A stretch of 63,749 nucleotides of DNA, the filler included, from Octopus bimaculoides (taxonomy: Eukaryota): assembly GCF_001194135.2 (NCBI RefSeq). It is 7 parts of 6 records of this genome, joined end to end, with 100 filler letters (N's around TTAATTAATTAA, not from the genome) between each part and the next. Parts side by side here need not be neighbours in the genome. Positions count along the whole stretch, not along the records: positions 48,408 to 53,576 come from NC_069004.1; 6 more parts are not named here. One strand, given 5' to 3'. The notes below the pieces were generated by a model. That model saw only the letters and a list, made by a program, of their open reading frames with translations. It made no database searches and was not told where the DNA came from. Position numbers and translations under genes: made by a program. Below, piece by piece: positions 1-63,749 of the stretch. The stretch's first letter is position 1, and every line of letters begins with the position of its first letter.

Positions 1-180
1 AATGACGCCTTTATTTCTTTGATTTCTTCAAATTGTTTAGACATTATTGAAGAATGTGAACACAGTTTTGTAGTTATGACGTCTAAATAATTCCTTCTCT
101 CAGTGTTTCCTGCCCTAAGGCAAGACAAGCAGATCTTTGTCTGTGTGTTATGAGATTGAAGATATATATACACAGAGAAA

Positions 181-216
181 GAGATAGATAGCTAGAAAGA
201 TAGATAAATAGATGGG

Positions 217-315
<99 letters not shown>
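181..315. repeat. (GATA)n/(GACA)n microsatellite
   Basis: Direct reading; explains the spurious ORF 83..412. Confidence 0.97.
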
Positions 316-639
316 TTACAGAGGTCGTGATGAGGAATGCAAGCGTAGGAGAAGAAAAGGCATAAATGTCAGGCACAATGAGATAGTGACGAAGGGAAAA
401 CACTGATGACAAACTTGTGGGTCGGTCATTTTCTTTACGGGTAGTTGCTGTTCTGCCCTGGATCAGATCCTTCGTGCGTCATATAATTTCTTATGATAGT
501 CAGGTGCAACATGGCTTTGATTTTGGGGCCTTACTCTATATAGACAAGCATGGAAACTTGGTGCCATGCAGTGGCGTCCAGTTCGGGACTACGTATACCT
601 TTCAATCTCAATATTAGATATTAAACCATCAAGAATCTT

Positions 640-740
<101 letters not shown>

Positions 741-759
741 AAAGGAACACTTATACTGG

Positions 760-1160
760 CGTGGCTAAGCTTGCTTCCCAACTACTTGGTTTCGGGTTCA
801 GTCCCAGGCTGTGGGACTGAACCCGAAACAAAAATCTTGCGAGTGGATTTGATAGACGGAAAATGAATGAAGCTGTCGTATATATAAATTAATATATATA
901 TGTGTGTGCGAGTGAGTGTATATGTGTGTGTGTGAGTGAGTGTATATGTGCGTGTGTGTCTGTGTGTGAGTGTATGAGTGTGTGTGTTCTGTCTTTGTGG
1001 TTGTGTTTACGTCCCCCTAATTTAGCGGTTTGGCAAAAGAGGGCAAGAGAATAAGAACCAGGTTTTAAAAGTACAGGGGTCGATTCATTCGACTAAAAAT
1101 TCTTCAAGACAGTGCCCCAGCATGGCCGCAATCTAATGACTGAAACAAGCAAAGAATAAA
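760..1160 (+). mobile_element. tRNA-derived SINE, family A (rearranged 5' end, internal (TG)n)
   Basis: gggttcagtccca B-box-like head, gatagacggaaa core and tail gtgccccagcatggccgca...tgaaacaag shared with >8 other copies in the window. Confidence 0.8.
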
Positions 1161-1505
1161 AAAAAAGCACTCATTGCATCACACTTTCCCGCTATCTTTT
1201 ACCCTCGTACTTTCGCTCCTCTCGTTACCCAACCCGAGCGAGTCATCTTCCGCTGCCTGATTTTCGCTCTAACTAGCGACTTCCCATTAAACATCCTCTA
1301 CCTACTCAACAACAGTTTCAGTAAAAGGAATATGCTAATGTCAAACACCTGTTAAAAACTGCAGATAATAAGTTGGTTTCTCTTGTAATTATTCCAGATT
1401 ACAATCTTCACTTGAATGCGGAAACATGTAGGTATACCTAGCACATTACCGCCTACGCACACACATGCAAACATATACATACGCATGGATATACAGCCCT
1501 CTCTC

Positions 1506-1558
1506 CCCACTTCTCTCTCTCTCTCTGTGCATACATGCATACATACATACGTGCATAC

Positions 1559-1650
<92 letters not shown>

Positions 1651-1660
1651 ACGTAAACAC
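1506..1660. repeat. (CT)n/(TACA)n/(TA)n compound microsatellite
   Basis: Direct reading. Confidence 0.97.
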
Positions 1661-2008
1661 ACATGCATATATCTTATATCATTCCTATGTATATACAATG
1701 GTGATTTTACAATGCTGAAATGTTAACAAAATTTCTAAATGAATATATAAAATGAAATTTTAAAAAAAGCATTAATAAAATAATTATATTCGAATTTAGA
1801 ACTGATGTAAGCCTTTAGAACGCAAATTGTATTAGTTAACTAGTTATAATTAGGTTAACGGTGCATGCTAATTACTGTAGACTAACATTTACCGATATGT
1901 CCTTACTGTATTTCAATGAGGGAAGGATTCGATGTTGTGAATCGGTGAATTTAGAAAGAAAAAAGAAACAAGGGAAAGAAATATAAAGGTTAAAAGTGTT
2001 ATATTGCT

Positions 2009-2265
2009 CTAATTCAGTTCTGTTCTGACTAGGTATCGAACTGTTTGGTAACGTTTGTTTCTTTCGGACTGGAACAACCGGATTACCTCATTCATTGCAT
2101 TAAACTGGAGTTTAAATTCAGCCTTCATCAGGTGTCTTAAATATAGAACTGTATCATCTACCTTGTCACGATCAGTAATAATAGTTTCCACAAAGACTGT
2201 TGTAGAATGACCTGTCTTTGTGAAGAAATATCTGGAAGTCTGTTCTTCATTCGAGATTACAATTC
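2009..2265 (-). CDS. Candidate terminal coding exon (phase 1), GIVISNEEQ...RYLVRTELN*; possibly last exon of the SEA-mucin gene
   Basis: 85 open codons with globular composition, tatcttttaag|GA acceptor, TAG stop at 2009-2011; phase fits the donor at 48498. The poly-pyrimidine tract is short. Confidence 0.4.
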
Positions 2266-2292
2266 CTTAAAAGATATTTTACCTTTCATCTT

Positions 2293-3072
2293 TTAAAATT
2301 CAAATTTCTGAATTCGATGCTTAAAATATCCCCAATACACTGGCAGAAAATGCATTGAATAATCAGAATTGAGGAACGTGGGGTGTACCATGAAGATGTC
2401 AGCTTCCGTTATAAAAACGTGGGGGAAAGGATGGAAACTTTTAACAAGGTCCGTTGAAAACGTTGGGAAAAATTCAGTCACTAAAAGTTTGGTATTACCT
2501 TTAAGTCGAACGAGAATCTATAAAACTTTAAAGACAGTTGAAAGTACTACAGCATGTATAATGCGGTGGAATCCATGCTCAACTGTGATTTCATTCTGGA
2601 GCTGTTGTCGCACAAATACAACAAATGAAGACATGATTCAGTCTTCCCATAATCTCACTGATCTAAACTAAAGTAATTCTCAAGACACAGTATTGTTAAA
2701 ATCTTTGGCGATGATAGGAATGTCGAAAGGACAACGGATCAACTTCTCACAAATTGACCAATTGAAATGGCAAATATCTCCAAGGTTATCAAACAAACTG
2801 GGAAATAATCGATTTGAGTGTTCAATACACACAGAAAATGTAAGCAGTGGGTGCTTGTATTCTCATGTATACAACTGGATCCCATTCTAATCAATAAAAG
2901 ATGGTAAACTGATGCTAAAATCTGAGACTCGAACAATACGTTCTTTATCATCGTTTCTGACTCTAATTGCGACAGGGATTTCCAGGCTGAGTTTGAGAGT
3001 AAAGAAGAATTTAAGTGAAATTACAATACGTTGTGATTGGAGGAAACTTACCACTGATTGAAATATTACGAG
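2293..3072. other. Coding-like island of unknown origin and uncertain strand
   Basis: 3-base periodicity and strong stop depletion in three of six frames; no family recognised. Confidence 0.45.
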
Positions 3073-3366
3073 GCTCCGGCAGGGGTGGTGGTGTGGTGAC
3101 GAGCCCTGCTGTACTCTTTCACCAGAACTTTCTCTCACTAGATCCGCGAAATTAATGTAAGGTTGATGTCAAAAATTGCTTCGTAGCATTTCGGATTTTA
3201 CATTCTATAAAAATTACTGATTCCGTTTACCGTAACATAATAAATGAACATGAAAGTACAGCAGAGACAAATAGTTTGATGGTAGAAACAACAAGGGTAT
3301 CCTATGTAAGGGAGATAATTAAGAATAATGGAAAGAAATATATAAAGCTACACCAAAAATAGAGGA

Positions 3367-3680
3367 GGCATATGGCCTAGCGATTAGAGCCGCGGATTCG
3401 CGGTCGAGGGATCGCGGGTTCGAATCTCAGACCGGTGATGAGTGTGTTTATGAGCGAAACACCTAAGCTCCACGCGGCTCCGGCAGAAGGTAATGGCGAA
3501 CTTCTGCTGGCTCTTTCGCTACAACTTTCTCTCACTCTTTCCTCCTGCATCGAGCTGCTCACCTAGGACGGACCGGCGTCCCGTCCAGATGGGGAACCTA
3601 TACGCCAATGAAACTGGGAAGCCGGCCCTTATGAGCCAGGCATGGCTTGAGAAGGAACAAGCAGCAAAAACAACAACACC
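3367..3680 (+). mobile_element. tRNA-derived SINE, family C head, with Pol III A and B boxes
   Basis: tggcctagcga A box (~3373), ggttcgaatct B box (~3417), cacctaagctccacg core shared with 44335 copy, (CAA)n tail. Confidence 0.85.
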
Positions 3681-3699
3681 TAAAACAAGTAAACACATA

Positions 3700-3960
3700 A
3701 GCACTGATACCGTCACTCCGTCGGCTACGACGACGAGCGTTGATCCGATCAACGGAACAGCCTGCTCGGGAAATTAAAGTGCGTGTGGCTGAGTACATCA
3801 CTGACCCGCGTACTCTTAGCGTAGTTTTCAGGGAGACGCAGCGTGACAGAGAATGCGATAAGGCTGGCGGCCTTTATGTATTACAGATACAACTCATTTT
3901 TGCCAGCTGAATGGACTGGATTAACGTTAAATAAAGTCTGGAATCGAATTTACAACCTGG
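3700..3960 (-). mobile_element. SINE family C fragment
   Basis: ccgatcaacggaacagcctg...gtggctgagtac motif also at 4245-4425 and 44560-44680. Confidence 0.75.
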
Positions 3961-4244
3961 CGATCGTGAGCCAATTCCACAAAATTTCATGTTAATTTAT
4001 GTTCCTAAAACCAGATTGATTAATGACAAAGTTATTTTACTAAATGCTTCATAATTTTCCTAATTAAGTGTATTCCAACAGAAATATGTCAATGAAAGCG
4101 GAACTGAATGCTCTGCCGAGAATCGAACTCACGCCAGGCGCCTTCACTGATTGCTAATAAGCAGTATTGGAATATGTGGAAAAGCCATTTGATGGAACCT
4201 GTAAACAAAAAGCTGAAACTTCAAGTTGAAATATTACTACGGCA

Positions 4245-4425
4245 CTCCATCGTTTACAACGACGAGGGTTTCAGTTAATCCGATCAACGGAACAGCCTGA
4301 TCGTGGATTTAACGTGCAAGTGGCTGAGTACTCCGCAGACACGTGTACCCTTAACGTAGTTCTCGGGGAGATTCAGCATGACACAGAGTGTGACAAGGCT
4401 GGCCCTTTGAAATACAGACTCGAGC
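4245..4425 (-). mobile_element. SINE family C fragment
   Basis: Same motif block as 3700-3960. Confidence 0.75.
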
Positions 4426-5477
4426 CGACCAAACACGGAAACTAAATGAAGAGCAACGCAGGACGCTTATTTGCATCAATTCCCTTTGAAAACGTCGTGA
4501 GTGATTGACCCTTGAGGAAATTGCAGCGACTAGCATGCATAATTGCATGCAGAGCAATGTGCAGTCGCTGCACTCGAAACATATGTAGGCCAGTGTTATA
4601 TGTGCTGTAGGGAACTTTTAATAAAAATGCTTTGGATGTGAACAAATCTCCACTCTCTTCTTCGTTATCAATTATATATATATATATATATATNNNNNNN
4701 NNNNNNNNNNNNNNNNNNNNNNNNNNNNNNNNNNNNNNNNNNNNNNNNNNNNNNNNNNNNNNNNNNNNNNNNNNNNNNNNNNNNNNNNNNNNNNNNNNNN
4801 NNNNNNNNNNNNNNNNNNNNNNNNNNNNNNNNNNNNNNNNNNNNNNNNNNNNNNNNNNNNNNNNNNNNNNNNNNNNNNNNNNNNNNNNNNNNNNNNNNNN
4901 NNNNNNNNNNNNNNNNNNNNNNNNNNNNNNNNNNNNNNNNNNNNNNNNNNNNNNNNNNNNNNNNNNNNNNNNNNNNNNNNNNNNNNNNNNNNNNNNNNNN
5001 NNNNNNNNNNNNNNNNNNNNNNNNNNNNNNNNNNNNNNNNNNNNNNNNNNNNNNNNNNNNNNNNNNNNNNNNNNNNNNNNNNNNNNNNNNNNNNNNNNNN
5101 NNNNNNNNNNNNNNNNNNNNNNNNNNNNNNNNNNNNNNNNNNNNNNNNNNNNNNNNNNNNNNNNNNNNNNNNNNNNNNNNNNNNNNNNNNNNNNNNNNNN
5201 NNNNNNNNNNNNNNNNNNNNNNNNNNNNNNNNNNNNNNNNNNNNNNNNNNNNNNNNNNNNNNNNNNNNNNNNNNNNNNNNNNNNNNNNTATATATATATA
5301 TATATATGTATAGTGGGTTGGTCCATAATTATTGCGTCCTGTTTTCAAATTTTATTCAACAAAAATAATAAGAATATCTTTTAAAAAAACACATCTTTAA
5401 TGAAGGTCTGACCGTCTGCCAAGCAAATGAAGTAGATGGCTAATATGCCCCGGAATAATCATTTAAAGATGATTTTG

Positions 5478-5653
5478 TTACGTGTTGTTATTGTTTCGAA
5501 CCACTCATACACACTTCTAACCGGTAGTTCACTGTTCCCGTATTGTGCTAAAAGCCTCCGATGAATTTCAGCCCCTGACACACCTTCCGGCCGGAGAAAT
5601 CAGATCACTGCTCTTTCTTCTTCTTTGGTGCACATTGCTAGTGGAGCGGCCAT
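5478..5653 (-). mobile_element. Mariner transposase N-terminal fragment (decayed)
   Basis: Translates MAAPLAMCTKEEERAVI*FLRPEGVSGAEIHRRLLAQYGNSELPVRSVYEWF, a typical mariner HTH start; one in-frame stop. Confidence 0.85.
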
Positions 5654-5711
5654 GCTTACATTGTAAAGCCAGAAAGGAAAATGGCGCGAGTAGGCTCAAA
5701 CTTCGATCACG

Positions 5712-5880
5712 TGACCACAATAGCACCAGAAGGCAGTGTGATCATAATAAAGATAATAACACAATGGTACTAGAAGGCAGTGTGATAATAATAAATATAG
5801 TACCACAATAGTACTAGAAGGCAGTGTGATAATAAAGATAGTACCACAATAGTACCAGAAAGCAGTGTGATAATAAATAA
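5712..5880. repeat. ~40-bp minisatellite, 4 copies
   Basis: Repeated cacaatagtac[ct]agaaggcagtgtgataataa unit. Confidence 0.9.
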
Positions 5881-6200
5881 AGATGTTATGGTGAAAGTGC
5901 AGCTAAGTTTTGACTTCCCCTCGTATATATATACTGAGCATATTTAGGTTTCACATATTACCTGTACACACACGCGCACACACATACACACACATACACA
6001 ATATGCTCAGTATAGAAAACACTCAGTAGTGCTAACGAAGCTGGACATCTAATTACTTCTAGCATCTCGAGGTAAGGAGCGAATGTCTGTGTCATTGCCC
6101 TGACCTTCTAGAAATAGCAGGCAAATACTCTCGAATCACACCATGCTATTCTGAAATAAATAAATCAAATTACATAATGTTATTCTTGATTTATTAACAG

Positions 6201-6261
6201 CTATGCTCCCGCTGTCGACTATAAGTCTGTGCAACCAAGACAGACGCGAGCTAAACAATGA
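6201..6261 (+). CDS. Possible terminal exon (YAPAVDYKSVQPRQTRAKQ*) of an unidentified gene
   Basis: ttcttgatttattaacag acceptor, TGA at 6259-6261, AATAAA at 6263-6268; no partner exon found. Confidence 0.2.
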
Positions 6262-7512
6262 CAATAAATCTACCATTCTCTTCATAATATATTCGCTTGA
6301 GATTGTTTGATCTCCATTCATTTCTAATCCCCAATAATCTACAAATCCTCGATGTTCTACATCCTATCATTCATTATACGTTGCTCTCTTGACCACCAGG
6401 CCACTTACATAATCTTTTCATTGATATCAAGCAAAACTCAAAGGTGACCAGCTATCAAACTGAAAGTCTTAATCTCTATTATTAAGCTTTATTAATCTCA
6501 GTATTTCCTAAATGTTAACTTTATCAAGTTAATTAATCCTGATCCGGATACAACAGAAATATGATCGATATTGTTCCAATACTAGACACCTAAGACCTTG
6601 GAAAGATTGGCTTTGTGTTGTGAAATAACTCCAGCAATCACACAGAGGATTCCGACTTCGTTTGTAGTTTCTGTTGTTGTTATTTAACCTTGGGTCAGAC
6701 CTGGTTAAGTAAATATACGATCAAAGATATTTGACTTGTGACCATCTTGTCATTTTCGTATGTACTCAGAACGTAGGACCACGTTATTCAACGTCTTTCA
6801 GCTAAGAGACTGGGATGTCATTTGAGGAAGATTTGGCTGTAATTTTTAGCAGGTCAAGAGAAAACTATAAACTTCTTCCGCTTGCACTTGCTTTTTAGTG
6901 GTGGTAGTGGCGCTAGTAGAGATGGTGGCCGTCGTGTTTTTTCTAGTATAGTGATGCTGTCAATGTGCTATTGTTCTTGGTGTAGTGGTGTTAATACACT
7001 AAAATGTTGCTCGCGTAGTGATGGTTATACCGGTTTCCAGCCATGACCATCATGTTTATACGTGTATCCTGTCCTTCAATTAAGCGCATCTATTTCTGGG
7101 TTTCTGTATACTAAATGTGTTCACGAATCAGCTCATGGGTGGGGAAGATTAATCCAGATCAGTGGTTAGAAGATGAGGTTGACTTGGCGTATAAGTGGTA
7201 AACCTAAGTCTAGCTGAGAAATATCATGTAAAGGTAATTTGCTCGAAGAAATTAAATAGTTTTATTAATGAGTGTATGTATACGGACATATGCGTGTATG
7301 AATTCATTTACACACGCACGTACGTGCACATGTGTTTTGTGTACATGTTTGTAGAACACGTGTGTGTATATTGGTTTAGGGCCGGCTGTGTGATTAAGTG
7401 GTAGGTTTCGTGATTACGTCATCCCAGGTTCAAACTTAATGTGTGATGATGGTGAATTATTATTGATACAGGTATGAATATGCATACATCAATACGCATG
7501 TATATCGGTGTA

Positions 7513-7581
<69 letters not shown>

Positions 7582-8819
7582 NNNNNNNNNNNNNNNNNNN
7601 NNNNNNNNNNNNNNNNNNNNNNNNNNNNNNNNNNNNNNNNNNNNNNNNNNNNNNNNNNNNNNNNNNNNNNNNNNNNNNNNNNNNNNNNNNNNNNNNNNNN
7701 NNNNNNNNNNNNNNNNNNNNNNNNNNNNNNNNNNNNNNNNNNNNNNNNNNNNNNNNNNNNNNNNNNNNNNNNNNNNNNNNNNNNNNNNNNNNNNNNNNNN
7801 NNNNNNNNNNNNNNNNNNNNNNNNNNNNNNNNNNNNNNNNNNNNNNNNNNNNNNNNNNNNNNNNNNNNNNNNNNNNNNNNNNNNNNNNNNNNNNNNNNNN
7901 NNNNNNNNNNNNNNNNNNNNNNNNNNNNNNNNNNNNNNNNNNNNNNNNNNNNNNNNNNNNNNNNNNNNNNNNNNNNNNNNNNNNNNNNNNNNNNNNNNNN
8001 NNNNNNNNNNNNNNNNNNNNNNNNNNNNNNNNNNNNNNNNNNNNNNNNNNNNNNNNNNNNNNNNNNNNNNNNNNNNNNNNNNNNNNNNNNNNNNNNNNNN
8101 NNNNNNNNNNNNNNNNNNNNNNNNNNNNNNNNNNNNNNNNNNNNNNNNNNNNNNNNNNNNNNNNNNNNNNNNNNNNNNNNNNNNNNNNNNNNNNNNNNNN
8201 NNNNNNNNNNNNNTATATATATATATATATATACACACACGCGTGCATACATTACCATACATACATATATTTGGTATTGAGAATATTTCTAGTGTGTTGA
8301 CAATGGAATACGGAGAAAAAGAGACATCGGAATGTTGGGCAAAATAAAAAGAAAGATAAAAATATAGTTTATCAATATTTCCAATCAGCGTTTGAGAAAG
8401 GTGGGGGGCAGATAGAGAGGGAAAGAGGAAGAGGAGAGAGGAATGAAGCAAGGTACAGAAAGAGAGGGTGGGAAAGAGAGGATAGAAGAGCGAAAGCATA
8501 TTTCTTTGTTACTGTAAAATAATGGAAATCCTTTCGTCGAGTTCACCGCCGCCATCACATCTCTTTCGTTCTCTTCCCCGTCAGCACCAATATCAACATC
8601 ACGGGAAAGAGTTGGATCATCAAGGACCACAATTAAAGCACCACCGCCATTATCACTACAACTCTTACCGCTGGTACTTCCACCACCACTACTGAACCTA
8701 CCACCACTTCCATAAGCGCCACTACTACTTCCTACGCTACCGCAACTTCAACATGGCGTCTTTTCACATCAAAAACTACCAATGTATTCATCATTATCAG
8801 CATCATCATTATCCTCATG

Positions 8820-8948
8820 CATTATCATCATCTTTGTCATCGTCGCTGTCGTCGTCGTCATCATCATCATCATCAATGTCGTAGATATCAATCAGTCACT
8901 GGGTCAGCCATCTTGACAGAGTATGCTATCCTGATATATGACGCCCTG

Positions 8949-9006
<58 letters not shown>

Positions 9007-9009
9007 TTA

Positions 9010-9072
<63 letters not shown>

Positions 9073-9083
9073 ATCTATCTATC
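8820..9083. repeat. (CAT)n/(CGT)n, (CT)n and (TATC)n microsatellites
   Basis: Direct reading. Confidence 0.95.
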
Positions 9084-9569
9084 AGCTTTCGTATGATGCT
9101 ACCCTACTGACAAGGCGGACTGACCAACATTCTTCTTGAAAGGAACTCTAATCCATCGCAGGGCTTCTCATTTACAACTCAATCAACTGGAGCCACGTGA
9201 AATGAAGTACTTCGCTCGAGAACACAACATAGCACCCGTTTGAGATTCGAAATCACAATCTTGCGATCATGAATGTTACACACTAATCACTTGGCCACGT
9301 GCCTTCAAACATCTGATTCACAGACAAAGGTGAGGGTCAATATACAACAAACATATATAAACATATTCTTCATCGTCTTATTGTTAATGTTTTCTGTCAG
9401 AAGAAATGCTTTTTTTGCGGCCCCACTATCAGTGTGATTGCTTGGTTATTACGAACTAGTCTCCCGGCTCTCTTGCCGAATTTGGATCAGGTGAAGATGA
9501 GAATTGGACAGAGGTACCCTTCATTACATTTCTTGCCTTGGTGTGGGATCATCCGAGATAAAAATCTGC

Positions 9570-9830
9570 CTAAGTCTTGTTAGAACACCTACATATCTTC
9601 TCGCAGATCTCTGAGGTATTTTGGCAAGCTGCCTGTGCGCCATTGTTCCTTATTGGATTCTTACTCCAGATGGAGAGTTTGGAAACTTCGGTACTATGTA
9701 GTAGCTTCGAGTTCAAATTCTTGGTATAGCTTTCAGAAACTGTCCAATGTAGATTTATTAACCCGTAAACTAATTTTTGAATGACACAATGTCTTAGACT
9801 CTGCATCTCACATCAAGGACTTCAACTAGT
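9570..9830 (-). mobile_element. CR1-type LINE ORF2 linker fragment
   Basis: YGLINLHWT...CEKICR resembles the post-endonuclease KLNFHKADW...CEKHVP region. Confidence 0.5.
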
Positions 9831-9889
9831 TCCTACCACCCTTCACATTATATATATATATCTGTGTATGTATGTATATATATATTATT

Positions 9890-11620
9890 TTGCTATTGTA
9901 TTCTTTTATGGTTTTCAGCCCAAAGACTCTGGCCATGCTGGGGTCAACGCCAGTGTTAACACATTTTCAATGGTCATTCGTTTGTGACTGGCTTTTGATG
10001 TAAGAGGGACTTCGATATATCTGCCCTCTTTTGAGTTTCTTGTAGCAATGTAGGTTCAACTGCGACCTTGGACAGTAGCTTGTCGAGTTTTTTCTTGAAA
10101 ATCTCAACTTCTACCGCATGTAGGTCTCTAAGATATTTTGGCAAGGTATTAGATTGCTGTGGGTCTTTGAATTCCAAGTTTGCAATAGATGGTCCTCACT
10201 TCAGACAGGATGGGTTGCATTGACGTCCAGTCTGGGGTTGGTATAAATCCCGATGACAAAGTTGGTGCGAACCTTCCCAGGATCTTCCACATGTACATCA
10301 CTCCATACCGCTCCCAGCTTCGCTCCAGGAAGTAGAGGCATGATACTTGCAGTCACTCCCAGTAGCTCAGCCGTTCTATTGATACAACCTTCCCGAACAT
10401 TCGAAAGTTCCGCTATTAATTCGGCAATGTGGGGCGACCACCGTTGAGAGTAATAGTCCAGACGGTGGGGGCAAAATGTCCTACATAGAAGCAGTATCGT
10501 TTCCTGGTCCTTTGCTCTGAAAGTTCTCCGAATCTATTTGGTCATTCGCCGGCACATTGCACCCTTCTCGGTCGTATGTACGAAAAGAGGCGTCGTTGCT
10601 CATTGCAATTCCAGTGTCATACACTGCACTTGACTCTGGGATTTCGGCACATTTAAGTCCAAAGTATATTTGTTGCAGCATATTAGTGCAAGCTGGCTGA
10701 TACCGGAGGGCTTGGAATTTTCCTGCATTAAATTACATGTTATTTTCTTCAGCCCATTTAGAAATGACATCTTTTTTTGTAGAAGATTAGCATCGAAAGG
10801 TTTGTTGAGTGCTTTTACTACTGTATGTACATACAGCGCAGATATATTGGCATACANNNNNNNNNNNNNNNNNNNNNNNNNNNNNNNNNNNNNNNNNNNN
10901 NNNNNNNNNNNNNNNNNNNNNNNNNNNNNNNNNNNNNNNNNNNNNNNNNNNNNNNNNNNNNNNNNNNNNNNNNNNNNNNNNNNNNNNNNNNNNNNNNNNN
11001 NNNNNNNNNNNNNNNNNNNNNNNNNNNNNNNNNNNNNNNNNNNNNNNNNNNNNNNNNNNNNNNNNNNNNNNNNNNNNNNNNNNNNNNNNNNNNNNNNNNN
11101 NNNNNNNNNNNNNNNNNNNNNNNNNNNNNNNNNNNNNNNNNNNNNNNNNNNNNNNNNNNNNNNNNNNNNNNNNNNNNNNNNNNNNNNNNNNNNNNNNNNN
11201 NNNNNNNNNNNNNNNNNNNNNNNNNNNNNNNNNNNNNNNNNNNNNNNNNNNNNNNNNNNNNNNNNNNNNNNNNNNNNNNNNNNNNNNNNNNNNNNNNNNN
11301 NNNNNNNNNNNNNNNNNNNNNNNNNNNNNNNNNNNNNNNNNNNNNNNNNNNNNNNNNNNNNNNNNNNNNNNNNNNNNNNNNNNNATATATATATATATAT
11401 ATACATACATATATGCGACGCCTGCTGGGTTTGGCTGCTCTACATCGATAAGTGGCAAATACCCCGAAACTAGTCTGTAGATGCCTGACCAGCAAGGGGA
11501 AGCGGCTGACCTCCCCTGTTCGAAGGTTATAATGGACACAAGTTCGTGTGTCACATAACTAACTAGAGGCAGCATTCATCCTATTTTCCTGGACTGGCAT
11601 GTTAGCTTGGCAATAGCTAT
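9890..11620 (-). mobile_element. CR1-type LINE, 3' part of ORF2 RT plus 3' tail (decayed, spans a gap)
   Basis: AEIPESSAVYDTGIAMSNDASF, LDYYSQRWSPH, SYWE*LQVSCLYFLERSWERYGVMYMWKIL, PQQSNTLPKYLRDLHAVEVEIFKKKLDKLLS; ccccagcatggcc tail. Confidence 0.9.
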
Positions 11621-12189
11621 TAATACATATATATATATATTTATATATGTATATGTGTATGTATGCTGATATCTATTTAGCTATATATCAATGTATCTAT
11701 ACATACACGCATACACACACATACATACACACAACACACACACATGCACACACATCCATACACACACACATACACGCACGCACGCACACACATACACATA
11801 CACATATATGTCCATGCTTCGCTTCCCAAACCCTCACAAAAAGTATTAGACCTATATCCTCTGCTTAATGCCACCTCATGAGTAACAAATATATTGGATA
11901 ATACCGTTACTAATTTGCCGGTCCCTATGCCATGCCTTTCCTATCGTTATTAATGTCTATCTCATTAGCATACATAAATATCTTCGGAGCGATTATGAAT
12001 AAATATCATTTAACATAACGGCATTCGGTTTAATTTTCCCCCGACTCTCTGTCTTCATGTATGCATAAATTCCTAATGAAATCGCCTCGAAGTCTTAGCT
12101 TGCATCTAAATTTTTGAAAAAGAAATAAAAAAACAGAATTCTATTTTCTTTCGGTCACAAGAAAGAATCCTGGAATATTTGGGACGGTG

Positions 12190-12775
12190 TGCGACCTCCG
12201 ATTCATGATCAGCACGTGACCTGGGCATTAGTAATGATGCATCTTTTCATGTGACCAATACAACTGACCAGCTACTGGGAAATGTTGAACATTTAAGACT
12301 CTACTCCTTAGAGTGAAACCAGGAAGGCTATGAAGCCATACATGTCTAGAAATTCCCAGATAGGACTAGCATCAAACTTTGGCGCTGAAAGCTGAGCTAA
12401 TCTTTGAGCAGAGTGTTATTACATAGTGCCAAAGATCCAGTACGTGCCATCCACATTTAAGACCAGATATTGCAATAACTTAGGGTATGAAGGCCCATAG
12501 GTTTTCAATATCCTACCAAAAAACTTAGGAGGCGGACATGGTGTGGATGTAGATATTTTCAAAGATGCAACGAAGAATTCTGATGCCTAGAATCCCAGAT
12601 GAGTTTATATTTGCGGCAAAATAATAATTGACGGGAGCAACTTCGATCTCCCTCATTCACTAAATGCCAACTAAAGAAGAAAGCTCAGTAAAAGTGTAGC
12701 AACAACAATGAGGGTGCCCTAGCATGGCCACAACATACGAATTGAAAGAAACGAAAAGTAAGAGATAAAAGATAG
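12190..12775 (+). mobile_element. CR1-type LINE 3' fragment with internal deletion
   Basis: RDLGISNDASFH joined to SYWE, then YIVPKIQYVPSTFKTRYCNNLGYEGP*VFNILPKNL; ggtgccctagcatggcc tail. Confidence 0.85.
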
Positions 12776-13084
12776 AGTTCTTTCTTTGTATGTATGTATG
12801 TATGTATGTATGTATGTATGTATGTATGTATGGATGGATGGATAGATGTATGTGCAGAAGCCTAATATCTTAAGGTTGGTGTATGTATGTATGTGTGTGA
12901 GTATCTATGTGTATGTATGTGTCTAGCTATGTGTATGTGTGTGTGTGTATATCTGTGTGTTTGTGTATGTGTGTTATGTGTCTATCTGTATACATGTATG
13001 CTTCCCATATATTGCAGGTTGACAAACCTACCAACTGCAAACACGGGGAGTGTGGTGGTGCAAACTATAACGTTAACCCTAGTT

Positions 13085-13470
13085 TCGAATTTTGGCACAA
13101 GGACAATTCGGGGGAGGGACTTACATCGACCCCAGGGCTCAAATGGCTCTTGTTTTATCGACCCAGAACTCAGAGCGCAAAGACGGACAAAATGTCGCTA
13201 TGCATTTTGTCAGGCTTGCTAACATACAGTGTGCTCGCAGCCTTAAATTCATGGAATATTGGTTTTAAATTTTGGACAATGCCAGAAATTTTGGAGAAGT
13301 GTTCTGGTCGATAATATCGACCCAGTGTTCAACTGGTACTTAATCTATCATCTCCCGAAAAGATGAAAAGCAACGTCGACCTCGGTGGATTTTGAACCCG
13401 GAACGTGCAAACGGGCGAAATGCCGCTAAGCATTTCGCTCGTCGTGCTAACGATTCTGCCAGCCCATGAA
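13085..13470 (-). mobile_element. SINE family B copies
   Basis: gaaatgccgctaagcatttcgc...gtgctaacg head (reverse) and atcgaccccag core. Confidence 0.75.
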
Positions 13471-13887
13471 ATATTAACCACGTGAAAACATCGTTAACAA
13501 CTGAATAACGTCTCTCGCATCACATTAATAACCGGATAAAACATAGAAGGAAGAATTATTGAAGAGCATGTTAGTTGTTAAGCACACATGTAGATAAATT
13601 ATATTTAAATCCTAAATGAAATTGCTAACGAAAAGTTTTAATTCAAAAATTATAAAAATTGCAATTTATTTAAAAGGAAATGTATGATATTTAGTAAGGA
13701 TTATTTCATGTAAATATAGTGGAATTTATGGAGATAATAAGAATTATGTAGCGATTAGCAACTAATATCTTCCATTTCATATAATGTAAATAAATATTTG
13801 ATTGTTTAATAAGAATAAAGAACTGTTGGTAAATATTCTAGATTCATACATACATACCTACATACATACATACATATATATATATAC

Positions 13888-13919
<32 letters not shown>

Positions 13920-13937
13920 ATGTATACATACATATAT

Positions 13938-13991
<54 letters not shown>

Positions 13992-14452
13992 GAATTGTTA
14001 TGAATACGAACAAGTGGAAGTAAAGAAGAGATGAATTTGAAAATGCACACAGAATATATTAATATTAATTTGATTACTTTTTCAAAATATAGGAATACAC
14101 TTGACCGGTTTCACATTAGATTTCAAAATTGTGTAATGTATGGAGTTGTGTTGCGAATTTTGTCTATTATTCTGGTGGTTGTTATAAAAATGTAGTTTGT
14201 TTTTAAAGTAGGAATGTGGCTCAGAACGCTATCTCTTAAAATTTGATTGGTCAATATACATGTATTAAGCCGACGTGACAGTTGTGCGAGAAGATCAAAT
14301 AAAAACTTTTCACCATTGAATATATCATACGATAAGTAGAGGAGAGAGATATGAATAAATGATGTAATAATTGCTTGCGTAAAATGTTATAGAGAATTAT
14401 TGTTTATTATTCTGTCGAAGAAAAATGATCGTATCAATTAGTGCCAGTTATA

Positions 14453-14484
<32 letters not shown>

Positions 14485-15691
14485 ATGCGTTATCGGACAG
14501 TTCGATGGCGGCGTAGCAAAAAGCTTCGAAGTCACTGACAATATCAGTCTTGTTAAAAAATAATGAATATATACGTTACACTGAATATTGAGTGATCGTT
14601 TAGTTTAACGTAAAATAGTTTTTATTATAACTTGGAATGAAAAGAAACATCAATGTATATATATATATATATATATATAATGTATATATGTAAATATATA
14701 AATATATATATATANNNNNNNNNNATACGTTACACTGAATATTGAGTGATCGTTTAGTTTAACGTAAAATAGTTTTTATTATAACTTGGAATGAAAAGAA
14801 ACATCAATGTATATATATATATATATATGAATATATACGTCTAGGGAGGGATGAAGAGAGAGAAAGGGAGAAGGGAGAGTAAAAGAAGTGAGAATAATTT
14901 AACTCTGGAATATCTCAACATGGAATTTTCTTTATCTTTCAAAAGATAATCTCACCGGGAATCTCTTTGTGATCCAGAAAATGTTGAAGAATTTGTAGAA
15001 AACAAGGCTTTATAAAAAAATAACAGTAAAAATAAACTAGATTAGTATTTGACAAATTCTATAAATTTTTGTATTTTTTATAAAAACTGAATGACATTTA
15101 ATTCTAATCTGAAATATGATAAAAATGTGTAAAATTATACAAATTTATCAATAACGTAAACTGAAAAAGTATTTCCCGATATCTTCTTTCAAAAAAATTG
15201 TTATATAAACGGAATGATGAAATTTTCAGGTTAGTAAGTTTATAGAAAAAAAAATTCTGTATAAAAATGATGTAAGGTAAACTGATTAAAGAAAGAAGTC
15301 AGTGTGTGAATTATTAATGTTTTGTGGAAAGTACTAAGACGCAGCACGTAAATATTTATTGAAGAAGACATATTGAGATGGAAATGATGTTTGAAGAAGG
15401 AGTAAATAAAGAAGAAGGGAACACGGAATTCAGTAATGAATTTCATTGGCTTACAGCTGTTTCTGCTTTGAGATGCAATGCTTGTATATTCCCCTTGTAT
15501 ATTTACATACGTACACACATACACACACACACGCACATACACACACACACACACACACACCTGCGCACATATATATATATGTATAACGAAGAACTTCTTA
15601 CAGCCTTTGGTACAGATTAAACTTGATGAAGCTAAACTGTATTTCACAGAATTAATTTATAAATAAAACACAAAAATTTTTTAAATACATG

Positions 15692-16385
15692 TCATACGTA
15701 TCTTACATTTGGCCTACATTGGTTGCAATCAAATAATGCATTGCATTTCTCCCGACTCTCTGCGACATGGTCAGGTGGTAGACCAGCCATCTTGTTCTTA
15801 AATCTCGTGTTAGTTATATCTGAGATTTTAGTTTTGAAGACGCTTAACTTTAGAGTGTTGTTATATACTGGTGCATGTTGATCAAAAGTCTCTTCGATTG
15901 CGAACAAATTAGAGATTCTGATCGAAATGGCAGTAACGATGCTATCAATAGTAGATTTCGGATGATTGGAGGAGACTTTGATATATGAAATGGATTTGTT
16001 TGGCTTACGAAATGGGTAGTATAAACTCGTATCCAAATTCAGATTATCATCCAAGAAGTTCACCACTCTGGAGTTATCATAAAAAATAATGCTAAGATTA
16101 AAGAAATCCTTTAAGAAGCATCTCAGAGATTTCTTCAATCTATTCAATGCAGTTTTAGACTGGCCACGTACAGCTAGAAGTGCATCATCCTTATATAACC
16201 CTCAGTAAGGTGGGGGAAAACTATCCCTAATCTGCGAAAGGAGGTATAGGCCTACTAAATCGGTCCTTTGTGCTGAATCCATAGTAATGTCAATGAAATT
16301 AGTGGAATCAGCCCTCCTACGATTACACTCGTTGAAAGTGATGAGGGTCTCCTTGCCGTTAACATTATATCAGTAGCCAAACTCG
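15692..16385 (-). mobile_element. Penelope-like element RT fragment
   Basis: FDITMDS..DLVGLYLLSQI..GLYKDDAL (YRDD-type motif), VVNFLDDNLNL, YYPFRKPN, SSNHPKS. Confidence 0.9.
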
Positions 16386-16424
16386 GGATATTCGCAAATT
16401 TCATATGTGTGTGTGTATATATTA

Positions 16425-16459
<35 letters not shown>

Positions 16460-16472
16460 GTATATATATATG

Positions 16473-16504
<32 letters not shown>

Positions 16505-17269
16505 TGTATGTATGCCTGTGTATAAATGTATATATATATAAATGTATACATATATANNNNNNNNNNNNNNNNNNNNNNNNNNNNNNNNNNNNNNNNNNNN
16601 NNNNNNNNNNNNNNNNNNNNNNNNNNNNNNNNNNNNNNNNNNNNNNNNNNNNNNNNNNNNNNNNNNNNNNNNNNNNNNNNNNNNNNNNNNNNNNNNNNNN
16701 NNNNNNNNNNNNNNNNNNNNNNNNNNNNNNNNNNNNNNNNNNNNNNNNNNNNNNNNNNNNNNNNNNNNNNNNNNNNNNNNNNNNNNNNNNNNNNNNNNNN
16801 NNNNNNNNNNNNNNNNNNNNNNNNNNNNNNNNNNNNNNNNNNNNNNNNNNNNNNNNNNNNNNNNNNNNNNNNNNNNNNNNNNNNNNNNNNNNNNNNNNNN
16901 NNNNNNNNNNNNNNNNNNNNNNNNNNNNNNNNNNNNNNNNNNNNNNNNNNNNNNNNNNNNNNNNNNNNNNNNNNNNNNNNNNNNNNNNNNNNNNNNNNNN
17001 NNNNNNNNNNNNNNNNNNNNNNNNNNNNNNNNNNNNNNNNNNNNNNNNNNNNNNNNNNNNNNNNNNNNNNNNNNNNNNNNNNNNNNNNNNNNNNNNNNNN
17101 NNNNNNNNNNNNNNNNNNNNNNNNNNNNNNNNNNNNNNNNNNNNNNNNNNNNNNNNNNNNNNNNNNNNNNNNNNNNNNNNNNNNNNNNNNNNNNNNNNNN
17201 NNNNNNNNNNNNNNNNNNNNNATATATATATATATATATATATATATAGATAGATAGATAGATAGATAG

Positions 17270-17302
<33 letters not shown>

Positions 17303-18778
17303 GATAGATAGATCTTTACAGACCTTCATATACAGTATACACCGATTATAGAGTGAGTTGACAATTAAGTAGGGGGAGACAATATATGCATACCCAACTC
17401 ATCAGCAGATGGCACTAAAATATCTGCTGGAAGTCAACGTGTATCTAATCTAGACAATCTTTAACAACAGATGTTCGTCGATGCGCTACACCACCACCGT
17501 CGCCACCAGCGGCGGCGACGACGACGACGACGACGCCGACGGAAGGACTCCTCCATGCAACCTCCAAAGTTGTCATTTATATGTAAAGACTTAAGTCGGA
17601 TTATCTCTCCGTCCCTATATTCGTCTGTTCCCTTCAGTTTATATCTCGCTCTCTCAGTCTCTTGTCTTTCGCTATAATCTATCTCAAACCCATGTTTCTT
17701 TCAGCATCGTTTTATTTTAATCGAGCTTTGTTTAGTAAAACAGCCGATATCCATGTTAATGCGAGCCTCTAATCTGATCATCGTTGATGAAGATAACATC
17801 AACTCGAGAAAGTAAAGAGCAAATAAAATGAAGAATAATAAATACACTATAAAACATTCCTAAAAATATGTTTTGTAGTAAAAGAAGACAAGGTATTATT
17901 GTATATTGATAATAATATATACGGCGAAGAATTTCAAAATAAAATGTTGGCTTTGTATATCAGCGGTTGAAAATGGCGGAAGGTTGTGATGAAAGTTTTT
18001 TTTATATTGATGACGTATATAGAAGAGCAGAAAGATTATTCAGACATTGTTTAATCCTAGCCATCATTTTATATCGTATTGGTCTGGGTTTCCGTTTTAG
18101 AGTCTCAGTGATTAGACTCAGATAAACTTAATAGAGCAAATTTGCCGGTGACACGCCAACCCATTCTTACAAAGAAAAGTTTTCTTCCGTTTTCTCACGA
18201 ATATCTTCTATGATTCTTTTCGTGTCACCTGACGTCCTTCTGCCTGACGCAAAGTTTTAACTGTTGAACGTATTCTACTGCGTAGTTTCAGTAGATGAGC
18301 CAAGTATGCGACGTGGTTTGAACTAATGAGCTTCGTCTGTCAGGTGATTTCAAATGATGTGTCTTTCCCTAAGACACACCACGTGTTTTACACTGATATG
18401 TCTCATCTATGAAACAGTTTCAACATTTTCAGCCCTACATTTATACAGCGCTACCCGAATTTATTTTGTCGCAAAACGCTTATACGATTTTGCTAACAGC
18501 CAACCAAGTCTTAATGAAATACTAAATGACGTAAAAATTGTTTTAGAGAGAAAATTAATGTTTTAAACATATATAAAGCAAACGATCAAAAATTTCACGG
18601 ATAGATCATAAGTTATATTCAACAGTTGTTTCATTAGAGATAACGTCGTTAATTCATAAATGAAAAGCAAGATGGAATACACAGGGGAAAAAACCAGAGA
18701 GAAGAGGAGTAGAGACGAACAACAAATTGTCATTGAAGAGGTCACAGAATATGGGACAAAAGTCCTTTGACAAATACA

Positions 18779-18784
18779 ATAATG

Positions 18785-18853
<69 letters not shown>

Positions 18854-18970
18854 GAGTAAAAATAAAAAGAAGAATGCCATTGTCATCTAGTGAATGACAT
18901 TTCAACATCTTGTGTGTCTTCAACAAGTTCAAATAATAATAATAATGATGATGATGATGATGATGATGAT
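18779..18970. repeat. (AAT)n and (GAT)n microsatellites
   Basis: Direct reading. Confidence 0.95.
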
Positions 18971-18999
18971 AGTGGTGGTAAACCTAGTGGTGGTAAACC

Positions 19000-19420
19000 T
19001 AGTGGTGGTAGACAAGGTGCATTGCATAGGCTATATAGTTGATGCTGCATGTCCCTTTGACCCACGAAGGAAAGCGAAAAGATAAATAAATACAACTCTC
19101 TTAAGTACGAAATGTCCCGGCTACGGAAAATGAAGGTGAAGATGGTGCCAATCACCGTTGAGTCCTCAGGAACGGTATCAGAATGCATCAAGGGGAATGG
19201 AGTATAAAGGAAATGGAAATAGAGTGCCCAGTAGCAATGTTACGAAAGGTTTGCCTCTTTGGCATGGCCAGAATAATCAGGAAAGTATCAAATAACTGAA
19301 AAGAATGGATAGCATGGTACTGTAAGCTGCAGGTAATAATCCCGCTATGCATGCAAGACTCCAGAAGCTCCAACAAAATCTGTGATAACGATAAATAATA
19401 ATAATGATGATAATAATAAT
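19000..19420 (+). mobile_element. R4/Dong-type non-LTR retrotransposon 3' end (restriction-like endonuclease) with (TAA)n tail
   Basis: VVVDK..IVDAACPFD..KINKYNSLKYEMSRL..VKMVPITVESSGTV..MLRKVCLFGMARIIRKV. Confidence 0.85.
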
Positions 19421-19563
19421 GGAAAGTGCGGGTAAAATGTATACCAATAGTTATAGGTGCATTGGGAACTATCCCTGAAGATCTGAAAACATGGATAGAG
19501 GAAATAGGCATAAAACCCAGTTTGTACAGCTCCAGAAAACAGTGTTATTAGGAGCATCTAAGG
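19421..19563 (+). mobile_element. Second R4/Dong-type 3' fragment
   Basis: KVRVKCIPIVIGALGTIPEDLKTWIEEIGI..LQKTVLLGASK. Confidence 0.85.
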
Positions 19564-19779
19564 TTACTTGTTGTAGCCCAATGTTAGGAATTTTTCTTTT
19601 CCAACAATAAAAACAACAGCAACAACAAAGTGAAGATCAAATAAACAGTGCGTGTGTTTACTGGAAAAATTCTCATTCTCCCAAATGTAACAATACATGT
19701 TTCAACACACGATTTCACATCAAGAATCTTTTATTCTTTTTCTTTTTTATTCTTTTATTTGTTTCATTCATTTGACTGC

Positions 19780-20110
19780 GTCCATGCTGGAGCACCGCCT
19801 TTCGTCGAACAGATCGACGCCAGAACTTATTTTTTTTAAAGCCTAGTACTTATTCTATCGGTCTTCTTTTGCCGAACCGCTAAGTTACGGGACGTAAACA
19901 CACCAACATCGGTTGTGAAGCGATGGTGGGGGAACACAGACACACAAACACATACACACACACACACACACAGTTTCCGTCTACCTAATCCACTCGTAAG
20001 TCTTTGGTCGGCCCGAGGCTAGAGTAGAAGACACTTGCCCAAGGTACCACGCAGTGGGACTGAACTCGGACCATGTGGTTGCTAAGCAAGCTGCTTACCA
20101 CACAACAACA
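19780..20110 (-). mobile_element. SINE family A
   Basis: Near full-length reverse copy, CpGs retained. Confidence 0.85.
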
Positions 20111-20764
20111 CCTGCGCTTATGTTCATATTTTTAAAAAAAGTCTTTCAAGTCATGAGGAGGAGCTGTGCTCATGCTTTTTTACAAAGACTCCGTGACTTG
20201 GCGCTGAAAGGAGAAAACTATTCTGAAATCGGGTACCTGGCTACAAGATTTGCAACAGCGAAGAATTTTCCGTTAATAGACAAAGTGTCAAGTGATGGAG
20301 ATTAATTGGGCAATGGAATAAATCTGATATGACGGGAATTGAACTGAGAGCGCAAAGAATCAGAGCAAGTACCACAAGGTACTTCCATCGACCACACCGA
20401 AATGGAATGGTAGTATTTTTATCGACACCGAAAACATGAAAAACAAACTTATACATTTAGTGGCGTTTCATATGAATTTCTCTTGTGAACGGTCATCTTT
20501 TTATTTTCATCCAGTTAGAGAGTAGCTTCCAACCCCCCCTCTAACTTCTCTTGGATGCTCTAGAAAGGATCATTGACACAACCTTGCTTCCTGTGTAAAA
20601 AAAAACAACAAAAAAAAAACAGTAAAATATCGACCATGTTGACTTTGTCAAACAAAGAGAATTTCATACAAGCCATCCTTTCTTATGAGACTCAATATAT
20701 GACATTAATGAGTACCTCATAATAAATTAAATAGCAAAAATATAAAAACACTAGTGAGTATCTC

Positions 20765-20985
20765 ATTTCTTTATTGTCCTCAAGGGGCTAAACATAGAGG
20801 GGACAGACAAAAGGATTAAGTCGATTACATTGACCCCAGTGCGTAACTGGTACTTAATTTATAGACCCCGAAAGGATGAAAGGCAAAGTCGACCTCGGCG
20901 GAATTTGAACTCAGAACGTAACGGCAGACGAAATACCGCTAAGCATTTCGCCCGGCGTGCTAACGTTTCTGCCAGGTCGCCGCCT
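20765..20985 (-). mobile_element. SINE family B, near full length
   Basis: ggcagaaacgttagcacgccgggcgaaatgcttagcgg head, gttctgagttcaaattccgccgaggtcgac B-box region. Confidence 0.85.
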
Positions 20986-21752
20986 TCACTAGTGAGTATC
21001 TGTGTTTACAGGATGACGGTTTGTAAGAGGCAAAAAGATTAATTAATTTTCGAGTGTAATAAAACGCACCTGACGTTTTGGATGCAAAACCATCATCAGA
21101 ATGCATAAGAAATAAGCGGACGAGGAGACAAAGAGGGGGGAACAGAAAGTAGATGACGAAATTATTTCAGCGGAGGAGAGAGGTAGAATATGAGATGCAA
21201 GGCGACTGACTAATTTCATGATTCAAGGTGAAGAACATGAAAAACGCGGAGCATCTAGAGGGGGAAATTATAACTCACGGCAAGACTAAGGTCTTGGCTT
21301 CAACTGGAATGAACTTATAAAAAAAAATATAGTCTAGGAATCTCGTATGCATTATTACAGAAGCAGGCATTTGACGAAGGAAAGAAAGAAAAACAAGATA
21401 TATAAATATATGGAGCTGGGGGAGATATAGATACAGGAATGAATAAATAGCTTAAAAGCAAACACGATTTAAATAGGTGTGAGTATATATAACCATAGTT
21501 AGGTTACAGCTAATATAATCTTTATTGCTGTGCACTCGGTTACATGGGTGAGCATTATGAATGGTATCAAGTATACATTGGAAAGTAAAGAAATATAGAC
21601 TAAAACACCTGAGGCTATTCCATATATATGTATATATATATGTATATATATACATATATATATATATACATATATATACATATATATATACATATAAATA
21701 CATATATANNNNNNNNNNNNNNNNNNNNNNNNNNNNNNNNNNNNNNNNNNNN

Positions 21753-21764
21753 TTAATTAATTAA
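21753..21764. other. Artificial scaffold linker TTAATTAATTAA in a 100-bp N gap (also 32097-32108, 48352-48363, 53621-53632, 59884-59895, 62563-62574)
   Basis: Identical 44N+12+44N layout six times; the palindrome gives stops in all six frames. Confidence 0.95.
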
Positions 21765-22622
21765 NNNNNNNNNNNNNNNNNNNNNNNNNNNNNNNNNNNN
21801 NNNNNNNNACATAACCATATAAACACACACACTTTACGTCACACAAGGACACTTATGGAGACATGTGTCCACACAAATGGAGATGCACATCCATACATAC
21901 AAACACAGTACATAGTTGCAAAACACACACACAGACATACACACACAAGGACACAGAAGTGCATACATATATAAACACACGCACACACACACATACATAA
22001 AAACACAAACACGGACACGCAAGCACATGAATATGCAGGATACATACATACAGATGCATACACATATATACATATGCATTCACACACATATATACATACA
22101 TACACATACATACATACATACATATATATATACATACATACGTATATACATACATATATACATACATACATTCATACATACATGCATGCATAGGCACACA
22201 CACACACACATTCGCAGAAACAAACAAAAAGCAACGCAGTGTAAATAACGGACAGAGTCAAGACTATTGAAAAGGTTGCAAGACGCAATGAACATTTTTG
22301 GAAAATAAAAATAAGAAATAAGTGGAAATTTTTCCGGTGAGTGTGTGAAATTTTAAGGCACAAAAAGAAAATGACTCACCCCAGGCACAACAGAATATGT
22401 TTCAACACACGAACTTACATAAAGAATCTTGCAAACCAAATCCAAAACCGAAAAAAAAATAATAATATATAAATATGTATGTATGCATGTATGTATGTAT
22501 GTATGTATGTATGTATGTATATAGACACACACATATATAACACAAGATTCTTCATTGTGTGGCATATTTTGTGACCTTATCAGTCGGTAGTGTTAAGCAT
22601 TAGAAAGAGATAAGCTGTTATG

Positions 22623-22812
22623 ACTGGATTTGGTTGCATCAGATACATGGAAAGTCTCGATAAGATTGTTGATTCTCTTTAGTTTCAGATTAAGCTAATC
22701 TTTGATAAGAAACATTCCTTCCGTGACTATCCCATGCATTTCCTGTGTACAGAGAATCCAGCATCATAATTTCTGATTTACTTTAGGTTGGCCGAGTTTG
22801 ATATGAGGGAAC
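22623..22812 (-). pseudogene. pogo/Tigger CENP-B-type HTH relic, copy A
   Basis: 190-bp near-identical paralog of 27388-27577. Confidence 0.7.
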
Positions 22813-25345
22813 GTCTGCTGACGTATGATTACGAATCAGGATATGCTGAATCAACTGGTGTGAACATTTGACCGGGAAGCGTCAAGGTGGTGCCGTAAAG
22901 AAGTTCGGCTGAGGAGAAACCTAAATCTGTCTTAACAGCGGAACAGCAGCCAAGAAGAACAATTGGTAGGAATTCGGTTCAACGTTGCGGGTCGTTCTAT
23001 CATTCCATTGGAAGCTGGGTGAGCATCCAAGAGTCATGATTTTTCACGGAATAAAGAAGCTTCTAACTGGCGTCCCCTATCAGTGGTTATTTTAGATGGG
23101 ACACCAAAGCGCGCCACCCAATTGGAAATGAACGCTTGGGCGACGGATTCAGCTGTGATGTCAAACAGAGGTATGGCTTCAGGCCATCGAGAGAAACAAT
23201 CGATGCCAGTCAGGATATACGCGAGACCGTGACTAACGGGCCAGAGTCGAACAAAGTCGATGTTGAAATGACGGAAACGAGCGTCTGGTGGGTTGAATTT
23301 TCCGAGAGGAGCACGAATATGTCGATGGACCTTGGTGCGTTGACACTGCCAACAAGAACGTGTCCAACTGGTGATTATACGGCGTATGTTAGGCCAGAAG
23401 AAACGGGCTGTAATGAGCTTTACCGTGGCGGCTATGCCGAGATGCGACAAGGAATGAAGAGCATCGAAAACGGTACGCTGATGACGATGTGGAACAAGTG
23501 GTCTAGATGAGCCGGTAGAGATGTCACAAAGCATCCGTCCTTCAGCAGACGGAATGGGTAAGTATTTAAATCTGCAACAGGAATATTGGTTGTAAGAAGT
23601 GTCCAAAGAGTCAAAAGAAGGTTGGTTTGTGGCGATAGCAACCAAATCGATGTGTGCAGGAGAAGAAACTGAACACACAGGGAGTCTGGATAATGCTTCA
23701 GCAGGTATGTTTGCAGATCTGGCTATATGACGAATATCGCTGGTATATTGCGAGATGAAATCCAAGGGTCTTTGTCCTCGGTGAGTATTTATCGGACTTG
23801 GATTGAAGAGCGAATGTAAGAGGTTTATGATCTGTGAACTCCCGACCTTCTACGAGAGCGCGGAAGTGTCTCACAGCAAGATAAACTGGTAAGAGCTCTC
23901 TGTCAAAAATACTGTAACGCTGTTCTGCTGGCTTGAGTTGACGTGAGAAAAAAGCAAGTGGTTGAGATTTCTGGTCGATGATGTTCTTGAACGGCACTGA
24001 CAGCGGTCGTGGACTCGTCTACGGTTAGGGATAGTCTTGCGTTTGTAGTAGGATGAACGAGAAAGGAAACTTTAGCTAATTCAGACTTTACGGAGTCGAA
24101 AGCTCGCAAGGCATCAACAGAAAGGGAAATAGATGCGTCTTTCTTGTTTGCGGATTTCAAAAGTTGTGCCAGTGGGAACAACTTGTCCGCGCAGTTCGGG
24201 ATGAAAGTTCTGTAAAAATTTGTTAATCCCCCAAAATGACGTACTTGTCTCAATGAAGTAGTGGGTGCGATTTTCTGAATAGCATCCACTTTAGAATGGA
24301 GGGGTCGAATACCCTCTGCGTCTATAAGATGTCCAAAGAATTCTAATGAAGTTGTACCGAATACACATTTAGCTGGATTGATCTTTACATGATACGTTCG
24401 CATACGTTGGAATAACTGAGATAGTTGTTGATGACCAATAGGTCTAAAATCTGCTTCACCCTTCCGAGATAAATGTAGCGGAGATGCCCAAGGACTGGTA
24501 GAAGGACGTATAAAACCAAGCTGGAGCATGTGCTCGAATTCAGCGCGGGCTTTCTTCAGCCTGTCCGGCGCGAGTCTACGTGGACGAGAGAAAATGGCTG
24601 GACTAGTTGTAATAAAATGTTGAGTCGAGTGGACTGTTCGGGTAGGTTTAAATGAGAGATCCGTTAACTCAGGAAACGAGGCAAGAAGAGTATGGAACTG
24701 GTTACTGGCAGCAGCTACAAAAAATGACAGGCTGAGGATAGCAGTGATAGATTCATAAACAGGCGTAAAGATGTAGTATCCACAAGTCTCTGTTCGCTGA
24801 CATCTACCAGAAGTGAACAGTGGTGTAAAAAATCCGCTCCGAGGACAGGATGAAGCAGGTCAGCAATGACAAAAGTCCATTTAAAATCCCAACGCAAGTC
24901 AAGGTCTAGAGTTAAAGATAACAGACCGTGGGTTTTGATGGGAGACTGGTTCACCGTGTATAAGGAAATACTGGGTAACTGTGGCTTGTTAGAGCTGAAC
25001 CGTAATGGCAAAATACTGCTGCTTGATCCTGTATCGACCACGAACAACCTGTTTGAGACTAGGTCCCCTAATGTAGAAAGCACGATTAGCTGAAAAGTTG
25101 AGAGAGAGGTCTGACGTACCCAGACTCTATAGGTTCAGTTTTCTGACACTTTAAAACCACAAGGCTTGTTACAGTGACATGCTTTGTCGTGAAAACGTGC
25201 GTGGTACCAACACACCAAAGAATTGTTGGTTTAAAAAGTGTTACGTCGTTTAGAAGAGAAGGAACGGCTTCGCGAACGCCGACTAACATGACAGAATTGA
25301 GCTATTTGGCGTGGATTGTGTGGTCGTCTTTGTTTATTTCCAAAT
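22812..25345 (-). mobile_element. Gypsy LTR retrotransposon internal region, CsRn1/Kabuki-like (gag end, PR, deleted RT, RNase H, IN); no LTRs seen
   Basis: Gag CWYHARFHDKACHCNKPC (CHCC motif); protease VVDTGS; RT IRPSTSPWASPLH..KINPAKC; RNase H YSIFDRELL..TDHKPL; integrase [26 protein letters not shown]. Confidence 0.95.
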
Positions 25346-25959
25346 TGCTTAGCAGTGGAGAGATCTAGATATGAAACACATAGATATCTCCTGAAATCGA
25401 GTACATTTTTATGTTTCCCCCTTTCCCTCATGGATCAGTTTGTAAATAGTCCATGCGTTTACAACAGTCATATCAATAACTCCAGTCAACAAATAATGGC
25501 CATTCTCTTTTCTGACTATTTCACCAATTCCCACCAACACAGCCCTCCTCTCTTCCACCTCTACTACTATTACTCCCTACTAATCTCTTTATTAACCCCT
25601 CACTCTTGAAATTTATTTTCTCCTCTCACTATTCCCTATCTGAAAACCTCCCCAATTTCCTCCTCTAATACACCTAGCTCTCCACGTATTCATTCTATCT
25701 TTGAACTTCTTTTCTTTAACATCTCAAATGTAAGATCTCTCCCCTGAAGATGGAAGCTCGTCTCATTCTACGATGGAATCAAGCTACAAGCATTATTTTG
25801 GACCACCGACTCCCCAGAAACAGTTGTTGGATTTGTTATACCTTTCTTCAACACCTTTATTTATCTGTATCATTTGCATTCTGTGTAAGTCGGATATACA
25901 CATACGCAATATACTTTATATATTGACCCGTCTAACTTGCTTTTCCCTGCATTCACGTA

Positions 25960-26017
<58 letters not shown>

Positions 26018-26479
26018 ACTGGTAGTGAGATATTCACCTTGGCGGCGGAAATAGGAGTTCCGAAAACATATTTTCCAAATATTTCTAATGTATTTACAAG
26101 ATGGAGAAATGCGCTGGATTCAGGATGGAGACGACAAAAACGACTGTGGCACCGATGATATGTATATATACTTTTATTCTTTTACTTAAGTCATTTGACG
26201 GTGGCCACGATGCAGTACTGTCTATTAGATGTGTGTGTATGGGTAAAAGTTTTTCTAGATATACTTGATACTCTCAAAATATTTAATGAAAGATCTTGTA
26301 AATACTCTTGTGTCCGAGGAGAGTCATTCTCTTTAAGTGTTTCATTACTGTTAAAATTTATCAACTGTTTAAAAGTCATTTAGAGAATAGAATGTCACAA
26401 AGCCTTAGTCTGTATTATGTATGTAAGCGCTTTCGTTGTTGAACTTTTACAACACACGTGTTATGGGGTAATGCGTGTA

Positions 26480-26890
26480 AAGAAAGTTGTTTTTAATAAT
26501 CGGTTTGGCAATATCGGGTTTAGTTTCAGATCGAGAAGTCATATATAAAAGTGCCTTTCATAGCTGGACATTTTCGTCTTTTATTTTGTAGAAAGAGAAT
26601 ATTTTCAATGTTCCATTCGCACAAATGTTTACATGTTTATTACGTAGATCATTTCTAAAAGATGAATTTTTAGTTTACTGTTTGAGGATGTTCACACGGA
26701 TGGTGAAATTTGTTCCAGTTCCTCCAATGTAATTCTCGTCGCATTTTAGGCAAGTAATGCAGAAGATGGGACGTTTTGTTTTGAAATTCATGTTTGCATT
26801 CACTTGCAATTCCTTTAAATTCTTGATTTCGGGGGTTGTTCATTTTTCAGTTCTTTTGACAGGCCCTACAATGAGCCTCAGCACTTTGAT
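26480..26890 (-). mobile_element. Penelope-like GIY-YIG endonuclease fragment
   Basis: NFKTKRPIFCITCLKCDENYIGGTGTNFTIRV, then KHVNICANGTLKIFSFYKI. Confidence 0.85.
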
Positions 26891-27387
26891 TAAGACACAC
26901 ACATGCACACACCTCCACAACCGACACCCACATTTACACACACAAACACACAAACACACACACACACACACACACATAAATGCGGAAATGCATTGAGAAA
27001 CGTATGACAAAGCGCTCAAGGGCATGGATTACGAGAAGAAATTTCAAACAACGTTATAGTAGATATCAAAATAAATTCTTCATTCGATTCGAAACAAAAT
27101 AAACAAAACTCTGGATTAAACCAGACAGAAAGATAATATTAAGCAATGAAGAATTGTTTGAGATTATATACTTAATGGTTTGCGGAGTAAGTGGGTAACA
27201 GTATGGTTATATATATANNNNNNNNNNNNNNNNNNNNNNNNNNNNNNNNNNNNNNNNNNNNNNNNNNNNNNNNNNNNNNNNNNNNNNNNNNNNNNNNNNN
27301 NNNNNNNNNNNNNNNNNCATGAATATGCAGGATACATACATACAGATGCATACACATATATACATATACATTCACACACATTCACAA

Positions 27388-27785
27388 ACTGGATTTGGTT
27401 GCGGCAGACACATGGAAAGTCTCGATAAGATTGTTGATTCTCTTTAGCTTCAGATTAAGCTAATCTTTGATAAGAAACATTCCTCCCGTGACTATCCCAT
27501 ACATTTCCTGTGTACAGAGAATCCAGCATCATAATTTCTGATTAACTTTAGGTTGGCCGAGTTTGATATGAGGGAACTTTCTCAGCTACTTCTTTTAGGT
27601 GAAGCCTTCTTTTTGAACCTTCTTCAATTATTTTCTGAATTCTTGAAACAGTTGATGGAGCTACAGACCAATCAGTTGCTATCTTACACATTTCTACACT
27701 TTTTACCAAATTTCAATCTGAGCTCGTTTCTCATGCTTCTTCCTTGTCATTTTTATTTGGCCTCTGAAGATGAAATAGAACATGA
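27388..27785 (-). pseudogene. pogo/Tigger-like psq HTH plus CENP-B HTH relic, copy B, preceded by a splice acceptor
   Basis: MRNELRLKFGKSVEMCKIATDWSVAPSTVSRIQK (psq-type) and IKLGQPKVNQKL*CWIL..GIVTGGMFLIKD..NLIETFHVS (CENP-B-type); ctcttgacag acceptor; stops and frameshifts; no DDE domain. Confidence 0.75.
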
Positions 27786-28434
27786 CTGTCAAGAGAAATG
27801 CTTATACAGACATGATTTTTTTTGAGTTTTCTAGTGATAAATATAACATTTTGGAAAATCCAGTAATAAGTCTATTTAAATGTGCAGGAGTGACTAAAGC
27901 TTCTCAGGTTACTGTACATGCATGTATAAAATTGGGTTATCCGCATGAATGATGTTATTGTATTCTTTACAGATATATATATATGTGTATCTTTCACATG
28001 CACAGGAAATACTCAACCCCTGTTCNNNNNNNNNNNNNNNNNNNNNNNNNNNNNNNNNNNNNNNNNNNNNNNNNNNNNNNNNNNNNNNNNNNNNNNNNNN
28101 NNNNNNNNNNNNNNNNNNNNNNNNNNNNNNNNNNNNNNNNNNNNNNNNNNNNNNNNNNNNNNNNNNNNNNNNNNNNNNNNNNNNNNNNNNNNNNNNNNNN
28201 NNNNNNNNNNNNNNNNNNNNNNNNNNNNNNNNNNNNNNNNNNNNNNNNNNNNNNNNNNNNNNNNNNNNNNNNNNNNNNNNNNNNNNNNNNNNNNNNNNNN
28301 NNNNNNNNNNNNNNNNNNNNNNNNNNNNNNNNNNNNNNNNNNNNNNNNNNNNNNNNNNNNNNNNNNNNNNNNNNNNNNNNNNNNNNNNNNNNNNNNNNNN
28401 NNNNNNNNNNNNNNNNNNNNNNNNNNNNNNNNNG

Positions 28435-29470
28435 TTCACTGTGCGACCGGGTGTCTGTCTGAGGATAAACCATGAATCAATCTTATTTTATTTTTCTCAC
28501 TGATTTAGGAACTCCTATAAATGGTGTTGCCATACGTTTCCTGTTTGTTGTTATTTTTGTGGTTTCACACATTTTCCTCCAGAAGAAGTTTATGTCTTCT
28601 CGTGAAGAAGTTCCTGTGATGTTCACTGCTCCTCCTCTCATGTCTTTGTCTACTGCTGCCAGGTCCTCGATAAATTTTTCGTTTACTGTTTTTCTCTTGG
28701 TTATTCTCTTCTGATTTTGGGGTTTCTCACTGACAGATTTTAGCTCCTGCTTGAGGGCGAGCAGTTCGTAATTGAGTATTGTCATTTTGTTATCTACAAA
28801 CATCACTTCTATCTCCTTCTTCAGTTTTCGTTGGTGAGCTTTTAATACCGTGTCTGGTAGTCTTTTGCTTACTTTCATATAGAATACTCTCTCTTCGAGA
28901 GAGCGCTTCGAATTCACAGTTATTTTTTCTTGGAAAATCTTAGCAAGGGCATACTTCACCGCTATATAACCCTGACTACTATTACTACTATTACAACTAC
29001 TACAATAATAGTTGCGATTTTGCCTGCTATTTACCATAGTCGTAGTAGAGGGACAACGGTCAGTTATTTTAGCTTGTAATGTAGTCTGGCTGATGGGTGG
29101 TATAGTATCTGTTGGAATGTTATTAACTGCGAAACCACGTAGGGTTCCAACACCGTCCACGTTTTCATTTATATTGTTTGGGAGAAGAGTTCACTGTCAG
29201 TTCCAGATATTTGAAGGTTTTGTTCCGTTCGGCTACTAACTTTCTTCCTATGTCCCACAAATGTCGCTTGCTGGCGTAATTGTTTCGCAGTAAAATGATT
29301 TCGTTGTGGGTGCAGATCGTCCAATCTGATCATACATCCAACAACGGGGTTTTGTTTAGCTCTTCTATTACAATTAATAAATCTGTCCTCAATTCATAAA
29401 TCCAAGAAAATAATGAGTTTTGTGGTTACGTTTTCTTCTGTAATTACTGCTAGAAAGAATATGTTTTTCT
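28435..29470 (-). mobile_element. R4/Dong/NeSL-type LINE N-terminal region
   Basis: RAKQNPVVGCM..LHPQRNHFTAKQLRQQATFV and LKQELKSVSEKPQNQKRITKRK..REDINFFWRKM. Confidence 0.8.
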
Positions 29471-29473
29471 GCT

Positions 29474-29618
29474 GAGCTGTCAATACCAATCAGCTGCTCT
29501 CTTTCTCACACATTTCTCCATTCTCTATCAAATTTCTATCCGAGCTCGTTTCTCGAATAGAATTTCATGCTTCTTCCTCGTCTTTCATTTTGGCATCTGA
29601 AGATCAAATTGGATGTGA
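29474..29618 (-). pseudogene. pogo/Tigger psq HTH relic, copy C, with homologous upstream intron to ~29830
   Basis: Aligns by eye to 27660-27950; KTRKKHEILFEKRARIEI..RAADWY; tttttttgacag acceptor retained. Confidence 0.65.
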
Positions 29619-29763
29619 CTGTCAAAAAAAAAAATGCTGATACAGGTATGATTGTTTAGTTTTCTAGTGATAAATATAAATTTTTGGAAATCCCACTTTA
29701 CTAAAAGTAGTAAATCTACTTAAAAATTAACTTTTCTAGGTGTGGCTAAGGTCTCTGAGGTGA

Positions 29764-29808
<45 letters not shown>

Positions 29809-30499
29809 GGGTTATTCGCATGAACGATTCTAATATGTTTTTTACGAATGTGTTTACAATTTTATATATTCTACAAGTATTGCAAATCACTCACTCATGT
29901 TTAAGCTTAGTTATGATAATGCAGCCTGTCTACACCTCTTGGGTTCTGCCTTAATCAGGAAAAACACAGAGGAAATTTATTTTGATGTTTTTAAGAAATT
30001 GGCTTACTTTTTGTTTTCTAATATTTGTTGTACATATATCATTCAAAGTGACAGACTCAGAAAGGTAAGAGAATTATNNNNNNNNNNNNNNNNNNNNNNN
30101 NNNNNNNNNNNNNNNNNNNNNNNNNNNNNNNNNNNNNNNNNNNNNNNNNNNNNNNNNNNNNNNNNNNNNNNNNNNNNNNNNNNNNNNNNNNNNNNNNNNN
30201 NNNNNNNNNNNNNNNNNNNNNNNNNNNNNNNNNNNNNNNNNNNNNNNNNNNNNNNNNNNNNNNNNNNNNNNNNNNNNNNNNNNNNNNNNNNNNNNNNNNN
30301 NNNNNNNNNNNNNNNNNNNNNNNNNNNNNNNNNNNNNNNNNNNNNNNNNNNNNNNNNNNNNNNNNNNNNNNNNNNNNNNNNNNNNNNNNNNNNNNNNNNN
30401 NNNNNNNNNNNNNNNNNNNNNNNNNNNNNNNNNNNNNNNNNNNNNNNNNNNNNNNNNNNNNNNNNNNNNNNNNNNNNNNNNNNNNNNNNNNNNNNNNNN

Positions 30500-30720
30500 C
30501 TCTTCTCATCTCACTGTATACTGCTGCCTGGTTTCGCTCAAATCTTTTGATTACTGTTTTTCTCTTGGTTATTCTTTTCTGATTTCGGGGTTTGTCATTG
30601 AGAGCTTTTAGCTCCTGCTTGAGAGTGATAAGTTCGATACTGAGTGTCCTCTGTTTATCTGTTGAGCTGTTGTTTTTCTTCTGTTCCTTGGTTGTGTTGT
30701 TGTTGATGTTGTGTCCAGCC
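30500..30720 (-). mobile_element. Second R4-type N-terminal fragment
   Basis: LKQELKALNDKPRNQKRITKRKTVIKRFERNQAAVYSEMR, paralogous to 28650-28780. Confidence 0.8.
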
Positions 30721-31199
30721 ATGTTGTTTGTAGTAACTCTCGGCATGCCAAATTGAAGTCGAAAATCAATACGATCTTTAATAAAAGGCTCCTTCAGTTA
30801 ATTCATCTGAAGATTAGCTAATTATTTAACAGGGCTTCAAAGATGGAGATGGTATTCATCGTATATTCGATAAATAGTTTCCCACAGTGCCTGTTTGTAT
30901 ATATGTATGTATGCATGTGCGTATGTATGTATGTGCAGATTTGTATGTTTTATGTATGCATTCTCATGCANNNNNNNNNNNNNNNNNNNNNNNNNNNNNN
31001 NNNNNNNNNNNNNNNNNNNNNNNNNNNNNNNNNNNNNNNNNNNNNNNNNNNNNNNNNNNNNNNNNNNNNNTAGAATACATACCCAAATAAGTCGCACGAC
31101 TCTACCGCAACCTATTATCAGATGAAAGGATGAGCCTATGTGAGCGTATGATCATGCATGAATGTTAGTAGAAAGTTCCGTGATGATAGTAACATCGAT

Positions 31200-31700
31200 C
31201 ATCAAAGCACTTATTATGGACCAATAGCCGGATTGCTACCTCCGACTTTGAAGAGTATGCGTTTGTAATGCAGGATCAGGAAATATCAACTAAATATTTG
31301 ATGCACAAAAAGGATAGAGATGCAGGAAATCAGTAAAATGTGATAACCAATGCAGATTTTGTGGAGTTCACACTGAACATATCACCCACATCATAAGTAG
31401 TTATCCGAAAATATCATGATGGACACTATAATGAAATCCGTCGGAAGCATACACCCAAGAAAGAAGAAATAAGAATCTACAATATAGTAGAAGCCATAGC
31501 CACTCATAATAAAAAGGAATACTGGTAGAATATCCCAGTGAAGACCTCAATAAAATGTAAGCCTAACAGACCTGATATAATGATTTGAGGTAGAGAAGAG
31601 AAACTGTGCACAGTTGTGGAAATTAGCTGCCCAGTGGATGTTAACATAAAGCTGAAGATCAGTGAAAAAGGGAATATCTATACTGAAATATTGATAAGCT
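31200..31700 (+). mobile_element. R4/Dong-type LINE C-terminus (zinc knuckle plus restriction-like endonuclease)
   Basis: FVMQDQEISTKY, QCRFCGVHTEHITHIISS, YW*NIPVKTSIKCKPNRPDIMI*GREEKLCTVVEISCP. Confidence 0.88.
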
Positions 31701-32279
31701 AATTCGAAGATTACAAATCTAATTCATCAATGGAACTGTAAAAATCTGTAAAACTTTCCAGAAGTTTATCATTAAATATATATGAGCATGTCTAGATATG
31801 TAACTATATGTGTTATGTATTCTTTTGTTCTTTGTGGGATAATAAACAACTCACTGAAGGCATTGTTACGTTTCTACGTGTTTACTTTATTTGACATGTT
31901 TACAAACAGTGTCTATAGCGGAGTGATACACGCTGTGCGTATCTGCCTTAAACACAGTTCATACTGCTTAGTAGATGCGCTTAACAAGATAGTACTACTA
32001 GTGAAGATGTATTCATATATACGTATACCTACGCATGCACATAGATGTGAACNNNNNNNNNNNNNNNNNNNNNNNNNNNNNNNNNNNNNNNNNNNNTTAA
32101 TTAATTAANNNNNNNNNNNNNNNNNNNNNNNNNNNNNNNNNNNNNNNNNNNNGTTGAGTGGTTACATTTTCAGTCTTTTCTCTTTTTAAGTCTACATATA
32201 AACATTTTTCAGTCATTTTTTCTTTCTCCCCCTTTTTTTTTTACCAATTTCACATTAGTATTGAAAATTCTTTTACCTT

Positions 32280-32960
32280 GCTTTCTCCACGCTTTCCAGC
32301 CTCTCGTAATCCACTACAGAAGGTGCATCTTCATCCAACCAATATTCCTTTATCCATTTCAAATGATCCAAAAGTACATCCATAGATCTATCAGACTTTT
32401 CCTCTGGTATCCATATATACCTTTCTCGTCCATCTCAAATCCTTCTCTCGGCAGCTTCATTTTCACCAGTCCCTTCCATTTCTCCATCTTTTTCTCTGCG
32501 TCCACACTCTTCCTATATATTGCCAGGTAACCCTTATTTTTGTAACTCTTCTATCGTTTCTTGCGTATTTTTAGCTTCGGTTCGTTCCTTCCCTTTGTTT
32601 GACTTTTTGTTTTCTGTTGGACATTCTCTTGTCTTTGCTTTTTCTCTTCTTTTGGGGCTCATAAAGCCGTCACTCCCCTCTTTCACATCGATCCTTTCCG
32701 CATCACTTCTCTCCTCTCTCGTTTCAATTTTCCTTGCCGTCTCCTTTTCCTTTTTCTGTTCCTCCTCTTTTTCACTCAGAGTAAATTCCAGCAAGGGCCA
32801 CTGAGCCTTCGTATGGCCCAGTGCTCCGCAAATGTAACAATTAGGACGTCTTCCTTCTACCACTACACTTAGCCTTCGTCCTTTCTCAATCTCAATCTGG
32901 TAGGGGATTCGGTCTATGTTTTCAAATGTGACCAAAAGCCACATTTCGACTACGAATCCC
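32280..32960 (-). mobile_element. L1/Tx1-type ORF1 (gag-like) fragment
   Basis: LSVVVEGRRPNCYICGALGHTKAQW (CCHC knuckle with last C>W) followed by a K/E-rich tail. Confidence 0.75.
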
Positions 32961-34708
32961 CACTAGTTTCGCCTCTCCAATTGGAGAGGTAAAGAAATTT
33001 CAACACTAATGTGAAATTGGTAAAAAAAAAAAGGGGGAGAAAGAAAAAAATGACTGTGAAAAATGTTTATATGTAGACTTAAAAAGAGAAAAGACTGTGA
33101 AANNNNNNNNNNNNNNNNNNNNNNNNNNNNNNNNNNNNNNNNNNNNNNNNNNNNNNNNNNNNNNNNNNNNNNNNNNNNNNNNNNNNNNNNNNNNNNNNNN
33201 NNNNNNNNNNNNNNNNNNNNNNNNNNNNNNNNNNNNNNNNNNNNNNNNNNNNNNNNNNNNNNNNNNNNNNNNNNNNNNNNNNNNNNNNNNNNNNNNNNNN
33301 NNNNNNNNNNNNNNNNNNNNNNNNNNNNNNNNNNNNNNNNNNNNNNNNNNNNNNNNNNNNNNNNNNNNNNNNNNNNNNNNNNNNNNNNNNNNNNNNNNNN
33401 NNNNNNNNNNNNNNNNNNNNNNNNNNNNNNNNNNNNNNNNNNNNNNNNNNNNNNNNNNNNNNNNNNNNNNNNNNNNNNNNNNNNNNNNNNNNNNNNNNNN
33501 NNNNNNNNNNNNNNNNNNNNNNNNNNNNNNNNNNNNNNNNNNNNNNNNNNNNNNNNNNNNNNNNNNNNNNNNNNNNNNNNNNNNNNNNNNNNNNNNNNNN
33601 NNNNNNNNNNNNNNNNNNNNNNNNNNNNNNNNNNNNNNNNNNNNNNNNNNNNNNNNNNNNNNNNNNNNNNNNNNNNNNNNNNNNNNNNNNNNNNNNNNNN
33701 NNNNNNNNNNNNNNNNNNNNNNNNNNNNNNNNNNNNNNNNNNNNNNNNNNNNNNNNNNNNNNNNNNNNNNNNNNNNNNNNNNNNNNNNNNNNNNNNNNNN
33801 NNNNNNNNNNNNNNNNNNNNNNNNNNNNNNNNNNNNNNNNNNNNNNNNNNNNNNNNNNNNNNNNNNNNNNNNNNNNNNNNNNNNNNNNNNNNNNNNNNNN
33901 NNNNNNNNNNNNNNNNNNNNNNNNNNNNNNNNNNNNNNNNNNNNNNNNNNNNNNNNCATGTGATTGGTAAGCAAGCTACTTACCACACAGCCACTCCTGT
34001 GTATTTGTATTATGTAGGTATGTATGTTAAGTGGACAGTAATATTGATGATGTGCACTTATAGATCAAAGGCGCATACCTACACATCTCTCCACACAACG
34101 ATACAATACATAAACACACACACACACACACACACACCATAGGCACGCGCGCGTAAACACGCCATCACTCTCAAATATGATTGAAACATAAGTTACTGTC
34201 TCCATAACAGTAATGGCATGTACTTACATGTCACTGTCGTGGCTGACATGGGATGGAAGCCATCTTGACTATATTTTTCACTCCGATAAATATTTTCAAC
34301 TTCCATCGTTGGGTTTACTCTCTCTCTCTCTTTGCGTTTCGTACACACATGCACCTACTTTCTCCTCTTTCTTTCTCTCCCTTACACCCCCTCATCACTA
34401 GTATTTTTCTTTCACACACATACGCGCGCGCACATCATATATATAAATACGTATACATATTAGTATACCCGTGTCGTTAAAAAATGCTGACAGTTTTATT
34501 AACGGTAGAATATGGCACATAAAAACAGTGGAAGAAATCACTACTAAATGTCAGTAACAGAGTAAATACGTGTACATAGACAGTATTGAAGCATGTGAAT
34601 AAACAGATACAGTTGTAACATCTCGGATGATTGGCAATCCACCACTAACAGACACACTTCATCCTCTGGCTTACAGGTGTGCTCTCTCTCTCTCTCTCTC
34701 TCTATCTA

Positions 34709-34753
<45 letters not shown>

Positions 34754-35069
34754 TGATTACTATAAGTAGCCCTACTTCTCTAAGCTGGTTGGTCTCGTAT
34801 CCCTATCACCCGGACACCCGTACTTATGGCTCCACTTCTCGTCAGCTCTGACGTATTCCNNNNNNNNNNNNNNNNNNNNNNNNNNNNNNNNNNNNNNNNN
34901 NNNNNNNNNNNNNNNNNNNNNNNNNNNNNNNNNNNNNNNNNNNNNNNNNNNNNNNNNNNNNNNNNNATCTGTATCTTTATTATATTCATATTACAGCTTT
35001 CTGCCGTTTATCGTTTACTTGTTTTAGTCATTGGATTGCGGCCATGCATCACCTTCAAGGGTTTTAGTC

Positions 35070-35370
35070 TAATAAATCAACCCCAGTACTTTTTTTTCTA
35101 GGCCTGGTACTCATCGGTCTCTTCTTGCCGAAACGCGTGTTGCGAGGACATAAACAAACTAACACCAGTTTTCAAACGGTGGTGCGGAATAAGTACAACA
35201 CAGAAACACACACACACACACACACATGACAGGCTTCTTTCAGTTTCTCTCTACCAAATCCATTCACAAGGCTTTGGTCGGCTCAGGGCTATAGCAGAAG
35301 ACATTTTGTCCAAGGTGCCGTGCAGTGGGACTGATCCTAAGAGCACACGGTTGAGAAGATAACTTCTTAA
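35070..35370 (-). mobile_element. SINE family A
   Basis: Reverse copy with internal (CA)n. Confidence 0.8.
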
Positions 35371-36307
35371 ACGCAATAGCCGCATAACAATTTTACATCA
35401 TACCTATATTCTCATTGTATTCTCCCCAACATTTCAATCGTGATTTTATTACAGTTATCTCCCATGGCTGATTTTTTTTTCTTTTTCTTTTAGATTTTAA
35501 ACGTTCCTAAAGGAAGGTTTTTGTCTATGATTCACACCGATTAGGTATACATACATACATACATNNNNNNNNNNNNNNNNNNNNNNNNNNNNNNNNNNNN
35601 NNNNNNNNNNNNNNNNNNNNNNNNNNNNNNNNNNNNNNNNNNNNNNNNNNNNNNNNNNNNNNNNNNNNNNNNNNNNNNNNNNNNNNNNNNNNNNNNNNNN
35701 NNNNNNNNNNNNNNNNNNNNNNNNNNNNNNNNNNNNNNNNNNNNNNNNNNNNNNNNNNNNNNNNNNNNNNNNNNNNNNNNNNNNNNNNNNNNNNNNNNNN
35801 NNNNNNNNNNNNNNNNNNNNNNNNNNNNNNNNNNNNNNNNNNNNNNNNNNNNNNNNNNNNNNNNNNNNNNNNNNNNNNNNNNNNNNNNNNNNNNNNNNNN
35901 NNNNNNNNNNNNNNNNNNNNNNNNNNNNNNNNNNNNNNNNNNNNNNNNNNNNNNNNNNNNNNNNNNNNNNNNNNNNNNNNNNNNNNNNNNNNNNNNNNNN
36001 NNNNNNNNNNNNNNNNNNNNNNNNNNNNNNNNNNNNNNNNNNNNNNNNNNNNNNNNNNNNNNNNNNNNNNNNNNNNNNNNNNNNNNNNNNNNNNNNNNNN
36101 NNNNNNNNNNNNNNNNNNNNNNNNNNNNNNNNNNNNNNNNNNNNNNNNNNNNNNNNNNNNNNNNNNNNNNNNNNNNNNNNNNNNNNNNNNNNNNNNNNNN
36201 NNNNNNNNNNNNNNNNNNNNNNNNNNNNNNNNNNNNNNNNNNNNNNNNNNNNNNNNNNNNNNNNNNNNNNNNNNNNNNNNNNNNNNNNNNNNNNNNNNNN
36301 NNNNNNN

Positions 36308-36426
36308 AATAGATCACATCTTGTGTCTATTAAGACCGAAATTGTTCTCAACATGAAATATAGTAGGCTGCTATATTTCATGTTGAGAACAATTTTGGTC
36401 TTAATAGACACAAGATGTGATCTATT
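36308..36426. repeat. 56-bp-arm inverted repeat (hairpin)
   Basis: Arms 36308-36363 and 36371-36426 complementary with one G.T mismatch; 7-nt loop. Confidence 0.95.
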
Positions 36427-38062
36427 TCTAGCGCATTAACTGTCCACGTTAGTGGTCGACGTTATTTTTTAAAATGTACCTTAATCCCCTGAGATTGCAG
36501 ATAATATTTCTGAATCTCTTTGATTCTTTAGATGCGCTGGCCTCCTGATAGTTATTCGATATTAATTAATATATGACTAATTACCAGATTTTATAATTAT
36601 ATATATATAGAGAGAGATAGATAGATAGCTAGATAGATAGGCTATAGTAGAAGACTCTTACCTAGGATGTCACATTGTGGTGACTTAAATCGAAACAATG
36701 TGGTTGGGCAGCAAACTTCTTACCACAGCCATTTCTGCGCCTATAAAGAAACGCACTGTTCAGTTCGATATTTGAACCTACGATCAATCGAACATGAGTC
36801 TAACACGTTTACCATTAAGTTACGTGCCCTCAAAAAAAAAGGTAGGGAAATGGACACAAAACATTTAGTCGTAAAAATAAGATGACCACAGCTCAAATGC
36901 GTTTGACCTGGGGCTAAACAGCAACACACTCTTTCCTTTCTATCTGTCTGTCTGTCTCTCTCTTTCTCCCCTTCTCTTCCTTCCTCTTTTTATTTCCTCC
37001 TACTTCTTCATGTAATTTAATCTACGTCCCCCCTCTTAATCTCACTCCTATTAATCCTCTATATCGCCATTTGATTCGGCCAGTTTAGCTCCTCTATCTA
37101 CTCCTCCCCATCCATGTACACTTCATCGCCATCAATCATCTCACACACTAACGCACACAAGCACGCATACACATATACATTCCTACAGGTACGTACGCGC
37201 GCTCGCAAACACACACACACATACACACTCATACACACTCGCATACACATAGGCACAGAGTCACGCATACACACACACGCACACATACACGTTCACGCAA
37301 AAAGAGAGAGAGAGGGGGAGCAGAGAGAAAGAGAGGAAGCAGAGAGAAAGAGAGGGAGCAGAGAGAAAGAGATGGAGCAGAGAGAAAGAGAGGGAGCAGA
37401 GAGAAAGACAAAGAGAGAATGATACACTTACATATTGATCTCTCTCTCTCTCTCTCTTACACTCTCTCAACCCACATCCTGCCTACACACATACATAAAG
37501 TGATTGATCTCCCCTCTCTTTAGACTCACGCACAACGCATCCGCGCGCACATACACACACACACACACACTCACAAAGAAACGCACACACATACACACTC
37601 GCACACACATACACACTCGCACACACATACACACTCGCACGCACACACCTGTATATTGCGAGTGCGTGTGAGCAGGTGTCTGCGTTTGTCATTCGATTGT
37701 GTCGTCTGCCAACAGACAAAAAAGCCTCCCAAAATGTCTAAAGCAGACGACACCATCTACACATATATTTTATATAACGATGCCTTACAAACAGTAGATA
37801 GTTTGCGACTTTATTGAAATGACTGAATATTATTTTTTGTACTTCATAGAAGGTAAGGCTGATGAAAATATTGATATTTTTTGTCATAATGTTGTTTCTT
37901 TCTTCATTTTTGTTTCTCTTTTCTAATTAATTCTTCTTGCTTTTCTTTTTTTTTCATAGTATGTAGCGTAGATTTTTTTACATTATGCAGTTGTTGTACC
38001 TCTGCTCAAGGTGTATCTAAGCTTTCCAGTTGTGACTATCACGACTTATATATTTACACCAT

Positions 38063-38705
38063 CAGTCGTGGCTGTGTGGTAAGAAGTTTGCAGTTGGTTC
38101 CCAACTACATGATTCCGAGTTCAGTCCAACTGCGTGGCCGATCAAAGCCTTGTGAATGGATTTGATAGACGGAAACTGAAAGAAGTCCATCGTATGTTTA
38201 CGCTTTTCCCTCCGGTTTTTTGTTCTATGTGTGCCATAAATATCGCCATCCACTTTAGAAAAAAATTTGTAGTTTGGAATCAGTAGTTCTTTGACTGCTA
38301 TTTCTAAATTTTCAGTATGTTGGAGAAGCAACTCAATTGCTAATCCCTGTATATTTATAATGATAAATAATTATATATATATANNNNNNNNNNNNNNNNN
38401 NNNNNNNNNNNNNNNNNNNNNNNNNNNNNNATATATATATGTATGTATGTGTATGGGGGGTATATGTATGTGTGCATATGTATGCGTGTGTGTCTATGTT
38501 TGCATTTGACCGCCACCACTACTTGACAACCGGTCTTGGTTTGTTTACGTCACCGTAACGTAGCGGTTCAGCAAATGAGTTGATAGAATAAGTCCCCAGG
38601 CTTTAAAAAAGACGTACTAGGGGCCGATTCGTTCGACTAAAATCCCTTGAAGGTTGTGCACTAGCATGGCCGTAGTCAAGTGACTGAAACAAGTAAAAGA
38701 TAAGA
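38063..38705 (+). mobile_element. SINE family A, 5' and 3' halves separated by other sequence and a gap
   Basis: gtggctgtgtggtaagaagtttgc head at 38063; tail at 38510-38705. Confidence 0.7.
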
Positions 38706-38814
38706 TAAAAAGCTGACCAGTTGTGACCATCACGACTTTATTTTATTTATTTACTGTGCCTATCGTAGAAAGGATTTATCTCTTTATTTCCACCATCATC
38801 CCGGTACATTGTTT

Positions 38815-38939
38815 GGCGGAGGTAAAGAATACGTACACCACTCGTTTTTCTGCGTAACAAAAGCCCTAAACCTTAACCCTAAACCCTAACCCTAAACTCT
38901 AACCCTAAACACCGAGTGTACGTATTCTTTACTTTCGCC
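38815..38939. mobile_element. 125-bp MITE (Merlin- or hAT-like) with internal (CCCTAA/CCCTAAA)n
   Basis: 24-bp TIRs, 22/24 matching, starting GG; 8-bp TSD cattgttt at 38807-38814 and 38940-38947. Confidence 0.88.
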
Positions 38940-38954
38940 CATTGTTTTAGGGGG

Positions 38955-39100
38955 CGAATTGGCAAAGTTGTTAGCGAACAAGACAAAATGCTTTGCAGTA
39001 TTATATTCCACTTCGCTGCATTCAGAGTTCAAATCCCACCAAGGTCAACTTTGCCTTTCATCTTTTCTGAGGTTTGATAAAATAAATTTACAGTTCTAGG
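38955..39100 (+). mobile_element. SINE family B, diverged
   Basis: ggcaaagttgttagc head, agagttcaaatcccaccaaggtcaactttgcc. Confidence 0.7.
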
Positions 39101-39617
39101 ATTGTGGAATTATTACCAAGTGATACATTACAGTGTCTGTTCTGGTGGATCTTTGCGTCCACAGTTCTTCGAGTGGTGGGGGCCAACGAAAGGAAATTTT
39201 CTGCGCTAAACTAGAGCCCTTTCGGGCGCCTAGCAAGCGGGGCAGTTCCTCTCAAAATTCAAGGCTGATGTTAGGGGTTTTTCCTCTTTCTTTTTTTAAG
39301 GGTCTATTAGATATTTACCGCCTCCCCCATCTCCATCGTTCTCTGTTGTTCTCGGTACGAAGTAACAAGCTAAATCCTTTCTCGTATAATCCCTGGATAG
39401 GTTTAATCTGTTATCCGGTTTAACACCACCACCTGGTCTTTAGGGGGCTATTTGTGGAGTTCCCTTTGTTATATGTGCGTATGTCTATATGTGTGCGTGT
39501 GTATGCATGCATGCATGTATGTATGTATATATAAAGACATACGTATGCATGTGTATCTATGTCTGTATGCATACGTATGTATGCATGCATGTGTGCGTGC
39601 GTATGTATGTATGTATG

Positions 39618-39692
<75 letters not shown>

Positions 39693-39722
39693 ATGAGATT
39701 TAATATTGCTTATATATATATA

Positions 39723-39757
<35 letters not shown>

Positions 39758-39822
39758 CGGAGTAAGCACATAAAATGTGCAACAAGGTGGAAAAAAGAGT
39801 ACTCAAATACCAGAGGTAGAGT

Positions 39823-39959
39823 AATATGCTTTATTTAAAAGCAGCAGAAATGTAACAAAAGACTGTTACTCTGAGTTTCACGTTCCCATGAACGGGAACG
39901 TGAAACTCAGAGTAACAGTCTTTTTGTTACATTTCTGCTGCTTTTAAATAAAGCATATT
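39823..39959. repeat. 65-bp-arm foldback hairpin, probably an internally deleted MITE
   Basis: Arms 39823-39887 and 39894-39959 complementary except one extra T. Confidence 0.93.
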
Positions 39960-40676
39960 TATATCGTCGGTAAATCATAAATCCGAAAGAGAAGCACGTT
40001 CTAAGCAGCAGAGTAATAAAGATAGGAACCCTATAAACGGGTCATAGTTATCTTTATCTAATATTAATGTAGATGTAATAAAATTGTTTAGCGTTATGGG
40101 GATTTGAAACCGGCCAGGTTGAATTTCTGCAGCCACCTAAGTGTTTAGCAATAGACTTTTTTTTTTATTAGAAAATTTGGACTGGTACATTGATGAGTTT
40201 TTCTTTTAAATTATACAAGCTTTTCATAAAAGTATAAGCTTTTCTAAAAAGGTTTTGATCTGAGTGTGTCTCCCGTCTCCTGTTTATCCTGATGGGGGAG
40301 TCATCGCCGCTGAGAACCACTTCGCCTTCCATCCTTTCCGATTGAATACTGGGGTCGATATAATCGACTTATTCCCTTTCTCATGTGAGCTTGCTGGCTT
40401 TTTGTCAACATTCGAAATCTTCATTATCATCATCAGCATCACCACCACTAGTAGCAGCATTATTTCTATTTTACTTCTCAGAACCCTCGATTTTACTTGC
40501 TCCCGTTAATTTTGTAAGGGCGGACAGCAACCTGTTGTCAAAGGTCCACTCTCTTGAGTCTCTGTGATTAGCAGCTAAGTGACAGACCGAAACGATATGA
40601 CCGAAAATCTGATGGATCCGGGGGTGATCAGGAATTAAACAACACCGAATAATCATAGCTAGTGTTGATGATTGGC

Positions 40677-40853
40677 AGTGCCGTCATAAGGCGTGGGGCA
40701 CACGGAGCAGTTGTCTCCGGGGCCTCACGGATCCAGGGGTCCGATTCTAATCTGTATATGCTGTGGCTTGCCGCCAGTAAAAAATACTGTAGGTCCCGGC
40801 CTGTTGCATTGATTGTCCCCCAGGGGCCTACAATGTTGTTTAGACAGCCCTGC
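40677..40853. mobile_element. MITE with cag[tg]gccgtc-type termini (related copy ~41136-41310)
   Basis: cagtgccgtcataa ... ttagacagccctg imperfect TIRs. Confidence 0.55.
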
Positions 40854-43299
40854 GTTATTTGCTCAGCACGAGAAATCCATCTCCTCGTCGTCGTCGTCGC
40901 CACCCTCCTCCTTCTCTTTCTCATCATCATCATCATTATCATCGTCATCATCATCATTTCCGTCGTCGCTGTCACCGTCATCATCATCATCACCATCACC
41001 ATCATCATCATCATCATCATCAATATATGATGGCCATTAGTCGGTGTTGGTGAAACAAGTGACCTGGAAGGAAGATTCTCTGAAATGGAAATTACTGTCA
41101 GCTTGGGAAGTATTCCTTGGAGCTTCAAGACAACTGAAGTGCCGCCTTAACACATCGACACACCGGGCAGTTTTTTTCAGGAAGTTCCACGGGGGTCCCC
41201 AGAGGCCCAGTGCTAACCTTGTTTATATGTAGGAGACCTCCATGCATTGGTTTGCCGAGGGTGAGGGTTTGGTGGGGGGAAGGGGCAATAATTTTGTTTA
41301 AACGGCCTTGGATAACAGTGGAGAGACAGACAGACAGACAGAGACAGATAGACAGATAGACAGACAGGCAGACAGAGAGAGACAGACAGAGAGAGAGACA
41401 GACAGAGAGAGAGACAGAGAGACAGACAGATAGACAGAGAGAGAGAGAGAGAGACAGCCAGGCAGACAGAGAGAGAGAGACAGACAGACAGAGACAGACA
41501 GACAGACAGAGAGAGGGTGAGAGAAAGAAAGAAACAAAGAAAAAAGAGGGGAGAGAAAGAAAGAACGAGGGGGGAGAAAGATAGAAAGAAAGAAAGAGGG
41601 AGAGAGTAAGAGAGAGAGACGGACACTGGAACATTGGAAAGGTGAAAGGGTCAGCATTGTTGTTTAGACCCTTCCAAGTTGCTCCTTGGTCAAACAGGAA
41701 CCAACTTCAATGGAAGGGACTCCAACCAGGACCATCTCCACTACATCCAGGAAAACGTTCGAACAAATCGACCCCACGACTTGTTCTTTATAAGCTTAGT
41801 ACTTATTCTATCGGTCTCTTTTTGCCGAACTGCTAAGTTACGGCGACGTAAACACACGTTCGTTGTTTTGCTTCTTTTCTTTTCGTTTTTTTTTGTTTTA
41901 ATTGGTTTATTTGAAGTGTGTGTGTGTGTGTGTGATCTACTCACGAAATTTGGTCAGCCCTGGTCTACAGTAAAAGGCACTGANNNNNNNNNNNNNNNNN
42001 NNNNNNNNNNNNNNNNNNNNNNNNNNNNNNNNNNNNNNNNNNNNNNNNNNNNNNNNNNNNNNNNNNNNNNNNNNNNNNNNNNNNNNNNNNNNNNNNNNNN
42101 NNNNNNNNNNNNNNNNNNNNNNNNNNNNNNNNNNNNNNNNNNNNNNNNNNNNNNNNNNNNNNNNNNNNNNNNNNNNNNNNNNNNNNNNNNNNNNNNNNNN
42201 NNNNNNNNNNNNNNNNNNNNNNNNNNNNNNNNNNNNNNNNNNNNNNNNNNNNNNNNNNNNNNNNGTGAATTGAGGTCGGTCCGGGTTATCATAGAACCCT
42301 CCCAGATAATCTGGTGACCAAAAAGCTCCCCCCTTTTTATTCTCTTTACCTCTTTCTCGTTCTTTTTCTTCCTCGTTTGTTTCCCCTCCTACTTTTCTCA
42401 ACCATCGCCACAAGTCGCCGTCACCACCACCAACGTCACCACCAAAGTCACCATCACTACCACCACCACCACCGCTAATACCACTTACACCACCACCATC
42501 ATTACCACTACCACCGCTGTCATAGCTACCACCACCACCACAAGGTAAACTACCAACTGAACCTAATTTTGTCTCTGGCGTTCATTAAACAATAACTTGA
42601 TTAGCTTTTTTCGTTTCAAGTTTCTTTTTTCATTGTTCTATTTTTTTTAATAATGACACTGACCTTATTTTCACAGTTTTTCTCTATCTGACAGATGTTA
42701 CCTTATGTCAATATATGACCACCACCATCATCATTTTATTATCATCATCATAGCAGCTGAAACTGTTTCTATCAGAACACTGTCACTCTCTTTTCTCTGG
42801 CCACCACCACCACCACACTATCCACAACGATCGTCATCGTCTTCATCATCATCACGTCTGCACCTATTCCACTATTTTTCTTTTTGTCCGTCCTTTCAGT
42901 TCTACATCTCTTCATCTCATATCCAGATGCGCACACACACGCACCTTCTTCAAGTGCCACTACCGTAAACAGAATGCTACCAACCTAAGTTCCCATAACA
43001 ATAAATAAATACAGGGTTTTCTTTCTGTCAGAAATGCAAATCAAGTCATTCGCAACAACCATACCAGTTTTAATTAAAATTTGTAACAATCAATTTAATA
43101 GATATTTGCTTCTATCACCGCCGCCACGCGCCTCTCTCTCTCTTAGAAATTGTGGATTTAATGTTTAGAAATATTATGAATGTAAACATAGGCACCTTGT
43201 GCAAGTGTCTACTAATACAGCCCCGAGCAGACTAAAGCTTTGCGAGTCGATTTGGTAAACGGAAACTGAAAGAAGCTTGTTATATATATATATACTCTT

Positions 43300-43640
43300 T
43301 TACTTGTTTCAGTCATTTGACTGTGGCCATGCTGGAGCACCGCCTTTAGTCGAGCAAATCGACCCCAGGACTTATTCTTTGGAAGCCTAGTACTTATTCT
43401 ATCGGTCTCTTTTGCCGAGCCGCTAAGTGACGGGGACGTAAACACACCAGCATCGGTTGTCAAGCGATGTTGGGGGGACAAACACAGACACACAAACATA
43501 TATACGACAGGCTTCTTTCAGTTTCCGTCTACCAAATCCACTCACAAGGCTTTGGTCGGCCCGAGGCTATTACAGAAGACACTTGCCCAAGGTGCCACGC
43601 AGTAGGAATGAACCCGGAACCATGTGGTTGGTAAGCAAGC
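43300..43640 (-). mobile_element. SINE family A, young full-length copy
   Basis: Complete head to tail, CpGs intact. Confidence 0.9.
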
Positions 43641-43879
43641 TATATATATATGTGTGTGTGTGTGTATAGATGGATATATGTGTGTATGCTAAGCCACGGA
43701 TTTTATTATATATATCGTCAATGTATCATATATTAGAAAAAAGTACAGAGCAGTAATGTTACGTCTGTATCTGGTGACCAATGGTTTCACATCCATAAAG
43801 GACCCATGGAAGCAGGAATCCGTTACGGTCAGGTACATTTGGCCGGCCTATCGGGTTGCCCCGTTATTACTTTAGTAGA

Positions 43880-44276
43880 TCTGATATTAATTTAATTATC
43901 GCCTCATGGTTAGATGAGGCTTTCAAAAATAAGTCTATAGACTCATTAAAATGTTCCTCCCCACGGAAATCTTTAGTAAAAGGCGAAAGATTTATCCGCT
44001 CGGGGTGAGGAGAAACCAGAGTTAACGTCTATTATTTCACATTCAGTATTATACAAAATATCTGAATGAACTAACACTGATTTTAAAATATAAATTAATA
44101 CTTATAATTAATTCTGTGCTGCACAAATTTTAGATATTTTTATATTTTGATAATTATTACATTATAATAAATATTTTATACTATATCTTGTAAGCTAATA
44201 TTTAGATTTTAATTAAATAAAACTAAATATATTTATATCTATCAGTGATGTTTATAAGTGACCTTCACCTTGATAA
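43880..44276. repeat. 397-bp direct repeat, copy 1
   Basis: High identity to 47371-47767. Confidence 0.93.
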
Positions 44277-44334
44277 AGATTTTCCTCCCTTCTAAAACCA
44301 CATATTTCTGTAAGTAGAGGGGCATATTAGGGAA

Positions 44335-44680
44335 GCGGACACGCGGTGGTAGGCTTGTGGCTTCGATACCCAGACCGGACGTTGTGAGTGTTTAGTGATC
44401 GAAAACACCTAAAGCTCCACGAGGCTCCGGCAGTGGGGGGGGGGGGAAACCCCGCTGTACTCTTTCACCACAACTTTCTCTCACTCTTTGTTTCTGTTGT
44501 ACTTGTATTTCAAAGGGGCCAGCCTTGTCACACTTTGTGTCACGCTGAATCTCCTCGAGGACCACGCTAAGGGTTACACGTGTCTGTGGAGTGCTCAGCC
44601 ACTTGCACGTTAACTTCACGAGCAGGCTGTTCCGTTGATTGCATCAACTGGAACCCTCGTCGTCGTAACCGACGGAGTGT
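44335..44680 (+). mobile_element. SINE family C, near full length
   Basis: Head, cacctaaagctccacgagg core, gtcgtaaccgacggagt tail. Confidence 0.85.
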
Positions 44681-44814
44681 CACGAATTTTTCTGTAAACA
44701 AAAGGAACGAATTTATAAATATGTAAGGCTGCATGTAGTCACTTCACACGCTAGAAATAGCAGCCAAATTTCCCTCAAATCATACAGACATATTTATGTG
44801 TGTGTGTGTGTGTA

Positions 44815-45110
44815 TTTGCCCTCACCCCATCACCGTTTGACAACCGGTGTCGGTGTGTTAACGTCACCGAAACGTAGCGGTTCGGCAAAAGAGACCGACA
44901 GAATAAGTTCTAGGCTTTAAGAATCAGTCTCGGGGTCGATTTGTTCGACTAAAATCCTTCAGGGTGGTGCTCCAGCATGACCGCGATCAGATGACTAAAA
45001 CAAATGAAAGAATAAAAGAATAATAGAATAAGTACTGAGGTCGATTTATGCTCGATAAAGCATTCAAGGCAGCGCTCCAGCATGGCCGCTGTCTAACGAC
45101 GGAAACTAGT
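44815..45110 (+). mobile_element. SINE family A 3' half with duplicated tail
   Basis: Two successive gctccagcatg tails. Confidence 0.8.
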
Positions 45111-45364
45111 AGCAGGTAACAGATATGGAACCCTGCTGCTAATAACATCTTGCATTATAGTTGTGATAATCGATTTGGTGAAGAATAGCGTCGTTGGTTA
45201 CCAAGGGGGGGATAATCATCGTATTGTGGCGACAATCACATGGAACGGTCGTGTAACTAGAAGGGGACGGATCAAACATTACGGGGTATTTTGTGTTTCG
45301 AAGCACCATTTTATCGCGGGTATTTTTTAATCGTTCACCGAAAACCATCAAACAGCCAGGCATG

Positions 45365-45400
<36 letters not shown>

Positions 45401-47370
45401 CGTGTGTGTATGTAATGTATATGTCTGTTTGTGTGTAAGAGAACCGACAGAGTATGTACCGAACTTAAAAACTACTCGTGTTGATTTGTTTGGCAAAACC
45501 TTTCAAAGCGGTGCTCCAGCATGGCTGCAATCCAGTAACTGAAGCGAGTGATTTATATATGTGAATATATGTATGCATGTATGTATACATATTCACACAC
45601 ATGCAAAGAGAAAGAAAGAAATTGGTTGACAGTGGCTCGCATTTGAACAACAAACACGTAATGTGTGTTTGTGTGTATGTAACACATAGATGGACAGACA
45701 GAGAGAGAGGGGGGGAGGGAGAGAGAGAGAGAGAGGGAGAGAGAGCGAGAGAGAGGGGGGGAGAGAGAGAGAGATGCGGATGCACGTAATAAGCTTTCGC
45801 TAACAGTTTTTCACGAACCGAATAACACTCCTTTTATGAACATAATCGAAAACCACACACTTCGATCCAGCCTAGAACTAACTACACACTTGCAAAACGA
45901 ACTTAATTCCATAGTCATTACCTGGCCGCAGTCGTTGTTGTTTAGCTCTGATCGAGCAGATTCAAAGAACAAAGGCATCGCATAAATTTTGGTAGAGTGC
46001 GCTTTCGCTGTTGTTTCTAGCGATTAGAGAGACCTCATAAACGCCCTTTACGTCAGACACCGATCACAGAAAGTTTGTGATCTTCCTCCGAAGATGCAGC
46101 GTGAATTCGTTCAACAGTCTTAAGTACTATCGATATTTATTACAGCCAATAACATTATGAGTTCAAACCCTTTCAGTAGAACTCGGTAAAATAAATACCA
46201 CCCAAGGACGAGGTGGAAATAGAATCGATTTAATCATTTCTGTCTGGTGATATACCTCATCTTGCATTTGAATTTACGAATCATGATTAAATTTTTCTCT
46301 CAATTTAAACTAGCAGAACCATGATCAACGGCGTTCTAGACACGACCATCACGTCTTTTTCGACACACTTGGGTATCAATTGGCCGTTATTTCTAGCAGA
46401 AAGAGTGATCATGTACGAGAATTATATCGTTTTAATTTGTCTAAGCGGGCTGGAGGTTGTGATAGGGTGGCGGAGCAGATCTTTCGGTGAAATCTAATTT
46501 TTATTTAAAATTGTTTACGTTTTTGGTATTTAAAATTCTGATGAACAAGTGAAAGAATATATCAACTTTTTTCTACTATTTCACTTGTTCAAATTCTATC
46601 ACTTCCTTGGCCGAAGTTACGGTGTGTAAACAAACCAGCGCACACACATATATCCGACGGGCTTCGTTCGATTTGGCTCCACCAAAACCCATTTATAAAG
46701 CTTTGCCTGGGGTTACAGCAGAAGACACGCTATGGGACTGAACCCAAGGTAAAATGGTTAGGGGAATAAGTATACACACACCGGAGGTCGTGTGGGAGAC
46801 AGACTTGTGCAGGGTGATAAATTCCTTCCCCAAAGACGCATCTTCTTACTGAAGTGGCCCGATGAAGAACCAGCGAGGTGCTTAAGTGAAGCACGGAGTC
46901 TGGTCGGGTGGTAAAATGTAAGAGGATGAGTACCTCATATTGAAAGGGCTTGTGGCCCCATAAAAAGAAAAGTGTAAGAGGCAAGTGCCTCATTTCAAAG
47001 ACATGATAAATTGAAATTGTAAAAGGTTCATAGCCTCAAATTGTAAATTTATAAAAGATTTAGAGAAGTAGAGTTCGGCGGTAGGCTCCTGTCTTCTCCC
47101 ATTAATACCATCTTACTAATGTGTTTGTCCAGCCCGTAGCTACTACTCTGTGTACTGCCTTTATGGCAAATTGAATGAAATAAAGTATACACACATATAT
47201 CCGACGGGTTTCGTTCGATTTGACTCCACCAAACCCATTCATAAAGCTTTGTTTAGCCTGGGGTTACAACAGATGACACTGTGGGACCGAACCCGGGAAA
47301 TAACAGTTCGGGGATCACAACCAAGTCGTTGTAAGGTAGAGTTTGGTCTTACTTAACCAATATTAATTAG

Positions 47371-47767
47371 TCTGATATTAATTTAATTATCGCCTCATGG
47401 TTAGATGAGGCTTTCAAAAATAAGTCTATAGACTCATTAAAATGTTCCTCCCCACGGAAATCTTTAGTAAAAGGCGAAAGATTTATCCGCTCGGGGTGAG
47501 GAGAAACCAGAGTTAACGTCTATTATTTCACATTCAATATTATACAAAATATCTGAATACACAAACACTGATTTAAAAATATAAATTAATACTTATAATT
47601 AATTCTGTGCTGCACAAATTTTAAATATTTTTATATTTAAATAATTATCACATTATAATAAATATTTTATATTATATTTTATAAGGAGATATTTAGATTT
47701 TAATTAAATAAAACTAAATTTATTTCTATCTATCAGTGATGTTTATAAGCGACCTTCACCTTGATAA
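47371..47767. repeat. 397-bp direct repeat, copy 2
   Basis: High identity to 43880-44276. Confidence 0.93.
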
Positions 47768-48269
47768 CGATTACTGATTTCTCTCCCATGTCAGGCTTGT
47801 ACGTAGTCGCTTTGCATGCTAGAAATAGCAGCCAAATCTCTCTCAAATCATACGATTAAGGACACATTGGATAATGTAGATTTATATAATCTGTTAGAAA
47901 AAGAAAAAATACGAGATGGTCACGCCTGGAATGCCTTTCGCTCATTGCTCTACTCGATCAGAGCTCACCGGGAATTAAAAACGTCACTATTCATGAAATA
48001 TAATGATAGTTGTTGTTTAGCTACGGACCGATATTGATTGAATAAAACTGTATGATCAAAATTCTTTCAGCCATAACAATCAGGTTTTGTTTATTTATTC
48101 ATTTATTGCTGTTTTTATTTTTGTATACTTTGGACTACATAATGCTTAATGGTCGAGTTTAGCTTAAAACAAACTGGCTGCTATTTCTAGCAGATCGAGC
48201 GACCATATAAAGGCTATAAACAGCTGGTCGCGAACGCTGTTGTTTCGTTTGATGAAGGGAGTGCGTGCG

Positions 48270-48307
<38 letters not shown>

Positions 48308-48497
48308 NNNNNNNNNNNNNNNNNNNNNNNNNNNNNNNNNNNNNNNNNNNNTTAATTAATTAANNNNNNNNNNNNNNNNNNNNNNNNNNNNNNNNNNNNN
48401 NNNNNNNTATATATATATATATATTACAAATATATGTATGTACTATACATCTTTATGTCTATACTGTTATAATATAATATATCACTTATTGCCTTAC

Positions 48498-48655
48498 CTT
48501 GCCAATAAACTTTTGTTTTGTCTTTGATAACACCTGGTATTCGCAGAATAATTTTGAGTGTAATGTTGATTTGGATCAAGCCTTTAAATTCCTCCTCACT
48601 CTGATCAATTCGTCTTTGGAAATTTAGAAACATAAAGACAAGCAAACTACCATTT
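48498..48655 (-). CDS. SEA-domain mucin-like gene, SEA exon 3 (phase 2 to 1): NGSLLVFMFLNF...KTKVYWQ
   Basis: ttttcttgttttcag acceptor, CAAG|GTAAGG donor, 158 nt open; completes the LRNGSLLV motif. Confidence 0.9.
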
Positions 48656-49345
48656 CTGAAAACAAGAAAAACGAAAAGTTAATGTTTTATAACAAGACAC
48701 GAATATATTCTGTAAATATTTCTTTTTCCTTTCAAGAAGTTTTAATTTTAACCACAGAAATCACAAAATATTCCTTCTCAGAATTGTCGATCGCTACTCA
48801 ACTTCTCTCACCAGAGATTACGTTTAGTTTCTGCAAAGAATAATTTCTCAGTATTCAAAACAAAAGCATTAAAAATCATATAAATATCTCCCCAGTGTTG
48901 ATGCTTAGACCCTCAATATTCTTTCTTTTTATCTCTCCCTCTGCTTTGTTCTCTTCCAGTTTTTGTACCAATATGGAGAAACTAAATTTAGAAAGTGTTT
49001 CGATTTCCAACAAGTATTCTCTTTCAACTCTTGTCAACTATCGCCCTTTCAAATCTCTCGTAAAACATTGTAGACGTAATCAAATCGTAATTAACTATCA
49101 CCGTTTCCCATTGACTCGTTCCTACATCCAATTCGAACTCATTTCAATTATGTAACAGCTTTTATGTAAGGTTTGTATATTTTTAATAAGTGTACAATCT
49201 GATGTTTTCATGTTGTGTATCTTCTGCTCGTTCATTCTACGTGTTGTTCTATTGCTTAATCAGAATAAATGATAATCATTTGTGTTTGTGATATTCCGTA
49301 AATTTGTTTACGTAGTTCATCGTATAACACGAGAAATTAATGTCC

Positions 49346-49395
<50 letters not shown>

Positions 49396-49875
49396 CAGAG
49401 AGAGAGAGATAGATAGATAGAGAAAGTGTGTGTGTGTGTTTATCCCTTACCACTTGACAATCGATGTTGGTGTGTTTATGTTTCCGCAACCTAGCGTTTC
49501 GTCAAAAGAACTGATAAAATAAATCCCAGGTTTAACAAAAGAAGCAAGTACTGGGGTNNNNNNNNNNGCGCGTGCATGATTTATTTTTTTGTTCTCCTAG
49601 CGTCTCAAGTCTAGGAAAATGTTCGTTCATTAAAGTTTCTGTCCAGCGTTCTATGACTATGTTTCTCGACATTTTTCAATGTCGAGAAGAAAATATATAA
49701 TTTTAAAAAGGTTGAAACTGCCCCTAAAGGGCCAATTCCTACCTTGAAAACACAATAAAAAGAAAGTTTGGTGCTTCACACACCTTATATACAAAATTTC
49801 CAACAAAATATGGGCAATAAAAGGTCAAATAAACGTTTACCTTCGCAGCCGATGTGACAGCACGTCCGTGAGAAG

Positions 49876-49917
<42 letters not shown>

Positions 49918-50038
49918 AGTGATAGATAGATACATGCATACATACATTCATACATATGTACACACACATATATATGTTTATCATACACACAAGTAAACAT
50001 TATTGCCTTACGAAAGGGAAACCTGTCGTTCCACTGAC

Positions 50039-50109
50039 CTTAATTCGGTAACATTACTGCCAACATAATTGTCTTCAAGCTTACTGTCGTTTCTCATTGA
50101 TTCATCAAC
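50039..50109 (-). CDS. SEA-domain mucin-like gene, SEA exon 2 (phase 0 to 2): VDESMRNDSKLEDNYVGSNVTELR
   Basis: ttttctttttattaattttag acceptor, AAG|GTCAGT donor, 71 nt; phases fit both neighbours. Confidence 0.88.
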
Positions 50110-50634
50110 CTAAAATTAATAAAAAGAAAACATTTACAAATCTAAAAATACTCTGAGATTTTCGAAGGGGCGGCAGAAATGATCAAAAATCTTCGACATA
50201 ATAATACTGACTTTTATCTAAAGAAAACTTTTTCGATTCTTACAGCAAAATTGTGTAAAATCATAATACAAATAAATACATTTTTCACAAATCTTGATAT
50301 CACTACAATTCCTCCGTTGCTTGCGAAAATTTCGGTACATTATCAATGGCAATAGCGAAGTGATGGCAGCACATTCGATGGATGCATATCTGCATATTTG
50401 ATATAGAGTTGCACAAACGGACACTTGCAGAAAAACTCACATTCGTATACCCCACACACTTATGCATATACACAATATATACATAGTAGTGATAGTAAGC
50501 CAATAGTTACACTCTAGTCTTATCCACTTCGAGTTACACCGAAAATATTGTTTAATATTTATTTGCATACATATGCGCAAACACAAACAGAAAAATCCAA
50601 ACACGTTCACACGGTGTAAACATATATATTTGTG

Positions 50635-50672
<38 letters not shown>

Positions 50673-51597
50673 ACACCATGTGTGNNNNNNNNNNNNNNNN
50701 NNNNNNNNNNNNNNNNNNNNNNNNNNNNNNNNNNNNNNNNNNNNNNNNNNNNNNNNNNNNNNNNNNNNNNNNNNNNNNNNNNNNNNNNNNNNNNNNNNNN
50801 NNNNNNNNNNNNNNNNNNNNNNNNNNNNNNNNNNNNNNNNNNNNNNNNNNNNNNNNNNNNNNNNNNNNNNNNNNNNNNNNNNNNNNNNNNNNNNNNNNNN
50901 NNNNNNNNNNNNNNNNNNNNNNNNNNNNNNNNNNNNNNNNNNNNNNNNNNNNNNNNNNNNNNNNNNNNNNNNNNNNNNNNNNNNNNNNNNNNNNNNNNNN
51001 NNNNNNNNNNNNNNNNNNNNNNNNNNNNNNNNNNNNNNNNNNNNNNNNNNNNNNNNNNNNNNNNNNNNNNNNNNNNNNNNNNNNNNNNNNNNNNNNNNNN
51101 NNNNNNNNNNNNNNNNNNNNNNNNNNGATATATATATATATATATGGGAGAATATACAAATAATAACAACAGACGAGGACAGGTGGTGTAAATAACAAAA
51201 GGATATATTAGTATGACGCTCGGGAATACAGAAAGTCTTTGACGTTTCGAGCATATATATGCATATATATATATATATATGTATGTATTTATTTATACAC
51301 ACAAACAAACAAACGTATTGCCGAATATGATTATGCGCATGTATTTTTGTTAATGTGTCCCGCTATGATTGTCCCGTAAATCCGAGTCATTAGTTTTGTT
51401 GACGTATAAAATCTTAATCCTCACATTGCAGACGAAAATATGTCAGTCCGAAACGAATACAACTTCCACTATCAGAAAGCATGCACTATAATAGATCAGC
51501 CCGGTTTAAATGACTTCTAGAATCTATCTCCAAAATTTGAGAGTAGCGAGAACAGGAAACGTCTAAGAGACGTCTATGACGTTAATGTGAATCTTAC

Positions 51598-51710
51598 CTT
51601 TGTGGTGATTTCCTCAATTTTCTGCTGGGTCTCATTTGCGTCAAGGTTGGAATATATTCGTTTGTATTTTTCATCCAGGGACATTTCTAAGTTCATAACT
51701 ACGTTAGTAA
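51598..51710 (-). CDS. SEA-domain mucin-like gene, SEA exon 1 (phase 1 to 0): xTNVVMNLEMSLDEKYKRIYSNLDANETQQKIEEITTK
   Basis: ctaac branch point, poly-pyrimidine tract, cacag acceptor, AAG|GTAAGA donor, 113 nt. Confidence 0.9.
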
Positions 51711-52843
51711 CTGTGAAGGGAATTAAAAACAAGGTCAGGTTAGAAGGAAACCAATAATAACTATAAATCATTATACAAAAAGTTCTGCACAGAATCATAG
51801 AGGCAAAGAAGGGGACATTTCATAGGAAAATGGTCAGGAAACTTCGAGCACCAAACTCAAACTTAAAAGTCCAACGAAAGCACCGTTTGTTCAAATAAAT
51901 GTTCATACTTCACAAGAAGATTCCGGATGGCATTACAGACAAGATGAATTTTGTCTCACTACACAGACTAATCTAGTATACATCATTATCTATCTATCTA
52001 TCTATTTACTTCTCTCTCTTTCAAAATTCACTTGTATATATATATAAGTATATATATATNNNNNNNNNNNNNNNNNNNNNNNNNNNNNNNNNNNNNNNNN
52101 NNNNNNNNNNNNNNNNNNNNNNNNNNNNNNNNNNNNNNNNNNNNNNNNNNNNNNNNNNNNNNNNNNNNNNNNNNNNNNNNNNNNNNNNNNNNNNNNNNNN
52201 NNNNNNNNNNNNNNNNNNNNNNNNNNNNNNNNNNNNNNNNNNNNNNNNNNNNNNNNNNNNNNNNNNNNNNNNNNNNNNNNNNNNNNNNNNNNNNNNNNNN
52301 NNNNNNNNNNNNNNNNNNNNNNNNNNNNNNNNNNNNNNNNNNNNNNNNNNNNNNNNNNNNNNNNNNNNNNNNNNNNNNNNNNNNNNNNNNNNNNNNNNNN
52401 NNNNNNNNNNNNNNNNNNNNNNNNNNNNNNNNNNNNNNNNNNNNNNNNNNNNNNNNNNNNNNNNNNNNNNNNNNNNNNNNNNNNNNNNNNNNNNNNNNNN
52501 NNNNNNNNNNNNNNNNNNNNNNNNNNNNNNNNNNNNNNNNNNNNNNNNNNNNNNNNNNNNNNNNNNNNNNNNNNNNNNNNNNNNNNNNNNNNNNNNNNNN
52601 NNNNNNNNNNNNNNNNNNNNNNNNNNNNNNNNNNNNNNNNNNNNNNNNNNNNNNNNNNNNNNNNNNNNNNNNNNNNNNNNNNNNNNNNNNNNNNNNNNNN
52701 NNNNNNNNNNNNNNNNNNNNNNNNNNNNNNNNNNNNNNNNNNNNNNNNNNNNNNNNNNNNNNNNNNNNNNNNNNNNNNNNNNNNNNNNNNNNNNNNNNNN
52801 NNNNNNNNNNNNNNNNNNNNNNNNNNNNNNNNNNNNNNNNNNN

Positions 52844-53576
52844 GTGTATGGCACTTCAATTGTGGTTGTTGATGTCTGTTCAGTGGTTGTTGATTGTTGT
52901 TCAGTGGTTGTTGATGTATCTTCAGTGGTTGTTGATGTCTGTTCAGTGGTTGTCGATGTCTGTTCACTGGTTGTTGATATTTGTTCAGTGGTTGTTGATG
53001 GCTTTTCAGTGGTTGTTGATTGTTGTTCAGTGGTTGCTGATGTATGTTGAGTAGTTGTTGATGTCTGTTCAGTGGTTTTTGATGGTTGTACAGTGGTTGT
53101 TGATGTCTGTTCAGTGGTTGTTGATGGTTCTTCGGTGGTTGTCGATGTCTGTTCACTGGTTGTTGATGTTTGTTCAGTGGTTGTTGATTGTTGTTCAGTG
53201 GTTGTTGATGGCTGTTCAGTGGTTGTTGATTGTTGTTCAGCGGTTGCTGATGTCTGTTCAGTGGTTGTTGATGGTTGTTCAGTGGTTGTTGATGTCTGTT
53301 CAGTGGTTGTCGATGGTTGTTCAGCGGTTGTTGATGTCTGTTCAGTGGTTGTCGATGGTTGTTCAGTGGTTGTTGATTGTTGTTCAGTGGTTGTTGATGT
53401 CTGTTCAGTGGTTGTTGATGTCTGTTCACTTGTTGGTGATGTCTGTTCACTGGTTGTTGATGTTTGTTCATTGATTGTTGATTGTTGTTCAGTGGTTGTT
53501 GATGGTTGTTCAGTGGCTGTTGATTGCTGTTCAGTGGTTGTTGATGATTGTTCAGTGGTTGTTGATTGTTGTTCAG
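52844..53576 (-). CDS. Mucin PTS tandem-repeat exon (partial, both ends in gaps), (TTTEQxS)n
   Basis: About 34 units of 21 bp with substitutions but no frameshift, ending TTTIEVPYT; same strand as and upstream of the SEA exons. Confidence 0.85.
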
Positions 53577-54014
53577 NNNNNNNNNNNNNNNNNNNNNNNN
53601 NNNNNNNNNNNNNNNNNNNNTTAATTAATTAANNNNNNNNNNNNNNNNNNNNNNNNNNNNNNNNNNNNNNNNNNNNATATATATATATGTATGTATGTAT
53701 ATATATATATCTATCTATATAAATATACACATATATATACATATATATATATATGTACATATATATAACTATATAACTGTATAATGATATATCACAATAA
53801 TATTTATTCGCTGATTTGAAGTGACAATTTTTAAATACAAAGAAATGACTGAAAATTGATGAGCTAACCTCAGGCAGAATCAAAACCACAAATCAATGCT
53901 TGCATGCTGTGTCTCTCCGTAACTTACAAAGCCTTTCAGGTTTGTTTATAAATACTATATATAGTATACACACACACACACAAATATATACATGCACACA
54001 CAGAGATGTGTGTG

Positions 54015-54210
54015 TGTGTCCCACCATCACTTGACAACTGTTGTGTTTGTTTACATCTCTGTAACTTAGTAGTTCAGCAAAAGCGACTGATAGAATAAGC
54101 ACCAAATTTTTATCATAAAAAGGAAGTCCTTGGGTCAATTTGTTTGAATATACCTTTCAAGATAGTGCTGCAGCAAGGCCACAGTCAAATGACTAAAACA
54201 AGTAAAAAGA
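54015..54210 (+). mobile_element. SINE family A 3' half, CpG-decayed
   Basis: Family motifs with CG replaced by TG or CA. Confidence 0.75.
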
Positions 54211-54399
54211 AAAATGATAAAAATACACACACAGCATATTCCCTAAGATGGAGGAATATGCCTGGGCTTTGTAGGCATTAAGAAGACTCATTAAGAAAAA
54301 TACCTTCTTAATTTGGGGACTTGGTCTAAACAAGGTTCTGATTATCTCTTTTGCACCTGGGACCACCCTATTACTATAATCCAAATTTCTTGTATTACA

Positions 54400-55280
54400 C
54401 TTCAACATTCAGATTTCTTTGTTAAATGTGATGCTTATTTATTCACATCACTCTGGAATTAATCATGTCTTATCTCATAGCTTTGAGATTTTGATGATGT
54501 GATTGTTTATTTGTAGAATGACATTGTAGGATATGGCATGTTTGATCATAAAACAGGTAAAGTATTCAGGCCAGTTTAGCCTTTTAACATTCACAGATTA
54601 TTCTGTCAAATGTCATCCTTATTCATTCACAATGTTTTGGAATTAATCATGTCTTATCTCATAGCTTTGAAATTTCAGTGATGTGACTCTTAATTTTTAG
54701 AAAGACATTGTGGATTAAGTGTGAGAGGCTGGATCTGTAAAAAATGTAAAAAAAGGTAGAATATTCAGGGTGGATGCAGCCTTCAACATTCAGTGATGCT
54801 TATCTATTCACATTTGAGCGAGGTCGTTGCCAGTGCTGTTGGACTGGCTCCTGTGCAGGTGGCGCGTAAAAAACACCATTTTGAGTGTGGCCGTTGCCAG
54901 TACCGTGTGACTGGCCCTTGTGCTAGTGGCATGTAAAAGCACCCACTACACTCTCTGAGTAGTTGGCGTTAGGAAGGGCATCCAGCTGTAGAAACTCTGC
55001 CAAATCAGATTGGAGCTTGGTGTAGCCATCCGGTTTCACCAGTCCTCAGTCAAATTGTCCAACCCATGCTAGCATGGAAAGCGGACGTTAAACGATGATG
55101 ATGATTGTTTTCACTTAATCATGCATTATCTAGTAGCTACAAAATGTCATTGATGTGATTGTCTATTTTTAGAATGACATTGTAAGATAAATGTGAGAAG
55201 CCAGATCTGACCAGTCTGAACACAAAACAGTCAGAATGTTTCGGTTGTATATGGCTGATTTAAATGCTAAAGAGTTAAAA
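54400..55280. mobile_element. Tandem copies of a piggyBac-like MITE (interrupted by SINE family D at 54815-55105)
   Basis: Repeated cattcagatt..ggaattaatcatg..tagaatgacattgtag unit; ends aatgctaaagagttaa. Confidence 0.6.
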
Positions 55281-55744
55281 TGATCTAAACTAAAATCTCA
55301 CATCAAAATATATACTTATGATCTAAGAGATTCTGCCCATCACCATTCTATTTTTTTTTTTTTNNNNNNNNNNTTTTTTTTTTTGTATGTGTCTTTCGTT
55401 TTTATCTTTAAAAAAATGACAGGTGTGATTTAAAGGAGATTTGGCTTCCATTTCTAGCAGCTTGAACAACCATATAGGAACTGTCCCATTTGTCCATGAA
55501 ACTGTTGTTGTTTTTGCAGTGGCTGTTGTTTTCAGTGCAACTCAAATTTTATTGAACAGATTTTTTTTTATCAAAAGTCTTCCAACTATGCCCATCATGT
55601 TTGTTTTTTTTCTTTTTTAGGGTTATCTAGGAATACATTATCCAATGTAGTTCTTCACTTTTTAAGACAGAAGTATGTGATTTGTGGGACATTTGGCTGC
55701 TATATTTTGTAGGTCAAACTACTGATTAAACGCTCCTTCAATGC

Positions 55745-55813
55745 ACTGGCTGTTGTTGCTGTTGCTGGTGGTGGTGGTGATGGTGGTGGTGGTGGTGGTG
55801 CTGCTGCTGCTGC

Positions 55814-55844
<31 letters not shown>

Positions 55845-55990
55845 GGTGGTGCTGGTGCTTGTGGTGGTGCTGGTGCTGGNNNNNNNNNNNTAGTAGTACG
55901 ATGAGGAGGAGGAGGAGGAATAGTTGTAGTGCTGGTGCTGGTGCTGGTGGTGGCAGTGGTGGTGGTGGTGGTGGTGTTATTGTTGTTGGT
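55745..55990. repeat. (GGT)n/(GCT)n/(GGA)n trinucleotide array
   Basis: Direct reading. Confidence 0.9.
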
Positions 55991-56307
55991 ACTGTTGTTT
56001 GTTTGTATCACCTTATTCCAGGTATTATTGTTTATGAATCTTTTTATCTCCTGAGTAAAATGGCAGTTTCTGTGTTGCTTTGTTGTGATTCAAAGTATTT
56101 TCAAGTAAAATTCTTTTACTTCACATTTTGTGCTTGTAAGTTCGTGTGGGAATTTTCAATGTTTGAGGTTCAACTAACGTTTTTTGATGTTCTTTATTGT
56201 CTTTTAAGCAAAAGTTGGTTGTCATTTTTCTGAGTTTTTCTCACACTTACTGTTAGCCTCATTTTGCTAGTTTTCTATGTCAACTTGACTGTCATCACCA
56301 ATTTGGT

Positions 56308-56745
56308 TTTAACCCTTCACAAGCATTCAGATTACGCTGTCAAATATGATGTTTATTTATTCACTTTGCTTTGATTTAATAATGCATTACTTCATAGATT
56401 TAGGATTTTGATGATGTGATTGTTTATTCTTAGAATGACATCACACGGGAGGTATGAGAGGATATATCTGGTCAGTTTTAACATAAAACAGGTCGTATAT
56501 TTTGACCAGATATGGTCAATTTAACCATTCAGCATTTGAATTATTCTATCAAATGCAATGTTTATTTATCCACATTATTTTGAATTAATCATGCATTATC
56601 TCATAGCTTTAAGATTTCAATGATGCGATTGTTTATTTTCAGAATGACATTGCAGGGTAGCTATGAGAGACCAGATCTATCCAGTTTGAACATAAAACAG
56701 GGAGAACATTTGGACCAGATATAACTAGTTTAAACACTAAAAGGT
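56308..56745. mobile_element. Two more copies of the piggyBac-like MITE
   Basis: Starts TTAACCC; same unit as 54400-55280. Confidence 0.6.
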
Positions 56746-56964
56746 CAAGGGTAAGAACTACTCCAAACTATAAAGTATTTCTCTAAATTGATAAGCTGCT
56801 TGATGTTTTTAGACTTTACATAATCCTAGAGAGAGTTTACATCCATTAATTATCAGTAAATCAAAATTTTTCAATTTTCTATCTTATATTTTAGACAATT
56901 TTATAGAAGCCATGTTTTCTAAACTTCCTCTGCCTCTGGTACAAAAGAAAAGCAACATTCATCA

Positions 56965-57320
56965 CCATCATCATCATCGTTTAACGTCCGCTTTCCATGC
57001 TAGCATGGGTTGGACGATTTGACTGAGGTCTGGATAGCCAGCAGCTGCACCAAGCTCCAATCTGATCTGGCAGAGTTTCTACAACTGGATGTCCTTCCTA
57101 ACACCAACCACTCCGAGAGAGTAGTGGGTGCTTTTTACGTGCCACCAGCACGAGGGCCAGTCACACAGTACTGGTAATGGCCACGCTCAAAATGGTGTTT
57201 TTTATGTGCCACCTGAACGGGAGCCAGTCCAGCAGCACTGGCAATGACCTCGCTCGAATGATTTTCTAACGTGCCACCAGCACAAGTGCCAGTAAGGCAA
57301 CGCTGGTAACGATTACGCTC
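56965..57320 (-). mobile_element. SINE family D (also 63720-63749)
   Basis: catcatcatcgtttaacgtccgctttccatgctagc terminus. Confidence 0.8.
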
Positions 57321-57429
57321 TAACATTGGATATACTAAAAGAAACTTTCTGTAATAGCAGGCTAAAATGGTATGACGCTAGATGTTTTATTTACAACCAT
57401 TAAACTCTGTAATATTTATGGTACACTTA

Positions 57430-58030
57430 AGGTGGTGAGCTGACAGAATCATTAGCATGCTGAGCAAAATGCTTAGTAGTATTTCATCCATTTACATGCT
57501 CTGGGTTCAAATTCCACCAAGGTCCACTTTGACTTTTGTCCTTTTGGAGTTGGTAAAATAAGTGTCAGTTGAACAATGGAGCCAATGTAATTGACTTTTC
57601 CCTTCCCCTGAACTTCCTGACCCCATGCCAAAATTTGAAACCAATATTTATGGGACAGTTAAAGACTTTTCAAGAACTATACAATTTTTTATCGGACATG
57701 TGAAACAACCAAAACATATTTTTCTTCCACTCTTGGACTCATACTGATGGTTATCCTGTTTCTATGATGTTTAATTGACCAAGATCACATTCCCCCTGAA
57801 TGGGGTAGTAATCCAGAGCAGAGTTTAAGGTAAACAATTCCGAGGTATTGAGGGTCAAGTTGTTTACATCAACCACCCCTGTACTTGCCTGGTATTTTAT
57901 TTTAATCAAACCCAAAGGGATGAAAAGGAAAGGCAAAGCTGGATTCTGTGGCATTTGAACTCTGAAAGTAAAGAGACAGAAGAAATACTGTTAAATACAT
58001 GCTAATAATTCTGCTACCTCACTGCCTTAC
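57430..58030. mobile_element. Two CpG-decayed SINE family B copies (57430-57650 +, 57850-58030 -)
   Basis: ggtgagctgacagaatcattagcatgctgagcaaaatgcttag head. Confidence 0.7.
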
Positions 58031-58472
58031 CAGAAGAATTACCCCTAAATAAATGTTACATCAACACAAATGGATAAACACGAACTTTTTGAACACAGAT
58101 TTATCATCTGATTAGTATATCTAGAAATCTCCTCTGAAGTATTTCCTCCTTGATCTTATTACTGATATTTATTCCGGTCGTAACCATCTTGACTTTTGAT
58201 TAGGCATAATGAATCTAATGTCTCCTAAACATTCTTTTTTTTAAGATGGTAGAATGTAATTTGAAAGAGCATCCATTTCTAGTTGGTCAAGCAACAGTGT
58301 AAAAGGCTTCCACATCAGCTCAAACTTCACTGCACAAACTCAAACTTCAAAGTTCCCAGGTCAACTTTAACAGAATAGACCAAGGGTATCTAGAAATACA
58401 TTATCCAAAATGTCCTACTTAAAACAGTACTGTATAATTTGTGGGAGGTTTCATTTTTGTTAGGTTTTGCAG

Positions 58473-58569
58473 GTTATGTGGCCTCGTAGAGTTACCTTTT
58501 GTTGACTTGTGGAACAACTATTCTTACAAATGGTGGTCTCAGTACAATAGACCGACTGACATACTTTAA
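58473..58569 (+). CDS. Possible terminal exon of an unidentified gene: LCGLVELPFVDLWNNYSYKWWSQYNRPTDIL*
   Basis: tttttgttaggttttgcag acceptor, TAA at 58567-58569, AATAAA at 58615-58620; lies in the CpG-depleted block; a competing minus-strand reading exists. Confidence 0.35.
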
Positions 58570-59004
58570 TGACAGTGTGAGAACGAGCAAGTCTCTTTCC
58601 TAGAAAGAAACAACAATAAATTACGTTCAGACTTTATTTACTATCTGTCACAACTGGTGAATAACAGTGCTGTTGGTTACATGGTTCCATTGAATCAAAT
58701 GCAGGTTCTTGGCATTTCTCATGCTGAGAGCAACAAGAGGAAGCATCACTGATTTTTTTCAGTTTGTTGCAAATCTTTATAAGTTCTTTGTGAATATAGA
58801 TTGGCAAAGTATACACATACCGCTCAAAAAGCAAATTCTAATATCAGCTAATGGAGTCGGTATATTATTTATAGAGTCTCATAACAACCAATCTTGCATT
58901 GCTGAATGCTTCTGTATTTAAAAATTCTTTCTGGAATGGAAGAATAATTTAATACTCATCAGAAAAGTATAGCATTTGCTCTTTCTGCATGGTGTTCTCT
59001 ACCA

Positions 59005-59074
59005 TAGCTTTCAGCCGATCGATCAAAGCTTTGTGAGCCAATCTGTTAGATGGAAACTGAAAGAAGCCCATTGT

Positions 59075-59151
<77 letters not shown>

Positions 59152-59375
59152 TGTGTGTCTGTGTGTGTGTCTGTGCTTGTCCCTCACCACCACTTGACAA
59201 CAGTGTTGGTGGGTTTACATCCCTACAACTTAGCAGTTCAGCAAAAGAGAGCGATAAAATAAGTAACAGGTTCAAAAAAATAAATACATATGCGATTGAG
59301 TCATTCAACTAAAATTCATCAACGTGGTGCCCCAGCATGGCCACAGTGCAATGATTGACACAAATGAAAGATGAA
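59005..59375 (+). mobile_element. SINE family A, CpG-decayed, with (GT)n
   Basis: Family motifs with CpG loss. Confidence 0.75.
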
Positions 59376-59469
59376 AGATTTACATTATTTATGATAATAA
59401 TGATGATAATAATAATAATAATAATAATAACAATAATAATAATAATAATAATAATATTAATAATAATAA

Positions 59470-59839
59470 TGAATGCCCAGATGCAGTACCAGGCAGTGGC
59501 TCTCATGGTTTCTGATCTTAATTAGTTGGAAGTGTTATGTATATTGTTTTGTCTTGGCATAAAAGATGGGCTACAGCAAATATTCTGCTTAATACCACAG
59601 ATTTGCTTGTCAGTTGTTTGACCTTAACCAGTTGAGCATGTCCCTTGGTGGCTGACGATATGTGCATTTCTGATCATGAGCAGAAGTAGTGGGGGAGCAT
59701 CATAGCCATGTGTTGAGAGGAATTCTTTGGGGTTTGAATAATTCACCTTTGGAAACATGGGTGTTTTGCTCAACATCCTTAAACAACCCTTTATTCAGAG
59801 ACATTTTGAGCAGGATGGGCTACTTGACCTGAAGAAAAT
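59470..59839. repeat. Interspersed repeat of unclassified family
   Basis: Follows an (AAT)n run; resembles an abundant octopus repeat as recalled, not verified. Confidence 0.45.
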
Positions 59840-59983
59840 NNNNNNNNNNNNNNNNNNNNNNNNNNNNNNNNNNNNNNNNNNNNTTAATTAATTAANNNNN
59901 NNNNNNNNNNNNNNNNNNNNNNNNNNNNNNNNNNNNNNNATATATGTATATATATATATATATTTATACATATATATATATAC

Positions 59984-60015
<32 letters not shown>

Positions 60016-61149
60016 TCATATATATACAGTTATGTATATGTGTATATATATATATATATAGGTATATATACATGTGTGTACCTCTGTGTGTGTGCGTGTA
60101 TGTGTGTGAATATGTTTCTATATACACTAAAACAGGAATAGGAACCAGGATGTTTTCCTTTATTGGTTACTACCAGAGCGATTTCAGAAAAACAGGATAT
60201 ATTTTTAGATAAACAATCTTGACGGAACCATCACACTGGTCAACATGATTTTTGGTGTCAAAAAACAAACACATTTTTTTAGCTAATTTGATGGCGCTGA
60301 TTCCGAAAATGACCTTAGTTTTTTATGGTTAGCTACTGTTTATGCTGTACTGAAATTGCTCATTTTCGGAAAAAAGATCAATTTACGATCTTGGCTGACC
60401 GCAAAATTTAGTTTAAAAAGGTAGTAGAAACCCATGAATTTTCAGATAGGCCAAGCAATTTAGTACCTAGGATATTCCGATGATGTAAAATGTCTGTTCA
60501 GATTGGAATATAGTAAACGTTAAATACAGGTTGTTGGCGAAAACAGTAGAAAACCTATTACAACGAACTGAAATACTCTTGTCCTAAAAACATGGCTTCT
60601 TTATCTACTCCAGCCAACTCATGAAAGGTTTATAGGCAGGCAGAGACGTGGAGTGCTAGTGGTGACTTGACTAGAAGTTTTCATCACTCGTGCACGCAAA
60701 AACTCAAAACATTTTTGTGGTATATTTTCCTTTAATTATAAATTACTTTAATCAATTCGCTGAACTTTCTATTTATTCAGTCAGAATATGTATGCTTAAT
60801 CAGTTTTTAATTTGCTTCTAAATATGTATCGCATAACATCATCCACACCACCCCTCGCCTTTGCATAACTTGTTCACAACAGTCACAAGTTTTCATATTG
60901 TTTAATGTTTCTTCAACTACACCGTTTTGGACTTTTGTGTTCAGTTAAGTGGAGATTGTTGTTGTTGTTGCTGCTGCTGCTACTGTTGTTGTTGCTGTTG
61001 TTGTTGTTCTTCTTATTATTATTGGAATCTAGAATAGAGGGAGCTAGAAATTACTGGTGGTGAAATTGGCTCTTAATCATTTCTTCAATAACAAGCATGA
61101 AGGTAACCTTCTCAGAGCTAGGACACATGTTCTAAGACACAAGAGGATG

Positions 61150-62420
61150 GACCCGGCGCAACGCGGCAACAAAGCCACAATTCTATCTTTGGCGGACTAG
61201 GACGGACACTTGGCACTCGAAGCCAAGCAGATGTGAACGGAATTTCCAAAACTATACACAGCGCACTTTGGGTCGATGGGAGTGGATTTCACCTCCTACC
61301 ACGATTGCATGCCGCACCTTTCGGTCAGGGTTGCGGTGTTCTGCGAAATGTCGATAATAGCCGAAAACATTCCGAACCAAATGACTAGCTGCACAAGGGA
61401 GAAGTTTCCGGGGCTGGATAGTCTGCCTTTCGAGCTTTAAATTCATATACCAGACTTGTCCGGTGACCTCTTCACGGATGTCTACTGAAAATGGCAACAG
61501 AACGGGAAAACTCCTAATGTTGTGAGTCGATATCCTGGTGGTGCAACAGAGAAAGGGCCTGAACAAGAGGAAAGAGACACTTTTAGGCCTGTAACTCTGC
61601 TAAACGCAGATTACATGATTTGGGCTAAAGTGTCGTGTCAATAAACTGGTCGGTGGCGCGCAAACATGCGCTATCCCAAAGGGATCTATTCGTGACAACC
61701 TCCACCTCACGAATTACATCATCGACGGAGTAGGTAAGAAACCTGGCATGGATGGGGCCTTGACCAAGTTGCATCAATCAAAAGCTTTCGGTAGGGTCGA
61801 CTAGAAATATATAGAGGCTATCTCTGCAGCGGTTAGACTCGGCCTCGTTTTCAGAGGCTAGATCGGTGCAATGTACAATGACATTTGTTTTGTGGTCAAA
61901 GTAAACGGCCACTTATCGGAATCGTTTAGCATCGTTCGTTCGGTCTGTCAAGGATACCCACTCTCGCCCCTTCTATACATGCTGGTTCTCGAGCTATTAC
62001 TAAGGAAATTGGATGTTTCGAGGGGCATTCCGCGTGAACTAGGATGCAGAAGATTCGTGTCAGCTTATACGGATGACGTCACTGTAATAGTGCCGGGCAC
62101 CGCGGAAATCGAACTGATCACCACTATCTTAAGGGAGTACGAAACGGTGACAGGAGCAAAGATTAACCAGAAGCCGGTCGATCTAGAGGGCAGCTCCATG
62201 TCGTCCGACAGCATCGTAGCTTCCAGGACAGATGGACCGGTTAAATTGCTCTGGATCTGATTTGATCCGGACCTCCAGTTTGACAAGAACTGGGGGAGGG
62301 TGATGACGAATAGGGTGGCTAGTCTCGCCCAGAAATGGGCAGGGGAAGGTGTGCTTCAAGAGTCGGACGGAGGTGACGAATGCGCAGATCGCTTCCGATA
62401 TCTACTAGCCCCTGACAGTC
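61150..62420 (+). mobile_element. Tx1/L1-clade LINE ORF2 RT (decayed)
   Basis: KFPGLDSLPFE, TFRPVTLLNADY, QSKAFGRVD, SVCQGYPLSPLLY, VSAYTDDV, GAKINQK; stops and frameshifts. Confidence 0.93.
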
Positions 62421-62484
62421 GTTCTGTGTCCTACTTTGTGTATATATATGTGTGTATATGTATGTATATATATGTGTGTGTGTG

Positions 62485-62518
<34 letters not shown>

Positions 62519-62618
62519 NNNNNNNNNNNNNNNNNNNNNNNNNNNNNNNNNNNNNNNNNNNNTTAATTAATTAANNNNNNNNNNNNNNNNNNNNNNNNNN
62601 NNNNNNNNNNNNNNNNNN

Positions 62619-62651
<33 letters not shown>

Positions 62652-63079
62652 GTATAAATTTAGTGAATGGAATAAAACGCATATGTTAACTGCATACTTT
62701 TATTTCCAGCATATGTTTCAAAGATTACAAATTATACCTTCCATAGAAATCGGTGATGTTGTTAAGAACGTAATCTTCTCTTCAGGGAAATGCATGGGAA
62801 CTAGCTTAAACGTAAGACATTTTAACCGAATGAGAACTGTAGTTGGAGAAGGTTGTTACGTAATTTATTTGAAAAAGCCGCTAGAGGTTGGGACGCTACT
62901 AGACAGAACGTTGGACAAGAAGGGAAGAAAAGAAGGAAAGAAAAAAAGAACGAAAATTTAGAGTGTAAAGTTGGGAGATAAGATGATTTAAATCCGATAA
63001 AAATTGGAGAGGAATGTTATGTTAATAATGGGATCATAAAGGGGAGTTAATCTTGTATTTCTACAAATAGTGGTGAGAT

Positions 63080-63322
63080 AAATGTGTATAATTATATATA
63101 CACATGTATACGCACATATGTATGTGTATACACACACATACTCACACACATACATACATACACCCGTATACATACATACATACACACACACATATATATA
63201 TATATATATACATACATATATATATACACATACATACACACATATATATACACATATACATACATAAACACACACATACATCACATATTTACATACACAT
63301 ACATAAACATACATACACCCAA

Positions 63323-63374
<52 letters not shown>

Positions 63375-63600
63375 GTACATATATATTTTATTAATAAAAA
63401 CAAATATATACAAACACCTACATACATATATATATATATATATAGTTTCATACATATACATGAATGTACATACACATATATATCCATACATACACACAAA
63501 CACATACACATGTATACGCACACACATATATGTGTGTGGATCCATGTATGTACATGGATACATACACGCATTAGTATACACTCCTTAGTACGTATATACA
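63080..63600. repeat. Compound (CA)/(TA)/(TACA) microsatellite
   Basis: Direct reading. Confidence 0.95.
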
Positions 63601-63749
63601 CATGGTAGTTGTGTGGTAATTGATATTAAAGCAGAGGGATATTTATAAGAAAGTGATTCTTATATTAGTTAATAAGATATTAAATGATTGATATATATAT
63701 TATATATATATCATCATCATCATCGTCGTTTAACGTCCGCTTTCCATGC

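What the first reader, a model, noticed from the sequence alone, without database searches (positions are those of the whole stretch)
48498..53576. Hidden SEA-domain mucin gene assembled from four exons
Three exons with canonical splice signals and interlocking phases (1-0, 0-2, 2-1) give xTNVVMNLEMSLDEKYKRIYSNLDANETQQKIEEITTKVDESMRNDSKLEDNYVGSNVTELRNGSLLVFMFLNFQRRIDQSEEEFKGLIQINITLKIILRIPGVIKDKTKVYWQ. This is about 114 aa with five N-glycosylation sequons and LRNG/SLLV, which resembles the G/S[VI]VV autoproteolysis site of MUC1- and MUC3-type SEA domains. A PTS repeat exon lies immediately upstream. PTS-SEA architecture is classic for vertebrate membrane mucins; cephalopod skin, sucker and gut mucins are poorly characterised as far as I know. 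The signal-peptide and C-terminal exons were not located.
Basis: partly seen in the sequence, partly recalled or inferred. Interest (0 to 1): 0.7.

Follow-up and report, generated by a model that had tools for sequence, protein, structure and literature searches.

The report
Octopus mucin-like gene fragment with SEA domain
This short octopus scaffold carries a real piece of a cell-surface, mucin-like glycoprotein gene: a threonine/serine-rich repeat followed by a three-exon SEA domain that keeps the conserved self-cleavage site. The gene is genuine, but part of it is already annotated and it belongs to a known kind of protein.

Summary
On the minus strand, three exons (51710-51598, 50109-50039, 48655-48498) have canonical AG/GT sites and phases 1-0, 0-2, 2-1.

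- **SEA domain.** The peptide passes Pfam SEA above the curated cutoff (29.3 vs 26.4 bits). With a 20-row alignment it folds confidently (pLDDT 91.6) into beta-alpha-beta-beta-alpha-beta. Its seven best PDB matches are all SEA domains.
- **Cleavage site.** G64-S65 sits in the beta2-beta3 hairpin. These are the only invariant columns across octopus and fish relatives. G64 aligns with the last residue of the MUC1 and ADGRF1 cleavage-fragment chains in the PDB.
- **Repeat.** Upstream, 34 in-register 21-nt units encode (EQxSTTT)n, 59% Thr+Ser. The join to exon A is hidden by the 52060-52843 gap; the other two gaps are intronic.
- **Not hidden.** RefSeq XP_014771815.1 (Octopus bimaculoides LOC106870304) already uses the same two introns, but it is truncated at both ends and lacks the repeat.
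- **Family layout.** Paralogous loci in O. sinensis and O. vulgaris alternate phase 1-1 PTS exons with the same three-exon SEA module. Two predicted genes begin with an N-terminal type II membrane anchor, unlike type I MUC1/MUC3.

Verdict: a new member of a known kind, of modest interest.

The parts
52844..53576 (-). 3' part of a T/S-rich tandem-repeat (PTS-like) exon. It holds 34 units of 21 nt encoding (EQ[QTP]STTT)n and is cut by the piece's edge at 53576 and by the assembly gap at 52843.
   Evidence: TRF score 975. The units are in perfect 21-nt register, the frame is open for 243 codons, and T+S is 59%. The last readable codons TTIEVPY resemble TTIEFST near the end of the PTS exon of O. 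sinensis P0005 in the same frame.
52060..52843 (.). Assembly gap that hides the 3' end and donor of the repeat exon and the start of the intron before exon A.
   Evidence: The open frame runs into the N run. The far side (52059 downward) is (TA)n and stop-rich.
51598..51710 (-). SEA exon A (phase 1 in, 0 out). It encodes beta1 and most of helix alpha1: xTNVVMNLEMSLDEKYKRIYSNLDANETQQKIEEITTK.
   Evidence: Splice sites. The acceptor position and phase are conserved in L001, L003, L004 and L005. Secondary structure.
50110..51597 (-). Intron A/B, which contains the gap 50685-51126.
   Evidence: The same intron is used by RefSeq XP_014771815.1. The paralog intron is 1.1-1.4 kb.
50039..50109 (-). 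SEA exon B (phase 0 in, 2 out). It encodes the end of alpha1 and beta2: VDESMRNDSKLEDNYVGSNVTEL(R).
   Evidence: The unusual gtcagt donor is conserved in O. sinensis L001 (both modules) and L004. This is the most conserved exon, at 75-80% nt identity to the paralogs.
48656..50038 (-). Intron B/C, which contains the 10-N gap 49558-49567.
48498..48655 (-). SEA exon C (phase 2 in, 1 out). It encodes the hairpin turn, beta3, alpha2 and beta4: (R)NGSLLVFMFLNFQ...KTKVYWQ.
   Evidence: The donor after W-[QE]-G in phase 1 is conserved in L003 and L005, and the reading frame is not conserved beyond it between O. vulgaris and O. bimaculoides.
48646..48651 (-). Codons GGT AGT for G64-S65, the putative autoproteolytic scissile bond.
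   Evidence: These are the only invariant columns in the 20-row alignment A4. They lie in the beta2-beta3 turn of the model. G64 aligns with the C-terminal residue of PDB cleavage-fragment chains 8hc0_B, 6bsb_A and 2acm_A.
48408..48497 (-). Start of the next intron. The RefSeq model reads through it to a stop at 48424. The following exon lies beyond the piece's edge.

Best explanation
The piece is one PTS-SEA module of a large, heavily glycosylated cell-surface (mucin-like) glycoprotein gene of Octopus bimaculoides, truncated at both ends by a short scaffold.

**Shown**
- A T/S-rich 7-aa tandem-repeat exon lies upstream of three exons that splice into a complete SEA domain.
- The SEA domain has the canonical beta-alpha-beta-beta-alpha-beta fold.
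- Its beta2-beta3 hairpin carries the family-invariant Gly-Ser at the position where MUC1 and ADGRF1 cleave themselves, with no insertion relative to ADGRF1.
- Exon C leaves in phase 1, so the coding sequence continues beyond the piece.

**Inferred**
- The repeat is densely O-glycosylated and forms an extended stalk.
- On folding in the ER, the SEA domain undergoes strain-driven N-to-O acyl shift at Ser65 and splits between G64 and S65.
- The two halves stay together through the shared beta-sheet and part only under mechanical force. This would let the glycosylated part be shed without tearing the membrane.
- By analogy with the closest octopus paralogs (O. sinensis XP_036368988, O. vulgaris CAI9740437), the protein is probably tethered by an N-terminal type II signal anchor. 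It may continue downstream with further PTS/SEA modules. Its likely role is as glycocalyx or mucus-barrier protein.
For: - **Exons and phases:**
- **Existing model:** the same introns are used by RefSeq XP_014771815.1.
- **Pfam SEA:** 29.3 bits against a cutoff of 26.4. Paralogs score 33.1 and 26.3 bits.
- **Fold:** AF2 with alignment A4 gives pLDDT 91.6 and pTM 0.83, with the turn at N63-G64-S65.
- **Structure matches:** the top seven Foldseek hits are all SEA domains (TMPRSS6, MUC16, mouse transmembrane-protease SEA 2e7v), E 3e-6 to 1e-4 and TMq 0.61-0.72. Other ferredoxin-like folds then follow at E>=4e-3 and TMq about 0.3-0.5.
- **Cleavage site:** G64 and S65 are the only invariant columns. 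The profile hits ADGRF1 'FRNGSIVA' without gaps. Fragment chains 8hc0_B, 6bsb_A and 2acm_A all end at the aligned Gly.
- **Mechanism in the literature:** cleavage occurs in the beta2-beta3 loop at GSVVV/GSIVA, driven by conformational strain (PMC6954182, PMC10556640).
- **Repeat:**
- **Family layout:** in O. sinensis L001 the PTS exon is phase 1-1 and alternates with the same three-exon module. O. vulgaris shows the same.
- **Type II anchor:** P0004, P0005 and P0012 have a K/R cluster on the N-terminal side of a single hydrophobic segment at about residues 70-95. P0005 has anchor, then a (TDQTSTT)n 7-aa repeat, then SEA.
Against: - There is no transcript or protein evidence. All relatives used are computational gene models.
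- The join between the repeat exon and exon A lies in an assembly gap.
- The residues after Ser are LLVF rather than the beta-branched VVV/IVV/IVA of proven self-cleaving SEA domains, so cleavage competence is unproven.
- N63 is itself a sequon (NGS), although ADGRF1 has the same.
- None of the fetched loci is a close orthologue: protein identity is at most 54%, and exon B is 75-80% identical at the nucleotide level. Anchor type and downstream modules are therefore extrapolated from paralogs.
- The repeat is proline-poor. Two other frames of it are also open, and a synonymous/non-synonymous count did not separate the T/S frame from its antisense partner.
Confidence: 0.8

Rival explanations
1. 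The module belongs to a secreted or type I/GPI-anchored protein with alternating PTS and SEA domains, like the frog and fish families or MUC16. It would start with a signal peptide rather than a type II anchor.
For: - The best non-octopus relatives are of this type. Newt 'mucin-1' has 7 SEA modules, a signal peptide and a C-terminal TM. Cyprinid multi-SEA proteins have a signal peptide and a hydrophobic C-terminus.
- Secreted alternating SEA/PTS proteins in Xenopus are mentioned in PMC4948705.
- Neither end of the gene is visible in the window.
Against: - The only octopus relatives with a visible N-terminus (P0004, P0005, P0012) have internal signal anchors and no signal peptide.
- P0005 shares the 7-aa TSTTT[DE]Q-type repeat and the TTIE[FV] repeat ending with the window.
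Confidence: 0.3
2. The SEA domain is structurally intact but does not cleave itself, as in MUC16 SEA or HAT-type SEA domains. It would act only as a rigid spacer or interaction module between glycosylated stalks.
For: - Many SEA domains do not cleave.
- The post-Ser residues are LLVF, not S[VI]VV.
- In a multi-module protein, most SEA units need not act as a membrane-proximal fuse.
Against: - The G-S pair is invariant across 20 octopus and fish modules, while everything around it varies.
- Hairpin length equals that of ADGRF1, a cleaved SEA. Non-cleaving 2e7v, 8vis and 1ivz need insertions at this point in the same profile alignment.
Confidence: 0.35
3. The piece is a decaying, non-expressed duplicate module (pseudogene fragment) on an unplaced scaffold, or the repeat is a non-coding minisatellite unrelated to the SEA exons.
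For: - The scaffold is short and full of gaps.
- No expression data are available.
- Several frames of the repeat are open, so openness alone is weak evidence.
Against: - All three exons are open with intact canonical splice sites, and the peptide folds with high confidence.
- The repeat unit is a multiple of 3, with no register-breaking indel in 34 units.
- Paralog arrays have units of 21, 24 and 27 nt, and in L001 the array is a 1029-codon ORF with phase-compatible splice sites.
Confidence: 0.1

Closest known systems
Self-cleaving SEA domains of MUC1 and adhesion GPCR ADGRF1/GPR110 (PDB 2ACM, 6BSB, 8HC0)
   Same: - Same fold.
- Same G-S dipeptide in the beta2-beta3 hairpin, with the same hairpin length as ADGRF1 (ungapped alignment); MUC1's chain ends place its Gly at the same profile position.
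- ADGRF1 even shares the 'RNGS' motif.
- A heavily glycosylated region lies next to the domain in MUC1.
   Different: - The residues after Ser are LLVF instead of VVVQ or IVAG.
- This is not an orthologue.
- The membrane topology of the octopus family appears inverted: an N-terminal anchor, against a C-terminal TM (MUC1) or 7TM (ADGRF1).
- Cleavage has not been demonstrated.
Alternating PTS/SEA mucin-like proteins of amphibians and fishes, and MUC16 (tandem SEA modules)
   Same: - These are the nearest non-cephalopod sequence relatives: newt mucin-1 with 7 SEA modules at E=9e-13, and cyprinid multi-SEA proteins.
- In the octopus paralogous loci, SEA modules alternate with T/S-rich repeats in the same way.
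- The invariant [RS]-x-G-S-[IVL] motif is shared.
   Different: - The vertebrate proteins start with a signal peptide and are secreted or C-terminally anchored.
- The octopus genes with a visible 5' end start with a cytoplasmic tail and a signal anchor.
- The octopus PTS arrays are single giant exons of 21-27-nt units, and the SEA module is split into three exons with phases 1-0-2-1.
Type II transmembrane serine proteases (enteropeptidase, HAT/TMPRSS11D, matriptase, TMPRSS6)
   Same: - N-terminal cytoplasmic tail, signal anchor, then an extracellular SEA domain, exactly as in the O. vulgaris paralog P0004.
- TMPRSS6 and TMPRSS11D-type SEA domains are among the best structural matches.
   Different: - No protease, LDLa, CUB or SRCR domain was detected in any octopus relative.
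- In the octopus family the SEA is followed or preceded by T/S-rich repeats instead.
RefSeq model XP_014771815.1 (LOC106870304, Octopus bimaculoides, 'uncharacterized protein')
   Same: It is 100% identical over residues 6-114 of the spliced peptide and uses the same two introns.
   Different: - It starts at an internal Met inside beta1.
- It omits the repeat exon.
- It reads through the exon C donor into 24 intron-encoded residues.

Membership tests
SEA domain (Pfam PF01390) | Sequence match to the family HMM above the curated gathering score | tested here: met
   29.3 bits against a cutoff of 26.4, E=9.6e-7, profile positions 11-89 of 106. The paralog P0002 scores 33.1 bits.
SEA domain (Pfam PF01390) | Alpha/beta sandwich fold with beta-alpha-beta-beta-alpha-beta order | tested here: met
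   AF2 pLDDT 91.6, with elements E2-12, H26-44, E53-62, E66-76, H82-100 and E110-113. The top seven Foldseek PDB hits are all SEA domains, TMq 0.61-0.72. This is a prediction, not a solved structure.
Self-cleaving SEA subclass (MUC1, MUC3/12/17, ADGRF1/F5 type) | Gly-Ser at the tight beta2-beta3 hairpin, at the position of the known scissile bond, without loop insertions | tested here: met
   G64 and S65 are invariant in A4 and lie in the turn of the model. The alignment to ADGRF1 FRNGSIVA is ungapped. PDB fragment chains 8hc0_B, 6bsb_A and 2acm_A end at the aligned Gly.
Self-cleaving SEA subclass (MUC1, MUC3/12/17, ADGRF1/F5 type) | Consensus G|S[VI]V[VA]: beta-branched hydrophobic residues after Ser | tested here: inconclusive
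   The window has G|SLLVF and the octopus paralogs have G|SLIAD and G|SILAK. These are hydrophobic and predicted as a strand, but Leu replaces Val/Ile. No data exist on whether this supports cleavage.
Self-cleaving SEA subclass (MUC1, MUC3/12/17, ADGRF1/F5 type) | Demonstrated autoproteolysis with non-covalently associated fragments | not testable with these tools
   This needs protein expression and mass spectrometry.
Vertebrate type I SEA-type membrane mucins (MUC1, MUC3, MUC12, MUC13, MUC17) | Long T/S(/P)-rich tandem-repeat domain N-terminal to the SEA domain in one polypeptide | tested here: inconclusive
   The repeat is present on the same strand upstream, and the arrangement is conserved in paralogs with compatible phases. 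In the window, the junction lies in the gap 52060-52843. Proline is only 4%.
Vertebrate type I SEA-type membrane mucins (MUC1, MUC3, MUC12, MUC13, MUC17) | N-terminal signal peptide, with a transmembrane helix and cytoplasmic tail directly C-terminal to the SEA domain | not testable with these tools
   Both ends of the gene lie outside the piece. In the octopus paralogs the feature is not met: they have an N-terminal signal anchor, and a PTS exon follows exon C.
Vertebrate type I SEA-type membrane mucins (MUC1, MUC3, MUC12, MUC13, MUC17) | Orthology to a vertebrate MUC gene | tested here: not met
   The only similarity is the SEA domain itself, at 15-27% identity. The nearest relatives are octopus paralogs.
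Alternating PTS/SEA multi-module proteins (MUC16-like; frog and fish families) | Two or more SEA modules separated by PTS regions in one gene | tested here: inconclusive
   This is seen in paralogous loci L001, L002 and L003. The window shows a single module whose last exon exits in phase 1, the same phase in which PTS exons enter in L001.
Type II transmembrane serine proteases | C-terminal trypsin-like protease domain after the SEA stem | tested here: not met
   No protease domain was found in any octopus relative (Pfam scans for P0002, P0004, P0005, P0012; precomputed Pfam columns). The downstream part of the window's own gene is unseen.

The most novel reading that the evidence does not exclude
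Octopuses carry an expanded family of giant, type II-anchored membrane mucins. These are built from phase 1-1 modules, each a PTS mega-exon plus a three-exon self-cleaving SEA domain, and the window holds one such module. That would be an independent, topologically inverted invention of SEA-type membrane mucins in a lophotrochozoan. It would run against the view, which I recall from Lang et al. 2007 (PNAS 104:16209; I could not read the paper here), that transmembrane mucins arose in the vertebrate lineage.
Probability: 0.35. Interest if true: 0.5.

Novelty: new member of a known kind. Interest (0 to 1): 0.3.

Why it matters
Cephalopod surface and mucus glycoproteins are poorly described. A full-text search found no paper holding all three terms 'SEA domain', 'mucin' and 'cephalopod'. 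An O. vulgaris skin-mucus proteome names only mucin-4-like and mucin-19-like proteins.

This fragment and its paralogs show that current octopus annotations break large PTS/SEA genes into small 'uncharacterized' pieces. In places they also call antisense ORFs over the repeat arrays.

A corrected gene model would give a candidate glycocalyx component for skin, sucker or gut epithelia. It would also give a non-vertebrate SEA domain in which to test how far the strain-driven self-cleavage mechanism tolerates a G|SLLV site. The result would extend known biology rather than overturn it.

Tried and rejected
- **Single-sequence AF2** gave an unusable model (pLDDT 52). It was superseded by the alignment-based model.
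- **PDB sequence searches** with the peptide alone and with an octopus-only profile (A2) found no SEA chain. Only the broader profile A4 did.
- **Exact look-up of the RefSeq protein P0001** found no contig. The O. bimaculoides chromosome locus L005, which holds the P0012 anchor gene, does not contain this piece and shares only microsatellites with it. The scaffold could therefore not be placed.
- **Synonymous versus non-synonymous counts** among the 34 repeat units disfavoured the QQPLN frame (6 synonymous of 69 changes). They did not separate the T/S frame (23 of 69) from two opposite-strand frames (20 and 25 of 69). One of those, SGC*CLF, has a stop in every unit, and the other is VVVDVCS. 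The frame was instead assigned from strand, homology to P0005 and the multiple-of-3 register.
- **Exon C was not found in L004**; a 100-N gap follows its exon B.
- **An upstream in-frame ATG at 51798** (MILCRTFCIMIYSYYWFPSNLTLFLIPFTV...) was considered as a signal-peptide start. I rejected it because it is the translated polypyrimidine tract, and the acceptor position and phase are conserved in four paralogous loci.
- **The RefSeq C-terminal tail after WQ** was rejected as coding. The donor is conserved, and the frame beyond it is not conserved between O. vulgaris and O. bimaculoides orthologues.
- **Rfam and tRNA scans** of the piece found nothing.
- **Pei & Grishin 2017 and Lang et al. 2007** are not held in the library.
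It was left out of every later alignment (A2-A4) and of the local seed profile built from A1.

Full report
**1. What is in the sequence**

The piece 48408-53576 is AT-rich (27-43% GC in its readable stretches) and full of microsatellites, with three N gaps. The feature lies on the minus strand. Three short open segments are bounded by canonical splice signals:

| Exon | Coordinates | Length | Acceptor | Donor | Phase in / out |
|---|---|---|---|---|---|
| A | 51710-51598 | 113 nt | ttcccttcacag\| | AAG\|gtaaga | 1 / 0 |
| B | 50109-50039 | 71 nt | ttttag\| | AAG\|gtcagt | 0 / 2 |
| C | 48655-48498 | 158 nt | ttttcag\| | CAAG\|gtaagg | 2 / 1 |

Upstream, 52862-53576 is a 21-nt tandem repeat of 34 copies, TRF score 975. 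Written in a 21-nt register, all 34 units line up without a register-breaking indel. The minus-strand frame starting at 53574 is open for 243 codons and reads (EQ[QTP]STTT)n. Its composition is Thr 43%, Ser 16%, Gln 16%, Glu 14% and Pro 4%.

**2. The gaps**

No SEA exon is within 340 nt of a gap. The gap 50685-51126 lies in intron A/B, and 49558-49567 lies in intron B/C.

The order, strand and spacing of A, B and C match those in ungapped paralogous loci. The spliced peptide also yields a complete domain. These two gaps therefore hide nothing that matters.

The third gap (52060-52843) does matter. The repeat ORF runs straight into it (...TSTTTIEVPY|N), and the far side is (TA)n and stop-rich. 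The end of the repeat exon and its donor are unread, so the in-frame link to exon A cannot be checked here.

Indirect support comes from O. sinensis P0005. The last readable codons (ACC ACA ATT GAA GTG CCA TAC, TTIEVPY) resemble the stretch ACG ACC ATT GAA TTC TCA ACT (TTIEFST) in the coding frame of its repeat exon. That exon ends 16 codons after this stretch at G|gtagga in phase 1 and splices to its exon A.

**3. Is it a SEA domain?**

Yes, on every test I could run.

- **Pfam.** PF01390 scores 29.3 bits (E=9.6e-7), above the curated cutoff of 26.4. The paralogs P0002 and P0004 score 33.1 and 26.3 bits.
- **Remote relatives.** An exhaustive phmmer scan of 1.84 billion representatives found octopus paralogs at E=3e-14 to 5e-8, a newt 'mucin-1' with seven SEA modules at 9e-13, and cyprinid multi-SEA proteins.
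- **Fold.** A single-sequence AF2 run failed (pLDDT 52). With a 20-row alignment of the window peptide, two octopus paralogs and fish SEA modules (A4), the model reached pLDDT 91.6 and pTM 0.83. Its elements are beta1 2-12, alpha1 26-44, beta2 53-62, a three-residue turn N63-G64-S65, beta3 66-76, alpha2 82-100 and beta4 110-113.
- **Structure comparison.** The seven best Foldseek matches in the PDB are all SEA domains: TMPRSS6 9nrc, MUC16 7sa9/8gkl/8vm1, 1ivz, and the mouse transmembrane-protease SEA 2e7v. They have E 3e-6 to 1e-4 and TMq 0.61-0.72. Next comes a sharp drop to generic ferredoxin-like folds and other proteins at E>=4e-3 and TMq about 0.3-0.5.

**4. The G/S site**

In alignment A4, the only two invariant columns are G64 and S65.

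A profile built from A4 hits several SEA chains in the PDB: ADGRF1 (E=8.7e-8), TMPRSS11D, the transmembrane-protease SEA 2e7v, the MUC16-like 1ivz, and MUC1. The ADGRF1 alignment is ungapped through 'QFRNGSIVAG'.

Three PDB chains that are N-terminal cleavage fragments all end at profile position 60, the aligned Gly: 8hc0_B (ADGRF1, ending ...FRNG), 6bsb_A and 2acm_A (MUC1). By contrast, 2e7v, 8vis and 1ivz need insertions or lack the G-S pair at this point.

The literature places SEA autoproteolysis in the beta2-beta3 loop at GSVVV or GSIVA. It attributes cleavage mainly to conformational strain in the tight hairpin, not to the identity of neighbouring residues (PMC6954182; PMC10556640; PMC9564314).

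The window's G|SLLVF therefore has the right residues, position and hairpin length. Leu-Leu in place of Val/Ile-Val is untested, so I rate self-cleavage as likely (about 0.6) but not shown.

**5. Not hidden**

The first homology search returned XP_014771815.1, 'uncharacterized protein LOC106870304 [Octopus bimaculoides]'. It is 133 aa, 100% identical to the peptide, and carries a precomputed PF01390 hit.

Its sequence starts at the internal Met of exon A (MNLEMSL...). It uses the same A/B and B/C introns, then reads through the exon C donor for 24 residues (GKAISDILYYNSIDIKMYSTYIYL) to the stop at 48424.

The model is nevertheless incomplete:
- It loses five residues of beta1.
- It omits the repeat exon.
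- It adds an intron-encoded tail.

The donor after W-[QE]-G is conserved in O. vulgaris (L003) and O. bimaculoides (L005) paralogs. The frame beyond it is not conserved between those two species.

**6. Family context**

I fetched four paralogous loci from O. sinensis and O. vulgaris, plus the O. bimaculoides anchor-gene locus L005.

- **O. sinensis L001.** It reads: 27-nt repeat, SEA exons A/B/C, a 3-kb 27-nt repeat array (a 1029-codon T/S-rich ORF), SEA exons A/B/C again, and then a 14.5-kb 24-nt array.
  - Exon boundaries, phases and even the gtcagt donor of exon B match the window.
  - The repeat exon enters in phase 1 (ttttacag|AT ACT GAA) and leaves in phase 1 (ACA G|gtaag).
  - The whole [PTS + A + B + C] unit is therefore phase 1-1 symmetric, which is the layout expected for tandem module duplication.
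- **O. vulgaris L002 and L003.** They show the same alternation on one strand over more than 90 kb.
- **Anchored models.** Two models with a visible 5' end, P0004 (O. vulgaris) and P0005 (O. sinensis), begin the same way. The O. bimaculoides fragment P0012 matches P0004 from the shared motif onward.
  - They have a tail of about 65 residues with a shared motif, TPFWP[FY][IL]F[HN]DPT.
  - A K/R cluster follows, then one hydrophobic segment.
  - There is no signal peptide. By the positive-inside rule this is a type II signal anchor.
- **What follows the anchor.** In P0004 it is a SEA domain directly. In P0005 it is a (TDQTSTT)n 7-aa repeat and then SEA. P0005 is the closest match to the window's repeat type and repeat ending.

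None of these loci is a close orthologue of the window's module. Protein identity is at most 54%, and exon B is 75-80% identical at the nucleotide level. The anchor and downstream modules are therefore inferences for this gene. All of these relatives are computational models.

**7. Mechanism proposed**

- **Shown:** the gene structure, the SEA fold (predicted), the conserved G-S in the hairpin, and the adjacent T/S-rich repeat.
- **Inferred from established SEA and mucin biology:** the repeat is densely O-glycosylated and extended. The SEA domain cleaves itself at G64|S65 during folding. Its halves stay associated through the continuous beta-sheet and separate under force, which sheds the distal glycosylated part.
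- **Inferred from paralogs:** the protein has an N-terminal type II anchor and possibly further PTS/SEA modules after exon C.

The rivals are a secreted or type I multi-SEA protein, a non-cleaving SEA spacer, and a pseudogene or non-coding minisatellite. Each is listed with its refuting test.

**8. Comparison with known families and novelty**

The domain is a bona fide SEA domain of the G-S class.

The gene is not a member of the vertebrate MUC1/3/12/13/17 group. There is no orthology, and the topology in paralogs is different. It is not a type II serine protease either, because no protease domain was found in any relative.

It works most like the alternating PTS/SEA proteins of frogs and fishes, and like MUC16. 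Secreted proteins of this kind in Xenopus are mentioned in PMC4948705.

No paper in the library holds all three terms 'SEA domain', 'mucin' and 'cephalopod'. An O. vulgaris skin-mucus proteome names only mucin-4-like and mucin-19-like proteins.

I classify the finding as a new member of a known kind. Its most novel allowed reading is a lophotrochozoan, type II-anchored family of SEA-type membrane mucins.

**9. Verdict**

'Hidden' is overstated, and the membrane-mucin analogy holds only at the level of domain adjacency.
- Interest is 0.3. The work gives a better model of a partly annotated gene and points to a mis-annotated gene family, but a specialist would not find it very surprising.

Noticed in passing
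L002 13083-17958 (-) and L003 55857-59511 (-): The O. vulgaris annotation carries long gene models (1507 aa and 2698 aa) on the strand opposite the SEA exons. They lie exactly over the 27-nt PTS arrays (13110-17912 and 55781-59511). These are probably antisense ORFs of the repeat called by mistake, while the sense T/S-rich exon is unannotated.
   Followed up: partly
L003 then L002 (O. vulgaris OX597837.1, 47.46 to 47.37 Mb, one strand): On one strand, in order, lie the P0004 model (type II anchor plus SEA), a 27-nt PTS array, the P0006 model (SEA), another PTS array and another SEA module. These may all be pieces of a single giant gene split into several small 'hypothetical protein' models.
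   Followed up: partly
L001 13205-27699: This is a 14.5-kb array of a 24-nt unit (about 624 copies) downstream of the second SEA module in O. sinensis, and the RefSeq model P0002 skips it. The T-rich frame changes several times within it, and the C-terminal part of P0002 reads the alternative 'HQQPL' frame. The changes could be assembly indels or real frame decay.
   Followed up: no
P0004 residues 29-47, P0005 residues 30-48, P0012 residues 1-19: The cytoplasmic N-terminal tails of the anchored octopus SEA proteins share a motif, TPFWP[FY][IL]F[HN]DPT[VT]xW[IV]. It has no Pfam match, and its function is unknown.
   Followed up: no
P0016: A 'hypothetical protein [Providencia sp. PROV020]' on a 1,647-bp contig is a cyprinid-type double-SEA protein. 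It is nearly identical to fish zgc:111983-like proteins. This is most likely fish DNA contaminating a bacterial assembly.
   Followed up: no
window 49350-49423, 49876-49956, 50636-50668, 51128-51145, 52035-52059: The two large assembly gaps are flanked directly by (TA)n runs. (GA)n and (AGAT)n arrays lie in intron B/C on either side of the 10-N gap. This probably explains why the scaffold is broken there, and why the piece itself ends in (TA)n on one side and in the 21-nt repeat on the other.
   Followed up: no
window 51574-51798 (-): A 74-aa ORF starts at an in-frame ATG upstream of exon A (MILCRTFCIMIYSYYWFPSNLTLFLIPFTV...) and looks like a hydrophobic leader. It is in fact the translated polypyrimidine tract of the intron. 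The acceptor position and phase are conserved in paralogs.
   Followed up: yes
P0003 / P0010 (Lissotriton helveticus 'mucin-1'): The newt protein annotated as mucin-1 has seven near-identical SEA modules separated by T/S-rich linkers. It also has a signal peptide and a C-terminal TM. That is a MUC16-like layout under a MUC1 name.
   Followed up: no
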